Below are positions 1 through 64,000 of a DNA stretch of 64,000 bases, in pieces. Below the pieces are notes generated by a model that worked only from the letters and a program-made list of their open reading frames with translations, ran no database searches and was not told the origin of the DNA. The position numbers and the translations under genes are program-made. Origin of the DNA: an uncultured Hydrocarboniphaga sp. Lineage in GTDB: Bacteria; Pseudomonadota; Gammaproteobacteria; Nevskiales; Nevskiaceae. How positions within the stretch are numbered: position 1 is the first letter of the stretch; each line of letters starts with the position of its first letter. The stretch lies in the NCBI GenBank assembly GCA_964246995.1, contig CAXTSJ010000010.1, positions 4,171 through 68,170 of the forward strand, written 5' to 3'.

Positions 1-1167
1 GTGGTCAGTAGCGCTGGCCAGAACCTGCGCGTCGCCAACCCTGACGCCGGCAACACCTTCACCGACACCGGCCTGAGTTTCGGCACGTTTGGCGTCACCG
101 CCGCGGCCTATACCAACAGCCTGCCGACGGTGCCGGCGACCACGCAGCTGTTCGTGATCGACTCGGTCAAGGACCGGCTGTATCTGCAGGACCCGCCCAA
201 CAACGGCACGCTCAAGGATCGCGGTGCGCTGGGCGTGGATGTGGACGCGGTCAACGGCTTCGACATCGTCGGCGCCAGCGACGGCTATGCCGTGCTGACG
301 GTGGCCGGTGTCTCGGGCCTGTACCGGATCGACGTTACCTCTGCCTTCGCCGCGACGCGCGCCACGCTGATCGGCGCATTGGGCCTGAATGGCACAGTCC
401 GCGGCCTGGCGATTCCGATCGCCGCAGTCGCGCCGGCGGTGCCGACGCTGTTCGCACTGGCCAGGGTCGCCGGTGTCGACACGCTGGTGAGCTTCGCCGC
501 CAACGCGCCGGGAGCGGTGACGACCATCGCGACCGTCACCGGCCTGGGTGCGGGCGAGTCGCTGGTGGGCATGGACTTCCGCCCTGCCACCGGCGCGCTG
601 GTTGGCGTCGGTAGCACCGGGGTGCTCTACACCGTCGACACCACGACCGGCCTGGCGACGGCGGCGTCGACGATTTCGACACCCATCGCGGGCACCGCTT
701 TCGGGGTTGATTTCAACCCGGTCCCCGACCGTCTGCGCCTGGTGTCCGACACCGGCCAGAACCTGCGCATCAATGTCGCCACCGGCGCCGCCACCGTCGA
801 CACCGCGCTGTCGCGTCCGCCGCAGATCGCCGCGGCGGCGTACACCAACAGTTTCGCCGCCTCCACCGCGACGCAGCTGTTCGTGATCGACGCCAACAGC
901 GGTGGGCTGGCGCTGCAGGACCCGCCCAACAACGGTGTGCTGACCAGCATCAACAGCTTCGGCGTGAACATCACCGATGCCAATGCCATCGGCTTCGATA
1001 TCGCCGGCGGCGGCAATGGGTTTGCGCTCGCCGCGTTGGTCACCGATGGCGCCGCCCAGTCCAGCCTGTATCGCGTCGCGCTGGCGACCGGTCAGGCGAC
1101 GCTGGTCGGCCCGATCGGCGCTGCCGGTGCATCACCGCTCACCTCGCTGGCCATCCAGATCAAATAG
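1..1167 (+). CDS. DUF4394 domain-containing protein with tandem domains, probably 5' truncated by the window edge
   Basis: Motifs GMDFRPATG, FGVDFNPVPDRLR, AAAYTNS and LQDPPNNG; the last two occur twice. The ORF is open at position 1. Confidence 0.8.
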   Translation: MVSSAGQNLRVANPDAGNTFTDTGLSFGTFGVTAAAYTNSLPTVPATTQLFVIDSVKDRLYLQDPPNNGTLKDRGALGVDVDAVNGFDIVGASDGYAVLTVAGVSGLYRIDVTSAFAATRATLIGALGLNGTVRGLAIPIAAVAPAVPTLFALARVAGVDTLVSFAANAPGAVTTIATVTGLGAGESLVGMDFRPATGALVGVGSTGVLYTVDTTTGLATAASTISTPIAGTAFGVDFNPVPDRLRLVSDTGQNLRINVATGAATVDTALSRPPQIAAAAYTNSFAASTATQLFVIDANSGGLALQDPPNNGVLTSINSFGVNITDANAIGFDIAGGGNGFALAALVTDGAAQSSLYRVALATGQATLVGPIGAAGASPLTSLAIQIK

Positions 1168-1188
1168 TCGACGAGGTTTGCAGAACCG

Positions 1189-1217
1189 AGGCCGGCCCGC
1201 GAGGGCCGGCCTTTTTT
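1189..1217 (+). terminator. Rho-independent terminator
   Basis: AGGCCGGCCC-GCGA-GGGCCGGCCT hairpin followed by a T run, just after the stop at 1167. Confidence 0.85.
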
Positions 1218-1239
1218 GTGCGCGTGAGGATGTCGAGGC

Positions 1240-3903
1240 TTACGGCGCGTTGCTCGCGATCTTGAGCTTGTACAGCCAGTCCAGCGCCTCGCGCGGCGAC
1301 AGCGCGTCGGGGTCGATTGAACGCAGCATCGTCAACAGTTCTGACGACACAAGCTCGGGCTGGAACAGCGGCAGTTGCGGCGTCGGCGCCATCGTCGCGC
1401 CTGGGCTCGCCGGCGCGCGTTCCAGTTCCGCGAGATACGCACGCGCCTTGGCCACCACCGACTTGGGCAGGCCGGCTAGTGCCGCCACCTGCAGGCCATA
1501 ACTGCGATTCGCCGGCCCCGGTTTGACCTGGTGCAGGAACACCAGCCTGTGCGCCTCGCCGCCGAATTCCACCGCATCCAGATGCACATTGGCGACGCGC
1601 GCGATGCGCTCGGCCAGCGTGGTGAGTTCGAAGTAGTGCGTGGCGAACAGCGTGTACGCGCCAATGTGGGTCGCCAGATATTCCGCGCAGGCGCGCGCCA
1701 GCGACAGCCCGTCGTAGGTCGAGGTGCCGCGGCCGATCTCGTCCATCAGCACCAGGCTCGCGCGCGTGGCGTTGTGCAGGATGTTGGCGGTCTCGCTCAT
1801 CTCCACCATGAAGGTGGATTGCCCCGACGCCAGATCATCGGCCGCGCCGATGCGCGTGAAGATGCGATCGACCGGGCCGATGCACGCGCTGTCGGCCGGC
1901 ACATAGCAGCCGGCATGCGCGAGCAGCACGATCAGCGCGGTCTGGCGCATGTAGGTGGACTTGCCGCCCATGTTGGGGCCGGTGATCACCAGAAGGCGGC
2001 GCTCGGCGTCCATGCACAGATCGTTGGCGACGAAGGCCGAGCCGATCATGCGTTCGACCACCAGATGGCGGCCGCCGCGTATGTCGATGCGATCCTCGGC
2101 CACCAGCTCCGGCCGGCGCAGATTGAGCGCCTGCGCGCGCTCGGCGAGCGTGCCGAGCACGTCGAGATCCGCCAGCGCCTGCGCGGTGGCCCGCAGCGGC
2201 GCCAGCTGATCGGCGAGATGTTGAAGCAGCCCGTCGTAGAGTTGTTTTTCACGCGCCAGCGCACGATCGCGCGCGGACAGCACCTGGTCCTCGTAACGCT
2301 TGAGTTCCTCCGTGATGTAGCGCTCGTAGTGCGTGAGCGTCTGCCGCCGCGTGTAGTGCGCAGGGATCCTGGCCGCATGCGTCTTGCCGATCTCGATATA
2401 GAAACCGTGGACGCGGTTGTAGCCGACCTTGAGCGCGTCGATGCCGGTGGAGGCGCGCTCGCGCGCCTCCATCTCCATCAGGAAACCGTCGGCGTTTTCC
2501 GACAGCGCGCGCAGCTGATCGAGGTCCGCATCGAAGCCGTTCTTGAACACGCCACCGTCGCGCACCGATAGCGATGGCTGCTCGTGGATGGCGCGCGCGA
2601 GTTCGTCTGCCAGCACCGGGTGCGGGCCAAGCGCGGTGCTCAGGCCGGTGAGCAGCGGCGCCTCGAACGGCTGCGTCAGCGCCATCAGCGCGGGCAGCAG
2701 AACCAGCGTGTCGCGCAGGCCGGCCAGATCGCGCGGACGCGCCGAGCGCAGGGCGCAGCGCGCGAGAATGCGTTCCAGGTCGGCGACATTGCGCAGCGTC
2801 TCGCGCATGTCGCTCAGGCGGGCGCGGTCGCGTTCGTGGTCGAGCAGGTTGGCAATGGCATCGAAGCGCGCATTGAGTTCATCGCGGTCGCGCAGTGGGC
2901 GCAGCAGCCAGCGCGTCAACGCGCGGCTGCCCATGGCGGTGATGCAGGTGTCGAGCCCATGCAGCAGGCTGTTCTCGACGGCTCCCGCGAGCGTGCGGTC
3001 GATCTCCAGATTGCGGCGCGTAGCGGGGTCGAGAATCAGCGTCTCTTCCGGTTGCTCCAGGCGCAGCCCGGTGAGATGCGGCGTCAGACCTTTTTGTGTC
3101 TCCTGCACGTATTGCAGCAGGGCACCGGCGGCGGCAATGGCGGCGACGCGATCCTCGCAGCCGAAGCCGCGCAGGTTCTGCGTGCCGAACTGGGCGATGA
3201 GCAGCCGATACGCCGACGCCGTGTCGAAATGCCATACCGGCCGCGTGCGCACGGCCAGGCCCGAATCCGCCAGCGAATCATCGCCGTCGGCGACCAGCAG
3301 TTCGCTCGGACGCAGGCGATGCACCTCGGCGCGCAGGTCCGCGGCGCTGTGCGTCTCCAGCACGCTGAAGCGTCCGGAGGACAATTCCAACCAGGCGCAG
3401 CCATGGCGATCCAGCACCCGGCACACGGCGACGAGCAGGGTCTGCGTGCGCGCATCGAGCAGGCTGTCGTCGGTGGCGGTGCCCGGCGTCACGATGCGCA
3501 CCACCTCGCGCCGCATCGGCCCCTTGTCCGTGCCGGCGCGCACAACAGACGACGATCCGCCATGGTCGCCGGCGCCAACTCCTGCGCCGGCCTCGCCGAT
3601 CTGCTCGGCGATCACCGCCGACTCGCCGCAGCGGATCAGCCGCGCGAGGTACTGCTCCATCGCGTGCACTGGAACGCCGGCCATCACCACCGGCGCGCCG
3701 GCGGATTCGCCGCGCCGGGTCAGGGTGATGTTGAGCAGGCGCGCCGCCTTGCGCGCGTCGTCGTAGAACAGCTCGTAGAAATCGCCCATCCGAAACAGCA
3801 GCAAGGTGTCCGGATGCTGGGCCTTGATCGCGAGGTACTGCTGCATCAGCGGCGTGTGCGCCGAAAGTGCCGATGCCTGCGGTTTTTCTTCGGAAGATTT
3901 CAA
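1240..3903 (-). CDS. mutS: DNA mismatch repair protein MutS
   Basis: [18 protein letters not shown], Walker [29 protein letters not shown]. The ORF extends to 4089; TTG at 3903 is my start estimate. Confidence 0.97.
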
Positions 3904-4163
3904 GCTCTGGCTTTTGGTTGCCGCAACGATAGGGCCCGCGTCTTGCAAGCGAAAAAGAAAAAGAATCCGCATCGGAGTGTTCCGCTGCAAGATCGCGCTA
4001 TGGTGAGTGGCGGTACCCGCAATGACATAGGCGATTATCGCCGACACGTGCTGCAACCGCAGGGACGGTTGAAGGCTCGGGGCTCTCAATATTGGATGCT
4101 ATGGGACAAGGATCAGTTGGGTTGACCATCGACAACACGGACCAGCAGGGCCTGCGGCGGGCG

Positions 4164-5033
4164 ATGCTCACCGCGTTTCTGCGCCCTGGCGTACAGCTCA
4201 TGGACGAACAAGGCCTGCCGGCCTGGCCGTTCGCCCGCAACACGCCGGGACTGCGCGCCAATGCGCACTACTTCAGCCATCCGCGCTGGATGGCGGACTG
4301 GATCGAGCAGGTCCATCGCTATCCTGAATTGCGCGAACGCTGGATCGCCGCCGCCGGAGACTGGACCGGCAAGATCGTCGTCGACATCGGCTGCGGGCCC
4401 GGCAATCTGTTCGCCAGCTTGGGCGGAACGCCAACGATGCTGATCGGGGTCGACGTCGCCGCCGGCAGCCTGCGCATCGCCGAGAGCCGCGGCTACTGCC
4501 CGCTGCTGGCCGACGCCCACGACGTGCCGCTGGATTCCGGCATCGCCGACCTGGTGGCGATCAACGGCTCGCTGCATCACTGCGACGACATGGACGTGGT
4601 CCTGCGCGAGGCGGCACGCATCGTCAAGCCCGGCGGGCTGCTGGTGGTGGATCACGACCCGCAGCGCAGCGCCTACGATCTGCGCGGCGTCGGACGGCTG
4701 CTGTGGAAGTTGCGGCTGCCGATCTACCGCTGGATGAAGAAAGGTGGGCATTCGCCGATCGACGACGAGCAGACCTGGGCGCTGGCCACTGAAATCCATC
4801 ACCAGCTCGGCGACGGCGTCACCGCCGAGCTGTTCTGCGACACGCTGCAGCCGCTGGGCTTCGACGTCCGGCTGGTGCCGCACAATCATCAGGTCGGCGC
4901 CGAGGTGCTGAACGGCGCGATGGGCCGGGCACCTTTGCCCATCCGCATTGCCCAACGGCTGTCCGGCCGGTCACCGCAGTCTGTGGACGCGGCGCTGACC
5001 ATCATGTGCGTGGCGAGGAAATCGGGGCTGTAG
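4164..5033 (+). CDS. Class I SAM-dependent methyltransferase
   Basis: VVDIGCGPG motif I, LIGVD, SLHH, RIVKPGG. The ORF could start at 4092. Confidence 0.85.
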   Translation: MLTAFLRPGVQLMDEQGLPAWPFARNTPGLRANAHYFSHPRWMADWIEQVHRYPELRERWIAAAGDWTGKIVVDIGCGPGNLFASLGGTPTMLIGVDVAAGSLRIAESRGYCPLLADAHDVPLDSGIADLVAINGSLHHCDDMDVVLREAARIVKPGGLLVVDHDPQRSAYDLRGVGRLLWKLRLPIYRWMKKGGHSPIDDEQTWALATEIHHQLGDGVTAELFCDTLQPLGFDVRLVPHNHQVGAEVLNGAMGRAPLPIRIAQRLSGRSPQSVDAALTIMCVARKSGL

Positions 5034-5103
5034 CGTTCTGGTCGACTCGTGGCGTTTACAGTGGGCGTGTGCCGGACCGGTCACGCGAACATTGGAGAAG
5101 CCC

Positions 5104-8100
5104 ATGAACGACGCCCAAGCAGCGGCCGTCAAACCCGCCGAATCTTGCAACGAGCAAGAGGTTCTGCTGGCGCAGCTGGAGGCGCGCAGCCAGTCGCGTC
5201 CGGACTTCATGCAGCGGCCGCAGACCGCTGGCTTCATCCGCGCCTACTACGACACCGCCTCGATCGACACGCTGCGCCTGCGCAGCGCCGACGCGCTGAT
5301 CGACCAGGCGCTCGGACAATGGCAGTGGGCGCGGGCGCGCCGGCCCGGCGAGCTGCGCCTGCGCGTGTTGCGGCCGGGGCAGGTGGCATACGTGCCGCCA
5401 TTGCTGGCGATGGTGGAGACCTGTGTCGACGACATGCCGTACCTGGTCGACACCATCACCATGGCGGTGCGCGAGGCCGGCGTTTCGATCGACTGGGCGG
5501 CGCACCCGGTCCTGGCGCTGCGCCGCGACGCCGCCGGCGGTCTGGTCGGCCTCGACGGCGCGCAAGCGCAGCGCGAGTCGTGGATCCACATGCAGTTCGA
5601 GCCGCTGGCTAGCGATGCGGCCTACGCGGCGCTCGAGCGGGCGCTCGCCGCGGCGCTGGCCGACCTGCGCCGCTCCATCGACGACATGCCTTCGATGCGC
5701 CAGCGCGCGCTGGTTCTGGCGGATCGACTGCAGCGAGTCCCCGCCGGCGCCGATGCCGCCGAGTTCAACGAAGGCCGCGAGTTTCTGGTGTGGCTCACCG
5801 ACCGCCACTTCACGTTTCTCGGCTACGCCGAAACCCGCGTGGCGGTGGGCGAGGACGGCCGTGCGCAGCTGCTGTCGATCGACGAGCTGGCGCTGGGCCT
5901 GTCGCGCCCCGGCGAGCGCTATGCCGACACCGCCGAGCTGATCGCGCCCAAACAGGAGCTCGACAAGTACGCTGAATCGCCGCGCCTGGTGGTCATCACC
6001 AAGGCCAACCGCCGCGCCTCGGTGCATCTGCCGGAGTACATGGACGTGATCGCGGTCAAGCGCTATCGCGACGATGGCGGTCTCGCCGGCACCTGCCGCT
6101 TCATCGGCCTGTTCGCCTCCGACGTCTATGTCGACCGGCCGCGCACCATTCCGCTGCTGCGGCGCAAGGCCGACTATGTGATGCAGCGTTCGCGCATCAA
6201 TGAGGAGTCGCACAGCGGCAAGCGCATGCGCGAGATCCTGCATCTGCTGCCGCGCGACGAGCTGTTCCAGTCGAGCGAAGCCGAGCTGTACGAGACGGTG
6301 ATGGGCATTCGCGCGCTGCGCGATCGCCACCAGCTAAAGCTGTTCCTGCGCCGCGATCGTTATGGCCGCTTCTATTCCTGCATGGTCTACCTGTCGCGCG
6401 ACCGCTATTCGCGCGAGCTGCGTGACAAGCTCGGCGTCGAGCTGCTGAAAATTTTCGGGGGGCTGTCGGTGGATCGCCAGGTCGATTCCCTGCGCGGTTC
6501 GCTGGCGCGCGTGCGCTTCGTGGTGCGCACGCCGCCTGGCACGCAGATCGATCTCACCGCCGCGCAGATCGAGCAGCGACTGATCGCGGCCACGCGCTCC
6601 TGGCGCGAAGCGCTGCGCGAGCTGCTGGCGCGTACCGCCGCCGACAGTCCGGAGCTGTTGTCGCGCTACGCCGAAGCGTTCCCCCTGTCGTACACCGAGG
6701 ACGTGTCGCCGGAAGACGCCGAGGCCGATCTCGCCTATTTGCTGCGACTGTCGGAGACGCAGCCCCTGCTGCCGCGGCTGATCATCGATGACGCCCTAGC
6801 GGACGCCGCGGCGGCGCCGCGCATCGGCCGCCTCAAGCTCTACGCACGCGACACGCCCGTGGCCCTGTCCGATGTGTTGCCGACGCTGGAGAACTTCGGC
6901 CTGCGCGTGATCCGCCAGGACCCGACCGAGATCAAACCCAAGGACGCGCCGTCGCTCTGGGTGCAGGAGTTCCAGGTGCAAGTGCCGACATCGCCCGGAT
7001 CGGACGCGGCGTTGAAGGCGAGCTTTGAAACCGCGCTGCTCAAGACTTTCACCGGCGAGACCGAGAACGATCGTCTCAACACCCTGGTGCTCGCCGCCGG
7101 GCTGGACTATCGGCAAGTCGCCTGCGTGCGTGCGCTGGCCAAGTACATCAACCAGGTCGGCCTGCCGTTCGGCCGCGCCGACATCGAGCAGCTGCTCGGC
7201 GCGCACGCCGACATCGCGCGGCTGCTGGTGCAACTGTTCCAATCGCGCTTCGATCCGGCCCTGAGCGCAGAACAGCGCAAGCCCGACGAGATGCGGTACG
7301 CGCAGCAACTCGATGTGGCGCTGGATGCGGTCACCAGCCTCGACGCCGACCGGGTGCTACGCACGTTTCTGTCGGTGGTCCAGGCCAGCCTGCGCACCAA
7401 CTTCTATCAGCCGGCGGCGGATGGATCGGAGAAGCCCCAACACAAGCGGTGGATCAGCATCAAGCTCGATCCGTCGAAGATTCCGGAACTGCCTTACCCG
7501 CGCCCGATGTTCGAGATCTGGGTGTATTCGCCCGAGGTCGAAGGCGTGCATCTGCGCGGTGGCAAGGTGGCGCGCGGCGGTCTGCGCTGGAGCGACCGAC
7601 GCGAGGATTTTCGCACCGAGGTACTGGGCCTGATGAAGGCGCAGATGGTGAAGAACGCGGTGATCGTGCCGGTGGGCGCCAAAGGCGGCTTCGTCGTCAA
7701 GAAGCCGGTGGACGCGAGCCATCGTGAAGCCTGGATGGCGCAGGGCATTGAGTGCTACAAGACGTTCCTGCGCGGCCTGCTCGACATCACCGACAACAGG
7801 ATCGGCGATGCGATCGAAGCGCCGCGCGACGTGCTGCGCCTGGACGCCGACGATCCCTACCTGGTGGTCGCCGCCGACAAAGGCACGGCCACGTTCTCCG
7901 ACATCGCCAACGGCATCGCCGCCGACTACGGCTTCTGGCTCGGCGACGCGTTCGCCTCGGGCGGCAGCGTCGGCTACGACCACAAGAAAATGGGCATCAC
8001 CGCCAAGGGCGCATGGGAGAGCGTCAAGCGCCACTTCCGCGAGATGGAGCCGACGCTCGATATCCAGACGCAGAGCTTCACCGCAATCGGCATCGGCGAT

Positions 8101-10002
8101 ATGTCAGGCGATGTGTTCGGCAACGGCCTGTTGCTGTCGCGGCAGACGAAGCTGATCGCGGCTTTCGATCATCGTCACATCTTCATCGATCCCGCACCCG
8201 ACGCGGCGCGCAGTTTTGAAGAACGCCAACGCCTGTTCGCGCTGCCGCGCAGCTCCTGGGCGGACTACGACGCGAGACTGATCTCCGAAGGCGGCGGCGT
8301 GTATCCGCGCAGCGTCAAGCTCATCAAGCTTTCCGCGCAAGCGCAGCAGGCCCTCGGCGTCGAGACCGCGGCGCTGACGCCGCCGGAGCTGATCAAGGCC
8401 GTGCTCAAGGCGCCGGTCGATCTGTTCTGGAACGGCGGCATCGGCACCTATGTCAAGGCCCAGCATCAAAGCCATGTCGACGTGCGCGACCGCGCCAACG
8501 ATGCGATCCGCATCGACGGCCGCGACTTGCGCGCGCAGGTGGTGGGCGAGGGCGGCAACCTCGGCTTTACCCAAGCAGGGCGCATCGAATATGCGATTGC
8601 CGGCGGTCCAAGGACCGCCGGGGCATTGACCGGCGGCCGCATCAACACCGACGCCATCGACAACAGCGGCGGCGTGCACTGCTCGGATCGCGAGGTCAAC
8701 ATCAAGATCCCGCTGAACCGCCTGATGGCCGAGCATCGGTTGACGCGCGAAGAGCGCGACCCGTTGCTGGCACGCCTGACCGACGATGTCGCGCGCTTCG
8801 TGCTGCGCGACAACTACGTGCAGTCCGCCTGCATCAGCCTGATGGAGCGCGAAGCCTCGCTGCGCCTGGACGAGCATGCCGCGCTGATGCGTCTGCTGGA
8901 ACGCGACGGCTTGCTCAACCGCGCGATTGAAGTGTTGCCGGACGAGGAGACGCTCAAGGAGCGGCGCGGCGAAGGCCGCGGCCTGACGCGGCCGGAGCTC
9001 GCGGTGCTGGTGGCTTACTCGAAAATCTCGCTCAACGAGGCGGCGCTGCAATCCGATCTGCCGGACGACGCCTTCTTCGAACACGAGCTGCTCGATAATT
9101 TTCCGCCGCTGCTGGTGGCGCAGGATCGCGATGCGCTGATCCACCACCGGCTGCGGCGGGAAATCATCGCCACGCTCGTCTCCAACGCGCTGATCAACCG
9201 CATGGGCGTGGCCTTCGCGCATCGCCTGGCGGCCGACCACGGCGTGCCGCGCGCCGAGGTGCTCAAGGCTTACAGCGTGGCGCACGAGATTTTCCATTGC
9301 GACGGCTACTGGCGCGCGATCGAGGCGCTGGACAATCAAGTCCCGGCCGCTCTGCAATACCGCCAGATGCAGCGCGTCGCCGGCCTGCTCAAACACGCGA
9401 CCGGCTCGATCGTCGGGCGCCGGCTGGTCGAACGGCCACGCGTCGGTGACCTGGTGTCGCGCTACCGCGAGCCGGTGGCGCTGCTCGAAGCCGCGCTCCC
9501 GGAACCCTTGTCGCCGGTGTATCGCGAGGAGTGGGATCGCAGCGTCTCCGCTGCTACGGCCGATGCCTTGCCCGAGCCACTGGCGCGCAGTCTTGCCAAC
9601 ACCCGGGTGCTCGGCACCGCCATGGACATCGCCGATCTCGCGGCCGAATCCGGGCTGCCGTTGATCGAAACCGCAGCGGTGTATTTCCACGCGGGCGAGC
9701 GTCTGCGCATGCCCTGGCTGCACGCGGCGATCCTCGCGCTGAAGGTGCGCGACTCCTGGCAGGCGCTGGCGCGCAACAACCTGCGCGACGACGCCTATCG
9801 CATCCACCGCCGCGTCACCGAGCGCGTGCTCCTCAAAGCGGGCGACACGCCCCAGGCGCGTGTCGATGCGTGGATCGCCGCCAACGAACGCGCGGTGCGT
9901 TTCGCGACCAACCGGCTGGCGGAGTTGCAGGCGGCGGCCACTGTGGACTTTCAGGCGCTGGCAGTAGCGGTGCGGGAACTTCGCAAGCTGCGATCGCTAT
10001 AG
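5104..10002 (+). CDS. gdhB: Large NAD-specific glutamate dehydrogenase
   Basis: About 1630 aa; VARGGLRWSDR, KAQMVKNAVIVPVGAKGGF, VVAADKGTATFSD, GIGDMSGDVFGNG; GGAG upstream of ATG 5104. Confidence 0.96.
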   Translation: MNDAQAAAVKPAESCNEQEVLLAQLEARSQSRPDFMQRPQTAGFIRAYYDTASIDTLRLRSADALIDQALGQWQWARARRPGELRLRVLRPGQVAYVPPLLAMVETCVDDMPYLVDTITMAVREAGVSIDWAAHPVLALRRDAAGGLVGLDGAQAQRESWIHMQFEPLASDAAYAALERALAAALADLRRSIDDMPSMRQRALVLADRLQRVPAGADAAEFNEGREFLVWLTDRHFTFLGYAETRVAVGEDGRAQLLSIDELALGLSRPGERYADTAELIAPKQELDKYAESPRLVVITKANRRASVHLPEYMDVIAVKRYRDDGGLAGTCRFIGLFASDVYVDRPRTIPLLRRKADYVMQRSRINEESHSGKRMREILHLLPRDELFQSSEAELYETVMGIRALRDRHQLKLFLRRDRYGRFYSCMVYLSRDRYSRELRDKLGVELLKIFGGLSVDRQVDSLRGSLARVRFVVRTPPGTQIDLTAAQIEQRLIAATRSWREALRELLARTAADSPELLSRYAEAFPLSYTEDVSPEDAEADLAYLLRLSETQPLLPRLIIDDALADAAAAPRIGRLKLYARDTPVALSDVLPTLENFGLRVIRQDPTEIKPKDAPSLWVQEFQVQVPTSPGSDAALKASFETALLKTFTGETENDRLNTLVLAAGLDYRQVACVRALAKYINQVGLPFGRADIEQLLGAHADIARLLVQLFQSRFDPALSAEQRKPDEMRYAQQLDVALDAVTSLDADRVLRTFLSVVQASLRTNFYQPAADGSEKPQHKRWISIKLDPSKIPELPYPRPMFEIWVYSPEVEGVHLRGGKVARGGLRWSDRREDFRTEVLGLMKAQMVKNAVIVPVGAKGGFVVKKPVDASHREAWMAQGIECYKTFLRGLLDITDNRIGDAIEAPRDVLRLDADDPYLVVAADKGTATFSDIANGIAADYGFWLGDAFASGGSVGYDHKKMGITAKGAWESVKRHFREMEPTLDIQTQSFTAIGIGDMSGDVFGNGLLLSRQTKLIAAFDHRHIFIDPAPDAARSFEERQRLFALPRSSWADYDARLISEGGGVYPRSVKLIKLSAQAQQALGVETAALTPPELIKAVLKAPVDLFWNGGIGTYVKAQHQSHVDVRDRANDAIRIDGRDLRAQVVGEGGNLGFTQAGRIEYAIAGGPRTAGALTGGRINTDAIDNSGGVHCSDREVNIKIPLNRLMAEHRLTREERDPLLARLTDDVARFVLRDNYVQSACISLMEREASLRLDEHAALMRLLERDGLLNRAIEVLPDEETLKERRGEGRGLTRPELAVLVAYSKISLNEAALQSDLPDDAFFEHELLDNFPPLLVAQDRDALIHHRLRREIIATLVSNALINRMGVAFAHRLAADHGVPRAEVLKAYSVAHEIFHCDGYWRAIEALDNQVPAALQYRQMQRVAGLLKHATGSIVGRRLVERPRVGDLVSRYREPVALLEAALPEPLSPVYREEWDRSVSAATADALPEPLARSLANTRVLGTAMDIADLAAESGLPLIETAAVYFHAGERLRMPWLHAAILALKVRDSWQALARNNLRDDAYRIHRRVTERVLLKAGDTPQARVDAWIAANERAVRFATNRLAELQAAATVDFQALAVAVRELRKLRSL

Positions 10003-10012
10003 CGTCAAAGAC

Positions 10013-10795
10013 TTATCCAGCCGGCCCCGGCAACACATAAAACAGCACGCAGAAAAAGTGGAACAGGCTGCCGGTCAGCACGAAGCCGTGCCAGATGGCG
10101 TGGTGATAGCGCAACCGGTGCCAGACATAGAAGATGGTGCCGAGGCTGTAGGCCAGCCCGCCAGCGGCGAGCAGCCACAGGCCGGGGTTGTCGATCAGAT
10201 GGATCAGTGGTCTGGCGACGACGATGCCGCACCAGCCCATCAACAGATACACCGCCAGCGACAGATATTCGAAGCGGCCCGTGGTGAAGATCTTGAAGAT
10301 GATGCCGACGGTCGCCAGCCCCCAGGTGAAGCCGAACAGCGGCCAGCCCCAGGGCGTGTCGTGCAGCGTGATCAGCGTGAACGGCGTGTAGGTGCCGGCG
10401 ATCAGGACATAGATGCAACAGTGGTCGATGATGCGAAACACATGCTTGGTGCGCGGCATCGGCAGGCTGTGGAACAGGGTGCTGGCGGCGTACATCAGGA
10501 TCAGCGCCGCGCCGAAGATGCTGCTGGCGACGATGTGGCGGGTGTCGCCGTACAGCGCCGAGCGGGTGACCAGAATGCACAGCCCGGCGATGGCGAGCAG
10601 TGTGCCAAAGCCGTGGCTCAGACCGTGCGCGAGTTCCTCGCCGACACTGTAGAAATTGGACCGCGCCTGCGCAACCAGGAGCCTGGCGCGCTCGACGCCG
10701 GCGTCGGTGTCGTCCGGTTCTTTCGTTTCACCGCTGATCAGTGTTCTCCAATGGCCGGCTGTCGTTTGAGACCCTAGGGTCGCACCGCGCCGCAT
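10013..10795 (-). CDS. Hemolysin III / PAQR family membrane protein (TrhA/YqfA-like)
   Basis: EELAHGLSH, STLFHS, DHCCIYVLIAGTYTP, HAIWHGFV; several hydrophobic helices; start uncertain (10846, 10795 or CTG 10741). Confidence 0.92.
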   Translation of the reverse strand: MRRGATLGSQTTAGHWRTLISGETKEPDDTDAGVERARLLVAQARSNFYSVGEELAHGLSHGFGTLLAIAGLCILVTRSALYGDTRHIVASSIFGAALILMYAASTLFHSLPMPRTKHVFRIIDHCCIYVLIAGTYTPFTLITLHDTPWGWPLFGFTWGLATVGIIFKIFTTGRFEYLSLAVYLLMGWCGIVVARPLIHLIDNPGLWLLAAGGLAYSLGTIFYVWHRLRYHHAIWHGFVLTGSLFHFFCVLFYVLPGPAG

Positions 10796-10798
10796 CGA

Positions 10799-10845
10799 TT
10801 GACAGCAATCATCGCCCCACCTAGCCTGCGCATGCCATATGCGCA
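10799..10845 (+). promoter_or_regulatory. Sigma70 promoter and palindromic operator upstream of ccdA
   Basis: TTGACA (10799-10804), 17-bp spacer, TAGCCT (10822-10827); inverted repeat TGCGCAT-N5-ATGCGCA (10827-10845). Confidence 0.65.
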
Positions 10846-10867
10846 TCGACCGTTTCTGGAGTCTGCC

Positions 10868-11131
10868 ATGACTGACTCACCCGCCCGCAAAGCCACCAAC
10901 ATCAGCCTCGACGCCAAGCTGCTGCTCGAAGCGCGCGAGCTGGAGGTGAACGTTTCGCGCGCCTGCGAAGTCGGGTTGGCGGACGAGGTGCGCAAGCGGC
11001 GCTGGGCCAAGTGGCAGGAGGACAATCGCGAGGCCATCGAAGCTTACAACCAGTATGTCGCTACCCATGGCTTAGCTGCCGAACATCTTTATGGTCATCT
11101 CGCTCGCGAGCGCGACGATGGTGCAGTTTGA
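10868..11131 (+). CDS. ccdA: Type II toxin-antitoxin antitoxin CcdA
   Basis: RKATNISLD...NVSRACEVGL...WQEDNREAIEAYN pattern; GGAG RBS before ATG 10868. Confidence 0.9.
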   Translation: MTDSPARKATNISLDAKLLLEARELEVNVSRACEVGLADEVRKRRWAKWQEDNREAIEAYNQYVATHGLAAEHLYGHLARERDDGAV

Positions 11132-11428
11132 CGTTTTCGCAAATCCTCTCAAGGTGCTCCGCGCGGAGTTCCCTTACGTGGTCGATGTGCAGAGCAGCTT
11201 TCTAGAAGCCATCGACACGCGAGTCGTCGTCCTGCTAGGTACCCAGCACAGTTCCTGCCACTGCCGCATCTGGCGTTTTTAGTAGCGGTAGACGGCCACT
11301 CACTCTGGTTTTATCCCGCGCAGATTTTAACGCTGAGAAAATTCAGCCTCGGTCGCGCCGTAATCAACCTATCCGCTCAACGCGACGCCATCATCGCCGC
11401 GCTCGACCGACTCATCACTGGCATTTAA
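11118..11428 (+). pseudogene. ccdB: CcdB toxin, frameshifted by one missing base
   Basis: The N-half MVQFDVFANP...VDVQS...TRVVVLL runs to a stop at 11282. The C-half PAQFLPLPH...[15 protein letters not shown] lies in the -1 frame and ends at TAA 11426-11428. The 311-bp span is one base short of 104 codons. Confidence 0.85.
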
Positions 11429-13662
11429 TGAACCCCCTCGACCCCAACGAAGCCATCAGCGAAACCGAACGCGTCCCCCTGCGCGTCTTCGCCGAAAAAG
11501 CCTATCTCGACTACTCGATGTATGTGGTGCTCGACCGCGCGCTGCCGCATGTGGCGGACGGCCTCAAGCCGGTGCAGCGCCGCATCATCTATGCGATGAA
11601 CGAGCTGGGCATCACCGCCACCGCCAAGCACCGCAAGTCGGCGCTGACGGTGGGCGATGTCATCGGCAAGTTCCATCCGCATGGCGACTCGGCGTGCTAC
11701 GAGGCGATGGTGACGATGGCGCAGCCCTTCAACTACCGCTATCCGCTGGTGGACGGGCAGGGCAATTGGGGCTCGCCCGATGACCCCAAGTCCTTCGCCG
11801 CGTATCGCTACACCGAATCGCGGCTGACCCACTACGCGCAGACCCTGCTCGGCGAAGTCGACCAGGGCACGGTGGACTGGCTGCCGACGTTCGACGGCAC
11901 GCGCGACGAGCCGCGCCAGTTGCCGGCGCGGCTACCGAACATCCTGGTCAACGGCACCACCGGCATCGCCGTGGGCATGGCGACGGACATTCCGCCGCAC
12001 AACATCCGCGAACTCGCAGTGGCCTGCATTCACCTGCTCAAGCATCCGAACGCGCAGCTGGAAACGCTGATGGATTTCATCCCCGGCCCCGACTTCCCCA
12101 CGGGTTGCGAGATCGTCTCCGAGCCGCACGACTTGCTGAAGATCTACTCGACCGGTAACGGCCAGGTACGGGCTCGTGCGCGCTGGGAGAAAGAGGAAGA
12201 CACCGGCTCGATCGTCATCACCCATCTGCCTTATCAAGTGTCCGGCTCACGCATCCAGGAGCAGATCGCCGAGCAGATGCGGGCGAAGAAGCTGCCGATC
12301 GTCGAGGACGTGCGCGACGAATCCGACCACGAGAATCCGACGCGCATCGTCATCATCCCGCGCAGCAATCGCGTCGATGCCGAAGTGCTGATGGCGCATC
12401 TGTTCGCGACCACCGATCTGGAACGCGGCTACCGGGTCAACCTCAACATGATCGGCCTGGACGGTCGTCCGCGGGTGAAGAATCTGCGCGACATCCTCAC
12501 CGAGTGGCTGAGCTTCCGTTTCAACACGGTCACGCGCCGGCTCAATCATCGGCTGCAGAAGGTCAACGATCGCCTGCACCTGCTGGAAGGCTTGCTGATC
12601 GCGTTCCTCAATCTGGACGAGGTGATCCGCATCATCCGTTTCGAGGACGAGCCGCGCGCCAGGCTGATGCGCACGTTTGCGCTCTCCGAGACGCAGACCG
12701 ATTACATCCTCGACACGCGCCTGCGCCAGTTGCAGCGTCTAGAAGAGATGAAGATCAAGGGCGAGCAGGCCGAGCTCGCGGCCGAGCGCGCTGGACTCGA
12801 AGATCTGCTGGGTGACGACGACAAGCTCAAGAAGCTGATTGCTGCTGAGATCAAGGAAGACGCCAAGACGCATGGCGACGAGCGTCGCTGCCCGATCAAC
12901 GCCAAGCCGCCGGCGGTGGCGATGTCGCTGACGGAAATCACGCCGGCCGAACCGGTGACGGTGGTGATCTCCAAGGCCGGCTGGATTCGCGCCGGCAAGG
13001 GCCACGATCTCGACCCGACCGCGCTTTCGTACAAGAGCGGCGATGAATACCTCGCGCACGCCATCGGCAAGACCAATCAACTCCTGATCCTGCTCGACAG
13101 CCGGGGCCGCTGCTACACGCTCAATCCGCGCGAGCTGCCGTCCGCGCGCTCGCAAGGCGAGCCGGTGACGACCAAGCTCGATCTGCAGGACAAGGCGCGC
13201 ATCGTCGCGCTGATCATGGGCGAGGAGACCGATCGCTATGTGCTGGGCTCATCCGAGGGCTACGGCTTCCAGACGCGCCTCGGTGAATTGCAGGCGCGCA
13301 ACAAGGCAGGCAAGGCGGTGATCACGCTCGAAGGCCAGCCGCTCACGCCGGCGTTGACCCGGGATGCGGGAGATCGCTTTGCCCTGGTCACCGCAGAAGG
13401 CCGGCTGCTGATCTTTTCCATCGCCGATCTGCCGGAGCTGTCCAAAGGCAAAGGCAACAAACTGGTCACATTGAAGGGCGAAGATCGCATCGTCGCCAGT
13501 GCGGTGGTGCCGGTGGGTACCGCCCTGGTGCTGACCTGCGGCAAACGCACGCTGACGCTCAAGGCCAACGACATCGCGGCCTACACCGCCGCCCGCGCCT
13601 CCCGTGGCAATCACTTGCCGCGGGGGTATCAGACGGTGGATCGGATGGCGGCGGTGGTGTAG
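11428..13662 (+). CDS. parC: DNA topoisomerase IV subunit A
   Basis: [28 protein letters not shown], catalytic RY in [10 protein letters not shown]; 744 aa with no GyrA-box. Confidence 0.96.
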
Positions 13663-13749
13663 ACGGAGAAAGGATGCGAAACGTTCTTGAAAGTTGGGCG
13701 TCACGCCACAGATTTTCTTTGTCTCCAACGCACCCCGCTCCCCGAAGTC

Positions 13750-14616
13750 ATGAAACGCATCTTCCTGTTCCTCGCCACCAACATTGCCGTGATGCTGGTG
13801 CTGTCGGTCGTTGCCTCGCTGCTCGGCGTCGATCGTTATCTCACCGCCAATGGCCTGAACCTGCCGGCCCTGCTCGCGTTCTCGGCGATCTTCGGCTTCG
13901 GCGGCTCGTTCATTTCGCTGTTCATGTCGAAGTGGCTGGCCAAGCGCTCGACTGGCGCGACCGTCATCACCCAGCCGCGCAATTCGGCCGAAGCCTGGTT
14001 GCTCGCTACGGTCGAACGCCTGGCGCGGGCCGCCGGTATCGGCATGCCAGAAGTCGCGGTGTACGACGCGCCCGATCCCAACGCATTCGCCACCGGCGCC
14101 ACCAAGAACTCATCCCTGGTCGCGGTCAGCACCGGCCTTCTGCGCAGCATGAGCCAGGACGAGATCGAGGCGGTGCTGGCGCACGAGGTCAGCCATATCG
14201 CCAACGGCGACATGGTTACGCTCACGCTGATCCAGGGTGTACTCAACACCTTCGTCATGTTCCTGTCGCGCGTCGTCGGTTACGTCATTGACAAGGCCGT
14301 GTTCAAGACCGAGCGCGGCACGGGCGCGGGCTACTTCATCACGGTGATGGTGCTGCAGATCGTCTTCGGCATCCTGGCTTCGATGATCGTCGCCTGGTTC
14401 TCGCGCCAGCGGGAGTTCCGTGCCGACGCCGGGTCGGCGCACCTGGCGGGCAAGCGCAAGATGATCGCCGCACTGCAGAAGCTCGGCGGTGCGCACGTCG
14501 CCTCGACCTTGCCGCCGCAGCAGATGGCCTTCGGCATTGCTGGCGGTGCACGCGAGTGGTTTGCGACCCATCCGTCGATCGAAAAGCGCATCGCGGCACT
14601 GCAGGCCGCGGCCTAG
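13750..14616 (+). CDS. htpX: Zinc metalloprotease HtpX
   Basis: [11 protein letters not shown] start, PNAFATG, HEVSH zinc motif, [13 protein letters not shown]. Confidence 0.96.
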
Positions 14617-14624
14617 TCGGGCCG

Positions 14625-17050
14625 TCAAAAATCCCAAAGGACGCGCAGACCGAATTCACGCGGCGGCGCCAGTGTCTTGGTGAGGCCGAAGTCGTTCTGG
14701 AACTGCTGGATGTGATAGCGCTCGTTGAGCGCGTTCTTGGCGAACACCGTGACCCGCGTTTTCCAGGGGTCGTATAGATAGCTCACGCGGCCGCCGAGCG
14801 TCGAGTAGGCCTTCTCCTTCACGGTGTTGAAGGCGTCGTAGTAGAAGCCTGAGTTGAAGTAGTTGTCGATCGCGAATTCCAGGCTGCCGTTCTGCAGGTC
14901 CACCGCCTGTACCAGGCCGACGCTGCCCGAGTTTTTGGGCGCGCGCACGATCTTGTTGCCCGAGCAATCCAGGTTGGCCGCGTACAGGCCGCTGCCCTCG
15001 CGGAAGCCCGGGCAAGGATTGAAGTCGTCGTACTGGGCGTCGACGTAAGCGGCGTTGAACGAGATCGCAAGGCCCGGATCGAAGTCCGGGAACGGCAGAG
15101 CGGTGCCGTCGACCTCCACGCCGCGCGTGGTCGCCGAGCCGGCGTTGATGAACTGCACCGCGCCGCCCGAAAGCACCGACACGAAGCCCGACTGCAGATC
15201 GGTGATCTTATTGTTGAAGACCGCGCCGTTGATGCGCAACAGGTGGTTGAAGAAATCCACCTTGGCGCCGAGCTCGTACGTGGTGACTTTTTCCGGCTTG
15301 ATGTATTTGGGCGGAATGTAGATGTTGACGACGTTGTAGGTGCCGCTCTTGTAGCCGACGCCATAGGACGCATACACCAGCGCGTTCTCGCGCGGATGCG
15401 CGCTGAGCACGACCTTCGGCGAGAAATTCTTCGCGGTCGCGCTCGGCAGATCGAACTGCAGGGCTTTCTGGTCGAACTCGATGACCGGGACCGTGAAGTC
15501 GGTCTCCGACTTGGTCAGAAAGCGCTTCTCCTCCTGATAGCGGCCGCCCAAGGTGAGATCGAAGAATTCGTCGAAGTAATAGGTGCCCTGGGCGTAGCCG
15601 GAAGTGCTCTTGGTGCCGAGTACGCCGCTGAACTGGATCGTCAGGCCGTCGTCGCCCAGCGGCGAGCCATTGCTGATCGGCAGACCGCTGATGGCGTCGA
15701 GGACCCTGTTGAACGCATCCGGTATCGGCAGCCCGAACGAGCTTGCGAGATTGGCGAAACTGGTGAGCGCCTGCGGCGCAACGCGCAGGTGCGCGGGGTC
15801 GAAGCCCGCTCTGCTCCGGAGGTAGTAAAGGCCGGCGACCCATTTGAATTTGTCGGAGCCCGGCGTGTCGGCGTTGGACAGGAATTGCAGCTCGTAGGTC
15901 TGCAGCTTGCTGAACTCGTTGAGCGCGTCGAAGGCCGCGATCGGGATCGCCGAGCCGTCGAAGTCGATCGTCGCCGGGCCGGTCACGATCTCCTGATGGC
16001 TGCCGAGCAGTTTCACGTCGAACCAGGGCAGCGTCCAGGTGGCATTGCCGTAGTAGATGTCCTGCGTCGCCTTATCGGGCGGATGATTCAGATCGGTGTC
16101 GGAGTCGAAGTTGTCCTCGGCTGGCATGATGCCCGCCGCAGTGCCGACCAGCGTCGGGTCGGTGTTGTTGCCGAAGGTGCTGCTGTAGCCCGTCTGCTGG
16201 GTGTTGTAGGAGGTGAGGTTGAGCGACGCTCGTCGGCCGGGTGGATGCTGGCTTTGAAGCGGTAGGCATAGGACTTGGTCTTCGGCAGATCGAAGTTGGT
16301 GGCGTCGTAATAATTGTCCTGGGTCTTGTAGACCCCGGCGCCGCTGACCGATAGCCAGTCCACCACCGGTAGCGTCACCGATCCCTTGACCTGGCGGCTG
16401 TTGAAATTGCCCAGCTCGCTTTCGATCTGCGCCTTGAAGATGTTGCCCGGATCCTCCGTGATGACGCTGATGGCGCCGCCGGTGGCGTTGCGGCCGAACA
16501 GCGTGCCCTGCGGGCCTTTGAGCACCTCCACGCGCTGCACGTTGCCCAGCGACTGCGCCTCGGTGTGGCCCTGCGGTACATAGATGCCATCGATATACGT
16601 GGCGATGCTGGGGTCCGCCGAGGGGATGAAATTATCGGTGCCGATGCCGCGCAGGAAGATCAGGGTGAAGCCGGCGACGTCGGTGAACTGCAGGCTCGGC
16701 ACCACTTGCCCGAGCTGATAGGTGTTCTCGACGCCGCGCGCGGCAATGGCCTCGCCACTGAAGGCCTGGATCGAGATCGGCACGTCCTGCAGTTTTTCCT
16801 CGCGCTTCTGGGCGGTCACCACGACCTCTTCCACGATGCGGTTGCGCACCGCCGGCGACGAGGGCGCCGGCGCCTGCGGCTCGCGGGCGGGAGATACGGG
16901 GATGGTGTCCAGAGGCTCGTCGGACTGCGGAATCGCTTCCGCTAGAGAAGCTCCGGTGGACACGGCGCCGCTGTCTTGCGCGGCCGATATCGCCGGCGCC
17001 AGCAGCGCGCCGGCAGTGATTACACCCAGCAACAGGCTGTTGAATTGCAC
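14625..17050 (-). pseudogene. TonB-dependent receptor, frameshifted near 16227
   Basis: N-part has a signal peptide, EEVVVTAQKRE and VEVLKGPQGTLFGRNA; C-part is a barrel ending LWDF. The frames join if one base is restored in GAG C-G TCG (16228/16227). GTG 17050 follows GGAGAG. Confidence 0.85.
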
Positions 17051-17285
17051 GGGCTCTCCTCCGTCGAAGCGGAGTGGAGGCACTGGCGCATTTGGCCGGT
17101 GCTCCACTCTCGGTTTTGGTGATGCCGCAGACTATCAAATCGTGCAGGTAAGGTAGCGATCGCTTGTTCGGCTGGCTGCTGGGGCCCCGGCACGCCTGCC
17201 CCTGGCAACAGCTACAGCGGCGGCGCCGCATGATTTAAGATCGCGTCCTAACGATTTACTACCTTGCCGATCGGGAACGAACGCC

Positions 17286-18005
17286 ATGTATGACCCTTAC
17301 GCCGCGCTGGCGGCGATCGACGCACACACCTTCTCGATCATGGCCTGCCTGCTGATCACCGTGGTCGCGGTGTTTGTGTACTTCTATATCGCCGTGGCGA
17401 TGGCGATCCGCCAGCAGGTTTACGTGGTGCCCTTCGTCGGCGCCGCGGTGTTTCTCTGGCACGACTTCACCTTCGTGACCATGTGGCACCAGTGGTTCGT
17501 GGTTTACAACCATTGGTGGGTGAAGATGTGGTGGTTCGCGCTGGTCGGCTCGGTGGGCTTCGAAGCGTTTCTGATTTATCAGATCATTCGCTATGGCCGC
17601 AAAGAACTGTTCCTGAACATCTCCCAGCAGGCATTCACCGTGCTGGTCCTGCTGGGCACGCTGGGTGTCGGCGCGGGTTGGCTGCTGATCAAGACCTCGC
17701 TCGGCGATCCGCTGTTCTTCATTACTTTCGTGATCACCGCGGTGTGGTCGGTGCCTTTTCACACCGCGCTGATGGCCAAGCGCCAAAGCCGCGCCGGGCA
17801 GTCGGTCGTGATGGAAGCGAGCACCGTGGTGATGATCCTCTCTTTGACGGGCGCCTTCTCGCAGATTGATCCGTTCTTCCGCTCGATCCCGTTCCTGGCC
17901 TTCGTCCTGGTGTTCACCCTCTGGCCGCTCGCGAACATCTGGCTGATTCTGCGTTTGCCGGAATACCGGCCCGCGGCTGTGTCGGGGAGAGCGGTACTGG
18001 CTTGA
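17286..18005 (+). CDS. Multi-pass membrane protein resembling PaxB/Pyr4-type membrane terpene cyclases
   Basis: About 7 hydrophobic segments; R..VYVVP...LWHD, IYQIIRYG and RAGQS resemble family motifs. Function is inferred. Confidence 0.6.
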   Translation: MYDPYAALAAIDAHTFSIMACLLITVVAVFVYFYIAVAMAIRQQVYVVPFVGAAVFLWHDFTFVTMWHQWFVVYNHWWVKMWWFALVGSVGFEAFLIYQIIRYGRKELFLNISQQAFTVLVLLGTLGVGAGWLLIKTSLGDPLFFITFVITAVWSVPFHTALMAKRQSRAGQSVVMEASTVVMILSLTGAFSQIDPFFRSIPFLAFVLVFTLWPLANIWLILRLPEYRPAAVSGRAVLA

Positions 18006-18041
18006 GCCTTTTCGAGAAGAGGCTCGACTTGAGCGCTTGAC

Positions 18042-18896
18042 GTGCCGGGTGCAGGGCACGGCCCGCTGCTGACATCCCCGGTCAACGACGCCCTGCTGGA
18101 AGCGCGAGCTGCGGGTCGGCCGGTCGTCGAATGCTCGCTCGACCTGGGCCGGTCGATCAGCGTGGTCGAGGTCGGCGTTTCGGCTTGGACCTGGTGCGGC
18201 CGCGGTTTTCCGTTTCTGGAGGTCTGCAAGGACCGCACGATCTATCACTGGACCGGCGACCGCTTTGCGCCGGTCGCGCGCTTCGACACCTCGCTGATCA
18301 AGCTGGTGCCCACGTCGTGGGGGCCGCCCACGTTCGAGATCGACGGCATCAAGATGCTGCCCACCGCGCAGGTGTCGCCCCACGCGGACGCGCAGCGCAA
18401 GGTCGGCCTGATCCAGCCGCGTGGCAAGCTGGTGCTCGATACTTGCGGGGGCTTGGGCTACTTCGCCGCGTGGTGTCTGCAGGACGGGGCGCGGCAGGTG
18501 ACGTCGTTCGAGAAGAATCCCGACGTGATCTGGCTGCGCAGCCTCAACCCCTGGTCGCCCGATCACGCCGGCGCGCAAGACCAAGCGAGCCGCTTGACGC
18601 TGCACCATGCCGACATCGCCGAGCGGATCCCGGCGCTGCCGAGCGCATCGATGGACGCGATCCTGCATGACCCGCCGCGTTTCGGCATCGCCGGAGAGCT
18701 GTACTCGCAGGCGTTCTACGATCAGCTCGCCAGAGTCATCAAGCCCAGAGGCCGTCTGTTCCACTACACCGGCGCGCCGAACAAGCTCACCAGCCGGCGA
18801 GACGTCCCCAACGAGGTGGCGACGCGTCTGCAGCGCGCCGGATTCTCCACGGCTTTGGACGGCGACGGCGTGATCGCGATCCGGCTCGCCAGGTGA
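18042..18896 (+). CDS. SAM-dependent methyltransferase, COG2521-like
   Basis: SLDLG, PTFEIDGIKM, VLDTCGGLGY, NPWS, HDPPRF, GELYS, LFHYTG. Confidence 0.8.
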   Translation: MPGAGHGPLLTSPVNDALLEARAAGRPVVECSLDLGRSISVVEVGVSAWTWCGRGFPFLEVCKDRTIYHWTGDRFAPVARFDTSLIKLVPTSWGPPTFEIDGIKMLPTAQVSPHADAQRKVGLIQPRGKLVLDTCGGLGYFAAWCLQDGARQVTSFEKNPDVIWLRSLNPWSPDHAGAQDQASRLTLHHADIAERIPALPSASMDAILHDPPRFGIAGELYSQAFYDQLARVIKPRGRLFHYTGAPNKLTSRRDVPNEVATRLQRAGFSTALDGDGVIAIRLAR

Positions 18897-18933
18897 TGAC
18901 TAAATCCCAAGCAGAACAATTCGGTATCAGCAT

Positions 18934-19896
18934 TTGCTAAAGTCCGGGCTTCATTCTCGTCAGCCAGCGCCCAACGTGAACCACGCCCCGCCTCCGCGAG
19001 CCTCGACGCCGACGACCACGCGGATTCTGTTGGGACTGTTCGCCGCGCTGTCGATCTCTCTGCTGGCGACCGGTGCCGCGTATGCCCGCGCAACGGGGGC
19101 AGACCTGTCGCTCAAATCCAATGTCGTGGTGGTGGTGGACCAGGAGAGCGGCGAGATCCTGATCTCCAAGAACGCCGACGTGAAGACGCCCATCGCCTCG
19201 CTGACCAAGCTGATTACGGCGCTGGTGGTGATCGACGCGCACCTACCGATGGGCGAGGTGCTGGAAGTCAGCCGCGACGATGTCGATCGCGACAAGCACA
19301 CGCATTCGCGCCTCACCGTCGGTACCCGCCTGACGCGCGCCGACATGCTGCTGCTCGCGCTGATGTCGTCGGAGAACCGCGCCGCGATGGCGCTGAGCCG
19401 CGGCTATCCCGGTGGGCGCCAGGCTTTCGTGATGCATATGAACGCCAAGGCGAAGACGCTGGGCATGGTCTCGACCAGCTTCACCGACCCGTCGGGGCTG
19501 TCGAGCCTGAATGTCTCCACCGCCCGCGATCTGCTGCGCCTGGTCAGCGCCGCCGAAACCCAGGCCCTGATCCGCAACTACACCACGCAGCCCGAGGCCT
19601 TGGTGCAGGTGCGCAAGCAGCGGCTCAAGTTCGTCAACACCAACCGCATGGTCCGCAATTCTCCCGACTGGGATATCGAGTTGCAGAAGACCGGTTTCAC
19701 CAACGAAGCCGGGCGCTGCCTGGTGATGCGTGCCACCACACTGAACCGCAAGCTGTCGATGGTGTTCCTCAATTCGTTCGGCACGCTCACCCGCTTCGCC
19801 GACGCCGCGCGAGTGCGCAGGCAGCTGCAGCTGGAGGCCGAGCAACTGCGGCGGCTGCCGACCAAAGTGGCGACGGTGAGCAAAGCCGCTTCCTGA
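18934..19896 (+). CDS. pbpG: D-alanyl-D-alanine endopeptidase, PBP7-like (peptidase S11)
   Basis: SLTK, SEN and KTG motifs; KTGFTNEAGRCL; signal-like N-terminus; start may be GTG 18976. Confidence 0.85.
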   Translation: MLKSGLHSRQPAPNVNHAPPPRASTPTTTRILLGLFAALSISLLATGAAYARATGADLSLKSNVVVVVDQESGEILISKNADVKTPIASLTKLITALVVIDAHLPMGEVLEVSRDDVDRDKHTHSRLTVGTRLTRADMLLLALMSSENRAAMALSRGYPGGRQAFVMHMNAKAKTLGMVSTSFTDPSGLSSLNVSTARDLLRLVSAAETQALIRNYTTQPEALVQVRKQRLKFVNTNRMVRNSPDWDIELQKTGFTNEAGRCLVMRATTLNRKLSMVFLNSFGTLTRFADAARVRRQLQLEAEQLRRLPTKVATVSKAAS

Positions 19897-20095
19897 GTTG
19901 CCCACCGGACGGCGTCATCGCCGCCGCCTTCCGCAGATCCAATCTTCTCGCCATCGATCAAAAGTCTGGGTGACGAAGCGGTCGAGAAGTCCTGATGCTC
20001 GCGTTATCGCTTCGGCCTCCTCTCGCGCGCGCTCACGCTGTCGACGCTGCGATCCGCGAACAGCTCGGCGCCCGTGTCGACCTGCCCGCCTGGCT

Positions 20096-21142
20096 TCATG
20101 AGGGCGCGATGCGTGGCGTGCAGGATTGAAGCTCGCAGCCGTCGAATCCCAGAATGAAGTCCTCGCCGAACACCGAGGCGCAGGTCTGAAAACCCGCGCG
20201 CCATTCGCCCCGATGCACGCGCTGCGCGATGGCCGCCGCCACCGCGAAGGTGATCGCGTAGATCTGCGGCGTCACCAGACGCGCGGCGAGCGTTTCGCCG
20301 CCGTGGTTGCTGACTTCCGCGACGAGCACCGACGGCAAATCGCGCAGCTCCTCCATACTCGGGCCATCGGGCAGGCAGGTGACGTCGGCCTCGCTCCTGA
20401 TGCTGGCGATTGAGGCGAATTCCTTGGATGGACGCAGGTAGGAGGTGATGTTGGCGATGCCGGTGGTGCGCCAGGCGATCGAGCTGTCTCCAAAATCCAT
20501 CGCATAAGCGACGCTGCGGCCACCGCAGGCACCAGGTCCGAAGTCGAACTCTCTCGCGAGCGGCTGCGTGAGCGTGGTCAGCACATGTGCACGTCGCACC
20601 CGGGCATCAGGCGAGAACGAGGCCAGCGCCGAGCGAATGGTGCCGCGCGTCATCGTGCCGTTGAAGCTGATGCCCATGTCGAGCTTGATGGCGTCCGGCA
20701 TCTGCCGCTTGAGATGAAGTGCCAGGCGGTCGCCCGGCACCATATCGAAGCCAACGCCCGGCATGATCGTGATCTGCGCCTGCCGTGCGTGCGCATGCAG
20801 CGCGGCGAGCGCCTCGTACACCTGGATCTCGCCGGTGAGATCGAGATAGTGCGTGCCGGCCGCGAGGCAGGCTTGCACCATCGGCTCGTAGGTGTGCAGA
20901 AAAGGGCCCGCGGTGTTCAATACCGTCGAGAATTCGCCGACCAGTTTCCTGAGCGCGCTCGCGTCGCTCAGTTGCGCGACGCGCCACTCCAGATCCAGAC
21001 GCTGTGCGAGCGCTTTCAATGCGTCCGCGTTGCGGCCGGCCAGTACAGGCTGCATGCCGAGCGCCGCCGCATGTTCGGCGATGCGCGAACCGGTATAGCC
21101 GGTGGCGCCGTAAACAAGCCATTGAGCGCGGCGGCTCATCAC
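20096..21142 (-). CDS. Saccharopine dehydrogenase-like NAD(P)-binding oxidoreductase
   Basis: YGATGYTG, LAGRN, VLNTAGPF, HYLDLTGE, PGVGFD. Confidence 0.88.
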   Translation of the reverse strand: MMSRRAQWLVYGATGYTGSRIAEHAAALGMQPVLAGRNADALKALAQRLDLEWRVAQLSDASALRKLVGEFSTVLNTAGPFLHTYEPMVQACLAAGTHYLDLTGEIQVYEALAALHAHARQAQITIMPGVGFDMVPGDRLALHLKRQMPDAIKLDMGISFNGTMTRGTIRSALASFSPDARVRRAHVLTTLTQPLAREFDFGPGACGGRSVAYAMDFGDSSIAWRTTGIANITSYLRPSKEFASIASIRSEADVTCLPDGPSMEELRDLPSVLVAEVSNHGGETLAARLVTPQIYAITFAVAAAIAQRVHRGEWRAGFQTCASVFGEDFILGFDGCELQSCTPRIAPS

Positions 21143-21909
21143 AGCGCGGTGTAGCCGCCGTCCACCGGCAGGCTGGCACCGGTGATGTAGGACGACTCGG
21201 CGCTGGCGAGGAACAGCGCCGTGGCGGCGACTTCTTCCACCTGGCCGGCCCGGCTCATGGGCGTCACCGCGAGCGCCCGGGCGGCGTCATGCGCGTGATC
21301 GGCCGAGAGGTTGTCGGTCAGCGCTGTCGCGATCATGCCGGGGCAGATGGCGTTGACGCGGATGTGCTGGCGCGCATATTCGACCGCGGCGCCGCGAGTC
21401 AACGCCATCACGCCGGCCTTGGTGGCGCCATACGGTGTCAGCCCCGGCACTGCGGCGATGCCGGCGGCCGAGGCGATGTTGATGATGCTGCCGCCGCCAC
21501 GCGCCAGCAGCGCCGGGATCGCGTGGCGGATGCCAAGAAACACGCCGCGCAGATTGATCGCGACGATGCGATCGAACTGGTCGTCTTCGACCTCGGCGAT
21601 CGGGTTGATATCGCCGTCGATGCCGGCGTTGTTGCAGAGAATGTCGAGTCCGCCGAAATGCGTCACTGCGGCGGCAATCATGTCGCGCACGTCCACCGCG
21701 ACGCTGACATCGGCGCGCACCGCCAGCGCCCGCGGGCCCAGCGAGTCTGCAATCGCCTGCTGTTGACCCGAAATGTCGGCGATGACCACAGCGGCGCCCT
21801 CGCGATGAAATCGCCGGGCGATGCACAGGCCGATACCGCTGGCGCCGCCGGTGATCACCGCGACCTTGCCGGCCAGTCTGGCGAATGCGGGGACGCTGTC
21901 GTTGTTCAT
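21139..21909 (-). CDS. SDR family oxidoreductase
   Basis: TGGASGIG, NNAG, YGATK catalytic motif, VNAICPG, VDGG. Confidence 0.93.
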   Translation of the reverse strand: MNNDSVPAFARLAGKVAVITGGASGIGLCIARRFHREGAAVVIADISGQQQAIADSLGPRALAVRADVSVAVDVRDMIAAAVTHFGGLDILCNNAGIDGDINPIAEVEDDQFDRIVAINLRGVFLGIRHAIPALLARGGGSIINIASAAGIAAVPGLTPYGATKAGVMALTRGAAVEYARQHIRVNAICPGMIATALTDNLSADHAHDAARALAVTPMSRAGQVEEVAATALFLASAESSYITGASLPVDGGYTAL

Positions 21910-21977
21910 CGAGGCTGCCTTTGGTCTGGGGATGAATTACCGCGTTCACGGGTCAGGCTACCAGGTGTCTTGCGATA

Positions 21978-23015
21978 TCAGCCATCACTACCTTGCATGA
22001 AATCTTGAGGCTGTTGATCGATCTTTCCCAGCCGGTATTGGCTCACGGTCAAGCCCGTCCACACCTTGAACGCCCGCAGGAAGGCCTTGGGATCCTGGTA
22101 GCCCAACAGGAACCCGATCTCCTGATTGCTCAGATAGGACGACTTCAGATACTCCTTGGCCAGATCGCAGCGGAACTCGTTGATCAGCTCCTGGTAGCTG
22201 ACGCCTTCCATTTGCAGATGCCGGCGCAGGCTGCGGGTGCTGGTATGCAGCTTGCCCGCGGCCTCGTCGAGCGTGGGAATCTGCCCCGAGCTGCGCAGGA
22301 ACAGGCTGCGCAACTGGAACGCGAGCGGCCGCTCGGCGGTGATCTGGCGCAGCACCTGGTGACAGTATTGCTGGCAGGCCTGGAACAGCTCGGAATCGCT
22401 CTGGTCCGGCGCCTTCGCCTCGATCGAAGGACTGACGACGTTGACCGCTGTTATCGGCGCGCCGAACACGATCGGGCCCTTGAACGTCTGCCGATACATG
22501 TCCTGGTGACCGGGCGCGGCGTAGTTCAATTCCACCTTTGAATAATGGATCGGCTGCTTGACCACGCTTTCGCCGATCCACTGGCCAAAGGTCAGATTCT
22601 CTTCAACGCAAAATCGCAGCAGCGAGCCCATCGGCACCACTTCGGAGAACGTCACCCGCCACTCGTCGGGCTTCTCCTCCAGATCGATCTTGAGCATCAC
22701 GCCGATCAGCGAATGGCTGAAGGCGATCCACAGACGAATCACGTCGCGCATGCTGCGTGAAGACATCAGCGCATAGCCGACGATGCCGAAATCCGAGAAG
22801 CGGATCTCCCTGCCCAGCTCGATCCCGAGGGCGTCGTTGCCGGTGAGTTCGATCATGTTGGCGATGACGCGCTGCGACTGCCAGATGTCGATCAGGTAAG
22901 CCGGATCATCAAGCTTTACCCGCTCGATTCTGGAGCCCGCGAGCACGGCGTCTGCGGCGAAGCCGCGGTGGCGCATGCGCTCGATGTAGTGCTTGATCTT
23001 GGTCGGCCGAAACAT
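21978..23015 (-). CDS. AraC family transcriptional regulator (OruR/ArgR-like N-domain)
   Basis: FGIVGYALMSS N-domain; C-terminal HTH pair STRSLRRHL...IGFLLGYQDPKAFLRAFKVWTG. Confidence 0.92.
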   Translation of the reverse strand: MFRPTKIKHYIERMRHRGFAADAVLAGSRIERVKLDDPAYLIDIWQSQRVIANMIELTGNDALGIELGREIRFSDFGIVGYALMSSRSMRDVIRLWIAFSHSLIGVMLKIDLEEKPDEWRVTFSEVVPMGSLLRFCVEENLTFGQWIGESVVKQPIHYSKVELNYAAPGHQDMYRQTFKGPIVFGAPITAVNVVSPSIEAKAPDQSDSELFQACQQYCHQVLRQITAERPLAFQLRSLFLRSSGQIPTLDEAAGKLHTSTRSLRRHLQMEGVSYQELINEFRCDLAKEYLKSSYLSNQEIGFLLGYQDPKAFLRAFKVWTGLTVSQYRLGKIDQQPQDFMQGSDG

Positions 23016-23237
23016 GGGCAAAGTTTGCCTGATTCGCAGGTTGATGCCGGAGTAGCCCGATGAAAATCGTCAAAAGTCGATCTGCCCGGTTGCAGATACC
23101 TGGAACATGAACCATTATTTGTTTCACAATTCGCGACCACATAGTCCAGGCCGCGCTATCCAATGATGGACACAAAAAGTTGGCTGGCTCCCGAACGAGC
23201 ACGGTCGCGTCGCCTGGTGAGGAAGCGGGAGCAAGGG

Positions 23238-25616
23238 ATGAAAACAGGAATCTGTCGGAAGCTGGCGGCGGTCGCTCTGACCGTCATTGCGCTGCCCGTG
23301 GCCGCTGAAGACCTGGAGACCATCCCGGTCAAACCCGATGTCGATCAGCCGGCGGCGCCGGTGGAAAGTGCCGGCTCTTCCAGCAGGCTGATCGAAGAAA
23401 TCATCGTGACAGCCCAGAAGCGGGAAGAGAATCTGCAGGACGTGCCGATCTCGATCAGCGCCTTCAGCTCGGCCACGCTGGATGCCAAGGGCATCGTCGA
23501 TCTCAAGGACCTGAGCCGAGCCACGCCCGGCCTGACGATCACTTCGACGGCGGGCTACACCGTGACCTATCTGCGCGGCGTCGGCAGCGATGCCTTCCTG
23601 CTGGCCGATCCCAGCGTCGCGCTCTATGTCGATAACGTCTACTACCCGCTGGGACAGGGGCAGGCGCAGAACCTGGGGCTGGTCGAGCGGGTCGAGGTGC
23701 TCAAGGGGCCGCAGGGGACCTTGTTCGGACGCAACGCGGTGGGCGGGGCGATCAATGTCGTTCTCAAGAAGCCGGACTTCGTTGAGCCGCAGGTTTCGTT
23801 GCAGACCAGCTACGGCCGCTTCGATACCAAACAAGCGCGCCTCTACACGAGCATCCCGCTCACCGACACCTTTGCTATCAGCGTTGGCGGCACCTACGAC
23901 AGCGCCGAGAACTATGTCGACGGCACGATCGGAATCCCCGGACGACCGCTGCCCCGAGAAACGGCCAGGGGCGCGCGCGCCGCGGCGCGGTGGGCGCCGA
24001 CCGAGGCCATCGAACTCGATCTGAGTGCGCTCAGGACGGAGTCCTCGGGCGTCTCCACGCTCTACAGCGTCAACACCGATCCTGCCCCGCTTTTTCAAAG
24101 CGTCATCAAGCCGCAGGATCCATATCACGGCACGCTGGATTCGGTCCCGTACTCCGATATCCAGAACACCGTCTACGCCGGCAACCTTCAGTTCAAGCTC
24201 GATCCGCTTGACATCAAGCTGCTGGGCAGCGACCAGCTCGCGCTCGGCAACGTGGCGACGGAATTCGACGGTTCGCCGCTGCCGATCGTGTACTTCCAGG
24301 CGCTGCCGATCTTCTCGGATGTGCAGACCGCCGAGCTGCAGTTTCTCTCGAACCCCACCTCCTGGGGATCGGACTGGCTGAGCTGGATCGCCGGCTCTTA
24401 CTACTTCAAGGGGCGGCAAGGCTTCGACCCGGTTCTGCTGACCGTGGCCGGCACCGACCTCGGTGCCGGAAGTCTTTTCGGCGTGCCAATCCCCGCTGCG
24501 CTACAGGATCCGCTGAGCCTTCTTCTTCAAGGCCTGCCCATCCCCAGCGGCAACATCGAGCTGGTGGGCCTCACCAATGTCGAGTCGCTGGCGTTCTACT
24601 CCCAGGCCACCGCCAAATTGACGGACCGGTTTTCGATCACCCTGGGCGGCCGTTATCAGGACGAGCAGCGCAGGCTCGTGGAATCCACCGCCGCGCTGGC
24701 CAACGGCGATGGCTCACGGACGCGGATTCAAAGCTATGGCGCCGACGCACTCGCCGCGCCGATCGGCGGGGACGTGCCCGGCGGCAACAGCCGCTCCACC
24801 AAGGGGTTCAAGCCCAAGGTCACGCTGGACTACCATCTCGGCGACGACACCTTGCTCTACGCGTCCTGGCAGCAGGCGGTGAAGAGCGCGACCGTCAACG
24901 TCATCAACATCTACACCATCCCGTCCTTCATCAAGCCCGAGGAAATCGAGGCCTACGAGGTCGGGGTCAAGTCGACGCTGTTCGACGGCCTGACGACGCT
25001 ATCCGCCGCGGCTTTCAACTATGAGATCGATAACCTTCAGGTCCAGTTCGTCTCGCTGCTCAACGGTGGCGCCGTCAGTTTCGAGAACGCCAAGGGCGCG
25101 CGCATCCGCGGTATCGACTTCGACACGACCACCCAGCTTCTTCCCAAGCTGACCGATGGTCTGGTGCTGACCTTGGGCGGTGCCTTCCTCGACGCCGAGT
25201 ACACGGACTATCGCAACGCCGCCGGCTTCGATTCGCAAACCCGCCTGTTTTCGAGGACGCACGACTACAGCGGCAATCAGATCGCGCGCACGCCGCGTTT
25301 CTCCGGGACCATCGGCTTGAGCCAGACCTTCTCCGCGCCGGGGGGAAGCGTCGAGATCGGCGGCGACTACTACTACAACTCCGGCTTCCATTACCTCGCG
25401 CAGGAGGACAGCTTCACCAAGGAAGGCGCTTACGGATTGCTGTCCTTGAGGGCCAGCTATCTGCACGAGGCGTCCAACATCAGAGTCACGCTGTTCGGCA
25501 CCAACGTCACCGACACCCGCTACAACTACAGCCGTTTCACTCTGGACTTCGGAACGACCAATGCGGCGGCGCCGCCGGCTTTCTACGGCATCCGGTTCAA
25601 CTGGGACCTCAAATAG
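23238..25616 (+). CDS. TonB-dependent receptor
   Basis: Signal peptide, IEEIIVTAQKREE, VEVLKGPQGTLFGRNAVGG, barrel C-terminus GIRFNWDLK; paralogous to 14625..17050. Confidence 0.93.
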   Translation: MKTGICRKLAAVALTVIALPVAAEDLETIPVKPDVDQPAAPVESAGSSSRLIEEIIVTAQKREENLQDVPISISAFSSATLDAKGIVDLKDLSRATPGLTITSTAGYTVTYLRGVGSDAFLLADPSVALYVDNVYYPLGQGQAQNLGLVERVEVLKGPQGTLFGRNAVGGAINVVLKKPDFVEPQVSLQTSYGRFDTKQARLYTSIPLTDTFAISVGGTYDSAENYVDGTIGIPGRPLPRETARGARAAARWAPTEAIELDLSALRTESSGVSTLYSVNTDPAPLFQSVIKPQDPYHGTLDSVPYSDIQNTVYAGNLQFKLDPLDIKLLGSDQLALGNVATEFDGSPLPIVYFQALPIFSDVQTAELQFLSNPTSWGSDWLSWIAGSYYFKGRQGFDPVLLTVAGTDLGAGSLFGVPIPAALQDPLSLLLQGLPIPSGNIELVGLTNVESLAFYSQATAKLTDRFSITLGGRYQDEQRRLVESTAALANGDGSRTRIQSYGADALAAPIGGDVPGGNSRSTKGFKPKVTLDYHLGDDTLLYASWQQAVKSATVNVINIYTIPSFIKPEEIEAYEVGVKSTLFDGLTTLSAAAFNYEIDNLQVQFVSLLNGGAVSFENAKGARIRGIDFDTTTQLLPKLTDGLVLTLGGAFLDAEYTDYRNAAGFDSQTRLFSRTHDYSGNQIARTPRFSGTIGLSQTFSAPGGSVEIGGDYYYNSGFHYLAQEDSFTKEGAYGLLSLRASYLHEASNIRVTLFGTNVTDTRYNYSRFTLDFGTTNAAAPPAFYGIRFNWDLK

Positions 25617-25625
25617 GAAAACGCC

Positions 25626-26648
25626 ATGTCAGACGATAAGCAGCAGCCTTTCTATCTGGTCCGCAACGACACGCTCGCCGAGAGCACTCCGGCCGATGAC
25701 TATCTGCATCCGGAGCGCAACCGCCTGGTTTCGGATTCGACCTCGACCGAAACCCAGTACTTCGGCTTCTATGTTCCCGAGCAGCGGATCACGGCGTTCG
25801 GCTACATCTGGCATCACGTCAATCTGAAGACGCTCACTGGCGGGATCATCGTCTGGCAAGGTGACAAGCGCTACATGCTCGCGTCCGAGATCTGCGACTA
25901 CCGCGAGTTCATGACTGACGCCGCGCTCCAGTACGATCTCAACGAGGTTCGGCTGGAAAACGGCTACGGGATGAAAGTCGTGGAGCCGCTCAAGCGGCAT
26001 CACATGACCTATGTCGACGAGGCACGCCAGAACGCCATCGACGTGCATTTCGAGGCACTCGCACCGCCCGTGATGCTGGGTGACGGCAACCATTTCGAGC
26101 AGCCGATGCATGCGCGTGGCGAGCTGCTGCTGCGCGGCAAGCGCCACAAGGTCGACAGCTTTCACATGCGTGACCGTTCGTGGGGCAAGGCGCGGCCGGA
26201 AGCGAATCTGCCGCTGCCGCCGTTCGGCTGGATCACCGCCGTGTTCGGCCAGGATTTCAGCCTGGTTGCGACCGTGTTCGACGATCCGCGCGAGAATCCG
26301 GAAATCACCGGCCGCTTCGCCCTGCCGCCGGAGAGGCTGGTGACCTCGGCCTGGTTGCGGCGCGACGGGCATGTTCAAAGAATCGTGGCCGCACGCAAGC
26401 GGGTCGAGCGTGATCCGCTCACGCTGCTCGCCAACCGCGTCGACGCCGAGCTGACCGCCGAGAATGGCGAGCGCATCCAGCTGACCGGCACCCGCTTCAA
26501 CTCCATGCCGTGGCGGCCGTGGCCCAATCTTCAAAGCCTGGTCTGCGGCATGCGCTGGGAATGCGAGGGGCGCGTTACCTTTGGTGAATACAACGACAAT
26601 TTCTGGAACGATTATCTAGTCGAGGCCTCCCATGCAGCTCATCGGTAA
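25626..26648 (+). CDS. Uncharacterised DUF7064/DUF7065-like beta-rich protein
   Basis: ETQYFGF, HFEQP and RDRSWG motifs; 9 nt after the receptor stop. Confidence 0.7.
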   Translation: MSDDKQQPFYLVRNDTLAESTPADDYLHPERNRLVSDSTSTETQYFGFYVPEQRITAFGYIWHHVNLKTLTGGIIVWQGDKRYMLASEICDYREFMTDAALQYDLNEVRLENGYGMKVVEPLKRHHMTYVDEARQNAIDVHFEALAPPVMLGDGNHFEQPMHARGELLLRGKRHKVDSFHMRDRSWGKARPEANLPLPPFGWITAVFGQDFSLVATVFDDPRENPEITGRFALPPERLVTSAWLRRDGHVQRIVAARKRVERDPLTLLANRVDAELTAENGERIQLTGTRFNSMPWRPWPNLQSLVCGMRWECEGRVTFGEYNDNFWNDYLVEASHAAHR

Positions 26649-28107
26649 ACCGCTCTACTACAAGGTGGCGCTGAAGGCGCTGGAAGACAGCATCGTCCCT
26701 GAGTTGAGTTCGCCGAGCGCGCTCGGTGCAGCGGCCTTCATCCGCGACGCGCTGCGCGCCGTCGCACGCCGCGAAGACGAGGGCGGCGCGCTGCTCCAGC
26801 GCAGCAATCTCCAGGCGACGGATATCGCTGCCAAGCTGGAAGCGGCACTGCTGATGCACGGCGTGACGCCCCCAAGCCCACCAAGCGGAGCCGGCACTGA
26901 TGCTGGTGATTTCGAGACGCTGGCGGTCCGCAATGGCGAACTGACCCGCTGGCTGATGGAGCTGGTCAATCTATTCAGCCAAAGCGTTCCCATCAGCAAC
27001 CGCAAACCCGAGGATTCGGCGCTACTGCGCCTTGCCGCGGAATGGGAGTGCCAGACTGCCAGCGACTTCGCGACCACGCCCGCGCCCCCTGCCGGTAGCG
27101 AGATCGCCGAACCGCCTTTCCGCGACGCCATCACCGCCTACCTCCGCAGCGTCCATCCGGATGGCGACGCCGTCGAAGTCATGCACCTGCAGCGCGCGGC
27201 GGGCGGCTTCGGCAAGCAGACCTATCTGCTCAACATCAAGACCGCGTCCGGCGCCGTGGAAAAGCTGGTGGTGCGCAAAGAAGATCCGTCGCCGATCTGC
27301 GACCACCCGTCCTTCAATCTCGAACGGGAGTTCCATCTGGTTATGGCGGTGAATCGCACCGGATACCGCGCGCCCCTGCCCTTGTGGTTCAGCCGCAAGT
27401 TTCCCGGGATCGATGCCCCGTTCTACGTCATGCAAGCGCTCGCCGGGAAAACCGCCGGGTCGTTTCTCGAAGGCGCCAGCCGCATACCCGAAGCACTCGC
27501 TCTGGAATTTGCCGAGCTGCTGGCCAGGCTGCACCAGACCCCGCTCCAAAGCCTGTCTGAGGTGATCGAAAAATTCGAAGACCCCACGGTTCTCACCGAA
27601 ACCATCGCGCAAGGCTACCGGCGCCATATCGCTTCGTGGCGAGACTACGTCCGCACCGCCAGCACGCTGCCGTCTCCGCTGATGGCCTATCTGTTCGACT
27701 GGCTCGAAGCCCATGTCCCCGAGGACGAGGGGCGGCCTGTTCTGGTCCACGGCGACTACAGCATCCACAACATCCTGGTCGACGATGACCGCATCACCGG
27801 CGTGCTGGATTGGGAAGCTTCCATGTTCGGCGCGCCCGGCATTGATCTGGCCTACGTGCGCCTGGGGCTCGCCAAGCACATCGACTGGTCGGTCTTCGTC
27901 GAGCACTACCTGCGCTGCGGCGGCAGGGAAGTTGATCCTGCGACTCTGGACTACCACCTCACCTTCCAGGCCGTGAAGATCATGGTTGCGATGATTCGTG
28001 CCCACTATCTGCTGCACAGCGAAACGCTCACCGATATTCGCCTCACCATCTTCGAGCTTGGGCTTGTGCCGCAATTCATGAAGATGGCGCTGAGCACCAC
28101 ATCCTAG
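26632..28107 (+). CDS. APH-family phosphotransferase with N-terminal helical extension
   Basis: GGFGKQTY loop, LVVRK, VHGDYSIHNIL catalytic loop, LDWE; about 160 extra N-terminal residues. Confidence 0.88.
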   Translation: MQLIGKPLYYKVALKALEDSIVPELSSPSALGAAAFIRDALRAVARREDEGGALLQRSNLQATDIAAKLEAALLMHGVTPPSPPSGAGTDAGDFETLAVRNGELTRWLMELVNLFSQSVPISNRKPEDSALLRLAAEWECQTASDFATTPAPPAGSEIAEPPFRDAITAYLRSVHPDGDAVEVMHLQRAAGGFGKQTYLLNIKTASGAVEKLVVRKEDPSPICDHPSFNLEREFHLVMAVNRTGYRAPLPLWFSRKFPGIDAPFYVMQALAGKTAGSFLEGASRIPEALALEFAELLARLHQTPLQSLSEVIEKFEDPTVLTETIAQGYRRHIASWRDYVRTASTLPSPLMAYLFDWLEAHVPEDEGRPVLVHGDYSIHNILVDDDRITGVLDWEASMFGAPGIDLAYVRLGLAKHIDWSVFVEHYLRCGGREVDPATLDYHLTFQAVKIMVAMIRAHYLLHSETLTDIRLTIFELGLVPQFMKMALSTTS

Positions 28108-28190
28108 AGCAAGCTTCCGTTCCGGCCCGGCGTCGCGCGCCGATATACTGACGGCGATATCAAGACGACGTAGCCGGAGCTTTTGACCCC

Positions 28191-28784
28191 GTGGCGCGGA
28201 CACCCAAATCCAGTTCCGAAGAATCCTCGGACATGCTGCGGCTCATCGAAGCGGCGGTGCGATGCATCGAGAAGTACGGCGTCGACAAAACCTACATCGA
28301 CGACATCGCCAGCGAAGCGGGGATGAGCCGCAGCACGGCGTACCGGATCTGCCGGAGCCGGCAGGAGATACTCGAACGGGTCGCGCAGTCGCGCATTGCC
28401 GCAATGGAAATCACATTGCGGGAGAAGATCGGCAAATACCGTTCGCTGGGTGACGCGCTCGTGCATGGAACCGTGGACACGGTCCGCCTCGCGCGGCAGG
28501 ATCAGGTCTTCATGTCAACGCTGCAGGCCGCTGGCTATCAAGGCTTCGAGCATGTGCTGCTCGATCCTCAAAGCCATGTCATCGAGCAGCTGCAGAACGT
28601 GTGGGGCCACCTCATTGCAAAGGCCCGCTCGAAAAACGAAATCCGGCAAGCGCTATCCGACGCGGACGTCTTCGAATTCATGCGCGCGATGCAGTTCATC
28701 CTGATCTCCAAGGAAGACATGACCGAGAAGCAGCAGTCGGAGTTTCTGAGAAAGTTCATGGTCCCTGCGCTGACGGCGCGCTAA
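28191..28784 (+). CDS. TetR family transcriptional regulator
   Basis: AAVRCIEKYGVDKTYIDDIASEAGMSRSTAYR HTH. Confidence 0.92.
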   Translation: MARTPKSSSEESSDMLRLIEAAVRCIEKYGVDKTYIDDIASEAGMSRSTAYRICRSRQEILERVAQSRIAAMEITLREKIGKYRSLGDALVHGTVDTVRLARQDQVFMSTLQAAGYQGFEHVLLDPQSHVIEQLQNVWGHLIAKARSKNEIRQALSDADVFEFMRAMQFILISKEDMTEKQQSEFLRKFMVPALTAR

Positions 28785-28840
28785 AGCATCGTGCGAGGGC
28801 GCGTGATCCGCGACCCTCGTTATCATTCCGAATCGCGGCT

Positions 28841-29845
28841 TCAGGACCGCTTCGGAAACGGCGCCGGGTTGTAGGCGCGCTCGCTCCAGCCGAAACCCTG
28901 GCGTCCCTCCCAGTCCCAATGCACCGGTTCCTCGAAAGTCATCATGCAATGGCGGCCCGGCGTGGTGCCGGCGTGCACTTCCCAGGGATTCGTCACGCCG
29001 ATCGGCAGACAAGCGTTGGCGCGGGTATTCACCACTTGCATCTCGCCGAGCGCGCTGCGCAGATGGATGCGGTAGGGCTGCATCGGCGCGGTATCGGCTT
29101 CGAGCAGTTCAACGCTGATCACCTCCGCCGGATAGCGCCGATCGCCCCGCGAGACGCTGGCGTTCGACATCGCCAGACCCGGCACGCCGAACAGCTCGAT
29201 TGCGTAGACGCTGAACGTGAGCTGCTCCTGCGGAAACCAGCCCTGCGCCCAGCAGTGACGTCGGAATGGCGTGAGATCGCGCACACCGCGGCTATGGTCG
29301 CGATTCATGAAAGCGCTTTCGATGACATGACGCTCGCCAGCGAATTCGATGAAGCCGCTGCCGCTGCCGACCTGTTCGATATGCAACGCGCCGGCGATGC
29401 CCTCGGCACTCGCGCCGTGTCCGCTCATGTTCCAGATTGGAGATTCGGCGGTGAAGTCGATCTGCAAACGCAGCGGCTGCAGGGGCCGCGCGAGCGCGCC
29501 CTGCGCGATCAGCTCATCGCGAGAGTGTTCCGATGCGGGGCCGTCGTAGCTCAGCCGCAGGTGGCGTGCGGGCTCGATGATCTGCACCTTGAATAGCGCG
29601 GCCGACGGCTCGCTTGCCGTGGCCGCGCGACCGTAATTGCGCACGCAGATCGCGCGATTGGCGCCGAGCGCAATCAGCAGCAGCTCGCGCCAGATTTGTG
29701 GATCGCCCCACCAACGGCCCAGCAGCGACACCATCGCCAGGTTTCGCGCCGGATCGAAGCAAGTAAACGCATAATTCTCGCTCCACAACGCGGTCGCCGG
29801 AATTTCTGCCAGCGGATATTCGTCGGCGCTGTCGTGTCGGCTCAT
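28841..29845 (-). CDS. Second DUF7064/DUF7065-like beta-rich protein
   Basis: WSENYAF, HIEQVG and RDHSRGVRD parallel the motifs of 25626..26648. Confidence 0.7.
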   Translation of the reverse strand: MSRHDSADEYPLAEIPATALWSENYAFTCFDPARNLAMVSLLGRWWGDPQIWRELLLIALGANRAICVRNYGRAATASEPSAALFKVQIIEPARHLRLSYDGPASEHSRDELIAQGALARPLQPLRLQIDFTAESPIWNMSGHGASAEGIAGALHIEQVGSGSGFIEFAGERHVIESAFMNRDHSRGVRDLTPFRRHCWAQGWFPQEQLTFSVYAIELFGVPGLAMSNASVSRGDRRYPAEVISVELLEADTAPMQPYRIHLRSALGEMQVVNTRANACLPIGVTNPWEVHAGTTPGRHCMMTFEEPVHWDWEGRQGFGWSERAYNPAPFPKRS

Positions 29846-29901
29846 CGTGCTGTCTCAACCCCCAGTTAGGTGATCGAGTGTAGTGATTATCAGCAGTCGA
29901 C

Positions 29902-30912
29902 CTACCAGGCGATCCATTGCTTGGCCGGAGCACCGGCGGTTTCGCGAGCCAGGCGTGGAAGCAGGTATCCCGGCAGGCGCGTGGAAAGTTCGCGCATCAG
30001 GCCGCACGCAAGGCTCTCATCGACCTCGAAGTGCGCGCTGCCGGCGACGCGATCGAGCAGGTGCAGGTAGTAGGGCAGTACGCCGCAATCGAACAGCCGT
30101 TCGGACAGGTCCTGCAGTGCCTGCACGTTGTCGTTGACCCGGCGCAGCAGAACCGATTGGTTGAGCAGGCTGACGCCGGCACCGAGCAGACGCGCGCAGG
30201 CTTGCGCAACGTGCACGTCCAGCTCGCGCGCGTGATTGGCGTGGAGCACCATCACGCTGCGCAAACGGGTACGCCGCAGCAAGGCGATCAGCCCGTCGTC
30301 GACCCGCTCCGGCAGCACGATCGGCTGGCGCGTGTGCAGGCGCAGGCGGCGCACGTGGGCGATGCCGTCGAGGGCATCGATGAACTCGGCGAGTTTGTCG
30401 TCGGACAGCGACAGCGGGTCGCCGCCCGACAGGATCACTTCGCTGATCGAGAGATCTGCCGCGATCTGCGCCAGCGCCTCGCGCCAGTGGTCGCGCGCGG
30501 CAAGCGCCTCGGCGTAAGGGAAGTGGCGGCGGAAGCAATAACGGCAATGCACGCCACAGGCGCCGGTGGCCATCACCAGCACCCGTCCCTGGTATTTGTG
30601 GATGATGCCGCCGGGGATCAGCCGCGCCTTGTCGCCGACCGCATCGAGGTCGAATCCGTCCACGCTCAAGCCCTCGGCGCCAGCGGGCCAGACCTGGAGA
30701 AACAGCGGGTCGGCGGCGTTGCCTTTCTCCATACGCGCCGCGAAACCGCGCGGCACCTTGAGCCCGAAGCCGGACTGCAGGCCGGGCTCCAGGCAAGGCA
30801 GGGCGGGGTCGAGTTGCAGGTAGGCGAGCAGGTCGGCAGGCCGGTTGAAGGCGTCGCGCAGCGCGTGCTGCCAGGGCCGGGCCTGTCGGCTTTTGGGGCT
30901 TGGGGTTATCAT
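29902..30912 (-). CDS. epmB: EF-P beta-lysylation protein EpmB (KamA radical SAM)
   Basis: HKYQGRVL, CGVHCRYC, SGGDPL, NQSVLL; divergent from efp. Confidence 0.95.
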   Translation of the reverse strand: MITPSPKSRQARPWQHALRDAFNRPADLLAYLQLDPALPCLEPGLQSGFGLKVPRGFAARMEKGNAADPLFLQVWPAGAEGLSVDGFDLDAVGDKARLIPGGIIHKYQGRVLVMATGACGVHCRYCFRRHFPYAEALAARDHWREALAQIAADLSISEVILSGGDPLSLSDDKLAEFIDALDGIAHVRRLRLHTRQPIVLPERVDDGLIALLRRTRLRSVMVLHANHARELDVHVAQACARLLGAGVSLLNQSVLLRRVNDNVQALQDLSERLFDCGVLPYYLHLLDRVAGSAHFEVDESLACGLMRELSTRLPGYLLPRLARETAGAPAKQWIAW

Positions 30913-30973
30913 TCGTGCCGATTTTCACCGGCCGCGCCGTGGCTGGGCAAACTGATCCGACAAAAAGACCGAC

Positions 30974-31543
30974 ATGGCAACCGTCAGCACCAACGAAATG
31001 AAGTCCGGCACCAAGGTCCTGGTGGACGGCGAACCCTACTCGGTTGTCGACAACGAGTACCGCAAGCCGGGCAAGGGCCAGGCCACCAACTCGATCAAGA
31101 TCCGCAACCTCAAGAATGGTCGCGTCATCGAGCGCACCCTCAAGTCGGGCGACACCTGGGAGGTGGCCGACATCGAGGAAACCGACATGCAGTACCTCTA
31201 CAACGACGGCGAGTTCTGGCACTTCATGAACCCGTCGAGCTTCGAGCAGGTGCAGGCCGGCAAGACTGCCGTCGCCGACTGCTCGCAGTGGCTCAAGGGC
31301 GAGGAAGCCTGCAAGGTGCTGTTCTTCAACGGCGTCCCCCTGTCGGTGACGCCGCCCAACTACGTGACCTTGACCATCACCGAAACCGATCCCGGGGTGC
31401 GCGGCGATACCTCGGGCGGCGGCGGCAAGCCGGCGACCATGGAAACGGGTGCTATCGTGCGCGTACCGCTGTTCGTGCAGCTGGGCGAGGTGATCAAGGT
31501 CGATACCCGAACGGGTGAATATCTGGGGCGCGTCGGCAAGTGA
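30974..31543 (+). CDS. efp: Elongation factor P
   Basis: KPGKGQA loop with modifiable Lys, [24 protein letters not shown]. Confidence 0.98.
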
Positions 31544-31567
31544 GCGCAAGCCACGCAGATCGAATAC

Positions 31568-32539
31568 GTGACTGAGGGGGGAGAAGAGAAGACGGAACAC
31601 GCCCAATGGCGACCATCCGCGACGTTAGAGGTGCTCAAGGCGCGCTCCAGGCTCAATGCCTCGGTCCGCGCCTTTTTTAATGCGCGCGCGGTGTGTGAGG
31701 TGGAGACGCCGATCCTCTCCGCCGGCGCCACGGTCGACCGTCACATCGAAAGCTTCTGCACCCGCGACGGCCGCTGGCTGCAGACTTCACCCGAGTTCGC
31801 GATGAAGCGCCTGCTGGCCGCGGGGTCGGGGCCGATCTTCCAGATCACGCGCGTCTTCCGCCTGGAAGAACAGGGCCGCCATCACAACCCCGAGTTCACG
31901 ATGCTCGAATGGTATCGACCGGGTTTTTCGATGCACGCGCTGATGGATGAAGTCGAAGCCTTGATGCAGGCATTGGATGCGCGGCCTGCTGCGTTCGAGC
32001 GGCTGACCTACCGCCAGGCATTCCAGCGTCACGCCGGCTTTGATCCTTTTTTGATTCCGGTCGAGGAACTGCGCTCGGCAGCGCTGGCGCAAGACCTGAT
32101 TTCGGCCGCCGATTTCATCGACGAGGATCGGGACTTCTGGCTGGACCTGTGGATGTCGCGGCGCGTATCCGCGGCGCTGCGGGCGCCCAGCTTCGTCTAC
32201 GATTTTCCGCCGTCGCAGGCGGCGCTCGCGCGGATTCGCGCGGGATCGCCGGATGTGGCCGAGCGTTTCGAACTGTTCTGGCAGGGCATCGAGCTGGCCA
32301 ACGGCTTTCACGAGCTGGCCGACGCACAGGAGCAGCGGCGCCGCTTCGTCGCGGACCAGGCCTGGCGTGCGGCGGCCGGTCGATCGGTTCCTCCTTTCGA
32401 CCGGCAGCTCATCGACGCGCTGTCCGCTGGCCTGCCCGATTGCAGCGGCGTCGCATTGGGCCTGGACCGCGTGCTGATGCTCCAGCTCGGGCTGCCGCAG
32501 ATCGCCGACGTGCTGGCGTTCCCGGCCGACCGTGCCTGA
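31568..32539 (+). CDS. epmA: EF-P lysine aminoacylase EpmA
   Basis: EVETP, LQTSPEFAMKRLL, HNPEFTMLEWY, ELANGF, GVALGLDR; next to efp. Confidence 0.95.
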   Translation: MTEGGEEKTEHAQWRPSATLEVLKARSRLNASVRAFFNARAVCEVETPILSAGATVDRHIESFCTRDGRWLQTSPEFAMKRLLAAGSGPIFQITRVFRLEEQGRHHNPEFTMLEWYRPGFSMHALMDEVEALMQALDARPAAFERLTYRQAFQRHAGFDPFLIPVEELRSAALAQDLISAADFIDEDRDFWLDLWMSRRVSAALRAPSFVYDFPPSQAALARIRAGSPDVAERFELFWQGIELANGFHELADAQEQRRRFVADQAWRAAAGRSVPPFDRQLIDALSAGLPDCSGVALGLDRVLMLQLGLPQIADVLAFPADRA

Positions 32540-32547
32540 GGCCCGGA

Positions 32548-32910
32548 TCAAGCTCCGAGCGGACCGCGTTGTTTCTTCGGCAACCGATCACGCACCAGTT
32601 CGTAGGAGCACCGGACCTGCGCCTCGATCCATTCACGCGGATGCCGGTCGGGGTCGGCGACCGACACCCAATGCGCACGTGCCAGATGCGGTGCTGGCGT
32701 GATGCCCGGCTGATCGGTCATCGCAAGAAACACATCGTCGGCAACTTTGAAGCGAAGACGGCCGCAATCGGTGGCGGCTACAGGCCCGTCTCGCTCGGTG
32801 ATTACAAACATCTTGCCGCCCACCGAGTAGACCCGGTGCTGGCCCCACTTCACGTCGCTGCTCACCCCTGGCCAGGGCCGACAGAGCTGGTCGAGGACTT
32901 CGATTTTCAT
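32548..32910 (-). CDS. MmcQ/YjbR family DNA-binding protein
   Basis: KWG...YSVGGKMF, FKV, PAPHLARAHWV, SYELV. Confidence 0.85.
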   Translation of the reverse strand: MKIEVLDQLCRPWPGVSSDVKWGQHRVYSVGGKMFVITERDGPVAATDCGRLRFKVADDVFLAMTDQPGITPAPHLARAHWVSVADPDRHPREWIEAQVRCSYELVRDRLPKKQRGPLGA

Positions 32911-33011
32911 GAGCTTGTTTGCGCCGGGAGATTGCAAAGCCAGAGTGTCGGTCTTGAGCCGCCGCGTAGAATGCGTGGCTGTCGTAACTTCCGCCCGCAC
33001 CTTACACCGCC

Positions 33012-33617
33012 ATGCCCGTTTACTCCCCACGCCTCACTCGCATGATCGACGCCCTGCGCCGGCTTCCGGGTGTCGGGCCCAAGACCGCGCAGCGCATGGC
33101 CTTTCACCTGCTCGACCGCGATCGCGGCGCCGCACGCGGCCTGGCCGCCGCGGTGAACGAGGCGCTGGAGCATATCGGCCGCTGCCCGACCTGTCGCATG
33201 TTCAGCGAGGACGATGCCTGCCGTTACTGCACACCGGCGCGCACCGCCGGCGGTGCGCTCTGCGTGGTCGAAGGGCCTGCCGACCTGATGGCACTCGAAG
33301 CCGGCACCTCGTATCGCGGCCGCTACTTCGTGTTGATGGGGCGCTTGTCACCGCTGGACGGCATCGGCCCGGACGAACTCGGTCTGGATCATCTGGACGC
33401 GCTGCTGGCCGGCGGCGAGTTCAAGGAGATGATCATCGCCACCAACCCGACGGTCGAAGGTGAGGCCACCGCGCATTACCTGGCGCAGATGGCCCGCGCG
33501 CACGCGGTGCCGGTCAGCCGCATCGCCCACGGCGTGCCGATGGGCGGTGAGCTGGAGTACGTCGACGGCGGCACGCTGGCGCACGCGCTGAGCGGGCGCC
33601 GTCTGGTGGACAGCTAG
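33012..33617 (+). CDS. recR: Recombination mediator RecR
   Basis: [12 protein letters not shown]4 zinc finger CPTC...[24 protein letters not shown]. Confidence 0.97.
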
Positions 33618-33880
33618 GGCCCGTTAACAGTCAATCGGTCGCCGCGTTGCCGCCAAACAGGCGGCCAGACAAGGCGCGACGAGGAGGCATAGTGATGACT
33701 ATGGTGACGAGGAGCAACGAAGATGGCCGCCTGTTTGGCGGCAACCCTTCGGGCTGGCCCCAGAGGGGACGCGGTGCGGCGTCATTCCCTCCTCATGTAT
33801 TCCAATACACATCGTCAGTCATTCCTTGCACTGCGCCCCCTCTGGGGCCAGCGCAGCGATCGCTTGACTGTTAACAGGCC
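33618..33880. mobile_element. Non-autonomous MITE-like element, 263 bp
   Basis: 17-bp terminal inverted repeats (GGCCCGTTAACAGTCAA at 33618-33634 and TTGACTGTTAACAGGCC at 33864-33880, 1 mismatch). CTAG flanks both sides. Two long internal hairpins; no transposase. Confidence 0.85.
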
Positions 33881-34216
33881 CTAGTCCTTCAGCAAAGCGT
33901 CGACTTTCGCGGCGCCGATGAAGTCGTTGTCGGAGAGGCCGCCGATCGCATGCGTCCACCACTGCATCCGGCAGGTCTTGTAGTCGAAGTCGATTTGCGG
34001 ATGGTGGTCTTCGCGGATGGCGATGTAGGCCACCGCGTTGACGAAGGCAAGGGTGCGAAAATAATTGCGAAATTCGAACGCGGCCTGCAGGCGCGTCGCG
34101 TCGGCATTCAAAGACCATCGCGCGTCGACTTGTGCGAGCAGGGCAGTTGCCGTGGCGCGGTCGAGCGCGGCGGTCTTGCCTTCGCAGGGTTGGCAACGGC
34201 TTTCGGCGAGGTTCAT
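33881..34216 (-). CDS. phhB: Pterin-4-alpha-carbinolamine dehydratase
   Basis: CQPCEG, EDHHP, WWTHAIGGLSDNDFI. Confidence 0.92.
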   Translation of the reverse strand: MNLAESRCQPCEGKTAALDRATATALLAQVDARWSLNADATRLQAAFEFRNYFRTLAFVNAVAYIAIREDHHPQIDFDYKTCRMQWWTHAIGGLSDNDFIGAAKVDALLKD

Positions 34217-34278
34217 GGTTTTTTCCTTTGCGAGTCGGACGGCGATGCTAGGCTCTACGGCCTTGAACGAACACTGCC

Positions 34279-34833
34279 ATGACCGCCAGCGCCCATCACT
34301 TGATTTGGATCGACCTCGAAATGACCGGCCTGGTGCCGGAGAAGCACCGCATCATCGAGATCGCCACCGTCATCACCGATGTCGATCTCAAGGTGATCGC
34401 CGAAGGCCCGATGCTCGCGGTGCATCAGGGCGCCGACGAGCTGATGGCGATGGACGACTGGAATACCAAGCAGCACGGCAAGTCCGGCCTGACCCAGAGA
34501 GTGCGCGACAGCCGCCTCAACGAGGCCGAGGCCGAGGCTCTGACCTTGCAGTTTCTGGGCGACTGGCTGGTGCCCGGCAAGTCGCCGATGTGTGGCAATT
34601 CGATCTGCCAGGACCGGCGCTTCCTGGCGCGTCACATGCCGGCGCTGGAGCGCTTTTTCCACTACCGCAATCTCGACGTGAGCACGCTCAAGGAGTTGTG
34701 CCAGCGCTGGTCGCCGGATCTGGCGCGGGGCTTCAGCAAGGAGTCTTCGCATCTGGCGCTCAGCGATATCCGCGATTCCATCGCCGAGCTGCGTTACTAC
34801 CGCGATCACTTCCTGCGCATGCCGACGGCTTGA
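34279..34833 (+). CDS. orn: Oligoribonuclease
   Basis: [39 protein letters not shown]. Confidence 0.97.
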
Positions 34834-34842
34834 ACCTTGCCG

Positions 34843-35829
34843 CTAGCGCGGCAGGGTCGACTTGAAAAAGCTCCAGGCGGCTTCGCCGCTGTCGACGTCC
34901 AGATTGGTGCCGCCCAGATAGAGCGCGATCATCGGCCCCGTGATCGCCTGCCCTGGCCAGACATGCCCGGCTTCGGCAAACACGTATTGCTGCGACGTGG
35001 CGCCGCCGGCGCAGCCGACGCGGGTGCGCTTTTCAACGGTGTCGCTGACGCGCTCGGTGCGCACGTCGGCACTGCAGCCGGCGTGCCGGGCCCAGAAATC
35101 GAAAGTCGCATCGGCCGACAGCAGCGCCGCCTGCGGCTTGCCGCGCACGACGCTGCCTTCGGGCATGCCGGTGAAAGGCACGAGCGGATCGCGCTGACCG
35201 TTCATCGACAGCCAGGGCAGGGCTTTGGACGGCTTGCAAGCGCTGGCAACGGTGGCCGGCAGCGTCGAGATCACGTTGGCGCCGGCGCGCAGGCTGTCGG
35301 CGGCCTGGCAGGCGTAATACATCGCCATGAAGCCGCCGTTGGAGGCGCCGATGACGAACACGGCGCGCGCATCGCCGTGATCGCGCGAAACCAGATCGGC
35401 GATCACCGCGCGCAGGAAAGCGACATCGTCCGCGGTCGAGGCCTCGTCGCCGGCGATGGTGCTGCCGCGGCCATCGTTCCAGTGCTTGTCGACGCCCTGA
35501 GGCGCGGCGACGATGAAGTGGTCGCGCAGGCCGAGCGTGGGCAGGCTGGTCTGCTTCCAGACGTCTTCAGCGGTTTGGGTGCCGCCATGCAGCAGCAGCA
35601 CGACGGGCATCGCGGTGGCCGAACCCGGCGGCACTTGCGCGAGATAGCTTCTCGGCAAACCGCCGACAAGGAGCTGGCGCTGCTGCGCGCTGGCGATCGC
35701 GCCTTTGGCGGGGAAGCGTTGCGCCGCATCGTGCGCTTCGATCATCCGCGCGCCGCGCGCGATCAGGCAGCCGCTGAGAACCGAAGAGCCCGCAGCGACC
35801 CACATCACAAGCCACAGGGTCCGTACCAT
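34843..35829 (-). CDS. Alpha/beta hydrolase, LpqC / PHB depolymerase-like esterase, possible lipoprotein
   Basis: VLLLHGG, DDVAFL, GASNGG nucleophile elbow, GHVWPG; LSGC lipobox-like motif. Confidence 0.85.
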   Translation of the reverse strand: MVRTLWLVMWVAAGSSVLSGCLIARGARMIEAHDAAQRFPAKGAIASAQQRQLLVGGLPRSYLAQVPPGSATAMPVVLLLHGGTQTAEDVWKQTSLPTLGLRDHFIVAAPQGVDKHWNDGRGSTIAGDEASTADDVAFLRAVIADLVSRDHGDARAVFVIGASNGGFMAMYYACQAADSLRAGANVISTLPATVASACKPSKALPWLSMNGQRDPLVPFTGMPEGSVVRGKPQAALLSADATFDFWARHAGCSADVRTERVSDTVEKRTRVGCAGGATSQQYVFAEAGHVWPGQAITGPMIALYLGGTNLDVDSGEAAWSFFKSTLPR

Positions 35830-37250
35830 CAGCCCGGCAGCCGCACGCTGACGCAGGCGCCGCCCCAGTCCGAGCGCCCCAGGTCGATCTGGCCCTCGTA
35901 GGCGCGCACCAGGTCGTAGACCGCGGCCAGGCCGATGCCCTGGCCGGGCTTCTTCATGTCGGCGCGCACGCCGCGCTCCAGCAGCTCTTCGGCGTCGGGC
36001 GGAAAGCCGGGGCCGTCGTCCGAGACGCTGATGATCGCGGCGCGGCCGGCGCCGCGCACCGCCAGCAGCACGCGGCCATTGCCGTACTTGGCGGCGTTGT
36101 CGAGCAGGTTGCCGACCAGCTCGAACAGGTCGCCGTTTTCGGCACGCACGCGCAGGCGCGGATCGATGTCCAGCTCGAAGTGCGCGCTCTTTCCGGCGTA
36201 GACCTTGACCAGCGCGCTGATGAGTTTTTCGGCGATCGGCCGGATCAGCACCGGCTCGGCCAGCGTGCGCCGGCCCGCCGCGGCGGCCTTGCGCAACTGA
36301 TAGTTGCTGATCTGCTGCATCGACAGCACCTGCTCGCTCAGCGTGCTGCGCAGCGCCACCGGAATGCCCGGTTCCTCGCTGATGCCCTGGACCACGGCCA
36401 GCGGCGTTTTCAGGCTATGCGCCAGATCGCCCAGGGCGTTGCGATAGCGCGTCTGTTGGCTGCGCTCGTTGTGGATCATCGCGTTCAGGCCCTGGGTCAG
36501 CGGCTTGAGTTCGTCGGGATATTCGGCGCGGATCTCGGGCTGCTCGCCGAGTTCGATCAGCCGCAGTTCGGCGATCAGCCGGCGCAGTGGCGCCAAGCCC
36601 CATTGCAGCGTGAGGACCTGCGCACCCAGCAAACCCAGAGCGCACACCGCCAGCCAGGTCCATAGCGCGCTGCGGTACACGCGCAATTGCGCGCGGAAAC
36701 TCGATGCATCTTCCATCACCACCAGAGTGTAGCGGCGGGGATCGTCCGCGAGGTCGATCCAGCGCAGGCCGAAGCTCATGGTGAACGCATCCGGGTCGCT
36801 CAGATGTTCGAATCGCCATTCGCCGATGGCCGGCATTCGGGGTGCGGCGAGGTCACCGAACACGACGGATCGCCACACCGCCTGACCCTGCTCGTTGAAC
36901 AGCACGGCCTGAAGATTGGACGAGGTGCTGGTGAGCCGCGGATCGCGCACGTTCGCGGAGGCGATCGTCAACTCGCCGCTTTCGCTGGGTCCGGCGGCGG
37001 TCAGCAGCGAATAGATGATGCCTTCGAGCTTGTCCTTCTGTGCCTGCGACGCGCTGTCCCTAAAGGCCAGCTCCAGCGCAAAGCCGGTGAGGACGAAGAA
37101 TGCGGCCAACACGAGCGAAGCCGCGAGCAGGAGCCGGGTACGCAAGGACCGCGGACGCAAACGCCGTACAGCCTTCGCAATCCCGGCGCGCATGGACGAG
37201 GAGATCGATGGCATGGCGCCGCCTGCCTGTTCCAACCCGATGATCGGCAC
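35829..37250 (-). CDS. phoQ: Sensor histidine kinase, PhoQ-like
   Basis: Two TM helices, DLAHSLKTPL H-box, NLLDNA, DDGPG, GIGL; start may be 37214. Confidence 0.8.
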   Translation of the reverse strand: MPIIGLEQAGGAMPSISSSMRAGIAKAVRRLRPRSLRTRLLLAASLVLAAFFVLTGFALELAFRDSASQAQKDKLEGIIYSLLTAAGPSESGELTIASANVRDPRLTSTSSNLQAVLFNEQGQAVWRSVVFGDLAAPRMPAIGEWRFEHLSDPDAFTMSFGLRWIDLADDPRRYTLVVMEDASSFRAQLRVYRSALWTWLAVCALGLLGAQVLTLQWGLAPLRRLIAELRLIELGEQPEIRAEYPDELKPLTQGLNAMIHNERSQQTRYRNALGDLAHSLKTPLAVVQGISEEPGIPVALRSTLSEQVLSMQQISNYQLRKAAAAGRRTLAEPVLIRPIAEKLISALVKVYAGKSAHFELDIDPRLRVRAENGDLFELVGNLLDNAAKYGNGRVLLAVRGAGRAAIISVSDDGPGFPPDAEELLERGVRADMKKPGQGIGLAAVYDLVRAYEGQIDLGRSDWGGACVSVRLPG

Positions 37251-37269
37251 AGGCAGGCGACGCTCGATG

Positions 37270-37968
37270 TCAGCTTTGTGCTGCGACGGCAGGGCCGCGT
37301 GGCAGGTCCCAGCGATAACCGCTGCCGCGCAAGGTGGTGATCGGATTGAGGCTGGCGGCCGGATCGAGCTTGCTGCGCAAGCGCCGAATGAAAACCTCGA
37401 TCACGTTGCTGTCGCGTTCCTCGTCCTCGGCGTACAGATGCTCGGCAAGCGTGGCCTTGGAAACCACCTGGCCGGCATGCAGGATCAGATATTCCAGCAC
37501 CTTGTACTCGTAGGCCGTCAGATCGACGCTCTGCTCGTTGACGAACACCATCTTGGCGGATGCGTCGACGGTGATCGGCCCGCATTCCAGGCGCGGTTGC
37601 GCCCAACCGCCGGTGCGCCGCAACAGCGCGCGTACGCGCGCCAGCAACTCCTCGCGATGGAAGGGCTTGACCAGATAGTCATCGGCGCCTGCCTCCAAGC
37701 CTTCGACCTTGGTCTGCCAGCCATCGCGGGCCGTCAGGATCAGGATAGGGAATTTGCGGCCCGCCTTGCGAGCGCGGCGGATGATTTCCACCCCGCTGAT
37801 ACCGGGCAGTCCCAGATCGACGATGGCGATGTCGACCGGATATTCCTCAGCCATGTACAAACCGTTTTCGCCGTCGCCGGCGACATCCACCGCAAAACCT
37901 TCGTCGGCAAAGTATTGGGATACCAAGCCTCGCAGGTGCGGATCATCCTCAATAACCAGAGCGCGCAT
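37270..37968 (-). CDS. phoP: OmpR-family response regulator, PhoP-like
   Basis: VIEDD, VDLGLPG, GADDYLVKPF, RDSNVIEVFIRRLR. Confidence 0.82.
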   Translation of the reverse strand: MRALVIEDDPHLRGLVSQYFADEGFAVDVAGDGENGLYMAEEYPVDIAIVDLGLPGISGVEIIRRARKAGRKFPILILTARDGWQTKVEGLEAGADDYLVKPFHREELLARVRALLRRTGGWAQPRLECGPITVDASAKMVFVNEQSVDLTAYEYKVLEYLILHAGQVVSKATLAEHLYAEDEERDSNVIEVFIRRLRSKLDPAASLNPITTLRGSGYRWDLPRGPAVAAQS

Positions 37969-38003
37969 TTTGTCCCTTTATGTACTGCGGTAAGAGCGCC
38001 GGG

Positions 38004-38291
38004 CTACAGACCCGGCACATAAACAATTCGAACATCGCCGTTGTTCACCAGCTTTACGCGATAGCCATCGCCGCTGCGCTGCACGTCCAGCACCCGGCCT
38101 CCACCGTTTTGCTGCTGGGCAATGCGCGCTGCATCTCTCTCGGACCTTCGCTCACCTCGCCCGGGTACCAGATCAGCGGGTCGGGACTCTCCATGATCCG
38201 AGCCCAGCCGCAGATCGCGAGCCGCAGCGGACGGAATCGCCGCGCCCAATATCGAACACAAAAAAAAACCGGTCAGAAACTTCGAAGGCAT
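38004..38291 (-). CDS. Small secreted PepSY-like protein
   Basis: Signal peptide; AARIAQQQNGGGRVLDV...YRVKLV pattern; directly upstream of the regulator. Confidence 0.7.
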   Translation of the reverse strand: MPSKFLTGFFLCSILGAAIPSAAARDLRLGSDHGESRPADLVPGRGERRSERDAARIAQQQNGGGRVLDVQRSGDGYRVKLVNNGDVRIVYVPGL

Positions 38292-38309
38292 CGACCCAGC
38301 CGGCGATCG

Positions 38310-38927
38310 CTAGTAACGAACCGGACGCACGTCGACATCGACGGCGAGACGGTTGCCGGGGTCATAGGGCAGATTGGTGTGGTAGACCGAGCCGTTGTAG
38401 CGATAGGTGACATCGTAGCCATCGATCCGATCCTCAACGTGCGCATCCTCGATGGTGCGGCACTGGGTCTCGTAACCGCTGCGCGCATACCCGCCGCCTT
38501 GAACTTCACCGGCGCGGCTGCCCAGGCTTGCACCGATCACGGCGCCGACGCCGGTGGCCACCGCGCGGCCGCCGCCTCTGCCGAACGAATTGCCTGCAAG
38601 GCCACCGATGATTCCACCAAGGATGGCGCCCGCAGCGTTTTGCCCGGAGATCCGCGGCTCGCGATAGCTGACGCGCTCATCCCAGCATTCGCGCCGCGGC
38701 TCGGAAACACGCACCTGATGGTAAAGCGGACGGCTACTCAGTACTTGCGCGTAGTCGGTGTGGGACGTCGCGCCGCCGTAAGGACTTTCTTCGAAACGGT
38801 CATCGCGGTCATAGCGGTCCTGATGGCCGGCGAATGCGGGCAGCGAGACCAGGCTAACGGTCAGTGAGGAAACAAGAGTGATGAGGGGGGCAAACCGACG
38901 GGCTTGGGAAGGCGCCTGTTCACGCAT
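38310..38927 (-). CDS. Glycine zipper 2TM protein (YcfJ-like)
   Basis: YAQVLSS, GAILGGIIGGLAGNSFGRG...GAVIGA, GYDVTYRY, PYDPG; AAGGAG before ATG 38927. Confidence 0.85.
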   Translation of the reverse strand: MREQAPSQARRFAPLITLVSSLTVSLVSLPAFAGHQDRYDRDDRFEESPYGGATSHTDYAQVLSSRPLYHQVRVSEPRRECWDERVSYREPRISGQNAAGAILGGIIGGLAGNSFGRGGGRAVATGVGAVIGASLGSRAGEVQGGGYARSGYETQCRTIEDAHVEDRIDGYDVTYRYNGSVYHTNLPYDPGNRLAVDVDVRPVRY

Positions 38928-38975
38928 CTGTGCTCTCCTTGCGAGCATTGAGCGTCGGCGCGAGGGAGCGCCAAA

Positions 38976-39017
38976 CTGAATCGAAGCTTAGGCGCGATAG
39001 CTGAATTGCCCCTTAAT
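38976..39017 (-). promoter_or_regulatory. Candidate OmpR-family (PhoP/BqsR-type) direct-repeat boxes
   Basis: Minus strand ATTAAG-N5-ATTCAG (39017-39001) and CCTAAG-N5-ATTCAG (38992-38976), 11-bp period, upstream of the two-component operon. Confidence 0.5.
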
Positions 39018-39066
39018 TTTTTCAATAATTCCCGACCGTTACTGACGATCGGGGCAGCGGCCAAGA

Positions 39067-40416
39067 TCAGCGGGATCCGCCGCTGGCGGCAAAGCGCTTG
39101 AGGTTGTTGGGCGAGAAATAGGCGGCGTCTTGATGCCAATTGTATTCGATCAGTTTCTGCTCCTCGTTGGTCATGTTGAGGATCACGTAACGGCGCGACT
39201 GCAGGTCGTAATGCACCTGCACGCCGTTGACCATCACCGGCACGTTCGAGAAGTTGATCGAATGCGACTCGGCGGTGCGCCAGAACTGATCGCGCTCGTC
39301 GTACATGTCTTCCGCGAGAACGATCCAGCTGTCCTCGTCGATGTAGAACACGCGGCGCTTGTAGCGATGGCTGATGCCAGCCTTGAGCTGCGCCTCGACC
39401 ACCCAGACCCGATGCAGCTCGTAACGCGTCAGATCCTGGTTGATGTGGCCGGGCTTGATGATGTCTTTGTATTTGAGCTTGTCGTCGTAGAGCCGGTAGC
39501 TGTTGTAAGGCACCAGCATCTCGCGCTTGCCGATCAGCTTGAGGGTGTAGCGATCGAGCGGGCCGTTGAACATGTCGACCTGGTCGTGCGTCATCAGGCC
39601 GTCTTCCAGTGGGTTGTCATACCCGACTTCACCGATGCGCCGGGTGCGTTGCTGGCCGAGGTTGAAGACCCACAGACCGGTCAGTTCCTTGATGCGGTCG
39701 ATCGGCACGTGCAGCAGCTTGGCATCGCCGGCGAGGTTGGGCGGCGATATTGTTTTCGTGAACAGGTGGAGGTTCTGGTTGCCGACGCTTGCCGGCGTGC
39801 TTTCCGGATCGTTGTAGGCGAAGGCGATTTCGACATAGCTGCGCTCGATGACATAGTCACCGCCAGGTGTGGTCGCCGCCGAATTCAGGTATCCCCGAAA
39901 GCCGCGCGTGTTGTACCGCATGATGTGATTCCACAGCGCTTCGGTGCCGTTGCTCGGAATCGGGAAGGGGAAGCCCTGGGCCGCGCAGCAGAAGCCGTAG
40001 CCGTTGTTGGTGAGCACGATCGAGCTGGCATTTTTTTTGGTCGCTTCGATGAACCACGGTGGAAACGCAGCGCCTCGGTGGCTCGGATATACCGGCATGC
40101 GGTAGTCGGCAAACGTTCTGAACAGCGCTTTGTAGCCTTCGGTGAGCAGTGCGCCGTACTGGCCGGCGCTACCGGCGGTGATCACGTACAGCGGCTTTTC
40201 CGCAGCATAGGGATTGTCTCCGCGCTGGAGTTGCGTGCCGGATTCGGGTCTCCATTCGGGGATGGTTCCGGCGGCATTGGCACCGGCCTCCGCGCCGACG
40301 GGAGTGAGGCGCATGCCCAGGGCGCTGGCCTCGTCGAAACCAACCTTGGCCTGCGTCGGCAGGCTGACCGCCAACGCGATCAGAATCCGGAACAGCGGAG
40401 GCAGAATGCGCGTCAT
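39067..40416 (-). CDS. DUF1329 domain-containing periplasmic protein
   Basis: LTPVGAE.GANAAGTIPEW, PFPIP, WNH, RYELHRVWVVEA, KRRVFYIDEDSW; signal peptide from ATG 40416. Confidence 0.88.
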   Translation of the reverse strand: MTRILPPLFRILIALAVSLPTQAKVGFDEASALGMRLTPVGAEAGANAAGTIPEWRPESGTQLQRGDNPYAAEKPLYVITAGSAGQYGALLTEGYKALFRTFADYRMPVYPSHRGAAFPPWFIEATKKNASSIVLTNNGYGFCCAAQGFPFPIPSNGTEALWNHIMRYNTRGFRGYLNSAATTPGGDYVIERSYVEIAFAYNDPESTPASVGNQNLHLFTKTISPPNLAGDAKLLHVPIDRIKELTGLWVFNLGQQRTRRIGEVGYDNPLEDGLMTHDQVDMFNGPLDRYTLKLIGKREMLVPYNSYRLYDDKLKYKDIIKPGHINQDLTRYELHRVWVVEAQLKAGISHRYKRRVFYIDEDSWIVLAEDMYDERDQFWRTAESHSINFSNVPVMVNGVQVHYDLQSRRYVILNMTNEEQKLIEYNWHQDAAYFSPNNLKRFAASGGSR

Positions 40417-40501
40417 GCGTTTGCTGGAATGATGGCCGAGTTCTGAGTCCTCAGACCGATCATCGCCAGCTTCATTCGCTACGCCGCCATCTTTGGGGTT
40501 A

Positions 40502-41311
40502 TCACTCGTCGCCGAGCAACCCGCCAAGCAGACCGCCAGCGACTCCGGCGCCGAGCAACGAACCCTGCTCGCCGCCGCGATTGCCCATCTGCGGCGCCGC
40601 CATGACGATGCGATTGGCCATGCGCGAGAGCGGCAGCGATTGCAGCCAGATCTTGCCCGGCCCCTGCAGCGTGGCATAGAACAAACCTTCGCCGGAAAAC
40701 AGCGCCGACTTCAGACCGCCGACGTACTGGATGTCGTAGCGCACCGTCTGCGTCAGCGCGACGATGCAGCCGGTGTCGACCCGCAACGTCTCACCCGGCT
40801 GCAAATCGCGCGCGTACAGCGTGCCGCCGGCGTGTAGGAAAGCCAGACCATCGCCGTCGAGGCGCTGCATGATGAAGCCTTCGCCGCCGAACAGGCCGAC
40901 GCCGAGCTTGCGCTGGAAGGCGATACCCAGGCTCACGCCCTTGGCCGCGCACAGGAACGAATCCTTCTGGCAGATCAGCGTGCCGCCGACCTCTGCCAGC
41001 GACAGCGGCAACAGCGTGCCGGGGTAAGGCGCGGCGAAGGCGACCTTGCGCTTGCCCTGCCCCTGATTGGTGAACACGGTGGTGAACAGGCTTTCGCCCG
41101 TCACCAGGCGTTTGCCGGCGCCGACCAGCTTGCCCCACAGGCCTTGCTGCTGTGCCGAGCCGTCGCCGAAAACGGTGTCCATGCGGATGCCGTCTTCCAT
41201 GAACATCATGGCGCCGGCTTCGCCCACCGCGGCTTCTCCCGGATCGAGTTCGACTTCGACGAACTGCATGTCAGAGCCATGAATCTTGTAGTCGATGATG
41301 TCCATTGGCAT
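40502..41311 (-). CDS. TIGR00266 / AIM24 family protein
   Basis: GSDMQFVEVELDPGE, TGESLF, CQKDSFLCAA, FGGEGF, VDTGC, GPGKIWLQSLP. Confidence 0.92.
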   Translation of the reverse strand: MPMDIIDYKIHGSDMQFVEVELDPGEAAVGEAGAMMFMEDGIRMDTVFGDGSAQQQGLWGKLVGAGKRLVTGESLFTTVFTNQGQGKRKVAFAAPYPGTLLPLSLAEVGGTLICQKDSFLCAAKGVSLGIAFQRKLGVGLFGGEGFIMQRLDGDGLAFLHAGGTLYARDLQPGETLRVDTGCIVALTQTVRYDIQYVGGLKSALFSGEGLFYATLQGPGKIWLQSLPLSRMANRIVMAAPQMGNRGGEQGSLLGAGVAGGLLGGLLGDE

Positions 41312-41314
41312 GGC

Positions 41315-41686
41315 TCAGGTCTCCAGCTTGCGCAGTTCACGGCGCAGATCGTAATCGCCCGAGGTGACGCATTCTTCCATCCGGCCGAGACGCTGCTCGA
41401 TCCGCGCGAAGCGCGCCTGCATATGCTTGCGGCTGACGCCGGTTGCAGTCTCCGGCGCGTCGCCGTCGTCGGGACGCCCGCGACGGCTGGGCATCAGATA
41501 CCAAAGCAGCGCGTAGACCAGAACGATCGGAAAGATGCCGCCGAACACCAGCGTTAGGATCGCCAGCACGCGGATCAGGCGCACGCTCCAGCCCAGATAG
41601 GCGCCGACGCCGGCGCAAACGCCGCCCACGTAACCGGCCTCGGGATAACGCAGCAGGCGGCCGCGGCTCTTGGTGCGATCAAGCAT
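41315..41686 (-). CDS. pspC: Phage shock protein C
   Basis: GGVCAGVGAYLG PspC domain, TM segment, RMEECVTS..YDLRRE. Confidence 0.92.
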   Translation of the reverse strand: MLDRTKSRGRLLRYPEAGYVGGVCAGVGAYLGWSVRLIRVLAILTLVFGGIFPIVLVYALLWYLMPSRRGRPDDGDAPETATGVSRKHMQARFARIEQRLGRMEECVTSGDYDLRRELRKLET

Positions 41687-41912
41687 GGTGACGACTCCTC
41701 CAGTCGGGCGCCTCGGCGTCCAGGATTTTTTCCAGTGACTCGACTCTCTGCTCCAGGCGATCGGCGATGCGCAGCAGCTCGGCGTCGCCGACGCTGTGCG
41801 CCATCGCCTGCTGGCTTTTCCAGCGACGGTTACGGTCGATGAACCACATCGCCATGCCCGGCAGGATCACGAACAGACTGATGATGGCAATCAGCGGAAC
41901 CAGATCTTCCAC
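41679..41912 (-). CDS. pspB: Phage shock protein B
   Basis: N-terminal TM, RLEQRVESLEKILDAEAPDWR; between pspA and pspC. Confidence 0.9.
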   Translation of the reverse strand: MEDLVPLIAIISLFVILPGMAMWFIDRNRRWKSQQAMAHSVGDAELLRIADRLEQRVESLEKILDAEAPDWRSRHHA

Positions 41913-41974
41913 ACCACACTCCCCGATGAGCTTTCAACGACGACGCCTGGGCCTGCAGCCGCGAAGCTGGCGGC

Positions 41975-42661
41975 TCATGAACGCGGAGGCTCGCCTGTCG
42001 GCGCGGTTTTGCCAAGCTTGGCGCGTAGCGCGCTGAGTTCGGCTTCGATCTTGTCCTGCGCCGCCAGGGTCGCGAACTCGTCCGACAGCGAGCGGCTGCC
42101 CAGGTCGTAGGCCTCCAGCTCCGCTTCCATGCGATCGATGCGGCCCTCGTACTGCTCCATCTTCGCCATCGCCTCCTGCATCTTGGAATCACCGATGACG
42201 CCGCGTACCCGTAGCCGCGAGGATACTGACTGCGAGCGCAGCGCGATGGTCTTCTGGCGCGCACGCGCGTCGTTGAGCTTGGCCCTGAGCTTGCCGGTGT
42301 CCTCGTCGAGCTTGGCGATTTCCTCGTCGACGTGCGCACGCTCGCGGTCGTACAGAGCGATCTGCTCCAGCGCGCGGTTCTTGGCGGCGAGCGCGCCGCG
42401 CGCCAGATCGTCGCGATCCTTGCTCAGAGCCAGCTCGGCCTTGCCGCTCCAGTCCGCGGCGTCCGCGTTGAGCTGATTGAGCAGGCGCTGCAACTCCTTC
42501 TTGCGGGCGATGCTGCGCACGCTGGTGGAGCGCACTTCAACCAGCGTGTCCTCCATCTCCTGAATGATCAGGCGCACCATTTTTTCCGGGTCCTCCGCCT
42601 TGTCGAGCATGGCGTGGATGTTGGAATTGATGACGTCGGAAAGGCGCGAAAAAATACCCAT
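41975..42661 (-). CDS. pspA: Phage shock protein A
   Basis: MGIFSRLSDVINSNI..LDKAEDPEKMVRLIIQEMEDTLVEVR; coiled coil. Confidence 0.97.
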   Translation of the reverse strand: MGIFSRLSDVINSNIHAMLDKAEDPEKMVRLIIQEMEDTLVEVRSTSVRSIARKKELQRLLNQLNADAADWSGKAELALSKDRDDLARGALAAKNRALEQIALYDRERAHVDEEIAKLDEDTGKLRAKLNDARARQKTIALRSQSVSSRLRVRGVIGDSKMQEAMAKMEQYEGRIDRMEAELEAYDLGSRSLSDEFATLAAQDKIEAELSALRAKLGKTAPTGEPPRS

Positions 42662-42703
42662 GATGTAGCTCCGTGCAGCGATGGTTTGACGGTTGCGTGC
42701 CGC

Positions 42704-42964
42704 TCAGGCGGCCGGTGCGGCAGTGGCGTCGCCGTCGCGCTGACCGCTGCGCGACTCGTCCGGCGGCAGCAGGGGTTTCAGCGTCTGGTCAAGGTTGCGC
42801 TTGAGATCGTCACGCAGCTCCTCGAGCGCGGCGTTGCCCTGCTCGGCGATCCAGTGGCCGATGCCGCTAGCCACGCGGCCACCGACATCGTCGGCGGCAT
42901 TGGCAGCGGTGGCAGCGAAGGCGAGGCCCATGAAGGCGACGCTCAGAATTTGACGGATGACCAT
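42704..42964 (-). CDS. Hypothetical small secreted protein, first gene of the psp operon
   Basis: GAGGAG RBS, signal peptide ending ANA-A, amphipathic helix IAEQGNAALEELRDDL; lies between the sigma54 promoter and pspA. Confidence 0.75.
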   Translation of the reverse strand: MVIRQILSVAFMGLAFAATAANAADDVGGRVASGIGHWIAEQGNAALEELRDDLKRNLDQTLKPLLPPDESRSGQRDGDATAAPAA

Positions 42965-43004
42965 GACGCTCTCCTCGTTCGATAAACCCCAGTCACCAAG
43001 TCAT

Positions 43005-43020
43005 AGCCAGGGCCGTGCCA
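43005..43020 (-). promoter_or_regulatory. Sigma54 -24/-12 promoter of the psp operon
   Basis: Minus strand TGGCACGGCCCTGGCT has GG-N10-GC spacing; divergent pspF encodes a sigma54 activator. Confidence 0.85.
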
Positions 43021-43035
43021 GATCACGTAATTCCG

Positions 43036-43048
43036 TAAGCTATTGATA
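43036..43048 (-). promoter_or_regulatory. IHF binding site
   Basis: Minus strand TATCAATAGCTTA matches WATCAANNNNTTR, with an adjacent AT-rich tract. Confidence 0.75.
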
Positions 43049-43112
43049 AATAAAGGTTATATTTAAGGGAGCCCGGATCGCTGAATCAAAGAGATCGATA
43101 ATTCGTTCATTA

Positions 43113-43157
43113 GATGGTAGAAAAAACCATCCAATCGCTCATATGGCGAAAGTATCC

Positions 43158-43159
<2 letters not shown>
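43113..43159. promoter_or_regulatory. Candidate PspF upstream activating sequences
   Basis: Two similar dyads, GATGGT-N7-ACCATC (43113-43131) and ATGG-N9-CCAT (43143-43159), about 100-140 bp upstream of the sigma54 site. Confidence 0.5.
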
Positions 43160-44225
<1,066 letters not shown>

Positions 44226-44258
44226 ACTCGCGGCCTGCTTCCATCACTCCAAACCCCA

Positions 44259-45647
44259 ATGCCCGCATCGAGTCTGCTGCTCGTCGGCGTGTTCAGTCTC
44301 CTGGCGGGACTGGCCGTCGCGTGGATGGTTCTGCGCACGCGCCACTTGGTGGAACGCGCGCGCGGTGAGCATCTGAGCCAGCAGCTGACAGAGGCGCAGC
44401 TGCGGATCGCCCAGCGAGACGTAGAGGCCAGCGAGCAGCGTGCGCGCAATGCCGAACAGCAGGCGACGATCGCCGAGCTGCGCGTGCAGCTCAGCGAGCA
44501 GGCGCATCAACACCAGGACCGGCTCGCCAGCTTTGAAGAAGCGCGCGCGCGGATGGAAGAGTCCTTCAAGGCCCTGTCGGCCGATGCGCTGCGCGCCAGC
44601 CAGGAAGGTTTTCTGCATCTCGCCGGCGCCACCTTCGAAAAATTCCAGGCGCAGACCGAGGGCAAGCTGGCTCAGCGCGAACAGGCGGTGAAGGCACTGG
44701 TCGAGCCCATCGGCAAATCGCTCGACGGCGTGCGCAGCAAGATCGACGAGCTGGAAAAAACCCGCGCAGAAGCCTACGGATCGCTCACCAACCAGGTGAA
44801 GTCGATGGTGGTGAGCCAGGACCTGCTACGCACCGAGGCCGGCAATCTGGTGAAGGCGCTGCGCGCACCGCAGACGCGCGGCCGCTGGGGTGAAATGCAG
44901 CTCAAGCGCGTGGTCGAGATGGCCGGGATGCTCGAATACTGCGACTTCGAGCAACAGGTCTCGGCGGCGATCGACGAAGGCCGCCTGCGCCCCGACCTGA
45001 TCGTGCGCCTGCCCGGCGGCAAGCGCGTGGTGGTCGACGCCAAAGCGCCATTGCAAGCCTATCTCGACGCCACCGAAAGCACCGACGACACCGCGCGCCA
45101 CGACTTCCTCATGGCGCATGCGCGCCAGCTGCGCGACCACCTGACCAAGCTCGGCAACAAATCCTATTGGCAGCAGTTCGAGCCCTCGCCGGAATTCGTG
45201 GTGATGTTCCTGCCCGGCGAATCCTTCTTCAGCGCCGCGCTGGAAAAGCAGCCCGGGCTGATCGAAGAAGGCGTCAAGCAAAGCGTGATCGTAGCGACGC
45301 CGACCACGCTCATCGCGCTGCTACGTGCGGTGTCCTACGGCTGGCGCCAGGAATCGCTGGCGGAAAATGCGCAAGCGATCGCCAAGCTCGGCCGCGAGCT
45401 GTACGAGCGCGTCGGCAAGTTCGCCGATCACTTCGGCAAGGTTGGACGTCAGCTGACCTCGGCAGTCACGAGCTACAACGAAGCGGTCGGTACTTTGGAA
45501 ACCCGCGTGCTGCCATCGGCTCGCCGCTTTCGCGACCTGCGTGCCGGCGACGGCAAGATCGCGCCGCTCGAAGGCGTGCAGCAGACGGCGAGGGGACTAC
45601 ACGCGGCAGAATTGATTCTGCCGTCGCCGGAGTCAGATGAGACTTAG
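44259..45647 (+). CDS. rmuC: DNA recombination protein RmuC
   Basis: N-terminal TM, coiled coil, RGRWGEMQL, RPD..V.LPG, VVVDAK, FVVMFLPGE, TPTTL. Confidence 0.93.
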   Translation: MPASSLLLVGVFSLLAGLAVAWMVLRTRHLVERARGEHLSQQLTEAQLRIAQRDVEASEQRARNAEQQATIAELRVQLSEQAHQHQDRLASFEEARARMEESFKALSADALRASQEGFLHLAGATFEKFQAQTEGKLAQREQAVKALVEPIGKSLDGVRSKIDELEKTRAEAYGSLTNQVKSMVVSQDLLRTEAGNLVKALRAPQTRGRWGEMQLKRVVEMAGMLEYCDFEQQVSAAIDEGRLRPDLIVRLPGGKRVVVDAKAPLQAYLDATESTDDTARHDFLMAHARQLRDHLTKLGNKSYWQQFEPSPEFVVMFLPGESFFSAALEKQPGLIEEGVKQSVIVATPTTLIALLRAVSYGWRQESLAENAQAIAKLGRELYERVGKFADHFGKVGRQLTSAVTSYNEAVGTLETRVLPSARRFRDLRAGDGKIAPLEGVQQTARGLHAAELILPSPESDET

Positions 45648-45720
45648 GACGGCTGTGCCCGGTCGCGCAAGCCGCCGATGATCTTCCGCCACGGATTCCG
45701 CCTCACGAATCCCCGCGACA

Positions 45721-46179
45721 TCAAAACACCCCGCAGCTCAGACCTGCCGAAAAAATCAGCCCGAGTTCACGGCAACGCGCGATGCCCGCATCATCCGGTT
45801 CACCCACCACGACCACCGGCTCGGCGATCGCCTTCCAGCCGAAGCCGGTGGCGATGCGTTCGATCGCTCTGATCGCGCCCGTGCCATCGTTGCCAGCGCT
45901 GATGAACACGGCGTAGGGCAGGCCTATGCGCTTGCCTTCGCAGGGGTAATAAGTGCGATCGAGAAAATCCTTGAGCGCGCCGCTCATGTAGCCGAAGTTT
46001 TCTGGCGTGCCGAGCAGCAGGCCGTCGCAGGCCATCAGTTCGTCGACGCCGGCATCGAGCGCCCTGATCATGTGCAGATCGACTTCCTCTGCGAACTCGG
46101 CAGCGGCGTCGGCCGCGGCCTGCGCCAGCCGCAACGTTCGCCCGGTTTGCGTGGCGTAGACCAGCAGCAGGCGTTTCAC
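45721..46179 (-). CDS. Flavodoxin family protein
   Basis: LLVYATQTGRT FMN loop, GTPENFGYMSGALKDFLDR, AGNDG; GTG start 46179. Confidence 0.88.
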   Translation of the reverse strand: MKRLLLVYATQTGRTLRLAQAAADAAAEFAEEVDLHMIRALDAGVDELMACDGLLLGTPENFGYMSGALKDFLDRTYYPCEGKRIGLPYAVFISAGNDGTGAIRAIERIATGFGWKAIAEPVVVVGEPDDAGIARCRELGLIFSAGLSCGVF

Positions 46180-46198
46180 AGAGATCTGCCGCGTCCGC

Positions 46199-47002
46199 TC
46201 AGGCGACCAGGGTCTGCGATCCGCGCCAGTTCGCGCCCGGCGCCAGTTCGACTGGCTGGCCGACACTCGCCGCTTCCACGCAGAGCATGCGTTGATAGCC
46301 GGCATCCTCCAGATCTTTGAGCGTGGCGCCGAGGACGGGGCCGGGATTCCAGATCACGGTGTCGGCGAAACCCTGCTGCTCGATCCGCAGCCGTCGTTCC
46401 GGTTCGACCAGCAGCACGGACGATGGCGCATCGAGATAGATGCGATCGACTTCGCCGTCGATCGCCAAGGCCGGCGCCGTCTCCTCGAACTCGGCGTTGC
46501 CGCGGGTCTTGTCGCGATAGCGCAGGTTCTGCAGGCCCTGCACGCGGACGGCGTCGATCGCGCCGACACGCAGATAGCTGTGCAGCGCCACGGTGAAGCG
46601 CATCGGCGTGTCGCCGCGATTGATGATCAGCAACTCCACATGCAAGCGTGGTCCGCCGATCTGCACGCGCAGCTCACAACGAAACTCGTGCGGCCACAGG
46701 GCGCGCGTCGCCGCGTTCGATTCCAGTGCCCACCGGCAAACGCCGGCTTGATGATCGACGCAGTCCCACACCTGCGTGCGCGCGAAGCCGTGCTTGGCCA
46801 GCGGCCCCTGCTCGGCGAACTGCGGAAAGATCACCGGGATGCCGCCGCGGATCGACACGCCTGGCGCAATCACCGCGCGGCTGCTGAGGAACAGGCGCTC
46901 CTGCCCGCCGGCCGGCGTCCAGCGGCTGAGTTGCGCACCTTGCGCGTGGACCTCGGCGACGGCGCCGTCGTCGGAGTGCAGCGTCAGAGTCGAGGCGGTC
47001 AT
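46199..47002 (-). CDS. D-hexose-6-phosphate mutarotase (YeaD-like)
   Basis: IRGGIPVIFPQF, KHGFAR, ALHSY, EVDRIY, VIWNPG, MLCVEAA. Confidence 0.92.
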   Translation of the reverse strand: MTASTLTLHSDDGAVAEVHAQGAQLSRWTPAGGQERLFLSSRAVIAPGVSIRGGIPVIFPQFAEQGPLAKHGFARTQVWDCVDHQAGVCRWALESNAATRALWPHEFRCELRVQIGGPRLHVELLIINRGDTPMRFTVALHSYLRVGAIDAVRVQGLQNLRYRDKTRGNAEFEETAPALAIDGEVDRIYLDAPSSVLLVEPERRLRIEQQGFADTVIWNPGPVLGATLKDLEDAGYQRMLCVEAASVGQPVELAPGANWRGSQTLVA

Positions 47003-47214
47003 GCGGGTCGGGTCCCGATCGGGTGTCGCGGCGTCCCTGCGATAATCCTGTCCATGCGTTTCAACCAGGCGGGTGAGCCTTGATCCTGCGGCAAGCGATG
47101 CGAGCGCTCAAGCCACGGCTGTCGGGCCGATCGCTGCCGCTCGACGGACGCCGACCACTGCGCGCACTGCAAGAGCGCGTAATGCCAAGGCTCGGCAACC
47201 AGGACCAAGGCGCG

Positions 47215-49149
47215 ATGCGCGAAACCCGGCGCGGGACCAGCAGCCAGCAGGGCGCCGTGATGATCTGGGTCGGCGTGTCGCTGGTGGCGATGCTCACCGC
47301 GACTTTTCTTGCGATCGACGTCGGCCGCCTCTACTTCACCCAGCGCGATCTGCAGCGCTTGGCCTCGCTCGCCGCGGTGTCGGCCGCGCAGGCGGCCAGT
47401 GGCTGCGTGGGCGCGGATCAGGATGGCCGGCCGGGCGACGTAGACGATGTCACCCGGCTGGTGCGCAGCTTTGTGGTCGGCAACGGCGGCAAGCCCGAGT
47501 ACCTCACCGGCGTTAACGACGCGCCGCCCGTGGAACTGGGCAAGCTGGTGCGGCAGAACCATCTGCGCCTGTTTCAAAGCCTGCCCGAGGGCGACCCTGA
47601 CATCAGCGCGGTGCGCGTGAGCCTGACGCGGCCGCAGCCAAGGCCCTTCATCGGGTTTCTTTCCGGCGGACGCACGCTGCGCGCGTCGGCCACGGCCGAG
47701 CAGACACTCAACGCCAGCTTCAATGTCGGCTCCACCCTGCTCGGCGTCGGCGGCGGCCTGTTCGACCAGACACTCAGTGCGATGCTCTGCGCCGCGGGCG
47801 ATACCGCTTGCCGCGGCCGCGTGATCGGTCTCAAGGTCGCGTCGTTTGCGACCGGCCTGGCCGCCACCTCGATTTCGCTCGGGCAGATGGCGGCGGCGGC
47901 GCAAGTGAGCGTGCAGGACCTGTCCGACCCGCTGGTGCTGTCGACACAGACGGTGCTGCTGCCGCAGATGCTTGCTGGTCTGTCCGCGAACCTCGGCGGC
48001 GGCGCCAGCGCGCAGGCCGTGCAATTGTTGCGAAGCCTGGCCGCGGCGGCATCGGCCAACACCCAGCCGATCGCCCTGGGCCGCATCATCGGCGACGTCG
48101 ATGCGAGCGCGAGCGACGTCCCGTTGATCAATCTGCTCGATCTGCTGATGACGCTGGGCATCGCCAGCCACGACGACGCGCACGGGCTGACGCCGGTGGA
48201 GTTGCCGCTGGTGCTCAACGTCCCGGCCGGCGTCACGATCAGCAGCTACCTGCGCGTCCTGCAGCCCGCGCAGGCCAGCGGCGCGGCGCGGCCGGGCACC
48301 GCGCAGGCGCGCACGGCGCAGTTGCGGCTGGAGATTCGCATCCATGCCGACCAGCTGCTCAACGCCGTCGCATCGACGGTGAACTCGCTCATCGGCGGCG
48401 CCCTCCAGGCGCAGGTGTTGCCCGCGCCTCTGAACCTGGGGATCGATATCGACGTGGCGCCGGCGACGGCCTATCTGGATGCGATCCGCTGCCCCAGCGT
48501 CGCCGACAACCATGGCGCGCCGGTGGTGCAACTGAGCGTCGCCCGCGCGCTGGCCGACATCGCCGTCGGCCGCTTCAGCGGAACGCCGACGGCGCGGTTC
48601 TCACCGCCGCTGCAGCGATCGGCCGACCCGATCGATCTCCTCACGCTGCGCAGCGGCGGCAGCACGCGCACGTTGCGGCTCGCGTACACGACAGCGAGCG
48701 TCGGCGGCGGGCCCGATCCGGTGCCCTTGCAGGACGTGACCGAGTTCCTCCGACTGGCCGAATCGTCCAGTGCGCGTCCGCCGGTCTATGCGGCGATGGG
48801 TAGTGCGGCGGTCACGCCGCTGGTGCCGGTGGCGGCCAACCCGCAGACGCTGGATTCGCCGCTGGGCCTCGATCTTCACTTGGGCCTGAGCATCGAGTCG
48901 TCCGCCGCGGGCGAGAGCGTTCCGCCGCTGGCGAACACGGTCCTTGAAGCCGTGCAAGTGCTGGTGCAGCCGCTGCTGAATCTGGTCAACGGTCTGGCGA
49001 CCGGCCTGGTCGATCCGGTGCTCGGTTCTATGGGGATCGAGGCCGGTGCCGCGACGGTGACGCTGGAGGCGGTGCAGATCGGCCGGCCGCAGAAAACCGC
49101 GACCTGCATCCCCGGCGGCGGCGGCGCGCGTGCCTGCCAGGCGCCTTGA
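47215..49149 (+). CDS. TadG-like pilus-associated membrane-anchored protein
   Basis: QQGAVMIW pilin-like leader and TM, LAIDVGRLYFTQRDLQRLASLAA Tad motif, long Ala/Leu-rich C-terminus; start uncertain (47080-47215). Confidence 0.8.
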   Translation: MRETRRGTSSQQGAVMIWVGVSLVAMLTATFLAIDVGRLYFTQRDLQRLASLAAVSAAQAASGCVGADQDGRPGDVDDVTRLVRSFVVGNGGKPEYLTGVNDAPPVELGKLVRQNHLRLFQSLPEGDPDISAVRVSLTRPQPRPFIGFLSGGRTLRASATAEQTLNASFNVGSTLLGVGGGLFDQTLSAMLCAAGDTACRGRVIGLKVASFATGLAATSISLGQMAAAAQVSVQDLSDPLVLSTQTVLLPQMLAGLSANLGGGASAQAVQLLRSLAAAASANTQPIALGRIIGDVDASASDVPLINLLDLLMTLGIASHDDAHGLTPVELPLVLNVPAGVTISSYLRVLQPAQASGAARPGTAQARTAQLRLEIRIHADQLLNAVASTVNSLIGGALQAQVLPAPLNLGIDIDVAPATAYLDAIRCPSVADNHGAPVVQLSVARALADIAVGRFSGTPTARFSPPLQRSADPIDLLTLRSGGSTRTLRLAYTTASVGGGPDPVPLQDVTEFLRLAESSSARPPVYAAMGSAAVTPLVPVAANPQTLDSPLGLDLHLGLSIESSAAGESVPPLANTVLEAVQVLVQPLLNLVNGLATGLVDPVLGSMGIEAGAATVTLEAVQIGRPQKTATCIPGGGGARACQAP

Positions 49150-49230
49150 TGCCGCGTGCGATTGCCGCGATCGGGTGGGCCCCGGACAATTCGCGCACAA
49201 TCCACGCGCCCCGCAGCCATCGACATCCGG

Positions 49231-49560
49231 ATGAGCACATCCAACCTGTACCGCATCAGCTTCCACAATCAGAACCAGGTCTACGAGGTCTACGCGCGCC
49301 TGGTCAGCCACGGCGGCATGCCGGGCTTCGTCGAGGTGGAAAAATTGGTGTTCGGCGAGCGATCCAGCGTCGTCGTCGACCCGTCGGAAGAAAAGCTCAA
49401 GATCGAATTTGAAAACGTCGAGCGCTTCTACGTGCCGCTGCACGCGGTGATCCGCATCGACCAGGTGAGCAAGCAGGGGCCGGCGCGCATCGTCGCCGGC
49501 GGCGACTCCAAGGTGATGCCGTTCGCCCAATACGTGAACCCCGACGGCTCGCGCCGGTAG
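49231..49560 (+). CDS. DUF1820 family protein
   Basis: YRISFHNQNQVYEVYAR, VVVDPSEEKLK.EF, VIRIDQV. Confidence 0.85.
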   Translation: MSTSNLYRISFHNQNQVYEVYARLVSHGGMPGFVEVEKLVFGERSSVVVDPSEEKLKIEFENVERFYVPLHAVIRIDQVSKQGPARIVAGGDSKVMPFAQYVNPDGSRR

Positions 49561-49567
49561 ACGCGCC

Positions 49568-50332
49568 TTGATCCGCTTTGCGTCCCTGGGCAGCGGCAGC
49601 CGCGGCAACGCCACCCTGATCGAAGCGGGCGGCACCCGGGTGCTGATCGACTGCGGATTCCAGTTGCGCGAGACCGAGCGCCGCCTGGAAAAACTCGGCG
49701 TCGACGCCGCTTCGATCGACGCGATCCTGGTCACCCACGAGCATGGCGATCACCTCGGCGGCGTCGCCCGGCTGGCGCGCCGACATGGCGTCGAGGTGTG
49801 GATGACGCCAGGTACCTGCGCGGCCTGGAACGATCGCGACGTGCCCTCGGTGCGCACCTTCAGCCCGCATGCGAGCTTCGCCATCGGCGCGCTGGAAGTC
49901 GTGCCGTACCCGGTACCGCACGACGCCCGCGAACCCTGCCAGTACGTGCTCGTGTATGCCGGCCTGCGTCTCGGCATCCTCAGCGACGCCGGCCACATCA
50001 CGCCGCACATGCGCCAGACCCTGAGCGGCTGCGACGCGCTGATGCTCGAATGCAACCACGACGCGACGCTGCTCGCCGCCGGCCCCTATCCACCGAGCCT
50101 CAAGTTCCGCGTCGGCGGCAGCCGCGGACATCTCAACAACGTGCAGTCGGGCGAGCTACTGAGCAGCATCGACTGCTCGCGTCTGCAGCATCTGGTGCTG
50201 ACGCATTTGTCGGAGACCAACAACACGCCGCTATTGGCGATGCAGGTCATTCTGGACGCTTTGCAGTCTGGTCTCGAAAGGGTGGTCTGCGCCGATCAGG
50301 ATCAGGGTTTGGGCTGGCGGGAAGTCAGCTGA
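49568..50332 (+). CDS. MBL-fold metallo-hydrolase (YycJ/WalJ-like)
   Basis: LGSGSRGNA, THEHGDH, VPHDAREP, LECNHD, HLSETNN. Confidence 0.9.
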   Translation: MIRFASLGSGSRGNATLIEAGGTRVLIDCGFQLRETERRLEKLGVDAASIDAILVTHEHGDHLGGVARLARRHGVEVWMTPGTCAAWNDRDVPSVRTFSPHASFAIGALEVVPYPVPHDAREPCQYVLVYAGLRLGILSDAGHITPHMRQTLSGCDALMLECNHDATLLAAGPYPPSLKFRVGGSRGHLNNVQSGELLSSIDCSRLQHLVLTHLSETNNTPLLAMQVILDALQSGLERVVCADQDQGLGWREVS

Positions 50333-50483
50333 AGCGTTGCATGCGTGAAAACGCGGAGACCTCTAGCATTCATGCGCTGCAAAAGACGTCCGCTCCGCGA
50401 AATCGCTCAGAGCCGCAGTCCGCCATCGAGTTTCGCCAGGCAGCGGTCGAGCCAACAGCGGAGCGCGCACGCTCGGCGGCACA

Positions 50484-50954
50484 TCAGAGTGCCGCCGCCT
50501 CCAGGTGGAAAGTGAGCTTCAGCAGTTTCTCAAAAGGGAAAGCGTCCGCACCCAGCCTGCTCGGGTCGATCTTGAAATGCTTCGCCGCTTTTACTGCCGC
50601 GGCATCCAGGATTTCGTGGCCCGAAGTTTGTTCCACGCGCACGGATTCGACATGTCCGTTTGATGCGATCTTCATCGCCAGCACCGTCGAACCTTCGTAG
50701 TTCTTGCGCCGCGCTTCGGCCGGGTAGACCACGCGCGCTTCTTCCGTCATCCACGCGCTCTGGAAGCGATAGGTGCTCGGCTTGAACAGGTCGGTTGCCA
50801 GGTCCGTGGCCTTGTCGATCGGCGCCGGGTACCAGGTGGCGAGCGCCCAGACCAGGAGGCTGACGCCAACAGCGAGCGCGCCGAGCAAGGCGCCAACGCG
50901 GGCGGCTTTGCCAGTTTTCATCGGTGAAATTCCCAGATTGTTTTCTGGCGCCAT
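50484..50954 (-). CDS. Short TonB C-terminal domain protein
   Basis: N-terminal TM; YPAEARRKNYEG...GHV..V.VEQTSGHEILDAAAV; start may be 50921. Confidence 0.8.
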   Translation of the reverse strand: MAPENNLGISPMKTGKAARVGALLGALAVGVSLLVWALATWYPAPIDKATDLATDLFKPSTYRFQSAWMTEEARVVYPAEARRKNYEGSTVLAMKIASNGHVESVRVEQTSGHEILDAAAVKAAKHFKIDPSRLGADAFPFEKLLKLTFHLEAAAL

Positions 50955-51047
50955 TGTAGTGTTGCCGGCCCGTGTCTTGGTCTGATTCGCCGCGCCCCGT
51001 ATTACAATGCGCGCCGCTCACGCTATCGCGCCGCCAGGACCTGTTCG

Positions 51048-54000
51048 ATGTCTCTGCTCGTGCTCCCCGGCACCGCTTCGCTCTCCGCGTTCCGCCTTCA
51101 GCGCCTGCTCGATTCCCTAGGCCCGCAGGTCCCCGCGCTGAGCGGTTTGAGCGCGATCGAATTCTTTCTGGTCGATGCCGTCGATACGGCGCTGGCCGAC
51201 CTGCGCCGCCTGTTGGGAGACGGTCCTTCAAGCTTGCCGCGAGCCTCGTTGCGCTTATTCGTGGTGCCGCGCGTGGGCACCGTTTCGCCCTGGTCGTCAA
51301 AGGCGACGGACATCGCCAAGGTCTGCGGATTGAATGGCGTCAGGCGTATCGAACGCGGGCATTTGTTCCTGCTCGAGGGCATCAGCGAATTGCCGCCCGC
51401 GGCGCTCGACGTGCTGCACGATCCGATGGTCGAGTCGGTGCTGACCGACGAGGCGCATTTGCAGCGCGTCTTCGCCACCCCACCGCGTCGTCCGCTGCGC
51501 AGTGTCGATGTGATCGGGCAGGGCATCGCCGCCCTGGTGGCGGCGAATGCGGACTGGGGTCTGGCGCTGTCGGCGGAAGAGATCGAGTACCTGTCCGCGC
51601 ACTACCAGCAGGCCGGAAAGAATCCCACCGATGCCGAGCTGATGATGTTCGCGCAGGTGAATTCCGAGCACTGCCGCCACAAGATTTTCAACGCGGAATT
51701 CACCGTCGACGGCGAGCGCCAGCCGCATTCGCTGTTCGGCATGATCCGGCTCACGCACGCGGCGTCGCCGCAGGGCGTGCTGTCAGCGTACACGGACAAC
51801 TCATCGGTGATCCAAGGCCATCGCGCGACGCGTTTTTTCGCGCATGACGATCAGGTGTATCGCGGTGTTGAAGAGCCGGTGCACATCCTGATGAAAGTGG
51901 AGACACACAACCACCCAACCGGCATCTCGCCGCATCCCGGCGCGGCGACCGGCGCGGGCGGTGAGATCCGCGACGAGGCGGCGACCGGCACCGGCTCGCG
52001 GCCCAAGGCCGGGCTCGGCGGGTTCACTGTCGCCAACCTGCGCATCCCCGGTGATCTGCAGCCCTGGGAGACGCCGCTGTCGCGGCCCACGCGCATGGCC
52101 TCGGCCTTGCAGATCATGATCGACGGCCCGCTGGGCGCAGCGTCCTACAACAACGAATTCGGCCGGCCGAATCTCAACGGCTATTTCCGCAGCTTTGAGA
52201 TGATCACGCCCGATGGCCGCAATCGCGGCTACCACAAGCCGATCATGATCGCCGGCGGTTACGGCAGCATCCGCGAGCAACACGTCCACAAGCGCGAAGT
52301 GGTCGAAGGCGCGCGGCTGGTGGTCCTCGGCGGCCCGGCGATGCTGATCGGTCTCGGCGGCGGCGCGGCGAGTTCGATGGCCACCGGCAGCAGTCACGCC
52401 GAGCTGGATTTCGCTTCGGTGCAGCGCGCCAATCCGGAGCTCGAGCGCCGTTGCCAGCAAGTGATCGACGCCTGCTGCGCGCTGGACGACGACAATCCGA
52501 TCCTGTCGATCCACGACGTCGGTGCCGGCGGCATTTCCAACGCGCTGCCGGAGTTGGTGCACGCCGACGATCGCGGCGGCGTGTTCCAGTTGCGCGACGT
52601 GCTCTGCGCCGATCCCTCGCTGTCGCCGATGGAGATCTGGTGCAACGAATCGCAGGAGCGCTACGTGATCGCACTCGCGCCGGAAGGCCTGGCGATATTG
52701 GAGGCCGCCTGCGCGCGCGAGCGCTGTCCATATGCGGTGGTTGGCACCGCGACCGCCGAGCGCCAGCTCGTCGTCGAAGATCGTGTGGACGGGACGCGGC
52801 CTGTCGACATGCCGATGCCGGTGCTTCTCGGCAAGCCGCCGCGTATGCAGCGCGACACGCGACGCGAAGCGCCGGTCACGCGCCTCTTCGACACGCAGGC
52901 GCTGGACATCGGCGATGCCCTGCAGCGGCTGCTGCGGCTGCCGGCGATCGCGTCGAAGAGCTTCCTGATCACCATCGGCGATCGCAGCGTCGGCGGCTTG
53001 AGCGTGCGCGACCAGATGGTCGGTCCCTGGCAGGTGCCGGTCGCCGATTGCGCGGTGACGGCAACGTCCTTCACCAGCGTGACTGGCGAGGCGATGGCGA
53101 TGGGCGAGCGTCCGCTGCTGGCGCTGCTCGACGCCGCGGCGTCCGCGCGCATGGCGGTGGGCGAGGCGGTGACCAATATCGCCAGCGCGTCGATCGAAAA
53201 AATCCAGGACATCCGCCTCTCCGCCAACTGGATGGCGGCCTGCGGACAGTTTGATGAAGACGCGCGTCTGTTCGACGCGGTGCGCGCGATCGGCGAGCAA
53301 CTTTGCCCACAACTGGGTATCGCGATTCCGGTGGGCAAGGATTCGCTGTCGATGAAGTCGGTGTGGAGCGAAGGCGACGCGGCGCACACGCAGACCGCGC
53401 CGGTGTCGGCGATCATCTCGGCGTTTGCGCCGGTGGCCGACGTGCGCCGCACGCTGACGCCGCAGCTGCGTGCCAATGCCGGTCCGACGCGTCTGCTGCT
53501 GATCGATCTGGGCAATGGCAAGAACCGCCTGGGCGGCTCGGCGCTGGCGCAGGTCTTTGGCGAAATCGGACAGACGCCGCCGGATCTGGATCATCCCGAG
53601 CAGCTGATCACTGCGTTCGCATTGGTCCAGCATCTCAACGCCGGCGATCAGCTTCTCGCCTGCCACGACCGCTCCGATGGTGGCCTGTTCGTGACGCTCG
53701 CCGAGATGGCGTTCGCGGGCCACGTTGGTTTGAGCGTCGAGCTGCCGTGCGATGAGGTGGCCGCGTCACTGTTCGCCGAGGAGCTGGGCTGGGTTCTGCA
53801 AGTGCGTGAATCCGACGCCGCGGCCATCCTGAAACAGGCGCGTGCCGCCGGCTTGAACGCTGTCGATGTCGGCTCGCCCGATAACGATGACGTCCTGCGT
53901 TTCTCGCGTGAGGGCCAGGTGATCTTCAGCGGTGATCGCGAGACGCTGCACAAGCTCTGGGCCGAGACCAGCTACCGCATCGCCGCACTGCGCGACCATC

Positions 54001-54881
54001 CGGACTGCGCGCGTGAAGAGTTCGAAACCATCGGCGCGCGCAGCGAGGCGGGGCTGTCGATGCGTTTGAGTTTCGACGTCGCGTCTGCACCGCCGGTGCT
54101 GTGCACGCGGCCGAAAGTCGCGATCCTGCGCGAGCAGGGCGTCAACAGTCACGTCGAGATGGCCTACGCCTTCGATGCCGCCGGCTTCGAGTCGATCGAC
54201 GTGCATATGTCCGACGTGCTTGAAGGGCGCGTGCGGCTGCGGGACTTCGCCGGCCTGGTCGCTTGCGGTGGCTTCTCCTACGGCGACGTGCTCGGTGCCG
54301 GGCAGGGCTGGGCCAAGACCATCCTGTTTTCAGCGCGCGGTCGCGACGAGTTCACCGGCTTTCTGGCCGATCCACGCAAGTTCGCGCTCGGCGTTTGCAA
54401 CGGCTGCCAGATGTTCGCCGCGCTCAAGGACATCGTGCCCGGCGCGACGCATTGGCCGGCGTTCCGGCGCAACGCGTCGGAGCAGTTCGAGGCGCGTTGG
54501 TCGCAGGTGGAAATCCTCGAAAGCCGCTCGATCCTGTTCGCCGGCATGGCCGGGTCGCGATTGCCGATCGCGGTTTCCCACGGCGAAGGCCGCGCCGTGT
54601 TCAGCGGCGCGAACGATCTGCGAATGCTCGGAGACAACGGCCAGGTGTCGATGCGTTTCATCGACGGCCAGGGCGGCGTCGCGACGCGCTATCCAGCCAA
54701 TCCGAACGGCTCGCCGGCAGGGCTGACATCGGTGTGCAACGACGATGGCCGTATCAGCATCCTCATGCCGCATCCCGAACGCAGCGTCGCCGGCACCACC
54801 GGATCATGGTGGCCGCGGCGATGGGACGAGCACACGCCATGGTTCCGCATCTTCCAGAACGCGCGCCGCTGGGTCGGCTGA
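51048..54881 (+). CDS. purL: Phosphoribosylformylglycinamidine synthase (large PurL)
   Basis: NSEHCRHKIF, KVETHNHPT, HDVGAGG, GKDS, GGFSYGD, GVCNGCQ, MPHPER. Confidence 0.98.
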   Translation: MSLLVLPGTASLSAFRLQRLLDSLGPQVPALSGLSAIEFFLVDAVDTALADLRRLLGDGPSSLPRASLRLFVVPRVGTVSPWSSKATDIAKVCGLNGVRRIERGHLFLLEGISELPPAALDVLHDPMVESVLTDEAHLQRVFATPPRRPLRSVDVIGQGIAALVAANADWGLALSAEEIEYLSAHYQQAGKNPTDAELMMFAQVNSEHCRHKIFNAEFTVDGERQPHSLFGMIRLTHAASPQGVLSAYTDNSSVIQGHRATRFFAHDDQVYRGVEEPVHILMKVETHNHPTGISPHPGAATGAGGEIRDEAATGTGSRPKAGLGGFTVANLRIPGDLQPWETPLSRPTRMASALQIMIDGPLGAASYNNEFGRPNLNGYFRSFEMITPDGRNRGYHKPIMIAGGYGSIREQHVHKREVVEGARLVVLGGPAMLIGLGGGAASSMATGSSHAELDFASVQRANPELERRCQQVIDACCALDDDNPILSIHDVGAGGISNALPELVHADDRGGVFQLRDVLCADPSLSPMEIWCNESQERYVIALAPEGLAILEAACARERCPYAVVGTATAERQLVVEDRVDGTRPVDMPMPVLLGKPPRMQRDTRREAPVTRLFDTQALDIGDALQRLLRLPAIASKSFLITIGDRSVGGLSVRDQMVGPWQVPVADCAVTATSFTSVTGEAMAMGERPLLALLDAAASARMAVGEAVTNIASASIEKIQDIRLSANWMAACGQFDEDARLFDAVRAIGEQLCPQLGIAIPVGKDSLSMKSVWSEGDAAHTQTAPVSAIISAFAPVADVRRTLTPQLRANAGPTRLLLIDLGNGKNRLGGSALAQVFGEIGQTPPDLDHPEQLITAFALVQHLNAGDQLLACHDRSDGGLFVTLAEMAFAGHVGLSVELPCDEVAASLFAEELGWVLQVRESDAAAILKQARAAGLNAVDVGSPDNDDVLRFSREGQVIFSGDRETLHKLWAETSYRIAALRDHPDCAREEFETIGARSEAGLSMRLSFDVASAPPVLCTRPKVAILREQGVNSHVEMAYAFDAAGFESIDVHMSDVLEGRVRLRDFAGLVACGGFSYGDVLGAGQGWAKTILFSARGRDEFTGFLADPRKFALGVCNGCQMFAALKDIVPGATHWPAFRRNASEQFEARWSQVEILESRSILFAGMAGSRLPIAVSHGEGRAVFSGANDLRMLGDNGQVSMRFIDGQGGVATRYPANPNGSPAGLTSVCNDDGRISILMPHPERSVAGTTGSWWPRRWDEHTPWFRIFQNARRWVG

Positions 54882-54882
54882 G

Positions 54883-55686
54883 CTATCGGCTGGCTGGAGG
54901 CGTTGGTGCGGCGGTCGAGCCGGCGTCGATGCCCGGCTCGTCGCTATCGCTTGCGTCCTCGTCACCAAAATCCAGATCGGGGTCTTTCGGCGGATTGCCG
55001 TCGTAGACCAGGTTCATCCGATGGTCCAGATAGACGGTGCGAAAGAATACGTAGGGATCGAGCTGCTGCCTCAGCACTTTTTCACTACCGAGGAGCTTGG
55101 AGCGGTCGACGATGGCCTGTCCGCCAGCGATGAACAGACGGTCCACAAAATTGATCGAGTCGATGTAGGTCAGCGGGTCGCTCGGGTTGTCGTAAAAGAA
55201 CGAGCCATCGCCAACGAAGCCGACCAGGTCGCGATTGCTGCTGGCACCCAACAGCGGCAGCATCAGATACCAGCCAGGGCCGACCCCCCAGTGTCCGAGC
55301 GTCTGCCCCAGGTCTTCGTTATGCAGCGGCAAACCCTGATCGGTTGCGACGTCGATCAGGCCAACGATGCCGACGGTGGTGTTCAACACGAAGCGCAGGG
55401 TGTCCTGCCCGGACTGCTTGAATTTGGCCTGCAGCAGATCGTTGACGATGGTCGTCGGATAGAAAAGGTTATCGAAGAAATTGCTGATGCCCTTGCGCGC
55501 CGGGTCGGGCACGACCTTGACATAGGTTTTGGCAACCGGCTTCAAGACATATTTGTCGGCCTTGAGATTGAACTTGAAGATCGGGCGGTTGATCTTCTCC
55601 AGCGGATCCTGCGGATCGTAGGAGGGCGAATTCGCGCAGGCGCTCAAGGACAACAGGCTCACCAGCAATAGCAATACTCTTCCCAC
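54883..55686 (-). CDS. mlaA: Lipoprotein MlaA/VacJ
   Basis: Lipobox LSAC, DPLEKINR, EDLGQTLG.WG, LPLLG. Confidence 0.93.
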   Translation of the reverse strand: MGRVLLLLVSLLSLSACANSPSYDPQDPLEKINRPIFKFNLKADKYVLKPVAKTYVKVVPDPARKGISNFFDNLFYPTTIVNDLLQAKFKQSGQDTLRFVLNTTVGIVGLIDVATDQGLPLHNEDLGQTLGHWGVGPGWYLMLPLLGASSNRDLVGFVGDGSFFYDNPSDPLTYIDSINFVDRLFIAGGQAIVDRSKLLGSEKVLRQQLDPYVFFRTVYLDHRMNLVYDGNPPKDPDLDFGDEDASDSDEPGIDAGSTAAPTPPASR

Positions 55687-55716
55687 CAGTCCCCCGATCG
55701 CGGCGTCGCTGCCGCG

Positions 55717-55971
55717 CTACTCCAACAGCAATACTTCGTCCAGCTCGAAGAAACGCAACAACTGCCTGACCTGCTCGTTCGCGTTCAACACCTTGAGACT
55801 CTGCCCGTGTGCGCGGGCGCGACGCGTTTTTTCGAGCAGGTAGGCGGCGCCTGCGCTGTCGATGCGAGTGCAGCGCGCCAGATCGACTCGATCGGTGACG
55901 CCGCTGTCTTCCCGCAGGAACTGCGGCACCGTCGCCAAGGTCAGCGCACCTTCGATGGCGACGATGGTCAT
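55717..55971 (-). CDS. mlaB: STAS domain protein MlaB
   Basis: IEGALT, VDL....IDSAG; position in the mla operon. Confidence 0.85.
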   Translation of the reverse strand: MTIVAIEGALTLATVPQFLREDSGVTDRVDLARCTRIDSAGAAYLLEKTRRARAHGQSLKVLNANEQVRQLLRFFELDEVLLLE

Positions 55972-55981
55972 TGCTTCAGGC

Positions 55982-56629
55982 TCAGGACTTCGCGCCAGCA
56001 CCGGCGCTGGTATCCGGCGGCGCCACGACCTGCTGACCCGACTCGAGCTTCTGGATCACCGCATCGAGGCTCGACGATTTGATCTGCGAGGCGACCTGGC
56101 TGCGGAAGTTGGTGATCAGCGAAATGTTCTCCACCTTGATGTCATAGACCTTCCAGGTGGCGTCCTTCAGGCGCATGTCGAACGCCAGCTGCACGGGCGG
56201 GCCTTCCTTGCGCAGCAGCTGCGTGTTCACCGTCGCTTCCTTGGCGTCGGCCGCCATCTGCGCCGGCTTGACCTCGGCCTTGACGCTGTCGTGATACTGC
56301 AGCAGCGCATCGGCATACGAGCGGATCAGCATGTTCTTGAAAGCCACCTCGAAGCGCTTGCGCTGATCGGGCGTTGCGGTCTTCCAGTTGCGCGCCAGGA
56401 TCAGCTGGGCGATGTACTGCGTGTCGAAGTACTGGACGATGCGGCCATCCACCATCTTGTAGAACGCGGGCTTGTCGGCGGCGTACTTGTCGTGATTCTT
56501 GCCGATGTCCGACTGCAGCTCGCCGGTGGCGGTCTTGACGACCTCGTCCGGCGTCGGCACCGCGAGCGCGGCGCCGCTGAGAGTGATCGCGGCAAATAAT
56601 GTCGTTACAACCGATAAAAAGCGTTTCAT
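55982..56629 (-). CDS. mlaC: Periplasmic phospholipid-binding protein MlaC
   Basis: Signal peptide, WKVYDIKVENISL..NFRSQ. Confidence 0.92.
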   Translation of the reverse strand: MKRFLSVVTTLFAAITLSGAALAVPTPDEVVKTATGELQSDIGKNHDKYAADKPAFYKMVDGRIVQYFDTQYIAQLILARNWKTATPDQRKRFEVAFKNMLIRSYADALLQYHDSVKAEVKPAQMAADAKEATVNTQLLRKEGPPVQLAFDMRLKDATWKVYDIKVENISLITNFRSQVASQIKSSSLDAVIQKLESGQQVVAPPDTSAGAGAKS

Positions 56630-57165
56630 TGCTTGACTCCAGATGAGGCGTCTTTGGGTTTCAGGGAATCCGCCAACTGCCCGATGGCTTGCGCCAGTTT
56701 GTCGTCCTTGGGTCCGGCCTGGTTGGCCATGAACTGGCCGATCAGATTTTCCAGCACCAGCGCGCTCTGAGTGAGCTTGATGCGCGCGCCGTCCTTGAGA
56801 CTCTCGTCGGCACCGCCGGGTTCAAAGCCCACGTACTGCTCGCCGAGCAGGCCGGCGGTGAGGATCTTGGCGTTGGAGTCCTCGGGGATATTGTTGTACT
56901 TCTCGGAAAGATCGATGCCGACATCGGCCTGGAAGGTGTCGGAGTTGATCTTGATCTCGCGTACTCGCCCGATCTTGACGCCGGCCATGGTGACAGCGGC
57001 GCCGGCTTTGAGCCCGCCAATGTTCTCGAACGACGCCGTCACCCTGTAGACCTTGCCGCCATCGACGTTGTCGATGCTGGCAGCGCGAAAGGTGAGGACG
57101 AAGACAGCCGCGACGCCGAGACAGACGAAGAAGCCGACCAACATTTCCAAAGCACGGGATTGCAT
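56626..57165 (-). CDS. mlaD: MCE protein MlaD
   Basis: FENIGGLK..A.V.MAGV.IGRV, TAGLLGEQY, LENLIGQF. Confidence 0.94.
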   Translation of the reverse strand: MQSRALEMLVGFFVCLGVAAVFVLTFRAASIDNVDGGKVYRVTASFENIGGLKAGAAVTMAGVKIGRVREIKINSDTFQADVGIDLSEKYNNIPEDSNAKILTAGLLGEQYVGFEPGGADESLKDGARIKLTQSALVLENLIGQFMANQAGPKDDKLAQAIGQLADSLKPKDASSGVKQ

Positions 57166-57210
57166 GGCGATTGCCTTTACCTTCCTCAGCAGACCCTGAG
57201 GCGCGGGCGA

Positions 57211-57978
57211 TTAATTGAACATGAATGCGGTGAGCATGAAATCCAGCGCCAGAATGGCGAGGGACGACACGACGACCGTCGAGGTGGTAGCACGCGAAAC
57301 GCCTTCGGCGTTGGGCGCGGCGGTATAGCCCTGGTAGACCGAGATCCAGCTCACGGCGAAACCGAACACCAGGGATTTGACCAGGCTGTCGCGGATGTCG
57401 GCGAACTCCACCGAACTGCGGATGGCCGACCAGTAGCTGCCGGCATCCACGCCAAGCAATTCGACGCCCACCGCGTGCCCGCCGGAGACGCCGATCGCCA
57501 TGATCGCGAAGATCATCGACAGCAGCGGCATGGCGATGAAGCCGGCGATGAAGCGCGGCGCGACCACGCGCTCGATCGGGTCCACCGCCATCATTTCCAT
57601 CGCGGACAGCTGGTCGGTGGCTTTCATCAAGCCGAGCTCCGCAGCCAGGGAAGAACCGGCGCGGCCGGCGAAGAGCAGGGCGGTCACCACCGGCCCCAGC
57701 TCGCGGATGATCACCAGCGCCACGAAGACGCCGAGCGATTCCGCCGCGCCGAAGCGCACCAGCGTGCGATAACCCTGCAGCGCCAGCACCATGCCGATGA
57801 ACACGCCGGAGATGACGATGATGATCATCGACAGCACGCCCAGCGAATACAGCTGCTGCACGATCAGCTTGGGGCGCAGCAGCGCCGCCGGCACGGCGCG
57901 CAGCACCGCCAGCAAGAAGAATTGCGCCTGCCCGAGGCCGGCAAAAAAACGCGCGATCACTTCCCTGACGCCATTCAT
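57211..57978 (-). CDS. mlaE: ABC permease MlaE
   Basis: RELGPVVTALLFAGRAGS, QLSAMEMMAVDP, EGVSRATT. Confidence 0.95.
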   Translation of the reverse strand: MNGVREVIARFFAGLGQAQFFLLAVLRAVPAALLRPKLIVQQLYSLGVLSMIIIVISGVFIGMVLALQGYRTLVRFGAAESLGVFVALVIIRELGPVVTALLFAGRAGSSLAAELGLMKATDQLSAMEMMAVDPIERVVAPRFIAGFIAMPLLSMIFAIMAIGVSGGHAVGVELLGVDAGSYWSAIRSSVEFADIRDSLVKSLVFGFAVSWISVYQGYTAAPNAEGVSRATTSTVVVSSLAILALDFMLTAFMFN

Positions 57979-58808
57979 CGCGGCGCTCCGAGCAGGTCGT
58001 CGGCGTAGGGCGCGGCCTTGTACTGGAAGGCGATCGGACCGTCGGGCTCGCCTTTGAGGAACTGCTGCACGAACGGCGAAGCCGACGCGCGAATCTGCTC
58101 GGCGGTACCGTGGTCCAGCACCTTGCCGTCGGACACCACATAGGCGTAGTCGGCGATCGACAACACTTCCTTAATGTCGTGAGACACCACGATCGACGTC
58201 AACCCCAGCGCGTCGTTGAGCATTTTGATCAGGCGGATCAGCACGGCCATGCTGATCGGGTCCTGGCCGGTAAAGGGCTCGTCGTACATCACCATGTCGG
58301 GATCGAGTGCGATGGCACGGGCCAGCGCCACGCGCCGCGCCATGCCGCCGGAAAGCTGCTCGGGATACAGATCGCGCGCGCCGCGCAGGCCGACGGCCTG
58401 CAGCTTCATCAGCACCAGATCGCGGATCATCGACTCCGGCAGCTTGGTGTGTTCGCGCAGCGGGAACGCGACGTTCTCGAAAGCCGTGAGATCGGTCAGC
58501 AGCGCGCCGTTCTGGAACAGCATGCCCATGCGTCGGCGCAGGGCGTAGAGCTTGCCGCGGCGCAGCCGATGCACTCCGACACCATCGAATTCGACACTGC
58601 CGGCGCTCGGCTTCCACTGGCCGCCGATCAAGCGCAGCAAGGTCGTCTTGCCAGTGCCCGATGGTCCGAGGATCGCAGTGATCTTGCCGCGGGCGATGTC
58701 GATATCGATGCCCTGGTAGATCACGCGCTTGCCCTGACGGAACTGCACGCCCCGACAGCGGACCAGCACGTCGCCCGTACTGACGGATGGGATCGGACTG
58801 GAATTCAT
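57975..58808 (-). CDS. mlaF: ABC ATPase MlaF
   Basis: GPSGTGKT, LSGGMARRVALARA, YDEPFTGQDP. Confidence 0.95.
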   Translation of the reverse strand: MNSSPIPSVSTGDVLVRCRGVQFRQGKRVIYQGIDIDIARGKITAILGPSGTGKTTLLRLIGGQWKPSAGSVEFDGVGVHRLRRGKLYALRRRMGMLFQNGALLTDLTAFENVAFPLREHTKLPESMIRDLVLMKLQAVGLRGARDLYPEQLSGGMARRVALARAIALDPDMVMYDEPFTGQDPISMAVLIRLIKMLNDALGLTSIVVSHDIKEVLSIADYAYVVSDGKVLDHGTAEQIRASASPFVQQFLKGEPDGPIAFQYKAAPYADDLLGAPR

Positions 58809-59045
58809 TGACGAGATTTACGTCCGAAAGCCAGCAACGGTTGCGGAGGTGCGCTGATCGGGCTCATTGCAAGCATTGTAGGGGCATTCAGCCGCGCCTG
58901 CGTGTGACTTCGCACAGGGCCCGATGGACGATTTCATACCGAGCCAAAGCCCTTTTCTGCTGTTGTGAGTGCGCATCGCGGCTTGCAGTCTGGCGTCTTG
59001 TGCTGAACCCAGGCCGCAGGCTCCTGATTGGCATAGCCTGCCGGA

Positions 59046-59714
59046 TCAGGCCGAACCTTCGTAGCCCAGGAATCGCAGCAGATGGCCTTGCAGATCCGCC
59101 TGCACGATTTCCAGTTCGGGGCCGCCCCGATCCCGGACCTGTGTCACCGCCAGGCCGCGATAGCCGCAGGGATCGATCGAACGAAACGGTGCGAGGTCCA
59201 TGTCGGTGTTGAGCGCCAGGCCGTGGTAGCTGCAGCCGCGCCGGACGCGCAGCCCCAGCGATGCGATCTTGGCGCGCGCGCCGTCGACGTCGACATACAC
59301 GCCGGGCGCCTTGGCATCGGCGTAGGCTTGAATGCCGTAGCCGGCCAGAGCCGCGATCACCGCCTGCTCGATGCGCGTCACCAGCGCACGGATGCAGAAG
59401 CCCAGACGCTTCAGGTCCAGCAGCAGATACACCACGATCTGCCCCGGCCCGTGATACGTGATCTGGCCGCCGCGATCGCTGCGGATCACCGCGATGTCGC
59501 CAGCCCCGTGTAGATGCTCATCGCGGCCCGCCTGGCCTTGCGTATAAATCGGAGCGTGCTGCAGCAACCAGATCTGATCCGGTGTCGCTGCGTCGCGCGT
59601 ATCGGTGAAGCGGCGCATCGCCGCGAGGGACTCCGTGTAGTCGGTCAGCGCCGGCCAGATCCGGATGTCCGGTGGCGGCAGATTTTCTGCGGTGATGGAG
59701 ACGCTGCTAGCCAC
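59046..59714 (-). CDS. lipB: Lipoyl(octanoyl) transferase
   Basis: RGGQITYHGPGQ, KIASLGL, YHGLALN, IDPCG. Confidence 0.96.
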   Translation of the reverse strand: MASSVSITAENLPPPDIRIWPALTDYTESLAAMRRFTDTRDAATPDQIWLLQHAPIYTQGQAGRDEHLHGAGDIAVIRSDRGGQITYHGPGQIVVYLLLDLKRLGFCIRALVTRIEQAVIAALAGYGIQAYADAKAPGVYVDVDGARAKIASLGLRVRRGCSYHGLALNTDMDLAPFRSIDPCGYRGLAVTQVRDRGGPELEIVQADLQGHLLRFLGYEGSA

Positions 59715-60858
59715 CGGCCCACCACAGCCGGATCGTGTCGAACGCTCGGGTGAACAGCCCGCCCTCGGCGACCGCTTTCAGTGCCACCAGCGGCTCGTTG
59801 CGGATCAGCTTGCCGTCGAGGCTGATGGCGATGTTGCCGACCACCTGTCCCGGCTTGATCGGCGCGATTGCCGGCTTGGTGACCTGCGGCTGCACCATCA
59901 CCCGGTCCTTTGAACCCCGCGGCAGGCTCAGCGACACCGGCTGCAAAGTACCGACCTGCACCGTGTCTTGCTCGCCCTTGTAGGCGGGGATGGTTGCCAC
60001 CGGATGCGTCGGGCCCAGCAGCGGCACGGTTTCGTAGAAGCGGAAGCCGTAATTGAGCAGTTCGAGGCTGGCCTGTTCGCGATAGGCCCAGGTCTTGGCA
60101 CCCATCACCGCCGACACCAGGCGCCGGTCGCTGCGGAACGACGAGGCCAGCAGGCAGTAGCCGGCCGAACTGGTGTGGCCGGTCTTGATGCCGTCGACCG
60201 TCGGGTCCTTCACCAGCAGCCCGTTGCGGTTGGGCTGTGCCTTGTCGATCTTGTACTTGAAGTCCTTCTCCGCGTAGATCTTGTAGTCCTGCGGAAAGTC
60301 GCGGATCAGCGCGCGGCCGAGCAGGGCGAGGTCGCGCGCCGTGGTGTAGTGCTCGGGGTCGGGCAGTCCGCTGGCATCGACGAAGTGGGTGTTCTTCAGG
60401 CCCAGCCGCGCCGCGTACTGGTTCATCAGCTCGGCGAAAGCGGACTCGCTGCCGGCGATGTGCTCGGCCAGCGCGATGCTGGCGTCGTTGCCCGAGGCGA
60501 TGATGATGCCGCGCAGCAGGTCGATGATCTTCACGCGGCTGCCGACGTCCAGAAACATGCGCGACTCGGAAGAGTCGATGCCCTGCTTCCAGGCTTTCTC
60601 GCTGATCAGCGCCTCATCCTCGTACTTCAGGCGTCCTTTTTTGATTTCATCGAAGGCGACATAGGTCGTCATCACCTTGGTGATGCTCGCCGGTTCGACC
60701 CGCGCGTCGGGGTCCTTGGAGGCGAGCAGGTCGCCGCTGGCATAGTCGATGAGCGCGTAGGCGCGGGCGTCGATCGAAGGCGGCGTCGGCACTTTTTCGG
60801 TCTGCGCCGAAACTGAAAACGATGTGCCCAGCAGTGCTGCAAAAAAAAATTTCTTCAT
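59707..60858 (-). CDS. dacA: D-alanyl-D-alanine carboxypeptidase (PBP5/6)
   Basis: SITK, SGN and KTG motifs, PBP5 C-domain; downstream of rlpA. Confidence 0.9.
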   Translation of the reverse strand: MKKFFFAALLGTSFSVSAQTEKVPTPPSIDARAYALIDYASGDLLASKDPDARVEPASITKVMTTYVAFDEIKKGRLKYEDEALISEKAWKQGIDSSESRMFLDVGSRVKIIDLLRGIIIASGNDASIALAEHIAGSESAFAELMNQYAARLGLKNTHFVDASGLPDPEHYTTARDLALLGRALIRDFPQDYKIYAEKDFKYKIDKAQPNRNGLLVKDPTVDGIKTGHTSSAGYCLLASSFRSDRRLVSAVMGAKTWAYREQASLELLNYGFRFYETVPLLGPTHPVATIPAYKGEQDTVQVGTLQPVSLSLPRGSKDRVMVQPQVTKPAIAPIKPGQVVGNIAISLDGKLIRNEPLVALKAVAEGGLFTRAFDTIRLWWAGG

Positions 60859-60923
60859 GGATCCGCGTAGAGGCCGCGTTGAGGTGAAAGCGCGTCAAAG
60901 CGCGCGAAGTGTAGCCCAAGCTT

Positions 60924-61781
60924 TTAGCGGCTGACGGCGTCGGCGGTCAGCCCCGCTTCGAGCAAACGGTTGCGGGTGTCCACCAGCAGATGCAGATCGG
61001 AGTAAGGGCCGATCAACACGCGGTGGATCGGCTCGCCGTTAAAGCTGCCGACGCGGATTTCGACGTTGCTGATCCCCAGCCGCACGATCTCGCTCTTGAG
61101 CGCGACGGCGTTGATCGGGTCGGAATAGGCCGCGACCTGCAGGTAGTTCGGCTGCGACGGCACCGGCGGCGCGTTTTCCAACAGCGGCGGCAGGGGCGGC
61201 AGGGTTTCGCCGGGGGTGATCGCCTCCACCTCCACCATCGCCGGACCGCCGAGCATGCCGAGCTTGGCCGCGGCGGCGTAGGAGAGATCGATGATGCGGT
61301 CCTCGTGGAACGGCCCGCGATCGTTGACCCGCACCACGATGCTCTGGGCGTTGGCGAGGTTGGTCACGCGCAGGTAGGTCGGCAGCGGCACCGTGCGATG
61401 CGCGGCGGTGAGCTGGAACATGTCGTACAGCTCGCCGCTGGAAGTTTTTCGGCCCTGGAACTTGCGGCCGTAATAGGAGGCCAGCCCGGTTTCGTGGAAG
61501 CCGCGCGCCGACTCCAGCGTGCTGTAGCTCTTGCCCATGGCGTCGTAGGTCTTGGGATTGCCATAAGCGCTCTTGGGCTCGTAACGCGGCTCGACGCCGG
61601 GCGACTTGGGCGCGCTGCGCGGCGCTGGCGTGGACGGTGCCGGCGTCGGCCTGCCGGGGATGGTCAACGGCGGCGGACGCGGCGACGGTGCGCGCCTGGG
61701 CGGCGTGGCGCAGGCGGCAAGGGTGAGCATGAGCAGCAGGCTCAGGCGGGCCGGCGAGCCCGCGAACAATCCGCGCGACAT
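60924..61781 (-). CDS. rlpA: Septal ring lytic transglycosylase RlpA
   Basis: Lipobox LAAC, GLASYYG, TAAHRT.PLP, VRVNDRGP, IIDLSYAAA, C-terminal SPOR domain. Confidence 0.94.
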   Translation of the reverse strand: MSRGLFAGSPARLSLLLMLTLAACATPPRRAPSPRPPPLTIPGRPTPAPSTPAPRSAPKSPGVEPRYEPKSAYGNPKTYDAMGKSYSTLESARGFHETGLASYYGRKFQGRKTSSGELYDMFQLTAAHRTVPLPTYLRVTNLANAQSIVVRVNDRGPFHEDRIIDLSYAAAAKLGMLGGPAMVEVEAITPGETLPPLPPLLENAPPVPSQPNYLQVAAYSDPINAVALKSEIVRLGISNVEIRVGSFNGEPIHRVLIGPYSDLHLLVDTRNRLLEAGLTADAVSR

Positions 61782-61794
61782 CAGGAGCGGACCG

Positions 61795-62850
61795 TCATTG
61801 GATGCGCGGGTCCAGGCGCGCGGCTTCGATGGCCATGGCGCTGGCGAGCTGGTTCACCGTCATCGCATAGAACACGCGCGGGTTGTAGGTCATGACCGCG
61901 TAGAAATTGGGCATCGCGATCCAGTATTCGAAGCCGCCGATGGCCGGGTCCAGCGGCAGTTCGATCAACCCCACCCGCAGGTTTTGTGGCAGCCGCACGC
62001 TCGACTGCACGCCGGCGACGGCGAGTTGCGCCACGGTATGCGTCACGTTCTGGCCGTTGCGCGGCAGGCCCGCGTCGAGCACGCCGCTGACGCGTGCACG
62101 CACCGCCAACGGCTGGCCGCGCTGCCAGGCCAGCGCCGGCTTGTAGTCGTTGAAGTAGCGCCCGATCGAGCCGATGGCGTCGGCCGCGCTCCACAGATCG
62201 CGATGGCCGTCGCCGTCGAAATCCACCGCGAGCTTGCGGTAATTGCTCGGCATGAACTGCGCCCAGCCCATCGCCCCGGCGTAGCTGCCCGTGGGCTGGG
62301 TCGGGTTGTATCCGAGATCGCGGCAGAAGACGAAGTATTCGACCAGCTCGCCGAAGAAAAACGCCGAGCGCGTTGGATGGTCGAAGCCCTGCGTCACCAG
62401 CGCGTCGAGCACGCGGGTGCGGCCGGTGATGCGGCCGAAATTGGTCTCCAGCCCGAGCACGCCGGCGATGATCGCCGGCGGCACGCCGTACTCGCGCTCC
62501 GCTCGCGCCAGCAGCACGCGCTGGTCGATCAGAAACTGCGCGCCGCGGCGGATGCGCGCCGCGTCGACGCGCTTGGCGGCGTAGGTGGTCCAGTTCTCGG
62601 TTTTCTCCGGCGCCTTTTGCTCGGCTTCGATGAGCGACGGGATGGTCTGCGCATCGCGCAGCGCAGCGCGTACGGCGTCGATATCCGCCGGAGAAAATCC
62701 ATGTTCTCGGGTGAGCACGGTTTCCAGATGCGCGGCCTGGGGATGAACCAGGTAGTCGGCATCGGCGGAACCGGCGAACACCGCCAGTAGCAGCAACAGC
62801 AGTCCCTTGCGCATCAGCTCGCCAGAAGTTTCAAAGTTTTTGATCCACAT
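61795..62850 (-). CDS. mltB: Lytic murein transglycosylase B
   Basis: GLETNFG, GSYAGAMGWAQFMPS, AVDFDGDG, YN...YAM; start may be 62814. Confidence 0.93.
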   Translation of the reverse strand: MWIKNFETSGELMRKGLLLLLLAVFAGSADADYLVHPQAAHLETVLTREHGFSPADIDAVRAALRDAQTIPSLIEAEQKAPEKTENWTTYAAKRVDAARIRRGAQFLIDQRVLLARAEREYGVPPAIIAGVLGLETNFGRITGRTRVLDALVTQGFDHPTRSAFFFGELVEYFVFCRDLGYNPTQPTGSYAGAMGWAQFMPSNYRKLAVDFDGDGHRDLWSAADAIGSIGRYFNDYKPALAWQRGQPLAVRARVSGVLDAGLPRNGQNVTHTVAQLAVAGVQSSVRLPQNLRVGLIELPLDPAIGGFEYWIAMPNFYAVMTYNPRVFYAMTVNQLASAMAIEAARLDPRIQ

Positions 62851-62878
62851 CAGCCTATCGAGGCTGTCGGTCCCGCCG

Positions 62879-63976
62879 TCAGCTCGCCAGCAGCTTTCGA
62901 TGGGTTTGAATCGACATGAGCATACCGAAGCCGGCGAGCAGACTCACCATCGAAGTCCCTCCATAGCTCACCAGCGGCAGCGGCACGCCCACCACCGGCA
63001 GCAGGCCGATGACCATACCCATGTTGATGAAGACATAGATGAAGAAGGTCATCGACAGCGCGCCGGCGAGCAGGCGCTGGAAGCTGTCCTGTGCGCGCAC
63101 CGCGATGTACAGGCCGCGGCCGACGATCGCCAGGTACAGCCCGAGCAGGAACAGCACGCCCATCAGCCCCAGTTCCTCGGAGTACACGGCGAAGATGAAA
63201 TCGGTGTGCGATTCCGGCAGGAAGTCCAGCTTGGCCTGGGTACCGTTGAGCCAGCCCTTGCCGAACAGTCCGCCCGAACCGATGGCGATCTTGCTCTGGG
63301 TGATGTGGTAGCCGGTGCCGAGCGGATCGGACTCCGGGTCCAGGAAGGTCAGCACGCGCTGGCGCTGGTAGTCGTGCAGGCGCGTCCACAGCACCGGCGC
63401 GGCGGCACCCACAGCGGCGAAGGCGCCGAGAATCCAGCGATAGCCCAGCCCGCCGAAATACAGCGCGAACGCGCCAGCGGCGACGATCAGCATCGCCGTC
63501 CCCAGGTCCGGCTGGACCGCGATCAGGGCGGTCGGCACCAGGATCAGCAGCAGGGTGATGACGATGGTGCTGAAGCTCGGCGGCAGCGGCCGCCCGTGCA
63601 GGAAGGCGGCGACCGCCAGCGGCATCGCCAGCTTCATGAATTCGGCGGGCTGAAAACGGATGACGCCGAAGTCCAGCCAGCGCTGCGCGCCCTTGGCGTG
63701 ATCGCCCAGCAGCAGGGTGAGCACCAGCAGCACGCAGGCCATGCCGTAGAACCAGGGCGCGATGGCGCGATACATCTCCGGCGTCGCCTGCGCCGCGGCG
63801 GTCATGATCACCATGCCCATCAGCAGGCGCTCGCCCTGGTTGATCACCACCGGCAGCGAATGCCCCGACGCCGAATACAGCACGGTGAGGCCGATGGCGC
63901 CGAGCGAGCCCAGCAGCAGCAGCAGCGACAGGTCGAAGTGCAGGCGTCCGAACCAGTCGGTGACGCCGCGCGGCAC
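62879..63976 (-). CDS. rodA: Rod shape-determining protein RodA
   Basis: GAQRW, FQPAEFMK, QPDLGT, LPESHTDFIF, PLVSYGG. The frame is open to the window edge, so the true start may lie beyond 64000. Confidence 0.95.
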   Translation of the reverse strand: MPRGVTDWFGRLHFDLSLLLLLGSLGAIGLTVLYSASGHSLPVVINQGERLLMGMVIMTAAAQATPEMYRAIAPWFYGMACVLLVLTLLLGDHAKGAQRWLDFGVIRFQPAEFMKLAMPLAVAAFLHGRPLPPSFSTIVITLLLILVPTALIAVQPDLGTAMLIVAAGAFALYFGGLGYRWILGAFAAVGAAAPVLWTRLHDYQRQRVLTFLDPESDPLGTGYHITQSKIAIGSGGLFGKGWLNGTQAKLDFLPESHTDFIFAVYSEELGLMGVLFLLGLYLAIVGRGLYIAVRAQDSFQRLLAGALSMTFFIYVFINMGMVIGLLPVVGVPLPLVSYGGTSMVSLLAGFGMLMSIQTHRKLLAS

Positions 63977-64000
63977 GGGTCGATTGGAAGTCAGCGGCTG

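What the first reader, a model, noticed from the sequence alone, without database searches (positions are those of the whole stretch)
10799..13662. ccdAB module translationally coupled to parC, a paralog of the toxin's target
Seen: promoter, ccdA, ccdB (overlapping the ccdA stop), then the ccdB TAA overlapping the parC ATG (TAATG, 11426-11430), with no intergenic space. Established: CcdB poisons gyrase through GyrA Arg462; ParC is the GyrA paralog; CcdA:CcdB autorepresses its operon. This ParC keeps Arg at the equivalent site (ILDTRLRQL, codon 12718-12720) where E. coli ParC has Lys, although other ParCs also have Arg. Inference: Topo IV expression may be wired to TA autoregulation, the module may be protected by sitting in front of an essential gene, or this CcdB may act on Topo IV.
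Basis: partly seen in the sequence, partly recalled or inferred. Interest (0 to 1): 0.8.

Follow-up and report, generated by a model that had tools for sequence, protein, structure and literature searches.

The report
Decaying toxin-antitoxin pair parked before parC
A bacterial toxin-antitoxin pair (ccdAB) sits directly in front of the essential topoisomerase gene parC, but its toxin gene is broken here and unrelated toxin-antitoxin pairs fill the same slot in relatives, so it is most likely an ordinary passenger in a housekeeping operon, one whose toxin gene appears to be swapped between strains and whose promoter likely now drives parC.

Summary
The layout is real: promoter-like site, ccdA, ccdB, and a TAATG overlap with parC. 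But ccdB is frameshifted (Pfam hits in two frames) and stops 145 nt before parC, so the overlap cannot couple translation in this sequence. The junction is confined to Hydrocarboniphaga: intact in H. effusa (parE-ccdAB-parC), a remnant in H. daqingensis, absent in three congeners, and a GTDB-wide pattern scan found only those two. Controls deflate the ParC story: 10 of 122 family genomes carry PIN- or HicA-type modules in the same slot, three overlapping the parC start; 24 of 30 other family ccdB loci abut pyrF, six with the same one-base overlap; the ParC Arg occurs in 11 of 30 relatives, 9 without ccd. Two features remain worth noting: an H. effusa-like contig has a ccdB core 58% identical within 99.4-99.6% identical flanks (inferred in-place allele swap), and here parE has moved away, so parC likely relies on the ccd promoter. 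CcdB action on Topo IV is untested; the complex predictor was unavailable. The scan's earlier notes held nothing on this arrangement.

The parts
10013..10702 (-). hlyIII-family membrane protein gene, divergent from ccdA (ORF listed from 10846; true start likely nearer 10700)
   Evidence: PF03006 E 1e-37; same hlyIII-ccdA adjacency on contigs of runs X1-X4
10799..10827 (+). likely sigma70 promoter, TTGACA-17-TAGCCT
   Evidence: only site in relaxed scan of 10700-11430; positional equivalent in H. effusa; missed by the strict scan
10827..10845 (.). tandem TGCGCA palindromes, likely CcdA operator overlapping the -10 box
   Evidence: similar tandem motif matched before ccdA in 23 of 30 family loci; 6 such tandems in the whole genome
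10868..11131 (+). ccdA antitoxin, intact, 87 aa
   Evidence: PF07362 E 7e-24; 68% identical to H. effusa CcdA
11118..11282 (+). ccdB 5' part; CcdB-like to about 11246, then out of frame to TAG 11280-11282
   Evidence: 31 of 41 residues identical to intact P0003
11246..11428 (+). ccdB 3' part in another frame, ending [12 protein letters not shown]; last 15 codons conserved among alleles
   Evidence: 41 of 59 residues identical to P0003
11426..11430 (+). TAATG stop-start overlap with parC
   Evidence: TGATG in H. effusa and H. daqingensis
11428..13662 (+). parC, topoisomerase IV subunit A, 744 aa; R431 at 12718-12720
   Evidence: PF00521, PF03989; 89% to H. effusa ParC
13750..14616 (+). htpX-like M48 peptidase, conserved downstream neighbour of parC
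   Evidence: PF01435; present after parC in 30 of 30 loci

Best explanation
This is a chromosomal ccdAB toxin-antitoxin module with a frameshifted toxin gene, which likely inserted into the parE-parC junction of a Hydrocarboniphaga ancestor as a passenger and likely has no special link to Topo IV. Such modules carry their own autoregulated promoter and no terminator, so they are tolerated in front of housekeeping genes, and the downstream start codon ends up on the toxin stop. In this lineage parE later moved away, so parC likely reads from the ccd promoter; with CcdB broken, CcdA alone would repress weakly and parC would be transcribed steadily. The ccdA 5' part and the last 15 ccdB codons, which hold parC's start region, likely act as fixed homology arms between which the toxin core is exchanged, broken or deleted. 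Intact alleles are predicted to poison gyrase through GyrA, like other CcdB proteins.
For: Shown: parE directly precedes parC (200 nt or less) in 52 of 122 family loci and ccdAB lies between them in H. effusa. Other modules sit in the slot in 10 of 122 loci: 8 with Pfam PIN or HicA toxins, one PIN-like gene 60% identical to two of them, one decayed PIN; three overlap the parC start by 4 or 8 nt. ccdB occurs in 62 of 129 family genomes but next to parC in only 2 (coordinates compared by eye; 59 have both genes matched). 24 of the 30 best-scoring ccdB loci abut pyrF within -4 to +14 nt, 6 with a one-base overlap. ParC Arg in 11 of 30, 9 without ccd; the remnant-bearing H. daqingensis has Lys. 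Decay or loss: frameshift here, 3' remnant in H. daqingensis and two metagenome contigs, none in G005, sister to H. effusa on the ParC tree. Allele exchange: L164 versus H. effusa 57.8% over the ccdB core, 45 of 45 over the tail, 99.4% over parC; close relatives in runs X1, X3, X5, X6 align over ccdA, tail and parC but not the core. GyrA keeps Arg in ILEMRL. Literature: PMC7167474 section 16; PMC5389731 passages; PMC1635281 passage.
Against: The junction survives in two ParC clades of the genus and intact, in-frame alleles persist (P0003, P0005-P0010), so some selection keeps ccdB here. All carriers of a full-length ccdB at this site whose ParC was read have Arg, and the only Lys carrier holds a remnant (few independent cases). 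No baseline was measured for how often other junctions carry such modules. Promoter use, co-transcription and toxin target were not measured. The GTDB scan would miss about 30% of such junctions.
Confidence: 0.72

Rival explanations
1. Selected regulatory wiring: CcdA:CcdB autorepression sets Topo IV subunit A levels, so that freeing CcdB (gyrase poisoning) raises parC expression as compensation.
For: One promoter-like site and a conserved operator-like repeat upstream, none found inside ccdB; parE is on another contig, away from its end, and the upstream gene is divergent; same layout in relatives from three studies. Ratio-dependent repression is established for F ccdAB (PMC5389731, passages).
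Against: ccdB is broken here, which removes the co-repressor; parE, the other subunit, is outside the circuit; congeners lose the module cleanly; other toxin families occupy the slot.
Confidence: 0.12
2. This CcdB lineage targets Topo IV through ParC R431 as well as, or instead of, gyrase.
For: Arg at the equivalent site; CcdB-derived peptides bind ParC and inhibit Topo IV (PMC10886550 section 7, a review; primary paper not held); a preprint infers Topo IV as a secondary target from E. coli genetics (10.1101/2021.09.24.461737, passages).
Against: The Arg is present in 9 relatives without ccd and in PDB 6BQ9 ParC; cognate GyrA keeps its Arg; the CcdB C-terminal helix is the ordinary family one; F CcdB inhibited E. 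coli Topo IV only at 10 uM with no cleavage complex (PMC1635281, passage; that ParC has Lys).
Confidence: 0.08
3. The frameshift is an assembly error, and the module is intact and translationally coupled to parC here as in H. effusa.
For: Both halves are stop-free and 69-76% identical to intact P0003; the source reads were not found (best share 0.08); a TonB receptor gene 5 kb away is also split; relatives have 294 letters where the window has 296.
Against: 0 of 116 matched H. effusa ORFs (some are shadow frames) are frame-split in this assembly; the break is not in a homopolymer; decay of toxins at this slot is seen elsewhere. Even if true, the controls against a ParC-specific role stand.
Confidence: 0.15

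Closest known systems
[quoted passage not shown]
   Same: ccdAB between core genes, patchy among relatives, toxin often decayed, slot shared with other elements (PMC7167474 passages and section 16; Mine et al. 2009 not held, details recalled)
   Different: Here the toxin stop overlaps the start of an essential gene that is a paralog of the target, and the toxin core differs sharply between near-identical strains
mazEF in relA-mazG and yafNO in dinB-yafP
   Same: Module inserted in the intercistronic gap of an operon that works without it; another module (parDE) can fill the same gap (PMC7167474 section 16)
   Different: Different toxin families; no sign there that the downstream gene lost its own upstream partner
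Vibrio fischeri CcdB and F-plasmid CcdB (PDB 4ELY, 4ELZ, 1X75)
   Same: H. effusa allele has the same fold (TM 0.88-0.91 to V. fischeri CcdB) and ends in G-F/I
   Different: 33% and 24% identity; operator repeat is TGCGCA-like rather than GTATAC; window copy is frameshifted
hrpA-ccdAB-pyrF-hemE locus of the same family
   Same: ccdB stop at or overlapping the start of a housekeeping gene; CcdB diverges fast (PyrF 93% versus CcdB 46-47% in some pairs)
   Different: Far more common (24 of 30 loci examined); neighbour unrelated to topoisomerases

Membership tests
ccdAB type II toxin-antitoxin system | CcdA antitoxin gene upstream of and overlapping ccdB | tested here: met
   PF07362 over cut-off; 14-nt overlap
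ccdAB type II toxin-antitoxin system | CcdB-family sequence and fold | tested here: met
   PF01845 over cut-off in both halves; H. effusa allele model pLDDT 89.9, best matches CcdB structures
ccdAB type II toxin-antitoxin system | Intact toxin reading frame | tested here: not met
   Frameshift near 11240-11250, stop at 11280; intact in H. effusa and L164. Filed as a decayed member
ccdAB type II toxin-antitoxin system | Autoregulated promoter with short palindromic CcdA sites | tested here: inconclusive
   Conserved promoter-like site and tandem TGCGCA; binding not measured
ccdAB type II toxin-antitoxin system | Toxin poisons gyrase via GyrA and is neutralised by CcdA | not testable with these tools
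   GyrA keeps Arg in ILEMRL; equivalence to E. coli Arg462 is recalled
Toxin-antitoxin module inserted in a housekeeping operon | Flanking genes adjacent in relatives without the module; slot accepts other modules | tested here: met
   parE-parC adjacent in 52 of 122; other modules in 10 of 122
   Frame stops 145 nt upstream; met on sequence only in H. effusa and L164
Topo IV-directed CcdB | Binding to or poisoning of ParC | not tested

The most novel reading that the evidence does not exclude
ccdAB has been locked in front of an essential gene: its promoter drives parC and its last codons hold parC's start, so only the toxin core is free to change, making a variable toxin cassette that strains exchange in place; in intact carriers the CcdA:CcdB switch sets Topo IV supply, and these alleles may act on the Arg-bearing ParC itself, a toxin-target feedback operon.
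Probability: 0.12. Interest if true: 0.7.

Novelty: new member of a known kind. Interest (0 to 1): 0.27.

Why it matters
As read, it is a clean example of a known process: toxin-antitoxin modules settle in housekeeping operons and decay. It adds two testable details, in-place exchange of the toxin core between near-identical strains and likely capture of a toxin-antitoxin promoter by an essential gene, both bearing on the open question of how chromosomal modules move and persist. H. effusa AP103 also offers a natural CcdB with an Arg-bearing ParC, a cheap way to ask whether any full-length CcdB poisons Topo IV.

Tried and rejected
Strict promoter scan found nothing. No run holding the window's own DNA was listed and no RNA holder was listed, so the frameshift and co-transcription could not be checked with reads; laid contigs were relatives. 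A viral-contig search with the CcdB alignment could not run (too diverse). Plasmid search with P0003 gave 175 records, all under 60% identity: no close mobile source. The Arg residue was rejected as a marker. Full protection by the essential gene was rejected given loss and decay. A programmed -1 slip at the T run before TAG 11280 was considered and not supported by any test. The CcdB tree was too weak at the base to say whether parC-linked alleles share one origin. Five paper searches listed no report of ccdAB before parC; none of the 20 listed papers, of 214, held the parE-parC phrases. Two primary papers were not held. No supplements were read.

Full report
Observation. The sequence shows ccdA (10868-11131), a ccdB start at 11118, TAATG at 11426-11430 and parC (11428-13662). 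ccdB is in two frames: the frame from its ATG is CcdB-like to about 11246 and stops at 11280-11282, and the C-terminal half lies in another frame. An intact 103-residue protein, P0003, matches 31 of 41 and 41 of 59 residues of the halves, so the break is recent or an error. No read set of this organism was listed. The assembly shows 0 frame-split genes among 116 matched H. effusa ORFs, some of them shadow frames, but a TonB receptor gene 5 kb away is split too. As sequenced, ccdB ribosomes stop 145 nt before parC, so the overlap does not couple translation. The strict promoter scan found none; a relaxed scan found one site, at 10799-10827, matched in position in H. effusa and followed in both by tandem TGCGCA, a motif matched before ccdA in 23 of 30 family loci. 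Its reading as promoter and CcdA operator is inference.

Distribution. Two same-genus genomes are named Hydrocarboniphaga effusa and H. daqingensis. H. effusa has parE-ccdA-ccdB-parC with an intact 104-residue CcdB and a TGATG overlap; its model has the CcdB fold. H. daqingensis keeps only a 3' remnant on the parC start. G005, G004 and G001 have none there; G005 is sister to H. effusa on the ParC tree with the window outside (100/99), so it likely lost the module. A junction pattern scanned over 185,579 species genomes found only the two named species (the window's own record may be left out), and 4 metagenome contigs, all close to those two species. In family data the pattern halves matched 24 of 30 ccdB ends and 108 of 122 parC starts (120 held the motif, 108 at a covered distance), about 70% recall. 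In the window's genome parE is on another contig, away from its end, and the gene upstream of ccdA is a divergent hlyIII; contigs from three studies show the same hlyIII-ccdA adjacency. So parC likely depends on the ccd promoter in this lineage; this is inferred, not measured.

Controls. ccdB matched in 62 of 129 family genomes and parC in 123 of 129 (these tallies include unpublished G115, which was not fetched); comparing coordinates by eye, only 2 have them together. Of 122 parC upstream regions, 52 have parE within 200 nt, 22 have an insert, and 48 have no parE in the stretch fetched. I scanned the same-strand ORFs of 45-220 residues ending within 800 nt of parC in the latter 70 loci. Ten loci carry other modules: Pfam PIN toxins in L008, L022, L064, L065, L070, L121, L130, HicAB in L029, a PIN-like gene in L061 (no Pfam hit, 60% identical to L064/L065) and a decayed PIN in L091. 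L061, L064 and L065 overlap the parC start by 4, 8 and 8 nt. Of the 30 best-scoring family ccdB loci (of 62 genomes), 24 have pyrF straight downstream, 6 with a one-base overlap. The ParC Arg is in 11 of 30 relatives, 9 of them without ccd at parC, and in PDB 6BQ9; E. coli ParC has Lys. That this position equals GyrA Arg462 is recalled. GyrA of this genome keeps Arg. No baseline for other junctions was measured, so I call the slot recurrently colonised, not a proven hotspot.

Allele turnover. Metagenome locus L164 is 99.4% identical to H. effusa over parC and 99.6% beyond, yet 57.8% over 270 nt of the ccdB core, 86% over the ccdA end, and identical over the last 45 nt of ccdB. Its CcdB is intact and the same protein is recorded on 4 contigs from two sources, though their context is unknown. 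Relatives in runs X1, X3, X6 and X5 (one study) align over ccdA, the ccdB tail and parC but not the core, with 294 or 366 letters in place of 296 or 353. Further alleles end in the same tail as the H. daqingensis remnant. Fast CcdB change also occurs at pyrF. In-place recombination between fixed arms is the inferred mechanism.

Mechanism. Best reading (0.72): a passenger module that inserted in parE-parC, tolerated because it brings a promoter and no terminator; its promoter and last codons are kept because parC uses them, while the toxin core is exchanged, broken or lost. With CcdB broken, repression should be weak, since CcdA alone binds the operator poorly (PMC5389731, passages read). Rivals: selected wiring of Topo IV to the CcdA:CcdB ratio (0.12), Topo IV as target (0.08), and assembly error (0.15, not exclusive). 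For the target idea: CcdB-derived peptides bind ParC (PMC10886550, section 7 and passages read) and a preprint argues for Topo IV from genetics (10.1101/2021.09.24.461737, passages read). Against: F CcdB inhibited E. coli Topo IV only at 10 uM without cleavage complexes (PMC1635281, passage read). The complex predictor was not available.

Comparison and verdict. PMC7167474 (section 16 and passages read) describes this kind: modules inserted in intercistronic gaps such as relA-mazG, dinB-yafP and folA-apaH, with no functional link and with interchangeable occupants. Five searches listed no report of ccdAB before parC. The scan's own notes gave nothing on it beyond an unrelated insertion between parE and parC. 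New member of a known kind; interest 0.27.

Noticed in passing
window 14625-17107 (-): TonB-dependent receptor split into two frames: plug domain in 16088-17107, barrel in 14625-16127; pseudogene or assembly slip.
   Followed up: partly
L032-L060, e.g. L040:784-3295: hrpA-like (DUF3418)-ccdAB-pyrF-hemE is the usual chromosomal ccdAB site in this family, 24 of 30 loci examined, with CcdB diverging much faster than PyrF.
   Followed up: partly
L164:400-800 versus L160:2630-3030: Sharp 58%-identity patch over the ccdA end and ccdB core inside 99.4-99.6% identical DNA; both alleles intact and the same length.
   Followed up: yes
window 10827-10845 and L031-L060 upstream of ccdA: Tandem TGCGCA palindromes conserved before ccdA in 23 of 30 loci, a candidate operator for this CcdA group, unlike the F plasmid GTATAC.
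   Followed up: partly
L008, L022, L029, L061, L064, L065, L070, L091, L121, L130: PIN-type and HicAB modules directly upstream of parC in several genera, one decayed.
   Followed up: yes
L011 and L001-L014 parC genes: The genus splits into two well-supported ParC clades; H. daqingensis belongs to one but starts its parC like the other.
   Followed up: partly
L007, L018, L019, L071, L095, L097, L102, L104, L112, L113, L115, L131: A DUF1249 gene lies upstream of parC in place of parE in 12 loci.
   Followed up: no
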